Below, in pieces: positions 1 to 41,366 of a stretch of DNA of 41,366 nucleotides. The translations under genes and the position numbers were made by a program. The notes under the pieces were generated by a model. The model saw only the letters and a list, made by a program, of their open reading frames with translations. It was not told the origin of the DNA and made no database searches. The DNA lies in sequence record SRR22947725_1140; one strand, written 5' to 3'. How positions within the stretch are numbered: the first letter of the stretch is position 1; every line of letters begins with the position of its first letter.

Positions 1-2
1 TC

Positions 3-1235
3 GAGACTCTATTTAGCTCTAAAAATAATTTAATAATTGTTGCAACAATAGCGTTCGGTATGGGACTAGATAAGCCAAACATTAGATGGATTGTGCACGC
101 TGACATACCTCAATCAATCGAAAATTACTATCAAGAAATTGGGCGAGCAGGTCGTGATGGAAAACCTGCAATAGCTTTAACTCTTTATAACCAAGAAGAT
201 ATTGATTTTAGAAGACAACAAATTAATGAGGGCACTATGATGGAAGTTCAAAAAGATCTTAACCATCAGCGTCTTAATCACATAATTGGGCTAGCAGATG
301 ATATAGATTGCCGTCGTAAAAATCTGCTGAGATACTTTGGAGAGGATATTGTATTATGTAAAAATTGTGACTTATGTAAAAACCCAAAAGACACATTTGA
401 AGCCTCTAAATCTATACAAAAAATACTAGAATGTATAATTTTAACAAATGAAAAATATTCTATTGCTAATATTATTAATCTACTGATTGGACAGCTAACA
501 GATAAAATAAAAAAAAATAATGATCAAAAAAATAAGTTCTTTGGTACAGGAAAAGAGTTTAATAACCTTCAATGGTTAGCTATTATCCGGCAAATGATGG
601 GAAGAGACCTAATTCGTCCGTCTCTAAAGGGAGTGAACTCAATCTGTTTAACAGTTCAAGGAAAAATGTTCCTCACTAATAAGCACCCAATTAATTTTAA
701 CCTAGATTCGTTTCACAAAATATCAAAAAAGTTAAAAATTAAAACATTGGTTTCTGATGATGATCAAGCTCTTTTATCTATGTTAAAAGCAAACTGTAGA
801 AAATTAGCGGAAAACAGTAATATACCTAGTCATTTTATTTTTCGGGAAGCGACTTTAATTGAAATGGCTATAAAGAAACCAAAAAATATAGATGAGTTTT
901 TTATGATACATGGTGTAGGGCCTAAGAAATTAGAAAAGTTTAGTACATCATTTTTAAACATAATTAATATCTCACCTCCTGACCCTTTACACCCCGCACG
1001 AAGAAAATTGATAGGAGGCAACTCCGCTTATATTTATGATCAACTTATTGAGGCCCAGTCAAAATTGGCATATGGTAAAGATGGGCACCAAAAAAAAATT
1101 ACTTGCTCTCCCTCGATAATTGCTAAAATATCAAAATTAATAAATCCCACACAAGCAGTTATTAATAATATTCTTGGCGAAAAAAAGGCTCTTCGCTTTG
1201 GGAAGGCGTTTTTAAAAATATTGAAAGACTTTTAA
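3..1235 (+). CDS. recQ: ATP-dependent DNA helicase RecQ, C-terminal part (5' end outside the window)
   Basis: The frame is open from nt 3 and reads [20 protein letters not shown], then [10 protein letters not shown] (helicase motif VI), Zn-binding CRRK...CKNCDLC, an RQC region and an HRDC domain ([24 protein letters not shown]). Confidence 0.95.
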
Positions 1236-1291
1236 TAAAAATTAATATATTTTAATAAAGTATCTGTTAAACAAAACCGAGGTTTAAAGAA

Positions 1292-2053
1292 ATGTTAACT
1301 GTTATTTCACCAGCCAAGAAGCTTAATCTTGAACCAAATATAAAAATTCTACAAACCAAACCCACTTTTAAAGCGGAAGCCAATAACTTAGCGGCTACAG
1401 TGAGTAAACTGTCTACAGTTGAACAACAGAAACTTATGTCGATCTCTGAAAAGTTAGCAGAATTAAACAAAAAAAGATTTCAGTCTTTTAAAACAGAGCC
1501 AACTTCAGAAGAATCTCTTGCAGCAGTTTTTGCATTTGCTGGAGATACTTATACTGGTCTAGAGGTGGAAACCTTCGAAAACGAAGAACTTGATTTTGCC
1601 CAAAACCATCTACGAATTTTATCTGGATTATACGGTATCTTAAAGCCTTTGGATGCGATTCAACCTTATCGACTCGAAATGGGAAGCAAATTAAATACAA
1701 ATAAGGGAAAATCCTTATATAAATACTGGGGCGATATGTTAAGCTTAAAGCTTAATGAGCATGCCAAAGATGTTAATACAAATATATTAATAAATTGTGC
1801 AAGTCAGGAGTATTTTGGTGCAATAAAACAAGAGGCTCTTAATTTAAAGGTTATTACACCTGTATTTCTTGAAAATAAGGCGGAAGGTCCAAAAATTATA
1901 AGTTTTTTTGCAAAAAGAGCTCGTGGAGCAATGGCTAGATTTATTATACAAAATAGAATAACTACTCCAGAGTATTTAAGTGATTTTGATACTGGAGGAT
2001 ATAAGTATCAAAAAGAGTTATCCAGCTCTGAAAAGCTAGTGTTTTTAAGGTAG
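1292..2053 (+). CDS. yaaA: Peroxide stress protein YaaA (UPF0246)
   Basis: N-terminal VISPAKKL, ILSGLYGILKPLDAIQPYRLEMG, SFFAKRARGAMARF. Confidence 0.93.
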   Translation: MLTVISPAKKLNLEPNIKILQTKPTFKAEANNLAATVSKLSTVEQQKLMSISEKLAELNKKRFQSFKTEPTSEESLAAVFAFAGDTYTGLEVETFENEELDFAQNHLRILSGLYGILKPLDAIQPYRLEMGSKLNTNKGKSLYKYWGDMLSLKLNEHAKDVNTNILINCASQEYFGAIKQEALNLKVITPVFLENKAEGPKIISFFAKRARGAMARFIIQNRITTPEYLSDFDTGGYKYQKELSSSEKLVFLR

Positions 2054-2084
2054 AAATTAGTAGGTTTTATTTTACTGAAACTTA

Positions 2085-3743
2085 TTAGCTAAAACAACCC
2101 TGGCAAAACCAACCACCAGTCTTAAGCCCACCATGTGCATAATAAAGCCATAACCTCTCGCCTGTTTCAGTATCAATCTTCCAGTAATCCCTAACACCCG
2201 TTCTCCAGTTTGGGTCATCAAACCACCATTCAGGAGAGATCCGTTCAGGCCCTGTTTTGAAAATACTATTAAAGTAGCGCCCCCTCCATTTAAATTTTTT
2301 CAGTGGAGAAACATTATCCTGAACTTCAATAGGCTCTGGATTAAACAATACAGTTGGTCGTGAATAAACCTTTGAAATCCAATCAAAAAATGGTTCAGAC
2401 CACATTGCACCTGAAGTGATAAAAGATTTTTCAGGAATATGGCTTTCGGCAGAGTGCCAGCGAGTAATGGATTCTGTGCCCAGTCTCAGACTTATCCTAT
2501 TAAGGAAATGTTCAAAATCAGTATCTGTATTAGGTTTTTTAACTTCTAAATTATCTTCAGAAAGCTCCTTAACATATTGAGTTTCATAAACAGGTTCATA
2601 AATTTTTGTCTCTAAACGTATCAAATCAACACCAAACTCTGAAATAATTTCATCTAATTTCATACCTAAAAGTGTTAAAATTTTTTCTGTATCAAAGCTT
2701 GGCTGTGTTAGCTGGATATATATACTTTGTGTTGTACCATCTGTCCTAAATATCTGTAACTGTAATTTCCGAACTCCAAATCTGTTATTTTTTAACTTTT
2801 TACATAATGCTGGAACTAACTTTTCAAGGGCTAGTAAGAAATCACTTTTGAGCCCAATAGGCTCTGGCAACGTCAATCTGACAGAAAACCTTTTAGCAAG
2901 TTTTTCTGGAGACACCGGTTCCGGCTCAAGCCCTAAAATTTGATCTAAGCGAGTTAGTAAATCCCTTCCGAAACGTCTTGTTAATGGCGCTCGAGGTATT
3001 TCTAATAAATCTTTAATGCACCTAAACCCTAATCTTCTAAGAGATGTAACTTTGCTAAGTGGAAGCCTTAAGGATGCCAAAGGTAAGTTAGAAATGTACT
3101 CTCTTGTTTGCCCACAAGGGACTATAACATATTTAAAAGAACTGAACTCATTATTTTTTTGGTCAATAGTCAGACTATTAGGTTGATTACCCCTCTTAAA
3201 CGCACGTGCTCTAGTTGCACGTGCTTCTTGATCAATAATATCCCCAGTATAAAGCAATTCAGAAGTATTTTCTAGAAACCTAGACAAAGCCCAAGCAGCC
3301 CCAACAGTATCTGCTAATCCAATACGGGCCGTAAGCGAAAAGTTAGCACAATCTATTTTAAACGCTTCAATTAAACTTTTTTCTCCCCCAAACAAATGAG
3401 CACATCCAGTAATATCTATTAGAATTCCATCTGGTAGTTCTTTTTTTATCCATGGGGAATACTTTCCTGCCCATCGGGAAAGTAAATCTAAAAATCTGTA
3501 ATCCTCTTCCAAGTCAAAAAACCTGACGATAACATTAGGGCACCTTAAGATTGTGTCACGTATAGACTGACCAATAAAAAGTCCCTGTAGCTCTGCAGCT
3601 ACATTAAGATTACAGACTGTCCCTTGATTGCCTTCATTAAGTATAATTACTACTGGTGTTTCAAAGCTTATTTTTTCTTGTCGGACAACTCTCTCTACAG
3701 ACAGCCTTTTAAACCATAAAGATAACACACGACGATTAGACAA
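2085..3743 (-). CDS. imuB: ImuB-like catalytically inactive Y-family polymerase homologue
   Basis: YSPW..PDGILIDITGCAHLFGGE, LPLASLRL, RAPLTRRFG, C-terminal GPERISPEWW..RDYW..GERLWLY. TTG start with a GAGG RBS and a LexA box upstream. Confidence 0.88.
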   Translation of the reverse strand: MSNRRVLSLWFKRLSVERVVRQEKISFETPVVIILNEGNQGTVCNLNVAAELQGLFIGQSIRDTILRCPNVIVRFFDLEEDYRFLDLLSRWAGKYSPWIKKELPDGILIDITGCAHLFGGEKSLIEAFKIDCANFSLTARIGLADTVGAAWALSRFLENTSELLYTGDIIDQEARATRARAFKRGNQPNSLTIDQKNNEFSSFKYVIVPCGQTREYISNLPLASLRLPLSKVTSLRRLGFRCIKDLLEIPRAPLTRRFGRDLLTRLDQILGLEPEPVSPEKLAKRFSVRLTLPEPIGLKSDFLLALEKLVPALCKKLKNNRFGVRKLQLQIFRTDGTTQSIYIQLTQPSFDTEKILTLLGMKLDEIISEFGVDLIRLETKIYEPVYETQYVKELSEDNLEVKKPNTDTDFEHFLNRISLRLGTESITRWHSAESHIPEKSFITSGAMWSEPFFDWISKVYSRPTVLFNPEPIEVQDNVSPLKKFKWRGRYFNSIFKTGPERISPEWWFDDPNWRTGVRDYWKIDTETGERLWLYYAHGGLKTGGWFCQGCFS

Positions 3744-3759
3744 TACTTTACCTCAAAAT

Positions 3760-3774
3760 GTTCACTTTTTGTTC
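3760..3774 (-). promoter_or_regulatory. Alphaproteobacterial LexA (SOS) box GTTC-N7-GTTC
   Basis: The + strand reads GTTC-ACTTTTT-GTTC (GAAC-N7-GAAC on the coding strand), 16 nt upstream of the imuB start. This is an exact match to the known consensus. Confidence 0.85.
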
Positions 3775-3840
3775 TTTTTATTAAAACATTTTTATTAATA
3801 TAGTCGAGTCCTTTTTTAACTTTTAAAAAGTAATTTAATA

Positions 3841-5661
3841 CTAGTTCGCTAGTCTCGACTGACGTTTCCGCTCATGAGAATCTAGAAAAACTTTACGCAA
3901 ACGAATTGATTTAGGTGTTACCTCTACAAGTTCATCATTATCAATATAGGCAATTGCTTGTTCCAATGACAAACTAATAGGTGTTGTCAACTTCACAGCT
4001 TCATCAGTACCTGAAGCTCGAACATTTGTTAATTTTTTTCCTTTAAGAGGGTTAACCTCCAAATCATTCTCACGACTATGCTCACCAATTATCATACCTT
4101 GGTAAACCGGTTCTTGCGGTCCAATAAAAAACTTTCCTCGATCTTCTAAATTAAAGATTGCATATGCTACAGATGTACCATTTTCCATAGAAATCAATAC
4201 ACCAGATCTTCTACCAGGAATTGACCCTTTGTACGGCTCCCAATCATTAAAAACTCTATTTAGTACACCAGTTCCTCTAGTGTCAGTCAAAAACTCACCT
4301 TGGTAACCGATCAAACCTCGAGAGGGAACATGAGCTATGATTCTTGTTTTTCCAACTCCAGCCGGACGCATTTCTATAAGTTCACCTTTGCGAGAACCGG
4401 TAATTTTTTCAATGACCACCCCAGAATAATCGTCATCAACATCAATAGTTACTTCTTCTACCGGCTCTAATTTAACATCACCATCATTCCTGAACAAAAC
4501 CTGAGGCCGAGAAATACTCAACTCAAAACCTTCTCGCCTCATATTTTCAATCAAAACACCCATCTGTAATTCGCCTCGGCCAGAAACTTCAAAAGCTTCC
4601 CCACCAGGTGTATCACTTACCTGAATGGCAACATTAGACTCTGCCTCTTTCATCAAGCGCTCTCTTATAACTCTGGATTGAACTTTCTTCCCATCGCGCC
4701 CAGCTAGTGGACTGTCATTTATACCAAAAGTAACTGATATAGTAGGAGGGTCTATAGGTTGGGACTCGAGAGCTTCCTCAACCACTAAGGAACACAATGT
4801 ATCTGCAACTGTGGCCTTAGACATCCCAGATAGAGAAACTATATCACCAGATTCTGCTATATCTATAGCAACTTGGCTTAAACCACGAAAAGCCATAATT
4901 TTTGTTACTCTAAACTGCTCTAATTTTATACCATCTCTTGATAGAGCCTTTATCGTTTCACCAACTTTTAATGTCCCTTTTTCAACCCTACCTGTTAAAA
5001 CTCTGCCAATAAAAGGATCGTTTCCCAAAGTTGTGACTAACATTGTAAAGTCTAATTGACGGTTTTCTATCTGTATTGGAGCAGGAACATGTGCAACAAC
5101 TAAATCTAAAAGGGCTGTTAAATCCTTGCGTGGTCCATCAAGTTCCATATCAGCCCAACCAGAGCGACCAGAAGCATACATAATAGGGAAATCTAATTGG
5201 TCATCATCAGCACCTAGGTTCGCAAATAAATCAAAGCACTCATCAAGAGCTCTATCTGGTTCAGCATCACCCTTATCCACTTTATTTAAAATAACTATCG
5301 GTCTAAGCCCTAAAGCAAGAGCTTTTGATGTGACAAATTTTGTTTGGGGCATTGGTCCCTCGGCAGCATCTACCAAAAGTACAACTCCATCGACCATACT
5401 TAAAATACGTTCAACTTCACCTCCAAAGTCTGCATGGCCAGGGGTATCTACGATATTAATTCTCATCCCTTTCCATTCTACAGAGGTTGCTTTTGCCAAA
5501 ATTGTAATGCCACGCTCTCGCTCTAAATCATTGCTGTCCATAGCTCTTTCGGCTATGGCCTGATTCTCTCGAAAGGAGCCTGATTGTTTTAATAACTCAT
5601 CCACGAGTGTCGTTTTCCCGTGATCGACGTGAGCAATGATCGCTATGTTGCGCAGATCCAT
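3841..5661 (-). CDS. typA: Translational GTPase TypA/BipA
   Basis: LRNIAIIAHVDHGKTTLVD, ERERGITILAK, DTPGHADFGGEVER, NKVD, GRGELQMGVLIENMRREGFE. Confidence 0.98.
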   Translation of the reverse strand: MDLRNIAIIAHVDHGKTTLVDELLKQSGSFRENQAIAERAMDSNDLERERGITILAKATSVEWKGMRINIVDTPGHADFGGEVERILSMVDGVVLLVDAAEGPMPQTKFVTSKALALGLRPIVILNKVDKGDAEPDRALDECFDLFANLGADDDQLDFPIMYASGRSGWADMELDGPRKDLTALLDLVVAHVPAPIQIENRQLDFTMLVTTLGNDPFIGRVLTGRVEKGTLKVGETIKALSRDGIKLEQFRVTKIMAFRGLSQVAIDIAESGDIVSLSGMSKATVADTLCSLVVEEALESQPIDPPTISVTFGINDSPLAGRDGKKVQSRVIRERLMKEAESNVAIQVSDTPGGEAFEVSGRGELQMGVLIENMRREGFELSISRPQVLFRNDGDVKLEPVEEVTIDVDDDYSGVVIEKITGSRKGELIEMRPAGVGKTRIIAHVPSRGLIGYQGEFLTDTRGTGVLNRVFNDWEPYKGSIPGRRSGVLISMENGTSVAYAIFNLEDRGKFFIGPQEPVYQGMIIGEHSRENDLEVNPLKGKKLTNVRASGTDEAVKLTTPISLSLEQAIAYIDNDELVEVTPKSIRLRKVFLDSHERKRQSRLAN

Positions 5662-5784
5662 TTTTTTACCTTTTAATGAAATGTTGCGAGCGACCTATCT
5701 GAACCTAGGTTTAAATGCCAGCCTTTAATTTTATTTATGCTTTTTTTAAATATGAAAAAATTTTTAGTACAACAAAGATTAATT

Positions 5785-8016
5785 TTACTTTTTTCTTTTC
5801 CTAAAACTTTTTTTTCCAAACCTCTTTTTAAAAAAACTCTTCTTGGAATGCTCTACTATTGATAGTTTCTCTCCGTCAACACTAAGAAGCTGTAAAGTTA
5901 ACCCTCCTGTCAGAGCGTTTGTTTCGACCACCCTTACTAAAACTCTCTTTCCTAAACCGAGCACCAAACCTGTTCTTTCAGCAACTAAAACTTGTTTTTC
6001 TCGGTTATATCTAAAGTATTCATTTCCAATCGTTGATACTGGCACCAAACCATCAGCACCAGATTCATCAATTTTAACAAAAATTCCAAACCGAGTAACT
6101 CCAGAAATAGTACCGAACACTTCTAAACCTATTCTATCAGAAAAAAATGCTGCTAAGTAACGATCTACTGTATCTCTCTCTGCTAACATTGATTTACGTT
6201 CACAAATTGAAATACTCTCTCCAATAGCTTCAAGTTCACCGTGATAAAATCTATAAAGTGGCTTTTGTCCTCTATTTATAATCTCGATTATAGCTCTGTG
6301 GGTAACCAGGTCAGCATATCTCCTTATAGGTGATGTAAAATGAGTATAGCGCCTTAATGCAAGACCAAAATGACCAATAGGTTGGGCTCCATAGTAAGCC
6401 TGAGGCATAGATCGTAAAATTGACATACTAACTAGCTCAGAATATTCTGTTTCCTTCGCGTTATACAGCAAACTATTTAAATGATGAGTTTTTAAAACTT
6501 GACCCTTACTAAAGCTTAAACCACAAGACTTAATAACTTCTCTTAATGTATTAACTTTCTCTTTTTCGGGTTCTTCATGGATGCGGTATAAAAAAGAACC
6601 CTGATTATTAAATAACTCTTCCGCCGCAGCAACATTTGCCAAAATCATTAACTCTTCAACAACTTTATGAGCATCTAATCTATCTAAGAATTCTATTGAT
6701 GTAACTTTTCCAACATTATCTAAAAGAATTTTTCTTTCAGGTAGATCTAAATTTAAAGGCCCTCTTTCTTTTGTTGCGTTTTGTAATACCTCAAAGCACT
6801 TATATAGCGGCTTAATTATACTTTCGAGAATGGGTTGAGTTTTTTTACTTGGGTTCCCATCAATCGCTTCCTGCACCTCCTTATACACTAATGAACCCCG
6901 AGATCTCATTAGCCCTCGAAAAAATTGTTGGCTAGTTTTCTTTCCACCACTGTCTAAAATCATTTTTAATGCTAAGCAGGGCCTATCTTCACCCTCATGT
7001 AAAGAACAAAGGTCTGCTGACAAATTTTCTGGAAGCATTGGAACAACGCGGTCCGGAAAATAAGTCGAGTTACCTCTTTTTTGTGCTTCCCCGTCTAATA
7101 GAGAACCTGGTTTAACATAATATGCTACATCAGCGATCGCGATCCATACGACAAAACCACCTTTATTTTCATCATCTAAATCAAGTTCAACATAGCAAGC
7201 ATCATCATGATCTCTAGCATCAGCTGGATCAATCGTAACAAACGGTATATGTCTTAAATCGTCCCGGTCTAACAAGGTAACCGGGGCACTATTAATCGCC
7301 TCAGATAATGTCTCTTTACTAAATTCATCCACTATAGAATGTTCGTGTATTGCTATCAGTGAGATTGCTTTACTATCATCAGTCTTTCCAAGGACAGAAA
7401 TAACTCTGGCTTTTGGCATTCCAAACCTAGTCTTAGGGCTTGTTTGTTCTGCCTCCACTATATCCCCATCAACACTACCGTTTATGGCATTCGGAGGAAT
7501 AGTCCAAATAGTATTTAATCGCTTACTCAAAGCTTCCAGTGTCCCTCCGGACGAGGAAACCCTAAAAAGTCCCACTATTTTTGATAAATTATTTTTCTTT
7601 GGAATTCTTCTTATTAATTTTGCCTCATAATGATAATCTTTGCCTTCTACTTTAGTCAACGCGCACAGAATTCTATCACCTGCAAATACTGGTGTAATTG
7701 ACCTTTTCTCAGAATAAAATATTTTTGGCATCTCTTTTCTATCAAGAAAATCAAGTAGATCCAAAAAAATATCCCCATCTTTATCGGGAGCTTTAGCAAT
7801 ACAGATAGCAGTTGAAGGAACTGCACTGACAAGGCTTTCAGAACTTGGTTTAATAGATATTTCTTCTTCATTCTCTAGGTCAAGAATAAGTTTCTTCAAA
7901 TCTATTTTGTCACTACCTGTAATGCCAAAGGCTTTAGCTATCTCTCTCTTTGAAATTTTATCTGGATTATCCTTTAACCATAAAAGTAAATCCTGCTTTG
8001 TCGGAAGGCCTGCCAT
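5785..8016 (-). CDS. rnr: Ribonuclease R
   Basis: N-terminal HTH (KREIAKAFGI), RNB catalytic TIDPADARDHDDA, HFTSPIRRYADL, S1 domain, basic C-terminal tail. Confidence 0.96.
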   Translation of the reverse strand: MAGLPTKQDLLLWLKDNPDKISKREIAKAFGITGSDKIDLKKLILDLENEEEISIKPSSESLVSAVPSTAICIAKAPDKDGDIFLDLLDFLDRKEMPKIFYSEKRSITPVFAGDRILCALTKVEGKDYHYEAKLIRRIPKKNNLSKIVGLFRVSSSGGTLEALSKRLNTIWTIPPNAINGSVDGDIVEAEQTSPKTRFGMPKARVISVLGKTDDSKAISLIAIHEHSIVDEFSKETLSEAINSAPVTLLDRDDLRHIPFVTIDPADARDHDDACYVELDLDDENKGGFVVWIAIADVAYYVKPGSLLDGEAQKRGNSTYFPDRVVPMLPENLSADLCSLHEGEDRPCLALKMILDSGGKKTSQQFFRGLMRSRGSLVYKEVQEAIDGNPSKKTQPILESIIKPLYKCFEVLQNATKERGPLNLDLPERKILLDNVGKVTSIEFLDRLDAHKVVEELMILANVAAAEELFNNQGSFLYRIHEEPEKEKVNTLREVIKSCGLSFSKGQVLKTHHLNSLLYNAKETEYSELVSMSILRSMPQAYYGAQPIGHFGLALRRYTHFTSPIRRYADLVTHRAIIEIINRGQKPLYRFYHGELEAIGESISICERKSMLAERDTVDRYLAAFFSDRIGLEVFGTISGVTRFGIFVKIDESGADGLVPVSTIGNEYFRYNREKQVLVAERTGLVLGLGKRVLVRVVETNALTGGLTLQLLSVDGEKLSIVEHSKKSFFKKRFGKKSFRKRKK

Positions 8017-8122
8017 TAACTTAATATACGATATTTAATAACATCATCTCCATCACTATAATAAATTACTTATTATTACTCTATTTAATTTGTTGATTTT
8101 CAAAAAGTACTTTGGAATATGC

Positions 8123-9274
8123 TTACTCGACAAGGTAATTAATAAGCATACTCTTATAAATTATTTTTAACTGATCAACATGCTCCACTTTAACATGCTC
8201 ATCAACTTGGTGAAGAGTATTCCCCAATAAACCAAACTCAACGACAGGACAGTGTTCCCTTACAAACCTTGCGTCCGAAGTGCCACCAGACGTTGATAAT
8301 TTCGCTTCAGTCCCAGTAATCTTGTAGATGGCTGACAAAGCTAGATTAGAAAGCTCTCCAGGCTTTGTAATAAAGCTTTCTCCTGAAACATTAGCCTTTA
8401 TACTTACTTTTACTCTACTCTCATTTTCTATTTTTTGTGCCTCAGACTCCAACCAGTTAAGTAGAGACTCTGAACTATGGGCATCATTAAAGCGAATATT
8501 CAACATCACCTCACAACTCTGAGGTATTACATTAGTAGCTGTGTTTCCTGTATCTATGGATGTTATGGTAAGGGTAGAGGGATCAAAATAATCAGTTCCT
8601 TGATCTAACTCATGATCGGTAATTCGACTAACTAGCTTTGCTACAGTGGGCAGTGGGTTTAATGCTCTTTCTGGGTAGGCAGAATGTCCCTGAACGCCTT
8701 GCAATGTAATTACAGCAGACAGTGAACCTCGCCTCCCTATTTTTATGGTATCGCCCATAGCCTCAGAGCAAGTAGGCTCTCCCACCAGGCAAACAGACAT
8801 GGATTCATCGTTCGCTTTCATCCAATCAAGAATAGCAATCGTTCCATCAGTTGCATCTGCTTCCTCATCTCCAGTCAGCATTATCACAAGAGCACCATCA
8901 AAAAAAAATTCTTCAGAAACCTCTTTTGCTGCAATTACAAAAGCAGCAACCGCAGTCTTCATATCCGCGGCTCCTCGCCCATATAATAATCCATTCTTAA
9001 TTTCCCCGCCAAATGGATCACAAGACCAAGAAGAAACATCTCCTTCTGGAACAACATCAGTATGACCATTAAACCCAAAAGTCTTTTTGTGGTTTTTCTC
9101 TCCCCATCTTGCAAAGAGATTGCAAATTCCACCTCTATCCACCCTAAAGCATTCAAACCCCGCTCTTAAGAGTTCGTTTTCTACAATCTCTATTGCGCCA
9201 TCATTTTTAGGTGTTACCGAACGGCACTTTATTAGCTTTCTTGAGAGCTGCAATACATCTGAATTCGCAACCAT
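8123..9274 (-). CDS. dapE: Succinyl-diaminopimelate desuccinylase
   Basis: GHTDVVP, GRGAADMK, GDEE, GEPT..IKIGRRGS, GHSAYP, STSGGTSDARF. Start placed at ATG 9274 because an AGAGGA RBS lies upstream (ORF track start is 9325). Confidence 0.95.
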   Translation of the reverse strand: MVANSDVLQLSRKLIKCRSVTPKNDGAIEIVENELLRAGFECFRVDRGGICNLFARWGEKNHKKTFGFNGHTDVVPEGDVSSWSCDPFGGEIKNGLLYGRGAADMKTAVAAFVIAAKEVSEEFFFDGALVIMLTGDEEADATDGTIAILDWMKANDESMSVCLVGEPTCSEAMGDTIKIGRRGSLSAVITLQGVQGHSAYPERALNPLPTVAKLVSRITDHELDQGTDYFDPSTLTITSIDTGNTATNVIPQSCEVMLNIRFNDAHSSESLLNWLESEAQKIENESRVKVSIKANVSGESFITKPGELSNLALSAIYKITGTEAKLSTSGGTSDARFVREHCPVVEFGLLGNTLHQVDEHVKVEHVDQLKIIYKSMLINYLVE

Positions 9275-9284
9275 TTTCTTTCCT

Positions 9285-9614
9285 CTAATCATAAAATGCT
9301 GTTGTTTGGGATACAATAACAGCATTTTCGTCTAAAGCCTGCTTGATAAGTAAATGTTCATCCTCAGAAATATCATGTCCTTCCGCCACTCTTTCATCAA
9401 CACTCCCATACCCAGAAATATTCAGCGGAGATAATCCTGCTTTTTTAATAACTGCAGTCGTTTCCCTGACAGCCTCGTCCTCACTTACACCAGAAGAGTA
9501 ACACATCAAAGCAGCCCCTGTTGAGTTTTTAGGCAACCCATCATCTTTCTTCCGACCAACCTCCACTAGAAGAGTATAAACCGAATGCTTTTGATTTGTT
9601 TCTACTTTGCTCAT
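9285..9614 (-). CDS. Hypothetical protein (109 aa) between dapD and dapE
   Basis: ATG-initiated ORF, co-oriented with and tightly packed between dapD and dapE; plausible globular composition. Confidence 0.8.
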   Translation of the reverse strand: MSKVETNQKHSVYTLLVEVGRKKDDGLPKNSTGAALMCYSSGVSEDEAVRETTAVIKKAGLSPLNISGYGSVDERVAEGHDISEDEHLLIKQALDENAVIVSQTTAFYD

Positions 9615-9645
9615 TTAAGACATCTCAATATGAGTAAAAATCTAT

Positions 9646-10473
9646 TTAATCTCTTAGAAGCTCATTAATAGCAGTTTTTGAACGAGTTTTTTCATCAACC
9701 CTCTTAACAATAACAGCACAATATAGATTTATTCCATTTTTTGTTGGCAAAGATCCGGCTACAACAACTGAGTATGGGGGAACTTCTCCATAAAACACGT
9801 CACCAGTCTCTCGGTCCACTATCTTAGTCGATTGACCAAGAAAAACTCCCATCCCCAAGACAGAGCCTTCACGAACTATACAGCCCTCAACTACCTCTGA
9901 ACGTGCACCAATAAAGCAATTATCTTCTATAATAGTTGGTCCTGCCTGCATTGGCTCAAGAACTCCACCTATCCCAACACCTCCTGAAAGGTGAACATTT
10001 TTTCCTATCTGGGCACATGATCCAACAGTAGCCCATGTATCCACCATTGTCCCTTCATCTACGTAAGCACCCAAATTTACGAAAGAGGGCATTAATACTA
10101 CCCCAGGAGCGATATATGCAGATTTTCTAACAACACAGTTCGGTACAGCTCTAAACCCTGCATGTTTCCAATTACTCGTCTTCCAACCCTTAAACTTACT
10201 ATCAACTTTGTCCCACCATGAGCTATTTTGAGGCCCACCTGATTGTATTTCCATATCTTGAATTCTAAACCCCAGCAAAACTGCTTTCTTGGCCCACTGA
10301 TTCACGTGCCATGAACCATTTTGAACTTTTTCAGCAACCCTTAATGCACCACTATCTAACGCATCCAACGTTTCCTCTATTGCTTCCCTAGTTTCGCCAA
10401 CAGTTGTAGGTGTTATTTGGTCTCGCAAATCCCAAGCTTTTTCAATTGCGTCTTCAAGTTCTATATTGGACAT
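9646..10473 (-). CDS. dapD: 2,3,4,5-tetrahydropyridine-2,6-dicarboxylate N-succinyltransferase
   Basis: [45 protein letters not shown], hexapeptide repeats. Start probably 10473 (alternative 10488). Confidence 0.96.
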
Positions 10474-10548
10474 AAGTAAAGCCTTCATAAAAGTTAATTC
10501 TGGGTTAATGTTGCAGTCTCTATAAACCGATGTTCTGTTCGTTGCAAA

Positions 10549-11418
10549 CTAATCAATCTTTAAAATTTCACTACAAGCTTTTGGTAGACCAGACAATAAA
10601 ATTTCAGCCCTCGGCTGAGCTTTAGGTCTTAACCGTTTTAGAGGCGGTGGGTTGAATATTTTTTTTACCCACTCCTCTGCTTCGAGGCACCCATCCCCTG
10701 CTGGTGGAGGAAATTGACTACGGCATTCCGTTGCCCCCTTTGGGCATTTAATTCTAACATGAAAATGGTAAATATGACCCCACCAAGGGCGAACCTTTCT
10801 TAACCAGTCTCTATCTTCTTTTTCATCTCTGCACATTTTTACTTTTGCTCCCGGAAAAATAAAAATTCTCTCTACATTTTCATCTTTTGAAATAGCTTTA
10901 ATAATTTTATGATGTATTTTACTCCAGTGGTTATTTACCATGGCCCCATTCATTTTCGACATGGACTCTGGCAGAACTTTTTCACGTTCTTCAATTGTAT
11001 AATTATTCGCTGATTTTGGCATTAACCAAATATCTGCATCTAACCCTACTTGATGCGACCTATGACCAGATAGCATTGGACCACCACGAGGTTGAGATAA
11101 ATCTCCAAAATATAGTCCGTTCCAACCGTATTCTTCTGCCTTCTTACTAAGGTTTGTTAATGTTTTTAATAAATTGGGATGCCCCCAATTCCTATTTCTA
11201 GACAATCTCATGGCCTGCCATGTCGCTCCAGTCTCTGGTAACCTCACTAAACCATCCGCACAACCACGAGCGTAGGAACCATAAGGTTGAGCAGGTCGAT
11301 CTGTAGCAATCAATTGTTTTCCAAAAAGATATTTTGCAGGTTCAGCAAAGCCATTTTCTGATCCCAAAACTACGACAAAAATTGTTAATAGTATGGTAAA
11401 CCTTGTTATTCTCATCAC
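10549..11418 (-). CDS. mepA: Penicillin-insensitive murein endopeptidase MepA
   Basis: Signal peptide, GSYARGC, RNRNWGHP, GDLSQPRGGPM, GHRSHQVGLDADIW, HxH motif (HFH). Confidence 0.93.
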   Translation of the reverse strand: MMRITRFTILLTIFVVVLGSENGFAEPAKYLFGKQLIATDRPAQPYGSYARGCADGLVRLPETGATWQAMRLSRNRNWGHPNLLKTLTNLSKKAEEYGWNGLYFGDLSQPRGGPMLSGHRSHQVGLDADIWLMPKSANNYTIEEREKVLPESMSKMNGAMVNNHWSKIHHKIIKAISKDENVERIFIFPGAKVKMCRDEKEDRDWLRKVRPWWGHIYHFHVRIKCPKGATECRSQFPPPAGDGCLEAEEWVKKIFNPPPLKRLRPKAQPRAEILLSGLPKACSEILKID

Positions 11419-12803
11419 ACCTGGCCTCTTCCTTTTTTGTCAACAAATGTTAATAAACTAAGACCTATAATAAATAAACCTATTATAGGTAAAACACCAA
11501 TTCTTTGACTTTGGAAAGTATATGTAAACAGAGAAACTAATAGTGGCGCTAAAAATGCTGTAGCTTTCCCTGAAAATGCGTAAAGACCAAATGTTTCAGT
11601 TATTTTTGATGTGTTGGCTTGAAAAACTAACATAGTCCTAGAAGCAGCTTGAACAATTCCACCCACAGCACCAAGTATCATTCCGCAGAAGTAAAAGGCA
11701 CAGTCAGGTCCACTTAAAGTGCCAAGAATTTTACCTCTTGAGAATGTAATTCCAAAAATAGAATCTGGGGTAATCATTACAAGAGAAAATGTGGTGACAA
11801 TAAGAGTAAAAATACTTAACTGAATAACTTTTTTTGACCCAAATCTGCTGTCAAAAATTCCACCTACCCATGAAAATATTGCCCCCGATATCAGTGCCAG
11901 AATTCCAAACATTCCAATGTCAGTCACAGACCATTTTAATACGCCATATGCATAAATCCCACCAAAAGAATATATCCCATTAAGTGCATCTCGATAGAAC
12001 ATTGAAGACACTAAATAAGAAAAAAGACTCCGGTTTTCTCTTAATTTCCTTATAGAATCCAAAACTAACATAATTGCAGTGAAAAAATGTATACTGGGCT
12101 TTGGACCATTAGTAGCAGGCGAACGCACATATAAAAAAAAGGGGATCATAAAAAATGCAAACCAGATGGCAGTAAGTGGTCCTATTGCCCGCGTCCCCTC
12201 TCTTAAGTCAGGATTTAAGCCCAACGCTGGAGGTTTTCCTAAAATTGTTACCCCATTACTATTTTCAGCAAAAAACAATAGTGCTATTATGATTGCAACT
12301 AATCCACCAAAATATCCTATTGCCCAACCACTTCCCGATATACGACCTAGCTTTTCTAAAGGAGCAAGCCTTGGAAGAAATGCATTCGTAAGAGTAGTTG
12401 CAAGCTCCATGCCAAAAAGACCAAGCGAAAAAAATGCAAGAACTAGTATTACATTTAACGTGTCTGGAGTGGCAAACCATAAACCCGACGCTCCTACACA
12501 ATAGCAAACAGAAAAATAACATATTAATTTTATATGGCTTCTAGATTTGTCAGCAATCACTCCCAAAACAGGAGCACAAGCAGCAATTAACAAACCTGAT
12601 ATTGCTAAAAATATTCCCCATAAACTCTGAGCATCAGCGGCGGCGGCTTGCTCAGAAAAGCCAAGATTTAGTTTTTTAATTGTCACAATTTCAGCAAAGT
12701 ATGGAGCAAAAATAAATGTCAAAAGGAGTGTACTATAGGGTTGAGTAGCCCAATCAAACATCATCCAACCAAAAATGCTTCTACGACTTTCTCTTTTGTT
12801 CAT
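11415..12803 (-). CDS. MFS transporter (UMF1/Atg22-like)
   Basis: GWMMFDWA, multiple TM helices, GRISGSGWAIGYFGG, QAASRTML, FGLYAFSGKATAFLAP. Confidence 0.88.
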   Translation of the reverse strand: MNKRESRRSIFGWMMFDWATQPYSTLLLTFIFAPYFAEIVTIKKLNLGFSEQAAAADAQSLWGIFLAISGLLIAACAPVLGVIADKSRSHIKLICYFSVCYCVGASGLWFATPDTLNVILVLAFFSLGLFGMELATTLTNAFLPRLAPLEKLGRISGSGWAIGYFGGLVAIIIALLFFAENSNGVTILGKPPALGLNPDLREGTRAIGPLTAIWFAFFMIPFFLYVRSPATNGPKPSIHFFTAIMLVLDSIRKLRENRSLFSYLVSSMFYRDALNGIYSFGGIYAYGVLKWSVTDIGMFGILALISGAIFSWVGGIFDSRFGSKKVIQLSIFTLIVTTFSLVMITPDSIFGITFSRGKILGTLSGPDCAFYFCGMILGAVGGIVQAASRTMLVFQANTSKITETFGLYAFSGKATAFLAPLLVSLFTYTFQSQRIGVLPIIGLFIIGLSLLTFVDKKGRGQV

Positions 12804-12838
12804 ATTAATTTCTCCATCAGAAATTTATAATCAGTTTT

Positions 12839-13366
12839 TTATATTGGGGGCCACGGCCTTTCTGATTCACTCTCAATCCACGTTTTAATCCAGTCCGGAA
12901 TCTCAGGTTTAACTAAGTTCTCTGCTATAGCAGAAATAGCTTTTACCGGAGGTACAATACCCTGATCACTTGAGATTGCAGCTCTTATTAAGACATTTGA
13001 CGTCGGCACTCCGGAACGCCACATAGATTGGGTTAAGTATAAAAACTTCTGATCCCATGAAACTATACGAGATTTCACCTCAAGCCGATCAAAAATATTT
13101 ACTCTTCGCCGGTACCTAACAGAGGATCCCGCAACACTTAAACGCCACTTATTATTCTTTAAAATTTGAATAAGCCCCACACGTTTCACTAAGGTCACTC
13201 GACCTAAATCAAAAATTGTTAACGTCCTACCATTATTAAGTTCAAACCAAACATCTAAATCCCAGGGCCAACAAATATGTAAAGAAGTATATTCATCTAA
13301 AAAATTTTGACTGTTTGTTTTTCCATACAAGAGAAGTTCTTTGGTAATACGAAAAACTGGATACAT
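12839..13366 (-). CDS. Hotdog-fold acyl-CoA thioesterase family protein
   Basis: CWPWDLDVWFELNNGRTLTIFDLGR motif. ATG at 13366 is preceded by AGGAG. Confidence 0.85.
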   Translation of the reverse strand: MYPVFRITKELLLYGKTNSQNFLDEYTSLHICWPWDLDVWFELNNGRTLTIFDLGRVTLVKRVGLIQILKNNKWRLSVAGSSVRYRRRVNIFDRLEVKSRIVSWDQKFLYLTQSMWRSGVPTSNVLIRAAISSDQGIVPPVKAISAIAENLVKPEIPDWIKTWIESESERPWPPI

Positions 13367-13497
13367 TGAACTTCTCCTCACAAACGCTATCATTAAAACT
13401 AAAGAATTTAATTTTGTAACTCATAAATCTAGTACACATACTTGCACAGTTTCGATAGGAACAGTAGGCTCAATTGAAGAGTTTTTTGGAGAAAAAG

Positions 13498-13788
13498 ATG
13501 ACGTCTATTTATCAAATATTAATGCTACTAATTGGAGCTGTAAGAATGCTTATAATACTACACTTTATTATGAGTTGGTTAATAAGTTTTCAAATTTTAA
13601 ATCTTCGTCAAAGATTGGTTGGGCAAATTTGGTTAGGTCTTAATCAAATCCTAGAACCGATTTACCGACCAATCAGAAGGTTCCTTCCTAACACCGGGAC
13701 ATTAGATCTTGGGCCAGTAGTTGCACTTTTAGGTCTATACGCATTAGAAATAATTTTAAATAATAACATCCAGTTCTTTATAAGCTAA
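13498..13788 (+). CDS. yggT: YggT family membrane protein
   Basis: MSWLISFQILN..EPIYRPIRRFLPNTGTLDLGPVV. ATG at 13498 follows GGAG. Confidence 0.9.
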   Translation: MTSIYQILMLLIGAVRMLIILHFIMSWLISFQILNLRQRLVGQIWLGLNQILEPIYRPIRRFLPNTGTLDLGPVVALLGLYALEIILNNNIQFFIS

Positions 13789-13863
13789 GGATCACATATA
13801 AAAATGTTAATGTACTGACAGTTCAACAACATATTCAGATATCTACCCTAAAGGGACCATAAT

Positions 13864-14772
13864 ATGAATCTCACTGTAACAACTCACCAAGCGGAAGAAG
13901 ATATAAGAAATGAACAACTAAAAATATATGTAAATGGTGAAATTATTCCTAAACTCGAGGCAAAAATTAGTGTTTTTGACAGCGGGTTTATGTTAGGTGA
14001 TGGAGTCTGGGAAGGGTTAAGACTTTATGCAGGGAAATGGGCTTTTTTTGACGAGCACATGGATAGACTTTTTGAGGCAATTAAGGCTATTGATCTTGAT
14101 TTTAAACTGAACAGAAATGATATCCTTACTGCTTTGGAAGCAACCCGCTTGTCAAATGGTATAGAAACAAACGCTCATGCGAGGTTGATGATAACTCGAG
14201 GTGTTAAAACCCGTCCCTTCCAACATCCCTCCCTCAGCCAGTCAGGCCCAACCTTTGTTATAATTATTGAGCACTCAACTCCAAAAACACCTAGACCCAT
14301 AAAACTTGCAACTGTTCCTCATATTAGAGGACTTCCAATGACCCAAGACCCAAAGCTTAACTCTCACTCTAAACTAAACTGTATCCTTGCCTGCATCGCC
14401 GCAGAAAAAGCTGGAGCAGATGAGGCCTTGATGTTAGACATAAATGGTTTCGTCAACACAACAAATGCGTGCAACTTTTTTATAGTAAAAAAAGGAGAAA
14501 TTTGGACTTCTACGGGTGATTATTGTATGAATGGAATTACTCGAAAAAAAGTTATCGATATCTGCAAAGAAAATAGTATAATTATTCTTGAAAAAAACTT
14601 TAGTCTTGTAGATACATATAGTGCAGATGAGGCTTTTTTAACTGGAACGTTTGGTGCCCAAACTGCTGTATCAAGTATCGATGGTAGGGATATTGGAACT
14701 GGTAAAATGGGACCACGAACAGAAGAAATAAGACACTTATATTCTTCTTTAATAGCCCGTGAAATCAAATGA
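13864..14772 (+). CDS. PLP fold-type IV (aminotransferase class IV-like) protein with atypical active site
   Basis: SVFDSGFMLGDGVWEGLR, HMDRL, GITR, ADEAFLTGT. The canonical Lys and Glu positions appear substituted (see findings). Confidence 0.88.
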   Translation: MNLTVTTHQAEEDIRNEQLKIYVNGEIIPKLEAKISVFDSGFMLGDGVWEGLRLYAGKWAFFDEHMDRLFEAIKAIDLDFKLNRNDILTALEATRLSNGIETNAHARLMITRGVKTRPFQHPSLSQSGPTFVIIIEHSTPKTPRPIKLATVPHIRGLPMTQDPKLNSHSKLNCILACIAAEKAGADEALMLDINGFVNTTNACNFFIVKKGEIWTSTGDYCMNGITRKKVIDICKENSIIILEKNFSLVDTYSADEAFLTGTFGAQTAVSSIDGRDIGTGKMGPRTEEIRHLYSSLIAREIK

Positions 14773-15473
14773 AAATAGCAGCGTGGTCAGGACCACGCAA
14801 CCTGTCAACAGCGATGATGTACAGCTTTGGATCTAGGTCTGATACTATTATCTCTGATGAACCTTTTTATGCCTCATACCTGAAAGCAACTAACCTCGAA
14901 CACCCCATGAGAGCTAAAATTTTGGAGTCCCAGTCAAATAATCCACATGAGATTATTGAATCCTGCAATGGTCCGATCCCATTAAGTAAAGGTCTTTGGT
15001 ATCAAAAGCATATGTGTACTCACATTTTGGATAACATTTCACTAACCTGGGCTGAAAAATACACCAACATATTTCTAATTAGACATCCCTCTCGAGTTAT
15101 TAGTAGCTATGAAAGAAAACGAGAAAATCCAACCATCGATGATATAGGTTTCAAACAACAGTTAAAAATATTTAATAGTTTAGGTGGGGTAGTTATTGAA
15201 AGTAGTGACATATTGAAGTCACCTGAGAAAACACTGAAAACACTTTGTAGGCATATTAACATTAAGTTCGAGTCCAGAATGTTATCCTGGTCCAAAGGTG
15301 GCCACAAAGATGAGGGTGTATGGGGTGAACATTGGTACAACTCTGCTCACTTAAGTTCTTCTTTTGGCCCTCCTGAAGGGCCCATACCAAAACTATCAAA
15401 AAAACTAATTGAGCTTTATGAAGAAGCAATACCTATTTATGAGAAGCTATCATCTCATAAAATTAAAATTTAA
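14769..15473 (+). CDS. Sulfotransferase-like P-loop protein
   Basis: WSGPRNLSTAMM (5'-PSB-like loop) and LIRHPSRVISSY (3'-PB-like motif). ATGA overlap with the upstream gene. Confidence 0.8.
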   Translation: MKIAAWSGPRNLSTAMMYSFGSRSDTIISDEPFYASYLKATNLEHPMRAKILESQSNNPHEIIESCNGPIPLSKGLWYQKHMCTHILDNISLTWAEKYTNIFLIRHPSRVISSYERKRENPTIDDIGFKQQLKIFNSLGGVVIESSDILKSPEKTLKTLCRHINIKFESRMLSWSKGGHKDEGVWGEHWYNSAHLSSSFGPPEGPIPKLSKKLIELYEEAIPIYEKLSSHKIKI

Positions 15474-15480
15474 TGTTTAG

Positions 15481-16704
15481 CTATGTATTCCGTTTGTTAC
15501 GCATCGCAATAAGCTTTAACCTTAACGCATTTAACTTTATAAAGCCCGCGGCATCTTTCTGATCATAAGCTCCAGCATCATCTTCAAAAGTAACGTGCTC
15601 TTCTGAGTAAAGGGTGTATTTTGACCAGCGACTAACAGTCCGAACAGCTCCCTTATATAACTTTAAGCGTACGTGCCCAGTAACATATTCTTGACTTTTA
15701 TCAATCGCTGCCTGCAACATTTCTCTTTCCGGACTAAACCAGAAGCCATTGTAGATAAGCTCTGCATATTGTGGCATCAGTTGGTCTTTTAGATGAGAAG
15801 CTCCACGATCTAATGTAATTTGTTCTATTCCTCGATGTGCCTCTATAAGAATAGTTCCTCCAGGTGTTTCGTATATCCCACGAGACTTCATTCCAACAAA
15901 ACGCCCTTCAACAAGATCTAGCCTACCAACCCCATGCCTTCCTCCAATGGTATTCAGTTCCTTTAACAAATTTGCTGGAGACAACTCTTTGTTATTTATT
16001 GAAATTGGGTCACCTTTACAGAATCCAATTTCAATAAACTCAGGTTTATCAACAGCTTCCTCAGGAGAGACCGTGCGTTGATAAACATACTCAGGAGCTT
16101 CCTTTGAGGGATCCTCTAACACTTTTCCTTCCGAAGATGTATGAAGAAGGTTTGCATCTACAGAGAAAGGGGCTTCGCCTCTTTTATCTTTTGAAATTGG
16201 TATTTGATGTTTTTCTGCAAACTCAATTAATTTGGAACGACTAGATAAATTCCACTCCCTCCATGGAGCTACAACTTTGATATCTGGATCAAGGGCATAT
16301 GCTGATAACTCAAATCGAACTTGGTCATTACCTTTTCCTGTCGCACCGTGTGCTATCGCATCTGCACCAACCTCATGAGCAATTTCTATTAGTCTTTTAG
16401 ATATTAGTGGTCGAGCAATAGAGGTACCTAAAAGATAAAGACCCTCATATAATGCATTTGCCCTAAACATCGGAAAAACAAAATCTTTAACAAACTCTTC
16501 TCTAATATCCTCAATATAAATGTTTTCAGGACTTATACCAAGAAGTTCAGCTTTTTTTCGAGCTGGAGCTAATTCTTCTCCCTGCCCGAGGTCGGCAGTA
16601 AAAGTTACAACCTCACACCCATATTCGATCTGAAGCCACTTCAATATAATTGAGGTATCAAGTCCTCCAGAGTATGCTAAAACAATTTTCTTTGGCATAG
16701 CCAT
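15481..16704 (-). CDS. argG: Argininosuccinate synthase
   Basis: [47 protein letters not shown]. Confidence 0.98.
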
Positions 16705-16800
16705 ATCCCAAACTCCATAACGTAAATTAATTATCAGATATATTTACCAAAACCCAAACACAAGGCCAACAACCAACCAATCTTATTAAAAATGATGCGG

Positions 16801-17136
16801 TTATTTATATTCTGTTCTACACTGGTACTCTGTTTTGTAATCTACTATTACTTTCTCTCTCTTTCGGCTATTAGCTTGTGAACTTCCACCTAATATAGCA
16901 CCTAATAAAGTCATAGCTTTTTTACCGCTTCCCTTACCAAATTGGTTTCCAGCGATTCCTCCCACGGCAGCACCAGCAACAACTTCTCCAGTAGAAGAAG
17001 GCCTGTCTAAGACACCATAAATTGGGACCTTAACATCTTCACAAATCTTTACCGGTTTGAGTATTACAGCTGGCCCAGTCACTGATTGGCATCCAGCTAT
17101 TAAAACTACACTAAATAATATGAACAAGTTCTTCAT
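16801..17136 (-). CDS. Glycine-zipper 2TM lipoprotein (YcfJ-like)
   Basis: MKNLFILFSVVLIAGC lipobox and GAAVGGIAGNQFGKGSGKKAMTLLGAILGG glycine zipper. A GAGG RBS precedes ATG 17136. Confidence 0.85.
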   Translation of the reverse strand: MKNLFILFSVVLIAGCQSVTGPAVILKPVKICEDVKVPIYGVLDRPSSTGEVVAGAAVGGIAGNQFGKGSGKKAMTLLGAILGGSSQANSRKREKVIVDYKTEYQCRTEYK

Positions 17137-17148
17137 TTTTTTCCTCAA

Positions 17149-17196
17149 TTACGGCTACAGTTACAATTACAATTACAATTACAATTACAATTACAC
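17149..17196. repeat. Hexanucleotide tandem repeat (TTACAA)n
   Basis: TTACGG CTACAG (TTACAA)x5 TTACAC: 8 units, 5 of them perfect (17161-17190). Confidence 0.92.
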
Positions 17197-17637
17197 CTAT
17201 ATATTAAAACAGTCACGGACAAATTTTATATCTCCATCATTTGTCAATAATTTTCTAGCAACAGTTGGTGACATCCAAATAGCCGTATGTTCTAACTCTA
17301 ATGGCTCATGTTTTTTAATTACCGGTTTTGCCTTATAAATATGACATACCTTCTCTGCCCATAAATTATATTCAGGCATATAAGTAAAACGCCGGTAGAT
17401 GCCCAACTTTATTGGTTTGGATATTATCCAACCAGTTTCTTCCAAAATTTCCCGATGAAGAGCATGCAAAGGTTGTTCGCCCGGATCAATACCTCCGCCT
17501 GGTAGTTGCACTTCCTGACTTGATAGCCCTTGATGAGTTACTAATAAATTATTTTCTAAGGACAGAATTGCGTATACTCCAGATCGAGCTTTATACACTT
17601 TATCTGGTCTATAGGTCTCTCCAAAACGTCTAATCAT
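17197..17637 (-). CDS. NUDIX hydrolase
   Basis: Nudix box LPGGGIDPGEQPLHALHREILEETG. Confidence 0.92.
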   Translation of the reverse strand: MIRRFGETYRPDKVYKARSGVYAILSLENNLLVTHQGLSSQEVQLPGGGIDPGEQPLHALHREILEETGWIISKPIKLGIYRRFTYMPEYNLWAEKVCHIYKAKPVIKKHEPLELEHTAIWMSPTVARKLLTNDGDIKFVRDCFNI

Positions 17638-17680
17638 AATAAAACCTTAAAATCCAACAGAACATACACACTAGAAGATG

Positions 17681-17706
17681 TTGCTGTAATCTCACTAAAC
17701 ATATAT
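17681..17706 (+). promoter_or_regulatory. Possible RpoH-type promoter for hslO
   Basis: TTG-N17-ATATAT upstream of a heat-shock gene resembles alphaproteobacterial RpoH promoters. The motif is short and the DNA AT-rich, so support is weak. Confidence 0.3.
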
Positions 17707-17739
17707 GCCGGCTATTGACACATAAAGAAAGCTAAGAAT

Positions 17740-18729
17740 TTGACTAAAAATGCTTCAAAAGGAAATGCTATTCTTGCATTTCAATTAGAAAGACCTAACG
17801 CTAGAGGAAGGTTCACTCGTCTAGACTCTGTTATCGAAAATATCTTAGAACAACATAATTACCCCAGTATTATAGAGGGTTTAATTACTGAAGCCACAAT
17901 ATTAACAGTACTAATAGGGCAAATGGTAAAATCAAACTGGAGACTATCTCTTCAAATTCGAGGTGATGGTCCAATTCGTTTGATCGCTACAGATTATTTT
18001 GGGCCCTCAAGAGAAGGCCTCCCGGCCCAAGTTCGAGCCTATGCTAGCTATGACAAAGAAAAAATCGATGTCAATGCTGACCCATTTACGCAAATCGGAT
18101 CGGGGTATTTCGCCGTAATTATTAATCAGGATAAAGATATGCCTCCTTATAAAGGCATCACGCCCTTAACTGGAGGAAGTCTATCTTCTTCGGCTGAAGG
18201 TTACTTTTTTCAGTCAGAGCAAATACCAACAAAATTTTGTATTAGCTATGGGACAACTCAACTTCCTCTTGAAAAGCGGGGCTTAAGTGCGGGAGGCATC
18301 ATGCTTCAGCATATGCCAGATGCGTCACCACTTATTAAAGAGCAGCCTTCTTCTCAATCAGAAATTTTACAAAAAAAAATTAATTCTGTTGATGAAAGTT
18401 TAACAGAAAACTGGGCACGGGTTAGTATAATTCTCGACACCATTGATGACCTTGAGCTTATCGGACCAAGTTTATCATTTGAGCAGGTTTTGTATAGACT
18501 TTTTCATGATGAAATCCTTCGAACATCGAAGTCTCAACGCGTAGACTTTGGATGTACCTGCTCTGAAGATAAGGTTAGGCAGAGTATGTCAATATACTCA
18601 GCTAAAGATCTAAAACATATGACAAAGACTGATGGATCGTTAACTGCTGATTGTCAATTTTGTGGGGCTCATTATGTACTAGATCCAACTACTCTAGGAT
18701 TCGAGGTTCCCAAAAGTGAACTTGACTAA
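17740..18729 (+). CDS. hslO: Redox-regulated chaperone Hsp33
   Basis: LSLQIRGDGP, YFFQSEQIPT, AGGIMLQHMP, Zn switch CTC...CQFC. TTG start. Confidence 0.93.
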   Translation: MTKNASKGNAILAFQLERPNARGRFTRLDSVIENILEQHNYPSIIEGLITEATILTVLIGQMVKSNWRLSLQIRGDGPIRLIATDYFGPSREGLPAQVRAYASYDKEKIDVNADPFTQIGSGYFAVIINQDKDMPPYKGITPLTGGSLSSSAEGYFFQSEQIPTKFCISYGTTQLPLEKRGLSAGGIMLQHMPDASPLIKEQPSSQSEILQKKINSVDESLTENWARVSIILDTIDDLELIGPSLSFEQVLYRLFHDEILRTSKSQRVDFGCTCSEDKVRQSMSIYSAKDLKHMTKTDGSLTADCQFCGAHYVLDPTTLGFEVPKSELD

Positions 18730-19324
18730 TCAGGATCTATTAAAAAATATCGAAATAAAAACACTAAATTCTGGTTTAGTGTCATCTGACTTTGATCTCA
18801 ACTTAGATAGCTCAGACCAAGTCAGCCAAAAACTTACTCCTGCAGCTGTATTAATAGCAATACAAGAAATAGATGGTAGCCTACACATACTGCTAACTAA
18901 AAGATCATCGAATTTAAAAAATCACCCTTCCCAGATATCTTTCCCCGGTGGGAAAAGGGATACATGCGATTTGTCTTTGAAAATTACTGCTTTGCGGGAG
19001 GCTAATGAAGAGGTTGGTTTATCACCAAATTTGGTTACATTTATTGGCTCTTTGCCTAACCACGAAACAGTAACTGGTTTTGATGTAAAACCCTATCTAG
19101 GCTTTATAAACGGTCCATTCAAAGCAACAATTAATAAATTTGAAGTAGAGGAACTCTTTACAGTTCCCTTAGAGCACCTATTAAATTTAGAAAATTTCTA
19201 TATAGAATCTAGAAAATGGCAGAATAAAGACCGTTTTTACTACACGATACCATATGGGCCTCATTATATATGGGGTGCGACAGCAAGGATAATAAGATCA
19301 TTAGCAGAGATTATAGCAAAATGA
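18716..19324 (+). CDS. nudL: CoA pyrophosphatase (NudL/PCD1-type Nudix)
   Basis: AAVLI, LLTKRSSNLKNHPSQISFPGG, ALREANEEVGL, IWGATA. Confidence 0.88.
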   Translation: MNLTNQDLLKNIEIKTLNSGLVSSDFDLNLDSSDQVSQKLTPAAVLIAIQEIDGSLHILLTKRSSNLKNHPSQISFPGGKRDTCDLSLKITALREANEEVGLSPNLVTFIGSLPNHETVTGFDVKPYLGFINGPFKATINKFEVEELFTVPLEHLLNLENFYIESRKWQNKDRFYYTIPYGPHYIWGATARIIRSLAEIIAK

Positions 19325-20481
19325 TAACTAATATTGGAAACTGGGTTAAGGACTCTGATACCAAAAAAATAACTAAAATTTTTATTGATAAAGGTTACGA
19401 AATCTACTTTGTTGGAGGTTGTGTAAGAGATTCCTTACTAGGATATCCTGTAACAGATATTGATATGTCAACTACGGCTCTCCCAGATAGCATTATGCAA
19501 ATTGCCAAAGCCAACAATTTAAGGGCAATCCCAACAGGAATAAAACACGGAACAGTAACAATAGTAAATAATAACAAACCGTATCAAATAACGACCTTTC
19601 GAAAAGATGTCACAACAGACGGTAGGCATGCAAACGTTTCATATTCTAATGATATAATAACTGATGCCAACCGGCGGGATTTTACAATAAATGCCCTATA
19701 TGCTGACGCTGATGGCAATCTTATTGACCCATTAAAAGGTGTTAACGATCTTTATAGTAAAATCATAAAATTTATATTTAACCCAAAAAAAAGAATTCTT
19801 GAAGATAATCTTCGTATCTTACGTTTTTTTAGGTTTCATGCCTGGTATGGCGATCCAAGTAAAAGCCTTGACCCTGACAGTCTAAATGCCTGCGCTTATT
19901 ATAAGGGGAAAGTAGCCACACTTTCAAATGAACGCGTAGGAACAGAAATGAAAAAAATTATGTCTGCTCCAAACCCGATTTCAAGCTTAGAGGCAATGAA
20001 TATAGCAGGAGTATTGGAATTGGTAATGCCAAAAGCATCCACTAATCAATTAAGTGCATTACTACAACTTGAGAACAAACATCAAAGAGGCGTACACTGG
20101 ACAACACGCGCTGCGATAATGACCAGTGCAGAGTTAAAAAACATATGGAAAGTTTCTAAAATTGATCATAAAAAACTAAGGAATCTTCAAAAGCTTAAAG
20201 CAAGTAAAGATAAAATTTCGAAAATTTCTTATCTGTACGGTGAAGAATTTTCTTGGCAATACGCAATATTAAAATATGCCTCTTTAAACAAAGATATTCC
20301 TAATAATATCTGCCTTGAAATAAAAAGGGGCGCAAATGCATTATTCCCAATCAAATCTTGTGACTTAATTAATGATTTTGAAGGGCCAGAACTCGGGAAG
20401 AAAATAAAAGAGTTACAACATGCTTGGATAAATTCAAATTTTTCCCTAACAAGAGAGGAATTACTGAATTTAACTTTCTAA
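19321..20481 (+). CDS. cca: CCA-adding tRNA nucleotidyltransferase
   Basis: VGGCVRD..DID, GIKHGT, RRDFTINA, EDNLRILRFFRF. ATG 19321 overlaps the nudL stop. Confidence 0.9.
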   Translation: MITNIGNWVKDSDTKKITKIFIDKGYEIYFVGGCVRDSLLGYPVTDIDMSTTALPDSIMQIAKANNLRAIPTGIKHGTVTIVNNNKPYQITTFRKDVTTDGRHANVSYSNDIITDANRRDFTINALYADADGNLIDPLKGVNDLYSKIIKFIFNPKKRILEDNLRILRFFRFHAWYGDPSKSLDPDSLNACAYYKGKVATLSNERVGTEMKKIMSAPNPISSLEAMNIAGVLELVMPKASTNQLSALLQLENKHQRGVHWTTRAAIMTSAELKNIWKVSKIDHKKLRNLQKLKASKDKISKISYLYGEEFSWQYAILKYASLNKDIPNNICLEIKRGANALFPIKSCDLINDFEGPELGKKIKELQHAWINSNFSLTREELLNLTF

Positions 20482-20568
20482 TAAAAAAATTATACTTTAA
20501 ATTCATATTTTTTAACCATAAAAGCTTCTAGTCCATCCAACATAGAGGTATTTAAAGAGAGCTAAAGC

Positions 20569-22413
20569 TTGAAAATTTTTAATTTGATAAATGCATTCCA
20601 ACCAGCTTCTGGCCCACCTCCAAAGACAATGTTTGCTTTTTTTTGTTGGGCATTATCTGGTTCATGGTTAATGTTATCAGTTGCCTTTATGATTTCTGCA
20701 TTAGCAGGAATCTTAGAGGTATTTACTGCACTACTGCTTGGGTCCTTAATTGACAAAGCTATTAGCGCTGGTCCAATCGATTTTTTTTATAATCACCTTG
20801 TTTATATTATTGGCTTTGTAGCATTTTTTATTGTCATACGTCCCCTAGCATTTGGTATGTCATCGGCTGCCAATGCCATCTTTGTTACCCCAAATATAAA
20901 TCCACTTACCTTATCTCGTCTTCATAGATGGACAATGGGCCAAGCTGTTACTTTTTTTGATGAAGATTTTGCAGGACGCATTGCACAAAAGCAAATGCAA
21001 ACATCTAGGGCGTTAACTGATGTGGTAACCGAAATTGTAAATGTAGGGGCATTTTCTTTAGCTTCACTTGTAGGCTCAGTACTCTTGCTAATCACGATAG
21101 ATCTTAGAATGTCTGGTGTATTAATTGTCTGGTTAATTTTATATCTTCTTTTGATTAAAGCATTTCTTCCAAAAGTACGTAGACAATCTGCTGAGCGTGC
21201 AGGGGCTCGAGCAAATGTTTCAGGGCAAGTAGTGGATACCATCACAAACATAAAGACTGTAAAACTTTTTTCACATGCAGAACATGAGGACCATGTAGCA
21301 CTTAAATCAATGGAGATTTTTAGAAGAAAAGCAATCTCTTTTGGGATTACCTCTGCAGTTTTCCGTCTCTGTTTAATGACAATAGCTGGTATTCTTCCAG
21401 TAGCCCTAATAGGTGGCACAGTTTTCCTCTGGTCAAATGGGAACGCCTCTATAGGAGAAATTACAGCTTCAGGAGCGGTTGCCATTCGTATAGCTCAAAT
21501 GACTGGGTGGGTAAGCTTCACGCTAATGACAATATATGCAAATATTGGGGAAGTAGAAGATGGTATCCGTACTTTGTCACCTCCACATACCCTCGTTAAT
21601 AAAAAGGATGCTGAACCATTAAAGGTTAAAAATGGTGAGATAGTCATAAAAAATATATCATTCACCTACGGTCAAAAAGCCAGTGGGCTACACAACTTAA
21701 GTTTGACCATAAAAAAGGGGGAAAAGCTTGGAGTAGTTGGCGCGTCTGGTGCTGGAAAGTCTACATTAGTAGCCTTACTATTAAGACTTTATGATACTGA
21801 GTTAGGCACTATTTCTATAGATGGTCAAAATATAAAAAAAGTTACTCAGGAAAGTCTAAGGCGTAATATTGGGTTCGTAACCCAAGAAACTGCGATGTTT
21901 AACAGATCTGCGAGAGATAATATTTTATATGGTAGACCTAATGCGACCGAACTAGAATTACTAAGGGCCTCAAAGGACGCAGAAGCACACGAATTTATCA
22001 CTGAGTTAATAGATCATTCAGGAAGAACTTCCTATGATGCGCACTTGGGAGAACGTGGGGTAAGGTTATCTGGTGGTCAAAAACAGCGAATTGCAGTGGC
22101 TCGAGCAATACTAAAAGACGCTCCTATATTAATTCTAGATGAAGCAACAAGCGCTTTAGACAGTGAAATCGAGGCTAGTATTCAATTGGCGCTCCAGCGA
22201 GCAATGAAACATAAAACTGTAATAGCAATTGCTCACCGACTATCCACTATCGTTAATATGGACAGAATTATTGTTCTTAAAAAAGGGAAAATTGCCGAGG
22301 CAGGCACTCATATCGAGCTTTTAAAAAAACGCGGTTTATACTATATGTATTGGGAGAGACAGTCTGGTGGGTTTATTGGTGTAAACCCTAAAAATTTGTC
22401 TAATCAACTATGA
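20569..22413 (+). CDS. ABC exporter, fused permease/ATPase
   Basis: TM domain, then Walker A GASGAGKST, LSGGQ, Walker B ILILDEATSALD, IAHRLST. Confidence 0.93.
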   Translation: MKIFNLINAFQPASGPPPKTMFAFFCWALSGSWLMLSVAFMISALAGILEVFTALLLGSLIDKAISAGPIDFFYNHLVYIIGFVAFFIVIRPLAFGMSSAANAIFVTPNINPLTLSRLHRWTMGQAVTFFDEDFAGRIAQKQMQTSRALTDVVTEIVNVGAFSLASLVGSVLLLITIDLRMSGVLIVWLILYLLLIKAFLPKVRRQSAERAGARANVSGQVVDTITNIKTVKLFSHAEHEDHVALKSMEIFRRKAISFGITSAVFRLCLMTIAGILPVALIGGTVFLWSNGNASIGEITASGAVAIRIAQMTGWVSFTLMTIYANIGEVEDGIRTLSPPHTLVNKKDAEPLKVKNGEIVIKNISFTYGQKASGLHNLSLTIKKGEKLGVVGASGAGKSTLVALLLRLYDTELGTISIDGQNIKKVTQESLRRNIGFVTQETAMFNRSARDNILYGRPNATELELLRASKDAEAHEFITELIDHSGRTSYDAHLGERGVRLSGGQKQRIAVARAILKDAPILILDEATSALDSEIEASIQLALQRAMKHKTVIAIAHRLSTIVNMDRIIVLKKGKIAEAGTHIELLKKRGLYYMYWERQSGGFIGVNPKNLSNQL

Positions 22414-23612
22414 TTAAATCAATTATCTTAACATTAAACGATAGAGCAGAAGGCGTAACAGCTGATGGCACTAGAGTGCCTAGAGCTCTTCCTGGAGAGG
22501 AAATTACACTAAGTAAAGAAAATCAATTTAAAATAGTTCTTCCATCCAAAGATCGTATTACACCCGTTTGCACCCATTATAAGAGTTGTGGTGGTTGCTC
22601 TATACAACATGTGACCCAGAGCTTCATAAAAGAGTGGAAGTCAAATGTAATCAAATCATGTTTAAGTGCTAGAGGTATCGAAACAATTATAAAACCCATT
22701 TTAACTTCAGAAATAAACTCTCGACGCAGGGTCACACTACACGGAATGAAAACAAAAAAAAGTGTAACAGTTGGATTCTTTAAAAAAAATACTCATGAGT
22801 TAATATCAACTCCTTCATGTGAGCTTGTAGATCCTGAAATACTTTCAGCCTTTAGCCTTTTTGAAGAGATTACTCTACTAGGAGCAACTCGAAAATCTAT
22901 AATAGAAATCTCTGTCACTGTTTCTAAGGTAGGCTTAGATTTAAATATCCTAAATGGAAAAAAGTTAGAAAATCAAAGCATAATGAAAATAACAGCCTTA
23001 TGTGAGAACTTTAATGTAGCCCGTATTACCTGGAACGAAGATCTTTTAGCAAATTTTTTGAATCCAACAATAGAGTTTCAAGGGATAGCCATAACACCTC
23101 CTCCAAATGCTTTCTTACAAGCCACAGAGGAGGGTCAAGAAATATTAATTGAAAATGCTATGCTTTCAGTATTTAATTCTGATAAAGTAATTGATTTATT
23201 CTCAGGCTGTGGAACCTTCACATTGCCAGCTGCCAAAAGATCTGAAGTTCTAGCTATTGATAAAACAAAATCAATGCTTTCAGCAATTGAGCAAGCCTGG
23301 CGTGAAACTTCAGGCTTGAAAAAGGTAACAAGTCGGTCACAGGACTTGTTCAAAGAACCTGTAGGAAAGGAAGAACTAAACTCATTTGACTCAGCAATAA
23401 TTGATCCTCCAAGGGTTGGGGCTGAGGCACAAAGCCGTGAGTTAGCCCAGTCGAACATAAAACGTATTTCATCCGTTTCTTGTAACCCAAAAACTTTTTC
23501 TAGAGATGCTAAAATACTCGTAGATAGTGGTTTTAAGCTGGATTGGGTTCAGCCTATAGATCAATTTCTTTGGTCTTCTCATATAGAGCTTGTAGCTCAG
23601 TTTTCACGATAA
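22410..23612 (+). CDS. rlmD: RNA m5U methyltransferase, RlmD/TrmA family
   Basis: Fe-S motif CTHYKSCGGC, AFLQA, DLFSGCGTF, DPPRVG, catalytic VSCNP, HIE. Confidence 0.82.
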   Translation: MIKSIILTLNDRAEGVTADGTRVPRALPGEEITLSKENQFKIVLPSKDRITPVCTHYKSCGGCSIQHVTQSFIKEWKSNVIKSCLSARGIETIIKPILTSEINSRRRVTLHGMKTKKSVTVGFFKKNTHELISTPSCELVDPEILSAFSLFEEITLLGATRKSIIEISVTVSKVGLDLNILNGKKLENQSIMKITALCENFNVARITWNEDLLANFLNPTIEFQGIAITPPPNAFLQATEEGQEILIENAMLSVFNSDKVIDLFSGCGTFTLPAAKRSEVLAIDKTKSMLSAIEQAWRETSGLKKVTSRSQDLFKEPVGKEELNSFDSAIIDPPRVGAEAQSRELAQSNIKRISSVSCNPKTFSRDAKILVDSGFKLDWVQPIDQFLWSSHIELVAQFSR

Positions 23613-23617
23613 ATTAG

Positions 23618-25531
23618 TTATTTACTACATCCTTTAAGCAAACTTAGAATCTTATCTTTAATATGGGAAGCATTCATTCCAGCTACCGTATACATCTGTT
23701 CTGGGGTAGCTTGATCAATAAATATGTCTGGTAAAACCATAGACCTAAACTTCAAACCTTTATCAAAGATCCCCTTTTCAAGTAAAAGCTGGGTAACATG
23801 ACTTCCAAATCCGCCAATAGCTCCCTCTTCAATTGTTAGAAGAGCCTCATGATGATTAGCTAATTGGAGTATAAGTTTTTCATCTAAAGGCTTAGCAAAT
23901 CTAGCATCGCAAACAGTAACTTTTATACCATCATCTTCCAGTTCTTCTACTGCCTTTTGCACCTCATATAATCTTGTTCCAAATGATAAAACAGCAATGT
24001 GATTTCCTTCAGAGATTAGGCGTCCCTTACCAACTTCTATTGCTTTCCCGTAAGCTGGTAAATCAACCCCTACTCCAACACCTCGAGGAAACCTGACTGC
24101 ACAAGGACCATCATCTATTTGAACAGTAGTCGCTACCATCTTCATAAGCTCAGCTTCATCTGATGCCGCCATAACAATCATACCAGGAAGGTTGGACAAA
24201 AAAGATATATCATATGATCCCGCGTGAGTTGCTCCATCTGCTCCAACCAACCCTGCCCGATCTATAGCAAACCTAACTGGAAGCCTTTGAATGGCAACGT
24301 CATGCACAATTTGATCATAACCACGTTGTAAAAAAGTTGAGTAAATAGCACAGTATGGCTTCATTCCAGCCGCAGCCAATCCTGCTGAAAATGTTACTGC
24401 ATGTTGCTCTGCTATACCAACGTCAAAACACCGACTAGGGAATTTCTTATTAAATAAATCCAGCCCAGTACCATCTGGCATTGCAGCCGTTATCGCTACA
24501 ATCTTATCATCTTTTTTAGCAGCACATATCAGAGACTCGGCAAAGACTTTAGTGTACGTGGGCGCATTGGAAGAGTTTTCTTTTACCTTCCCCGTGTCTA
24601 AATCAAACTTTGATATAGCATGACCTTTGTCATTTGACTGTTCCGCCGGAAGGTAACCTTTACCTTTCTTAGTAATTATATGTATTAGAGTAGGACCGTC
24701 AGCCTGCTCTTTTAAAGCCCGCAAGACTTCAAGTAGCTGATTTAAATCATGCCCATCTATTGGTCCAACATATGAAAAACCTAACTCCTCAAATAGTGTG
24801 CCTCCTACTGCAAAACCCTTTAAAGCATCCTTTGCTCTTTTTGCACCCTCTTTAAATGGTTCAGGCAAAAAGGAGGCTGCCCCTTTTGCAACAGACTTCA
24901 ACTCTTGAAAAGGTTTCCCTGTATAAAGCCTGGCAAGATAGGAGGACATGGCACCCACTGGTGGTGCAATAGACATATCATTATCATTTAAAATAACAAA
25001 AAGCCGCTTTTTTAGGTGACCTGCATTATTCATAGCTTCATACGCCATACCCGCACTAATTGCTCCATCACCAATTACCGCTATGCAATCTCCAAGACCT
25101 GTTTCAGTTTCCCCCCCTAAATCCCTTGCTACAGCCATTCCAAGTGCCGCTGAAATCGACGTTGAACTATGAGCAGCACCAAAAGGATCATAAGGGCTTT
25201 CACTTCGCTTAGTAAAACCACTTAACCCATTTTTGCTTCTCAAAGTAAGCATCTGATCTCTTCGACCTGTCAAAATTTTATGTGGATAAGTCTGATGACT
25301 TACATCCCAAATCAATTGATCCTTTGGAGTTTCAAAAACTGCATGAAGGGCTACTGTAAGTTCCACAACTCCCAATCCAGCACCAAGGTGTCCACCAGTT
25401 TTAGAAACAGTAGAAATGGTTTCTGTTCGCAACTCATCTGCCAGAGCGCCCAACTCCACATCAGAAAATTTCTTTAAATCTGTAGGTATTTTTACTCGAT
25501 CAAGGTGTGGTGTTTTTGATAATTTCTTCAT
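23618..25531 (-). CDS. dxs: 1-deoxy-D-xylulose-5-phosphate synthase
   Basis: [32 protein letters not shown] motif, [20 protein letters not shown]. Confidence 0.97.
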
Positions 25532-25548
25532 AAAGTTTCTTTCAGGCC

Positions 25549-26415
25549 CTATAGCTCTCGCGAGATAACAAATTGTGCAGCAGCCTTCAAGTTCTCCGAT
25601 GATACTGGGAGCGCCTCCAATTCATTTATGGCTTGATCAATCAACTGCTTAGCTTGTTCTTTAGCGCCCTCTAAACCTAATAAAGTTACAAAAGTAGCTT
25701 TACCAGAAACTTTATCTTTGCGAAGCTTTTTGCCTACTTTACCTACCCCACCTTCGACATCCAAGATATCATCTTGAACCTGAAAAGCCAAACCAAGAAG
25801 ACGTGCATATTGCCTCAGCGAATTGTTATCTTTTTTTGCCATTACCGGTCCAACCTGAGCTGACCATTCTATCAACGCACCTGTTTTCTTACCTTGTAAG
25901 TTTGAAATAGAGTCCAAATCATAAACTGTAGTCATTTTTTCTGCATCCATATCCAACACTTGACCTAAAATCATACCGCTAGCTCCAATTGCTTTTGTTA
26001 ATGTGGATATTAAATCTAATCGAACCTGTGGATCTTTTGATGTTTTAACATCGGATAGAATTTCAAAAGCAAGTGTTTGAAGTGCATCCCCCGTAAGAAC
26101 CGCTGTTGCCTCATCCCATCGAACATGCACTGTTGGTTTACCACGCCGAAGGTCGTCATCATCCATGCAAGGAAGATCGTCATGAATTAGTGAATATGCG
26201 TGAATTGCCTCAGCTGCTGTAGCTACGCGGAGCACTTCATTAATCGATAAATTATAAATCTTAGCACTCTCAACAGCCAAAAAAGCCCTTAAACATTTTC
26301 CTCCAGAGAAAGCATGTAACATAGGAGCAAATAATTTCTTGTCAAAACTAGAAATAGACTCTTCGAAAATAGTTTTTACACACTCTTGGGTGTCAGAAAG
26401 CACAGAAAGGAACAT
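25549..26415 (-). CDS. ispA: Farnesyl diphosphate synthase / geranyltranstransferase
   Basis: [41 protein letters not shown]. Lies in the xseB-ispA-dxs order. Confidence 0.94.
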
Positions 26416-26417
26416 CT

Positions 26418-26663
26418 CTATTTTCTTTCAATCTCTGTTACTGCTCCTGTAGAGTTTCCATCTTTATCTAAAGTTATCTTTTGCACTTTTTCTTCTGCAT
26501 CCATTAATTTTTTTTCACATCTTTTCTTTAATTCAGCCCCTCGTTCATAAAGTTTTATAGAATCCTCCAGAGGCACATTCCCTCTCTCAAGTTGCCCAAT
26601 AACTTCCTCAAGTTCACTCATTGCTTCTTCAAAAGACATCTCTGATACTAAAATCTCAGTCAT
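26418..26663 (-). CDS. xseB: Exodeoxyribonuclease VII small subunit
   Basis: SFEEAMSELEEVIGQLE.G.VPLEDSIKLYERG. Confidence 0.95.
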   Translation of the reverse strand: MTEILVSEMSFEEAMSELEEVIGQLERGNVPLEDSIKLYERGAELKKRCEKKLMDAEEKVQKITLDKDGNSTGAVTEIERK

Positions 26664-27597
26664 TTTTCCCTCTCTTTAACAAAACTTCTAAATGCACCCT
26701 TGCCGATGCAGCTAATGCATCAAGATCATAACCACCCTCTAGAGTCGAGACCAAGCGACCTCCACATAGTGTTTTAGCTAAATCACATAGACGGTGAGTG
26801 AGCCACTCAAAATCTTCTTCAAAAAGTTTTACCGTCGCCAAGGGATCAGATGAATGCGCATCGAATCCAGCCGAAATCAATAAAAGATCCGGTGAAAAAC
26901 TCTCCAAAGCTGGGAAAACCTTCTTTTCGTATAGTGTTCTAAAACATTGACTACTAGTATTTGGTTCCAAAGGAATATTCATAATATTGTTTTGAAGACC
27001 TTTTTCGCTAGCATAACCTGTTCCCGGGAAAAGTGGCATTTGATGGGACGACACGAACAAAACTCTTTCTTCATCCCATAGAATGTCTTGAGTTCCGTTT
27101 CCATGGTGAACGTCAAAATCAACTATAGCAACTTTTGACAACTGGTAGTGATCCAAAGCGTATTTGGCAGCAATGGCTACGTTTCCAAACAAACAGAAAC
27201 CCATTGCTCTTTCCTTTTCAGCATGATGCCCTGGAGGTCTAGTTATTACAAACGCATTAGCTGCTTCACTACTAAGAACCAAATCGACTCCCTTTATAAT
27301 CCCACCAACGCCTCTACGAGCAGCCAGTAGGGATCCCTGTGACATAAAGGTGTCGGCATCTAAAGAGACAACGTCACTACTAGGAGTAACTTTTTTAAGG
27401 TATTCTAAATATTTTTCTGAGTGTGCACGCAGTATATCTAAATCTTTGCCCAAAGGTGCTTCTATTTTCACTAAACTTGGGTTATCTATGTCTTCCAAAG
27501 CATCATTAATACTAACCAATCTTTCGAACTTCTCCGGGTGCTCCCCCGGAGTAATATGGCCTAAACAGTCCGTATGTGAAATTAAAACAGTTGTCAT
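26656..27597 (-). CDS. Histone deacetylase family (Zn-dependent deacylase)
   Basis: HPE, RPPGHHA, GFC, DFDVHHGNGT, SAGFD, LEGGY. Confidence 0.94.
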   Translation of the reverse strand: MTTVLISHTDCLGHITPGEHPEKFERLVSINDALEDIDNPSLVKIEAPLGKDLDILRAHSEKYLEYLKKVTPSSDVVSLDADTFMSQGSLLAARRGVGGIIKGVDLVLSSEAANAFVITRPPGHHAEKERAMGFCLFGNVAIAAKYALDHYQLSKVAIVDFDVHHGNGTQDILWDEERVLFVSSHQMPLFPGTGYASEKGLQNNIMNIPLEPNTSSQCFRTLYEKKVFPALESFSPDLLLISAGFDAHSSDPLATVKLFEEDFEWLTHRLCDLAKTLCGGRLVSTLEGGYDLDALAASARVHLEVLLKRGKND

Positions 27598-27615
27598 AAA
27601 AATTTACCTTTTTTC

Positions 27616-28326
27616 TTAATCTGGCGCCAACATATACCCAGAGCCCCGTACAGTTTGTATATATCTAGGTTGCTTAGAATCCACTTCAATTTTTCGACGT
27701 AGTCGTGTGACCTGTACATCTACTGCTCTTTCTTGAGCTTGACCCTTACCTCTACCTAGATCTTCTACTAGCTTCTCTCTTGAAATAGGTTCTCCAACGT
27801 TTGCGGAAAAAATTCGCATTAACGCAATTTCAGTTGTCGTCAACCTGATCAAAGTATCTCCACTCCATAGTTCTGCTCTAATAGTGTCATATGTTATTTT
27901 CCCTAAAGTAAAAAATAGTGGTAGCTCTACCACCTCCTGTTGGCGTGTAATTCGTCTTAAGATTGAATTTATTCGTAAAAGTAATTCCTGTGGTTCAAAT
28001 GGTTTGGCCAAATAATCATCTGCACCAGCTTCTAAACCTTTAATTCTATCAAAACTCTCACCCTTGGCAGTCAACAATAAAATAGGAGTTGTATCTTTGT
28101 GCCTCAATTCAGTAGTAAATTTAATACCATCATCTCCCGGCATCATTACGTCTAATACTATAAGGTCAAATTTTAGATTGGCTAATAATTTCCAGGCTTG
28201 CTTTGCATCTTTTGCAACAGATGCCCAATAGCCGTTCTGAGTTAAAAATTTCTTTAAAAGAGTTCTAATTCTTTCATCGTCGTCAACAACTAATATATGA
28301 GAACTTTCTGAAGTGAGGGAAACCAT
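27616..28326 (-). CDS. petR: OmpR-family response regulator (PetR-like)
   Basis: ILVVDDD, LDVMMPG, LLTAKG, GADDYLAKPF, winged helix RAVDVQVTRLRRKIE..IQTVRGSGY. Follows a PetP-like MarR gene; the symbol is tentative. Confidence 0.85.
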   Translation of the reverse strand: MVSLTSESSHILVVDDDERIRTLLKKFLTQNGYWASVAKDAKQAWKLLANLKFDLIVLDVMMPGDDGIKFTTELRHKDTTPILLLTAKGESFDRIKGLEAGADDYLAKPFEPQELLLRINSILRRITRQQEVVELPLFFTLGKITYDTIRAELWSGDTLIRLTTTEIALMRIFSANVGEPISREKLVEDLGRGKGQAQERAVDVQVTRLRRKIEVDSKQPRYIQTVRGSGYMLAPD

Positions 28327-28329
28327 TAT

Positions 28330-28836
28330 TTACTCTTTCAATAAACTATCAAATTGAGTTTTTACTTCATCGTCCATTAGACATTCTAAAACTTTTATAA
28401 ACCCTAGAATTGAGGCTGGACCTGCTTTCTTATAAGCGCTGTAAACTCTCCGTCGCTGAGCTTCCGATAGTTGCCTTTCCAAATTAAAACCTTTTTCAGT
28501 TAAATGGAGATGCCTTTCTCTTTTATCTTCTAGACCTATATCACTTCTAACCAGGCCATCTGATATTAATTTACGCAAAACTCTATTTAAAGACTGCTTA
28601 GTAACTCCTAAAATATTTAAAAGATTATTTACTGTTGTACCTGGACACCTATTAATAAAATGTACAGCTCGATGATGTGCTCTACCATAGTTGTGTTGCT
28701 CAAGAATCTTATCTGGATCTAATGTAAAACCTCGATAAGCAAAAAACATTGCTTCAATACCGAACCTAAGAGCATCATCAGTTAAAAAAACCTGTTCCTC
28801 GACTTCAGTACTGTCTGTACTATATTTATCTACCAT
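28330..28836 (-). CDS. petP: MarR-family regulator (PetP-like)
   Basis: FFAYRGFT..PD..L..GRAHHR, ILGVTKQSLNRVL, DKRER.L.LTEKG. The symbol is tentative. Confidence 0.85.
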   Translation of the reverse strand: MVDKYSTDSTEVEEQVFLTDDALRFGIEAMFFAYRGFTLDPDKILEQHNYGRAHHRAVHFINRCPGTTVNNLLNILGVTKQSLNRVLRKLISDGLVRSDIGLEDKRERHLHLTEKGFNLERQLSEAQRRRVYSAYKKAGPASILGFIKVLECLMDDEVKTQFDSLLKE

Positions 28837-28874
28837 TAGAACAACTTTTCTCTACTCTTTATTGAACTCAATTT

Positions 28875-28893
28875 ATGTCAGCCTTGTTGACAT
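28875..28893. promoter_or_regulatory. Palindromic operator candidate ATGTCA-N7-TGACAT
   Basis: Perfect 6-bp inverted repeat in the divergent petP/ilvE intergenic region. Confidence 0.6.
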
Positions 28894-29004
28894 TTCAAGA
28901 ATCAAATGATATCAAAAATCGATTTTACGTAATTTTATGTCTATCTATTATAGCATATGAGTAATAAATGAAAAGATACGTTAAAAAGTGAAAGGATTGC
29001 ATCA

Positions 29005-29874
29005 ATGACAGTGGCCTATGATAAGCGTGAAGGTTTAATCTGGATGGATGGAAAACTTATAAATTGGAAAGATGCTAATGTACACATTTTAACTCATGCA
29101 ATGCACTATGCTTCATCTGTTTTTGAAGGTGAAAGATGCTATAATGGAAAAATTTTTAAATCTAAACAGCACTCGGAAAGATTAAAAAGATCAGCATTAC
29201 TTATAGACTTTGAAGTTCCATACTCAATTGAGGAGATCGAAACTGCAAAAAAAGATGTGTTGAGAGCTAACAATCACAATGAAGCTTATGTTCGTGCTAT
29301 CGCGTGGCGAGGGGCTGGAGAAGACATGGGTGTAGCATCAGCAAAAAACCCTGTCAGATTGGCAATAGCTGCCTGGGAATGGGGAGCTTACTATGGTGAT
29401 GCTAAAATGAAAGGTGCCAAACTTGATATTTCTAAATGGAAACGTCCATCACCGGAAACGATTCCATGCGAAGCAAAAGCAGCTGGTCTTTATATGATAT
29501 GTACAATGTCTAAGCATGCGGCTGAAGCCAAAGGTTGCTCAGATGCTATGATGTTTGACTACAGGGGTTACGTTGCGGAAGCTACTGGGGCAAATATATT
29601 CTTTGTAAAAGACGGTGAGGTACATACACCAAAACCAGATTGTTTTCTTAATGGATTAACCCGGCAGACAGTTATAACAATGCTTAAAAAAAGAAATATT
29701 GTTGTGCATGAACGACATATAAGTCCCAGTGAGTTAGAGAGCTTTGAACAATGCTGGTTGACAGGTACAGCTGCTGAAGTAACCCCTGTTGGGGAGATCG
29801 GTGGCTACACATTCGATGTTGGGCATTTGACACAAGATATTTCAAAAAGTTATGACAGCCTTGTAAGAGACTAA
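29005..29874 (+). CDS. ilvE: Branched-chain amino acid aminotransferase
   Basis: HYASSVFEG, AKAAGLY (catalytic K158), VAEATGANIF (E192), LNGLTR, TGTAAEV. Confidence 0.93.
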   Translation: MTVAYDKREGLIWMDGKLINWKDANVHILTHAMHYASSVFEGERCYNGKIFKSKQHSERLKRSALLIDFEVPYSIEEIETAKKDVLRANNHNEAYVRAIAWRGAGEDMGVASAKNPVRLAIAAWEWGAYYGDAKMKGAKLDISKWKRPSPETIPCEAKAAGLYMICTMSKHAAEAKGCSDAMMFDYRGYVAEATGANIFFVKDGEVHTPKPDCFLNGLTRQTVITMLKKRNIVVHERHISPSELESFEQCWLTGTAAEVTPVGEIGGYTFDVGHLTQDISKSYDSLVRD

Positions 29875-29986
29875 CATTATAAGCCCAGGGTTTGTAAAAT
29901 TAAATATAAAAAATAATTATTAGAGATTATTTTCTTACAAACTAATCGAGTTGATTCTTTTACTTTTGAGAGTGATTGTATTGTGC

Positions 29987-30331
29987 ATGACTAATAATAA
30001 AACTGTAATTTCTTTAAATACCTCTTCATACGACCGAGTAGCTTTTAATAGAAAAGAGCTTAGTATAATTCTATCTATCTACGGTAGAATGGTTTCAGCA
30101 GGAGAATGGCGAGATTATGGAATATCAATGCTGAGACATATAGCTATTTTTTCTATATTTCGAAGGTCTGCAGAGCATCCAGTATTTACAATTCAGAAGA
30201 CTCCAAAACTTGCGAACAAGCAACAACTATATAGTGTTGTTGCGATGGACGGGAGAATTTTAAAAAGAGGGTCTAATTTAAAAACAGTCCTACAAGTTTT
30301 AGAAAAAAAATTAATCCGCGCTGTAAATTAA
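29987..30331 (+). CDS. DUF2794-like protein
   Basis: VAFNRKELSIILSIYGRMVSAGEWRDYGI, FSIFRR. ATG 29987 chosen over TTG 29951. Confidence 0.82.
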   Translation: MTNNKTVISLNTSSYDRVAFNRKELSIILSIYGRMVSAGEWRDYGISMLRHIAIFSIFRRSAEHPVFTIQKTPKLANKQQLYSVVAMDGRILKRGSNLKTVLQVLEKKLIRAVN

Positions 30332-31149
30332 AGTCTCTTTATTGAAGTTACCACCCCACCATCACTCTTTTTTATTCTTGCCATTACAAGGTCAAAATCT
30401 TCCTCTACGACGGCCATGTGATATGCGTTAGCATGGATTAAAGTGTTATTTTCATCTAAAATTCCAACATGCCCCTTCCAGAACACTAAGTCACCTTTTT
30501 TAGCTTCTGTTAACTTAACTCTCTTACCCACTGCTTCTTCTTGCATATCAGTATCTCTAGGACAGTTTATACCACAAACATTTAAAGCTAACTGAACTAA
30601 ACCTGAGCAGTCTATACCTTTTCTCGAACCGCCTCCCCACAAATATGGAGAATTTAACAATAAGCGCGCAGTTGCGACATAATCAACCAACTGGTTTTCT
30701 ATTTCTTTTAAATGGCAAACTGGAATAAAACTACCGTTATTCAGCTCCGCCCATACCCCTGTGACTTTTTTAACAGTAACTTTGTCACCAAGAAAAAATT
30801 CACTTATATCCTTCTGTTTAAAATCTGGCTTTACATATGAGTTACTACCAGCCACACAGACCCAATGAGACACCTTAGTACAAGGAACTACATGATTTTC
30901 AGAGATATAGCCACAATACTGATCTTTTTCAGATTGAATATAGGCAAACCCATTTAATCGTTCAAAAACTTTAATTGGATCTCCTAATGACAGTTGAGAT
31001 ACTCTATTTCCACCATGTGCGTTTAATAAATCTGTTGGCCCAAACCCACATTGAGCTTTTGAGCCTTCCAAAAAAGATTCTGAATTTACTTTTCCTTTCA
31101 AAAATTTAGCAGCTACTCTTCCATTAGCTGGAGTAACACGGTAATCCAT
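30328..31149 (-). CDS. NlpC/P60 (C40) peptidase with SH3-like N-terminus
   Basis: PYLWGG..GIDCSGLVQ, PRDTDMQ, GDLVFWKGHVG, IHAN. Confidence 0.92.
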   Translation of the reverse strand: MDYRVTPANGRVAAKFLKGKVNSESFLEGSKAQCGFGPTDLLNAHGGNRVSQLSLGDPIKVFERLNGFAYIQSEKDQYCGYISENHVVPCTKVSHWVCVAGSNSYVKPDFKQKDISEFFLGDKVTVKKVTGVWAELNNGSFIPVCHLKEIENQLVDYVATARLLLNSPYLWGGGSRKGIDCSGLVQLALNVCGINCPRDTDMQEEAVGKRVKLTEAKKGDLVFWKGHVGILDENNTLIHANAYHMAVVEEDFDLVMARIKKSDGGVVTSIKRL

Positions 31150-32546
31150 TAAAACTTTAAAACCTCAGGCAATGCATCTAAAATAGCCCTAGCTCCCATA
31201 CCAACACCACCTTTTGGTCTTCCTGGACTAGCCGTAGGTTGCCATCCATAAATGTCAAAATGTGCAAAACTTTTCGCATTTTCTACAAAGCGTCTCAGAA
31301 AAAGTGCGGCCGTAATAGACCCAGCAAACCCTCCACTTGGAGCGTTATCTAAGTCTGCTATTCCTGGCTCGATTAGTGATTCATAAGGATTATAAAATGG
31401 CATTTCCCAAATAGGATCTCTCACTCTAATAGAAGATTCCCTTAACAAATTAGCTAGATTATTATCATCAGTATAAAAAGGAGCTACATCAGGCCCAACA
31501 GCGACACGTGCTGCACCCGTTAAAGTTGCCATACATATTAACAAGTCGGGGGAATCTTCGTCTGCATATGCCAAAGCATCCGCCAAAATCAGTCTTCCCT
31601 CTGCATCCGTATTATTAACCTCTACTGTTAACCCCTTTCTAGAAGTGAGGATATCTTGCGGTCTAAAGGCTGATGATGCGATAGAGTTTTCAACAGCAGG
31701 CACCAGTACTCGTAATCTTAATGGCAAATTTAAAGCCATTATCATATGTGCTAGCCCAATCACAGTGGCCGCCCCACCCATATCCTTTTTCATAAGAGAC
31801 ATTGATGATCCTGGCTTAATATTTAATCCACCTGTATCAAAACAAACACCCTTGCCAACTAACGTCAAATTTGGACCGTATTCACCCCAAACTAATTCTA
31901 TCAAACGAGGCAATTCTGCTGAAGCTCTTCCTACAGTGTGTATCATTGGGAAATTTTTTTCTAATAAGTGCTCACCGCAGATAGTTTTAATGGATGCACC
32001 ATGTAAATCAGCTAAAGACCTTATAGATTTCTCTAGTTCTAAGGGGCCCATATTGTTAGTTGGCGTATTTATTAAATCTCTAGTTAAAGCTTCACCTTGA
32101 GCTATTTTCTCAATTCTTGTCCCATCAAACATACTCGGAGAAACCAACCTGGGATTATTCTTCACTTGGTTTCGATACTTTGAAAAATGGTATTGAGATA
32201 AAAGCCAACCGAGGTAATGCTCTTTTACTTCGAACTCAGGGTGCTCAGAAACAAGTTTGTACTTAAGGTCAGGGATTTTTTCTGTCACACCCCCCAAAAC
32301 AAATCGATTTCTTTTTCTAATCTCTTCGCTACCTAATCCAACTAAAACTTTTTCGATGTTTCCTAAACTATCAGGAACCAAGCAAACATCTCCCGAACTA
32401 GCTGAAAATTTGTTTGCATGTATCCAGTTTTTAACGTGGCTATTTTCCCTATCTAGCCAAAGATTAAATTCCTCTGCTTTAATAAGGTAAATTGGACAGG
32501 CTTCTGCGTTGTCTTGTTCAAAATTATATTCAAGAAACTCCAGCAT
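31149..32546 (-). CDS. Leucyl aminopeptidase (M17 family)
   Basis: VGKGVCFDTGG..MKKDMGGAA, NTDAEGRL, ATLTGA. Confidence 0.94.
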   Translation of the reverse strand: MLEFLEYNFEQDNAEACPIYLIKAEEFNLWLDRENSHVKNWIHANKFSASSGDVCLVPDSLGNIEKVLVGLGSEEIRKRNRFVLGGVTEKIPDLKYKLVSEHPEFEVKEHYLGWLLSQYHFSKYRNQVKNNPRLVSPSMFDGTRIEKIAQGEALTRDLINTPTNNMGPLELEKSIRSLADLHGASIKTICGEHLLEKNFPMIHTVGRASAELPRLIELVWGEYGPNLTLVGKGVCFDTGGLNIKPGSSMSLMKKDMGGAATVIGLAHMIMALNLPLRLRVLVPAVENSIASSAFRPQDILTSRKGLTVEVNNTDAEGRLILADALAYADEDSPDLLICMATLTGAARVAVGPDVAPFYTDDNNLANLLRESSIRVRDPIWEMPFYNPYESLIEPGIADLDNAPSGGFAGSITAALFLRRFVENAKSFAHFDIYGWQPTASPGRPKGGVGMGARAILDALPEVLKF

Positions 32547-32678
32547 TAAATAATCTCCTAAAAAAACTTAATTGAATTCTAAGAACTAGTATTTTATTTT
32601 ATTAGTTTAGAGATAGTTATTGAGTAGAACAGTCTTATCGGGGTATTATAAGCCTTAACTACCGAGGAACAATATATA

Positions 32679-33323
32679 ATGGCAATAAAACCTTTACCAA
32701 GCTTTCTTATAAATCGTTATAATGACTGGAGATCCAATAGTTATTTGCAAAATAAAGATTGGTACAAGAAAATATCAGCAGAAGACCAACACCCCAAGGC
32801 AATGGTAATCTCTTGTTGTGATAGTCGAGTACACGTCACTGCAATTTTTGGAGCTGAACAGGGGGAGTTCTTTATTCATCGAAATATTGCAAATTTGATA
32901 CCACCATTTTCTCCAAATGGTGACTATCATGGCACATCGGCCGCAATAGAATATGCTGTTACTTCTCTAAAAATTTCTAAAATCATAGTTTTAGGGCATT
33001 CAAACTGTGGAGGTGTAAATGGATGTCATGATATGTGTTCGGGGAAAGCGCCGGAGTTAGAAAAGGAGACCAGTTTCATAGGTAGATGGATGGATATTCT
33101 TAAGCCAGGGTATGAAAAAGTTAAGCACATACTCGATGAAGAAGAAAGCAAAGAGGCATTAGGAAAAGAAGCTGTTTTAATTTCTTTAAAAAACTTACAA
33201 ACATTTCCATTTATAAAAGATGCCATAAAAAAAGATAGACTCAACCTTTACGGCCTGTGGACTCATATTGGGCAGGGGGATTTAGAACACTACATTGACG
33301 GTGATGGATTTAAACCAGTTTAG
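32679..33323 (+). CDS. can: Beta-class carbonic anhydrase
   Basis: SCCDSRV, HRNIAN, AIEYAV, GHSNCGG Zn ligands. Confidence 0.93.
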   Translation: MAIKPLPSFLINRYNDWRSNSYLQNKDWYKKISAEDQHPKAMVISCCDSRVHVTAIFGAEQGEFFIHRNIANLIPPFSPNGDYHGTSAAIEYAVTSLKISKIIVLGHSNCGGVNGCHDMCSGKAPELEKETSFIGRWMDILKPGYEKVKHILDEEESKEALGKEAVLISLKNLQTFPFIKDAIKKDRLNLYGLWTHIGQGDLEHYIDGDGFKPV

Positions 33324-34338
33324 ACATAAGCACTTTACAAACATAAGTTTCTGCGATTTGAACAGCATTTAAAGCAGCTCCTTTTCGTAAATTATCCGAA
33401 ACACACCACAGGTTGAGTCCATTTTCCACCGTATTATCTTGCCTAATTCTACTTATAAATGTTGCATTATCACCAACACATTCAACTGGTGTGATATAGC
33501 CACCATCCTCACGTTTATCTATAACCATAATACCATCCGATTCTCTTAATATACTCCTAGCCTCATCAACACCAAGAAACTCCTCAAATTCAATGTTAAT
33601 TGACTCAGAGTGCCCAACAAACACTGGCACGCGAACACATGTAGCTGTTACATTTATATTCTTATCTAAGATTTTTTGAGTCTCAGCAATCATTTTCCAC
33701 TCTTCTTTAGTCGATCCATCCTCTAAAAAAACATCTATGTGGGGTATTACATTAAAAGCAATTTTCTTTGTGTAAACCGTAGGTGACACTCCTTGGTGTG
33801 GGACATAAACCCCTTTAGTTTGATTCCAAAGTTCGTCGATACCTTCTTTACCAGAACCCGAAACAGACTGATACGTACTTACCACCACCCTCTTAATCCT
33901 TGCACGATCATGAAGGGGTCTAAGAGCTACTACCATCTGGGACGTGGAACAGTTCGGATTTGCAATAATATTTTTGTTTTTGAAATCAAAAATAGCATTA
34001 GAATTAACTTCTGGAACTATTAACGGAACCTCAGGATCATAACGATAAAGGGATGAATTATCTATAACAAGGCAACCAGATTTTGCTGCCCTAGGCGCAT
34101 GTTCTTTAGTAGCATCAGATCCTATAGCAAATAATGCAATATCATATCCTGAAAAATTGAAACCCTCTAAATCTTTAGTTTTGAGTGTTTTATCTCCATA
34201 ACTTAGTTCAGTTCCAATAGATCTTCGGCTAGCCAATGCGACTATTTCCTTAATTGGGAAATCTCTCTCTGATAAAATATTCAGCATTTCTCTGCCAACT
34301 TTTCCAGTAGCGCCAACTACAACAATATTATAAGCCAT
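33310..34338 (-). CDS. asd: Aspartate-semialdehyde dehydrogenase
   Basis: VGATGKVG, IDNSS, ANPNCST, TYQSVSGSG, CVRVPV..GH, DNLRKGAA. Confidence 0.97.
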   Translation of the reverse strand: MAYNIVVVGATGKVGREMLNILSERDFPIKEIVALASRRSIGTELSYGDKTLKTKDLEGFNFSGYDIALFAIGSDATKEHAPRAAKSGCLVIDNSSLYRYDPEVPLIVPEVNSNAIFDFKNKNIIANPNCSTSQMVVALRPLHDRARIKRVVVSTYQSVSGSGKEGIDELWNQTKGVYVPHQGVSPTVYTKKIAFNVIPHIDVFLEDGSTKEEWKMIAETQKILDKNINVTATCVRVPVFVGHSESINIEFEEFLGVDEARSILRESDGIMVIDKREDGGYITPVECVGDNATFISRIRQDNTVENGLNLWCVSDNLRKGAALNAVQIAETYVCKVLMSKLV

Positions 34339-34484
34339 TTTCTATTAAATCCTTAAAAGAGGTTCTTACTATTCACTGCCTAATAGCTCTTTGTTAGCTT
34401 TAGGAAAAGGCGTAATCGAGTTTGTCTTGCTGTTTAGTATGAATCCAAGGTAAACGTGGGTGAAATATAGGATAGAAAAGAACC

Positions 34485-36416
34485 TTGAATAATAAAACTA
34501 AATATAAATCATTTACTTTATTCAAAAGACTGTGGACAGGGTATCTCAGGAATCATATTTTCTTACTATTGGTTGCAATGCTATTTATGGTTGTCGAGGG
34601 TGGCACCCTTGGTGGATTAAGCTATATGCTCCAACCGATGTTTGACCTTGTAATGGTAAAAGGCGATGCAGGGGCTATCTGGTTTGTTGCAACTGCTATA
34701 TTAATGCTGTTTGTAGTAAGGGGTATAACAGGAATAATTCATAGAACTCTACTAACTAAAGTTTCTTATGAAGCATCAACACAGATTCAAGTTGATTTAC
34801 TAAATCACACCTTACATTTAGATAATAGTTTTCATTCAAAGACCTCTCCAGGTGCCTTAATTGAACGTGTTCAAGGAGACGTTATATCCATACAACATCT
34901 TTGGAACACCATTTTAGTAAATGCAGGAAGAGATTCTATAGCATTACTATCACTTATCGGCGTTGCCATTTCAATAGACTGGGTTTGGACTCTGGTAACC
35001 ATAATGGGTGCCCCCATTTTATTACTCCCAAGCTTAGCGGTTCAAAGGTACGTAAGGCGTAAAAGTGGTTACTTAAGAGAAATTGCCTCAGATAGAACCC
35101 TTCGCCTTGATGAAATTTTTCATGGTATAATACCTATAAAGCTAAATCGTATGGAACCATACCAGTTATCTAGATTTTCAAAATTATCCCAAGATTGGGT
35201 GAAATCTACAATAAAAACTGTAGCTGGTCAGGCTTCAATCCCAGCTCTAGTTGATCTTGCAGTAGGTTTCGGATTTTTTAGTGTTCTGTTATACGGAGGT
35301 CCGCAAATAATATCTGGTGAAAAGTCAATTGGTGAATTTATGAGCTTTTTTACCGCCATGGCTTTGGCCTTTCAACCGATGAGAAGGCTAGGAAACGTTG
35401 CAAGCAATTGGGAAATAATGGCTGCAAGCTTAAATAGAATCTTTAATTTATTTGATACAGTTCCTGACATCAAAGATACTGTTTCAACAAAAATAAAAGA
35501 ACCGAAAAATTTCGATATTTCCTTTGATAATGTGCATCTAAGCTATGACTCCACCCCAGTATTAAATGGGTTAAGTTTTAATGCACCACATGGAAAAACT
35601 ACTGCCATTGTTGGTGAATCTGGAGCTGGGAAAAGTACGTTGTTTAATGCACTTACCCGATTAGTCGATCCCAAAAGCGGTAGTATTAACATTGATGGAA
35701 TTAACACTAAAAATATCTCAATTGAAAAGCTTAGGAGTCTTTTCTCTGTAGTTTCTCAAGATGCTTTATTATTCGATGAAACACTTATCGAAAACATACT
35801 TTTAGGGAAAAAAAATATTTCTAATGAAAAGGTTAAACAGGTTTTAGACGATGCAAATGTAACTAAATTCATTTCTACTCTATCTCATGGCCTTGAAACA
35901 AAAGTTGGCCCCAGAGGTTCAAATCTATCAGGTGGCCAAAGGCAACGTGTAGCAATTGCAAGAGCGTTACTTCGAGATACTCCTATTTTACTCCTTGATG
36001 AAGCAACAAGTGCTTTAGATGCCGAATCTGAGAAATTTGTACAGGAAGCCTTAGAAAAACTATCTAAAGGAAGAACTACTATAGTTATTGCGCATAGATT
36101 ATCTACCATTCATGATGCAGATCAAATCATAGTATTGTCGAAAGGGAGGATTGCTGAGATCGGAACTCACGATAATCTAATCAATCAAAAAGGTACTTAT
36201 TCAAACTTATACAGCTTACAATCTAAACCCAATAAAGAAGTTGATGTTCCGTTAAATGACTCAACATTAATTAGTAATTCAACAAAATCTCCTCTAAACC
36301 TTAAAAACCAAAAAAGCTTGGTTGAAAATAAGCACAATTTTCCTTCGTCGAATTCAAAAAAATTGAATTGGGTGCAGCGAATCCTTATAGCTATCGCTAG
36401 AAAATTAACCTTTTAA
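34485..36416 (+). CDS. MsbA-like ABC exporter, fused permease/ATPase
   Basis: TM domain, GESGAGKST, LSGGQRQR, LLLDEATSALD. Lies next to glycosyltransferase genes; TTG start. Confidence 0.9.
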   Translation: MNNKTKYKSFTLFKRLWTGYLRNHIFLLLVAMLFMVVEGGTLGGLSYMLQPMFDLVMVKGDAGAIWFVATAILMLFVVRGITGIIHRTLLTKVSYEASTQIQVDLLNHTLHLDNSFHSKTSPGALIERVQGDVISIQHLWNTILVNAGRDSIALLSLIGVAISIDWVWTLVTIMGAPILLLPSLAVQRYVRRKSGYLREIASDRTLRLDEIFHGIIPIKLNRMEPYQLSRFSKLSQDWVKSTIKTVAGQASIPALVDLAVGFGFFSVLLYGGPQIISGEKSIGEFMSFFTAMALAFQPMRRLGNVASNWEIMAASLNRIFNLFDTVPDIKDTVSTKIKEPKNFDISFDNVHLSYDSTPVLNGLSFNAPHGKTTAIVGESGAGKSTLFNALTRLVDPKSGSINIDGINTKNISIEKLRSLFSVVSQDALLFDETLIENILLGKKNISNEKVKQVLDDANVTKFISTLSHGLETKVGPRGSNLSGGQRQRVAIARALLRDTPILLLDEATSALDAESEKFVQEALEKLSKGRTTIVIAHRLSTIHDADQIIVLSKGRIAEIGTHDNLINQKGTYSNLYSLQSKPNKEVDVPLNDSTLISNSTKSPLNLKNQKSLVENKHNFPSSNSKKLNWVQRILIAIARKLTF

Positions 36417-36453
36417 TTAAACATAATATTCCCATGCCAAGCACTACATGCTA

Positions 36454-36471
36454 TTAGGGCTATAGCCCTAA
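36454..36471. repeat. Perfect 18-bp palindrome TTAGGGCTATAGCCCTAA (hairpin or operator)
   Basis: The sequence equals its own reverse complement and lies 37 nt after the ABC exporter stop. Confidence 0.7.
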
Positions 36472-36554
36472 GTGTTAGTTAAATGAAAAGTTTGTCAAAA
36501 TATTCACATAATATCCTTTTCCACTAGTAAAAATTTTTATATTGGAATCTAAAG

Positions 36555-37289
36555 TTGTCACCACGAAAAAAAACAAAACTAGAACGTCTACTGTCATTCA
36601 ATCAGCATCGGCGGCGTTTTGGAGGATCCCAGAACTTTTCTCGCATAGAGGATTTAACTACTCTTAGAAATTCAATTATCCAGGGCACTAAAAAAACTTA
36701 TACCCACGGCTCTTCAAAAAATTTATCTGAACACCTGGAAAGCTTAAAAAATGAGTTCGTTGGAGATTCTGAACTTTGTTATGTAGTCGCGAAAACAATC
36801 GTCTTAATTAGGCGTGAATCTAAAATAAAAGACAATTATAAAATTTTAGAAACTCTTTTAACTGAAGAGGGTGATTTTTTATTAAAGAATTTAAATTTAA
36901 GGTGGTTAGTTTCAATCTCAGATACAATCTCAGAGCACTCAAGTTGTCCTGAAACTAGAGCACTTGCTTTATGCGCAACGATATTGGGTAATACAGTAAA
37001 AATTTATGAGACAGAGAGATATCTAGAAAATAATACTAATTCAAAAGACGACCCTGAACGTCTTAGAATACTACAATCGGAGCGCGTTCCCTTAGTAGGT
37101 GGAATGTCTGGGTTTTGTATAGGAACTGATGATACACTTAGAAACATGCGCTTTAGAATGAATACAGTTTGTAAAACAAACCCTATTGGAAATATTTTGT
37201 TGGAAATATTTTCAAGAATTCAATACGAAGACACTGGCTACAGCAGACTAAAAAAACGACACACACGATCCAGAACTAGTTGGTGGTAA
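36555..37289 (+). CDS. Hypothetical protein in LPS-related cluster
   Basis: 244-aa ORF whose stop is separated by 1 nt from the GT25 start; motif LRWLVSISDT. The TTG start is uncertain. Confidence 0.75.
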   Translation: MSPRKKTKLERLLSFNQHRRRFGGSQNFSRIEDLTTLRNSIIQGTKKTYTHGSSKNLSEHLESLKNEFVGDSELCYVVAKTIVLIRRESKIKDNYKILETLLTEEGDFLLKNLNLRWLVSISDTISEHSSCPETRALALCATILGNTVKIYETERYLENNTNSKDDPERLRILQSERVPLVGGMSGFCIGTDDTLRNMRFRMNTVCKTNPIGNILLEIFSRIQYEDTGYSRLKKRHTRSRTSWW

Positions 37290-37290
37290 T

Positions 37291-38082
37291 ATGCTTTTTC
37301 ATTCCTTTATCATCAATTTACCAAAAGAAAAAACTCGTCACAGTTTCATGAAAAAGCAGATGAAAAAACTTGATTTAAAGCATACCTTTATTTCAGCTGT
37401 TATGGTCTCCAACTTAAACGAAGACGATTACATAAAAGGTGGGATGGGTTGGCAAAGACCTCTCCGAAAAACTGAACTAGCATGTTTCTTAAGCCACAGA
37501 GAAGCGTGGAAAAGGGCAGCCAACTCAGATACTCATTCCTTAATATTAGAAGACGATGCAGTACTTTCACCCTCTACTAAAGATATAATTCATGATATTA
37601 TAGGATCACTCAAATTCGACTTCCTTTGCCTTGAAACTAGGTTTCATAGAAAGAAGTTAATTGGACCTACTCAATTAACAAGAAAAAGTAAGGTTGCACG
37701 GCTTTACCAAGACAGAGCAGGGGCTGCTGCATACCTACTAAGCCCAGCAGGAGCAAAGAAACTATATACAAAAAGTAAAATTTCTAAACCAGGTTTAGCT
37801 GATGCTTTCATTTCAAGTTCTTATGAGCTTGAAGCTTATCAAATACTACCAGCACTAGCCATCCAACTTGATCAATGCAATATTCACGGACTTGTTCCTG
37901 AAATTAAAACAGTGACATCAATAAACGAAAGCAGACCAAATGATAGAATGGGCTTCTTTTTAAAATTAAGATTTATTACTAGGCGGATTACTGCTCAGAT
38001 TCGCTTAGCTATACGAATTATATCAAAGATGTTTATCTCAAGGTTCAAAGTAATTCCCATAGCACCAGATTTCTATAATTAA
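37291..38082 (+). CDS. Glycosyltransferase family 25
   Basis: IINL...R, ELACFLSHREAW, ILEDD, GAAAYLLSPAGAKKL. Confidence 0.9.
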   Translation: MLFHSFIINLPKEKTRHSFMKKQMKKLDLKHTFISAVMVSNLNEDDYIKGGMGWQRPLRKTELACFLSHREAWKRAANSDTHSLILEDDAVLSPSTKDIIHDIIGSLKFDFLCLETRFHRKKLIGPTQLTRKSKVARLYQDRAGAAAYLLSPAGAKKLYTKSKISKPGLADAFISSSYELEAYQILPALAIQLDQCNIHGLVPEIKTVTSINESRPNDRMGFFLKLRFITRRITAQIRLAIRIISKMFISRFKVIPIAPDFYN

Positions 38083-38159
38083 AGATGCATACTTAAATCT
38101 AATTTTCCTGATAAATTATAAAAACATCACTATCAGTAAAGTTTTTTATTTTATGTATA

Positions 38160-39209
38160 TTATACAGACCACAACTGTTTATACAAATCACTAATTAACT
38201 CCACTTCATTACTTATGCTGTAAGTTTCATCGGCCGCTGTCCTACTCCTTATACTAGCTTCACTACGATACGCTTCCTCTGTTAAAAAAAGGTTTATACA
38301 GTCAACAGCTGAACTTAAATCTTCTATTGGCACTACTTTTCCACAACGACCTTGATCTGAGAATTCATTAAAATACCCTGTGTTGCTAGCCACGAACGGT
38401 ACACCTGACGCCATTCCTTCCAATGGAGTCATTCCATACCCTTCATAACGTGGTAAAGCGACTAACAAAGACAAAGATCTAAAAATACTTGGTAATTTTT
38501 CAGCAGAAATTTCACCTGTAAAAATAATCCTATTGTTTAATCCAGCAGTATTAACTTTACTCTTTAAGTTTTCTAAAAAGCTTTTATCCTTATCTCCAGC
38601 CTTTCCAATTACTAAAGCAGTTAGATCTTTCATATTTGGTAATACCCTAATCATCGAATCTACAAACAAATCAGTACCTTTTTCTTTTCTAATACGTCCA
38701 ATTGTTGCAATCCCCTTAACACCGGGATAGCCAGTTTTTTTCCAGGCTTCTCTTAAGTTATTTGATGGCGTGAATTTTTCTGTATTAACACCGTGTGGGA
38801 TAATAGCACCTACATTAGGCACATAACTGGCCGCTAACTTTGTAGTTGCAATTACTGTGTCCATTTTGGAAATTAACCACCTGGGAACTAAAGAATGTCG
38901 CCGTTGCGCCGCAGATGTAAAAACTATCTTTATTGGGAGACCTAATATATCTCTTGCTATGATAGCATCCCTCATCTCATTATTACGCCTTACGTGCCAT
39001 ATAGAAAATGGTTTATTTCTGGGCTTAACCTTTGCAAATGAGCACGCTGTCGTTCGCGACACAGGTTTAGGACAATCGGGTAAAGGATACCCCACAAGCC
39101 TTGAGTTATAAATTTGAGTTTGTTTTATTAAAACATTCGCAGTTGTTGCTGAAACACCAGTAAAGTTCTTATTATAATTAGTGACAAACAAGTCAATATT
39201 ATCGGTCAT
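38160..39209 (-). CDS. Glycosyltransferase family 4, LpcC-like LPS core transferase
   Basis: N..NFTGVSAT, WHVRRNNEM, FTSAAQRRH, GRIRKEKGTDLF, EGYGMTPLEGMASG (EX7E). Confidence 0.88.
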   Translation of the reverse strand: MTDNIDLFVTNYNKNFTGVSATTANVLIKQTQIYNSRLVGYPLPDCPKPVSRTTACSFAKVKPRNKPFSIWHVRRNNEMRDAIIARDILGLPIKIVFTSAAQRRHSLVPRWLISKMDTVIATTKLAASYVPNVGAIIPHGVNTEKFTPSNNLREAWKKTGYPGVKGIATIGRIRKEKGTDLFVDSMIRVLPNMKDLTALVIGKAGDKDKSFLENLKSKVNTAGLNNRIIFTGEISAEKLPSIFRSLSLLVALPRYEGYGMTPLEGMASGVPFVASNTGYFNEFSDQGRCGKVVPIEDLSSAVDCINLFLTEEAYRSEASIRSRTAADETYSISNEVELISDLYKQLWSV

Positions 39210-39276
39210 AGCAGAAGCCTATTATAATGAGGGACTATAAAAAAATTAACGATTTCCAGTACTCTCTTTAGTATTA

Positions 39277-39855
39277 TTAATTATCATTAGGCGACTGATC
39301 ACGGTCACACATACTATAATCACGTAATATTTCATATATTGTAGCATCAACCGTAGCACCTAGTGTATCAATATTAGAAATTAATTTTGATGCGCCGTCA
39401 AAGTCTAAAGTAGAGACCATAGTAATAAATGCATCCTCTCTATTTATACTTTTAAAAGATATAAATGAAGTTCCCTGAAGTTCTTTAGTACTATTAATTA
39501 ATACAATATACTTTGATTCAAATGTTCTTTTTGTTTCATTATAATAGCTCAGTTTTTTTCTTTCATATTTAACGACTTTCTTGCCTACCCTAATTCTGTA
39601 GTCATCAAAGTGTAATTTCTTACCTTTCATTTGGGCTTTTTTATGTTCAGGATCTTGCCGCCAACTTAAAATTGATTCTTCGCTGTCCCAAATTTGAAAA
39701 GATAAAAGAAATTTTTTATCAGACAAATTTGAAAACCTATCAATCCACATAAGTCCAGGGTATTTTGACAGAATTGGATTAAGGTAATCTACCTCACTTA
39801 AGTAATTTTTTAGATGGCCATCTTTAGGCTTTACTTCAAAAAAAAGACCATACAT
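39277..39855 (-). CDS. ABM (antibiotic biosynthesis monooxygenase-like) domain protein with extra C-terminal half
   Basis: FEVKP..Y..PG..IDRF..LS..W.SEESI..WR..EH..AQ..G...F.DYRIRVG. Confidence 0.82.
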   Translation of the reverse strand: MYGLFFEVKPKDGHLKNYLSEVDYLNPILSKYPGLMWIDRFSNLSDKKFLLSFQIWDSEESILSWRQDPEHKKAQMKGKKLHFDDYRIRVGKKVVKYERKKLSYYNETKRTFESKYIVLINSTKELQGTSFISFKSINREDAFITMVSTLDFDGASKLISNIDTLGATVDATIYEILRDYSMCDRDQSPNDN

Positions 39856-39880
39856 ATACTCTTCACCTTAATTTTTAAAA

Positions 39881-40990
39881 TTATAAACTGCCATCAAGCG
39901 CCTCAAGAATTGCATCTCCCATATCTGTGGTAGATACTGGTTTCATATCCTCCGCTTGCATCAAATCAGGTGTCCTAATCCCCTTTGCGAGAACTGCATC
40001 TATTGCACCCTCCAAACGTTTAGCCTCGTCTAATTCATTAAAAGAGTACCTTAATGCCATCGCAAAACTTAGTATGCAAGCAATGGGATTTGCTTTTCCT
40101 TGTCCCTCAATATCAGGTGCAGAACCATGAACAGGCTCATATAAAGCCTTTGGTTTGCCATTTTCATCCGGCAAGCCTAATGAAGCTGATGGGAGCATAC
40201 CCAAAGAGCCAGTCAACATAGCCGCCACGTCACTTAGCATATCGCCAAATAAATTATCCGTTACAATAACATCAAATTGTTTCGGCGCTCGTACTAGTTG
40301 CATTCCTCCAGCATCCGCATACATATGGCTTAACTCGACGTCTGGGTATTCGTTATCGTGCACCCATTGCACCTCTTCACGCCATAATATCCCTGATTCC
40401 ATGACATTTGCCTTTTCCATAGAGCAAACTCTGTTATCTCTTTTTCTTGCTAACTCGAATGCTGATCGGGCTACACGTCGTATTTCATTAGTAGTATATC
40501 TTTGCGTGTTTATACCAACTCTTCCACCTTCATTGTCCTCTTGGATCCCTCTTGGTTCTCCAAAATATATTCCACTAGTTAATTCACGGACAATCATAAT
40601 ATCTAATCCAGCTACAAGTTCTTTTTTTAACGACGAAAAATCTGCTAAAGCATCAAAGCATTGTGCTGGTCTTAAATTAGAAAATAAATCTAATTCTTTT
40701 CTTAGCCTAAGAAGCCCACGTTCCGGCTTAACGCTAAAATCTAAGTTGTCATATTTTGGCCCACCGACAGCTCCAAGCAACACTGCATCAACTTTTAGAG
40801 CTTTGGCAACAGTCTCATCAGTAATTGGCACACCAAACTTATCATAGGCTGCCCCCCCAACTAAGTCTGTGGTTATATCAAAATACAAATTTCTATTGGA
40901 ACCAAACCAATCTATAACCCTTATTACTTGATCCATAACTTCTGGACCTATTCCATCACCAGGTAAAATTAATATAGAAGGTTTAGTCAT
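39881..40990 (-). CDS. leuB: 3-isopropylmalate dehydrogenase
   Basis: [44 protein letters not shown]. Confidence 0.98.
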
Positions 40991-41074
40991 TCAATTTCTC
41001 CGTTACTTATTTATTTTCATAATGTTCAAAATTTATTAAAATACATTGGTCCTTAATAGATTTAACATAAATGA

Positions 41075-41365
41075 TTAAACCCAAGGTCGAGAAACAGCTG
41101 CCTGTTTCTCAAAATTTTGTATAGAAGCCTCTTTTTCTAAAGTTAAATCAATATCATCTAAGCCGTTCATCAAACAATGCTTTCTGAATGGATCTACTTT
41201 AAAATTAAAGACTACACCATCGGAAGACGTAACAGTCTGAGTTTCTAAATCGATACTAATTCTAGCGTTCGATCCTTTCTCTGCGTCCTTCATAAGGACA
41301 TCAACTTCTTCAAGAGGAAGTACAATTGGTAAAATACCATTTTTAAAACAATTATTATAAAAAAT
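41075..41365 (-). CDS. leuD: 3-isopropylmalate dehydratase small subunit (5' end outside the window)
   Basis: The frame is open to the window end and reads [13 protein letters not shown]...IDLETQ...[17 protein letters not shown]. It lies upstream of leuB. Confidence 0.95.
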
Positions 41366-41366
41366 A

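Follow-up and report, generated by a model that had tools for sequence, protein, structure and literature searches.

The closest described relatives of the protein considered here are those of PDB entries 7Z79, titled 'aminotransferase-like protein from Variovorax paradoxus', and 9J32, its 'mutant N174K', which were the best PDB matches recovered (E 2.5e-79 for 7Z79) and whose aligned stretches differ here solely in the replacement of Asn by Lys. In a 2022 paper in Crystals, 7Z79 reportedly binds PLP non-covalently, the cofactor being held through its phosphate; a literature search that left out most subscription journals returned nothing on the function of 7Z79, so that functional work or assays of N174K may exist outside it. 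Behind these in structural similarity stand archaeal BCATs (5CM0, 5E25, 5MQZ), and Lys-less fold type IV domains are further found joined to the PF19798 family in PF19798+PF01063 fusions, among them the 'BCAT-like' proteins of plants. As the residue changes described below are already known from 7Z79, their observation alone is not new; what is new here is the comparative genomic context.

The protein in question is the 302-residue product of a class IV gene at positions 13864-14772 (plus strand) of a 41,366-nucleotide stretch of DNA from sequence record SRR22947725_1140, hereafter the window. It matches PF01063 at 125.9 bits against a Pfam cut-off of 28.5, and its predicted model (pLDDT 95.5) superposes best on 7Z79 (Z 42.2, rmsd 1.2, 297 aligned residues), with the archaeal BCAT 5E25 behind at Z 38.2; profile and fold thus both place it in PLP fold type IV. 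The residues of interest lie between codons R155 and N204. Because MAFFT misaligns the Lys region when given only this protein and the window's canonical IlvE (29005-29874, plus strand; NF005726 506 bits, cut-off 396), which supplies ordinary BCAT activity, we used HMMER alignments to the solved archaeal BCATs, which are gap-free there and place Asn166 (14359-14361) at the Schiff-base Lys, Lys170 (14371-14373) at the Tyr, presumably the residue contacting PLP O3', and Thr199 (14458-14460) at the Glu facing the pyridine nitrogen. The preliminary description, made by manual alignment to IlvE, had assigned Asn to the catalytic Lys position, Thr to the Glu position and a Lys to the neighborhood of the conserved Tyr, all of which stand, as does its numbering of R147, K158 and E192 (and likewise Y163) in the window's IlvE. 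Equally borne out is its claim that the phosphate-binding elements are kept, namely the phosphate arginine Arg68 (14065-14067; 192/192 in the clade alignment described below), the G224-I-T-R227 motif (14533-14544; 80 of 80 genome loci) and the T260-G-T262 turn (14641-14649). All 80 genome loci compared, and all 120 of the nearest proteins, keep N166, K170 and T199 unchanged, so that these residues are not due to chance or sequencing error.

Database labels and the overall fold would suggest an ordinary BCAT, D-amino-acid transaminase or ADC lyase. Against this, both hallmarks of class IV aminotransferases, the Schiff-base Lys and the pyridine Glu, are absent, the protein falls below all the NCBIfam IlvE, Dat and PabC cut-offs (TIGR01122 174.7 against 245.55; NF006185 220.4 against 363; TIGR01121 141.2 against 277.45; TIGR03461 89.1 against 176.85), and the nearest genome carries three further class IV genes. 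Judged from its sequence, the protein is not an ordinary aminotransferase, and we regard such an activity as exceedingly improbable.

To place it among its relatives we built an alignment of 192 Asn-clade sequences (including 11 of the 80 close loci; entries with stops or fewer than about 255 aligned residues were excluded), which form a single starred clade (99) in a FastTree tree. Asn occupies the Lys site in 190 of the 192, the Tyr site holds Lys in 113 and Arg in 79, and the Glu site holds Thr in 114 and Ser in 78, the combination that defines a 7Z79-like clade. With 7Z79 itself the protein shares 46% structural identity and the same three kinds of replacement, differing in Lys170 (Arg in 7Z79) and Thr199 (Ser in 7Z79); the 7Z79 subclade is found mostly in importer cassettes, whereas the window gene is coupled to a sulfotransferase gene. 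The archaeal BCATs share its fold (Z about 38), phosphate site, R53 and R107, but differ from it at the Lys, Tyr and Glu positions (here Asn, Lys and Thr) and at the clade-specific W49, Q120, H168 and N201. In a set of 125 distant representatives that span both sites, the combinations seen most often at the Lys, Tyr and Glu positions are N/K/T (41), the canonical K/Y/E (31), H/L/E (10) and N/R/S (8), from which we recognize, beside the Asn clade, a sister clade with His at the Lys site and the Glu retained (11 of 11 rows).

Within the Asn clade R53, H105, R107, Q120, S169 and N201 are invariant (192/192). His105 and Arg107 (14176-14184) fall at substrate-pocket positions, His105 being a candidate base; Gln120 (14221-14223) lies in a loop where canonical rows are hydrophobic; and His168 (14365-14367; 187 of 192), replaced by Leu in seven of eight canonical rows, is a candidate acid/base. 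An N-terminal D-x-R-N motif (D13, R15, N16; 13900-13911), which 190 of 192 Asn-clade rows carry, His-type rows share in part and canonical rows lack, is a possible clade signature. The preliminary description had also offered a migrated catalytic lysine, with Lys170 or Lys164 forming the aldimine, and this part is not supported. Lys170 is indeed invariant among close relatives and sits next to the cofactor, but 79 of the 192 rows carry Arg170 and 78 of these have no Lys anywhere in 158-175; Lys164 (14353-14355) is not kept as Lys (the commonest four residues being K 94, R 80, H 6 and Q 3 of 192), 7Z79 has Arg at the equivalents of both positions, and the lysine of 9J32 was engineered at the Asn site. 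Furthermore, K- and R-types alike adjoin the sulfotransferase and use one importer family. The enzyme is thus probably not a migrated-lysine enzyme, and we give very little credence to the idea that it is one. Lys115 was considered as another lysine and dropped owing to its Arg substitutions (K 187, R 5 of 192). Since Lys and Arg alternate at position 170 while the surrounding pocket residues stay invariant, the active site looks maintained, with a cation rather than a nucleophile at that position.

The preliminary description had overlooked both 7Z79 and the gene that follows directly. This gene (14769-15473, plus strand; 234 residues) encodes a protein matching PF19798 at 251.8 bits (Pfam), and its start overlaps the upstream stop codon by four bases (ATGA). 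All 50 of the fold matches listed for its predicted model are sulfotransferases, the top ones being 4GBM, 5WRJ and 4GOX, tied at Z 15.0. Residues G8-P9-R10, S13, T14, R105, P107 and S113 are invariant in 136 of 136 relatives and correspond to the 5'- and 3'-phosphate-binding (phosphosulfate) motifs of PAPS sulfotransferases; fold and motifs together mark the partner as a putative member of that group. An APS kinase is present in the nearest genome and in two others (G081, G1090), with a partial match in G880 and none in G1007; G880 carries an adjacent enzyme-sulfotransferase pair (L172) despite its partial match. The PF19798 gene lies directly 3' of the enzyme in 80 of 80 close loci, and an Atlas search returned PF19798 clusters alone. 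When the window pair was modelled as a complex with no alignments, the score was 0.00, which speaks neither for binding nor against it. A further PF19798 subfamily with weaker matches (E 1e-13 to 1e-22; loci L104-L107 and genomes G393, G399 and G432) stands away from the enzyme in the four loci examined.

Two of the three joint best fold matches of the partner, 4GBM and 4GOX, are CurM/olefin-synthase sulfotransferases, the third being the tyrosylprotein sulfotransferase TPST1 (5WRJ). The CurM/olefin-synthase enzymes activate a hydroxyl for elimination, sulfate being the leaving group; they act, however, on ACP-bound acyl chains together with a thioesterase and not with a PLP protein. Enzyme-PF19798 fusions occur in both the Asn and the His clades, the 13 long proteins picked as fusions comprising seven Asn-type and six His-type (P0139, P0157, P0162, P0183, P0194 and P0206). 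The plant 'BCAT-like' fusions resemble the window pair in joining a Lys-less fold IV domain to the PF19798 family; the His-type fusions differ in having His at the Lys site, a retained Glu and a single polypeptide. In ColD/E1-type PMP-dependent dehydratases, which are of fold type I, His likewise replaces Lys, and a PMP enzyme of this sort, which would condense with a keto substrate to a ketimine and then expel water or sulfate, would accord with the His-type sister clade and its sulfotransferase fusions. The window protein, however, is of fold IV, has Asn rather than His and has lost the Glu, and the neighborhoods contain no keto-substrate pathway, all of which renders this alternative quite improbable.

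Across 251 Rhodobacteraceae genomes the two genes occur together in 163, the enzyme alone in seven, the sulfotransferase alone in one and neither in 80. The 170 enzyme-bearing genomes each gave one match, a meaningful result in that the search lists multiple matches where present; in one family from the same phylum, enzyme matches numbered 0 of 64. Linkage is looser than co-occurrence: among 40 divergent copies picked on long contigs, a sulfotransferase lay within the fetched stretch in three. An initial reading of sulfotransferase-less loci as sulfotransferase-less genomes proved wrong, most such genomes carrying the gene elsewhere. Of the seven enzyme-only genomes, five carry the enzyme gene within a polar amino-acid ABC cassette (L131, L137, L150, L287 and L288, the last reduced to a permease fragment at the contig start); in one of the remaining two a contig end truncates the locus, and the other is without explanation. 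Three of the five cassette-bearing genomes have weak PF19798 matches (E 1e-15 to 1e-18). By comparison, a cassette accompanies five of 38 unlinked copies with a sulfotransferase elsewhere (Fisher p 0.003 against the five of seven, for kin that are not independent), and a sixth would be L298, found afterwards. The importer cassette tends, therefore, to occur where the sulfotransferase is missing.

None of the 14 plasmid copies fetched (14 of 20 records) has an adjacent sulfotransferase match, and most lie in operons with a GntR regulator and polar amino-acid ABC genes. Where no sulfotransferase gene adjoins the enzyme, 35 of 87 loci carry a polar binding-protein gene within 6 kb; where one does, the figure is 0 of 139, and 33 short loci were excluded. 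This contrast is overstated because the probes were drawn from sulfotransferase-less loci and close kin make up 80 of the 139. Other transporters occur at some sulfotransferase-linked loci (L126, L187, L193). The binding protein is dedicated to these cassettes, with 11 of its 12 plasmid matches at 40% identity or more on records carrying the enzyme, and its K-type version in at least seven of the 251 genomes, every one of which has the enzyme. Its best solved relatives are AncCDT-1 proteins, which are cationic amino-acid binders, and the highest-scoring family for the binding proteins, although below cut-off, is the Lys/Arg/Orn one; the protein has no match in the hydroxyproline-cluster region of S. 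meliloti. We infer that the enzyme receives its substrate either from the sulfotransferase or through the importer, and therefore acts second.

These cassettes also bear on whether the protein is an enzyme at all. The loss of both catalytic residues with retention of the phosphate site, together with the reported holding of PLP in 7Z79 through its phosphate, could be reconciled with a non-catalytic PLP- or PMP-binding protein serving as a store, a carrier or a regulator of the sulfotransferase. Such a role is nonetheless improbable, given that the pocket residues R53, H105, R107, Q120 and N201 are invariant, that the gene is frequently unlinked from the sulfotransferase, and that in several cassettes (L114, L131, L231, L287) it is the sole gene that is neither for transport nor a regulator.

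The P5C reductase gene proC accompanies Arg-type enzymes in L110, L111 and L115 and Lys-type enzymes in L150 and L152. Identity between the two proC lineages is 34%, each falls in a starred clade of its own (FastTree), and in both genomes checked the cassette proC is a second copy. A P5C dehydrogenase gene, cut off and scoring 607 bits against 613.6, heads the L214 operon. P5C consumers accompany the enzyme in cassettes from two distinct starred clades, and three independent associations of this kind in 87 loci have a rough chance figure of 0.004. The glycyl-radical trans-4-hydroxy-L-proline dehydratase HypD clusters with proC (PMC7077986), and on this precedent we read proC here as a potential consumer of the product. 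HypD would resemble the window system in the proposed net conversion of hydroxyproline to P5C and in its clustering with P5C reductase, while differing in its unrelated fold, its radical and anaerobic chemistry and the lack of any sulfation.

Genes of 3-hydroxyproline metabolism recur as well. A cis-3-hydroxy-L-proline dehydratase scores above cut-off in L141, L149 and L159, and L298 has a 61% homologue beside a sulfatase; a sulfatase accompanies the dehydratase gene in L141, L159 and L298. Genes resembling Pyr2C reductase, below cut-off, occur in L121 and L150, and the Ldh2 gene of L152 is 63% identical to one in an S. meliloti cluster that NCBIfam confirms as hydroxyproline-catabolic. In L118 a sulfatase gene overlaps that of the enzyme, and after it come genes of the DHDPS, DAO, ALDH and proline-racemase families, which belong to hydroxyproline catabolism according to PMC4113996, the available portion of which mentions neither class IV aminotransferases nor sulfatases. 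Several of the neighboring sulfatases exceed the choline-sulfatase cut-off and might simply be BetC. In one locus (L293; NZ_CP022418.1, 34413-44250) the same binding-protein family appears with a sulfatase, an enolase-family gene and a trans-3-hydroxyproline dehydratase, and with no PLP protein. The enolase-family gene, found also in L119, L121 and L150, may be an alternative eliminase; PDB searches with these enolase-family neighbors gave unassigned entries or nothing. Genes of 5-oxoprolinase type were seen too, as pxpBCA directly 3' of the enzyme in L144 and as hydantoinase/oxoprolinase-like genes in L232 and L193.

This clustering with P5C or Pyr2C consumers and hydroxyproline genes concerns a minority of the relatives, most of the 87 sulfotransferase-less loci being without such genes (proC in seven, sulfatase in seven, AcnX in three, OCD in four). 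Two of the seven proC matches (L232, L234) are 5 kb distant and could be housekeeping genes; we treated these, the bhc genes of L132 and the hut genes of L150 as incidental. The window's own locus has yggT and argG as neighbors and no proline-type gene. Elsewhere in the window, a spurious ORF at about 17150-17200 reads as a Tyr-Asn run and so betrays a short hexamer tandem repeat between two genes; ORFs 36555-37289 (244 residues) and 9285-9614 (109 residues) have no Pfam match, and ORF 2085-3743 (552 residues), with weak impB/mucB/samB matches only, is possibly an ImuB-like protein.

Based on these contexts, we tentatively propose, with somewhat less than even confidence, that the protein follows the sulfotransferase as a PLP lyase that needs no lysine, most likely one that forms a pyrroline-carboxylate from a hydroxyproline O-sulfate by elimination of sulfate. 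Taken by itself, the role of an eliminase downstream of the sulfotransferase strikes us as evenly balanced, and the elimination-type chemistry envisaged in the preliminary description gains support by inference from the gene neighborhoods, while the non-covalent PLP binding that it also considered is in line with the behavior reported for 7Z79; that the substrate is hydroxyproline O-sulfate is a possibility we hold as rather doubtful. The sulfotransferase would carry out a PAPS-dependent O-sulfation of an amino-acid hydroxyl in an adjacent N-C-C-OH arrangement, most likely that of a hydroxyproline, turning the hydroxyl two carbons from the nitrogen into a leaving group. PLP, held non-covalently as the free aldehyde, would condense directly with the ring nitrogen to form an iminium. 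We propose that the Lys would be dispensable because a lysine aldimine would compete with iminium formation, and the pyridine Glu because the permanent charge of the iminium would serve as the electron sink. His168 or His105 would then take the proton next to the nitrogen and sulfate would depart, aided by Lys or Arg170, after which hydrolysis would yield P5C from the 4-O-sulfate or Pyr2C from the 3-O-sulfate, and ProC, Pyr2C reductase or P5C dehydrogenase would convert these to proline or glutamate. We know of no PLP enzyme that uses a secondary-amine iminium; the pyruvoyl enzyme D-proline reductase does form an iminium with proline. The enamine released from serine O-sulfate inactivates PLP enzymes that contain the Lys, and such inactivation by O-sulfates is a possible further reason to drop the Lys. 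Under this proposal the importer cassettes would scavenge the preformed sulfate ester. In genomes without an importer, such as that of the window, the pair may recycle or detoxify endogenous hydroxyprolines, which is the weakest step of the scheme.

Literature searches, outside which most subscription journals lay, found no mention of hydroxyproline O-sulfate, the matches being six collagen papers that mention 4-chloroproline; nor did they yield a paper on a PAPS-aminoacrylate route to taurine. The fungal protein PpzF is presumably a PF19798 relative, in a cluster whose NRPS, we believe, uses 4-hydroxyproline. In PMC6926027 4-hydroxyproline is the substrate of PpzA, and the accessible part of that paper does not mention PpzF, hence we give this lead no weight.

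The same neighborhoods also accommodate activation and elimination on a primary amine, in which the O-sulfate, or a halogenated analogue, of 4-hydroxyornithine or 5-hydroxylysine would be converted to glutamate semialdehyde/P5C or to P6C with release of ammonia, in parallel to known pairs of a kinase and a phospho-lyase. ProC and P5C dehydrogenase would be equally compatible with such products, and the kinship of the binding proteins with AncCDT-1 and, below cut-off, with the Lys/Arg/Orn family counts in favor of this route. A CLC channel gene, which could export halide, accompanies Arg-type cassettes (L110, L111, L112, L115, L214) and may hint at a halide leaving group; these CLC neighbors matched none of the CLC motif patterns tried. 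An MmgE/PrpD-family gene near the enzyme or importer (L113, L116, L153, L296) may mark yet another substrate, and neither it nor the CLC gene is explained by the hydroxyproline reading. However, the known ammonia-lyases of this kind keep their Lys, the loss of which a primary-amine substrate leaves unexplained, as it does the 3-hydroxyproline dehydratase and the Pyr2C-reductase-like neighbors; we accordingly judge this route unlikely.

Returning to sulfate elimination from a hydroxyproline, the scheme would amount to an oxygen-tolerant route from hydroxyproline to P5C or Pyr2C, by O-sulfation and then Lys-free PLP elimination through a secondary-amine iminium, a conjecture that in this full form we consider doubtful. 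Were it true, it would represent a new mode of PLP catalysis, reveal a circulating sulfated metabolite with its own importer, extend marine, soil and plant metabolism by a sulfated imino acid, and provide a function for the fused 'BCAT-like' proteins of plants and algae. The clade is large, conserved and mis-annotated, and many other organisms have it fused to its partner; the neighborhood evidence narrows the question of its function to a few direct assays, and, should the hydroxyproline reading be wrong, the dedicated binding protein would still offer a direct route to the ligand.
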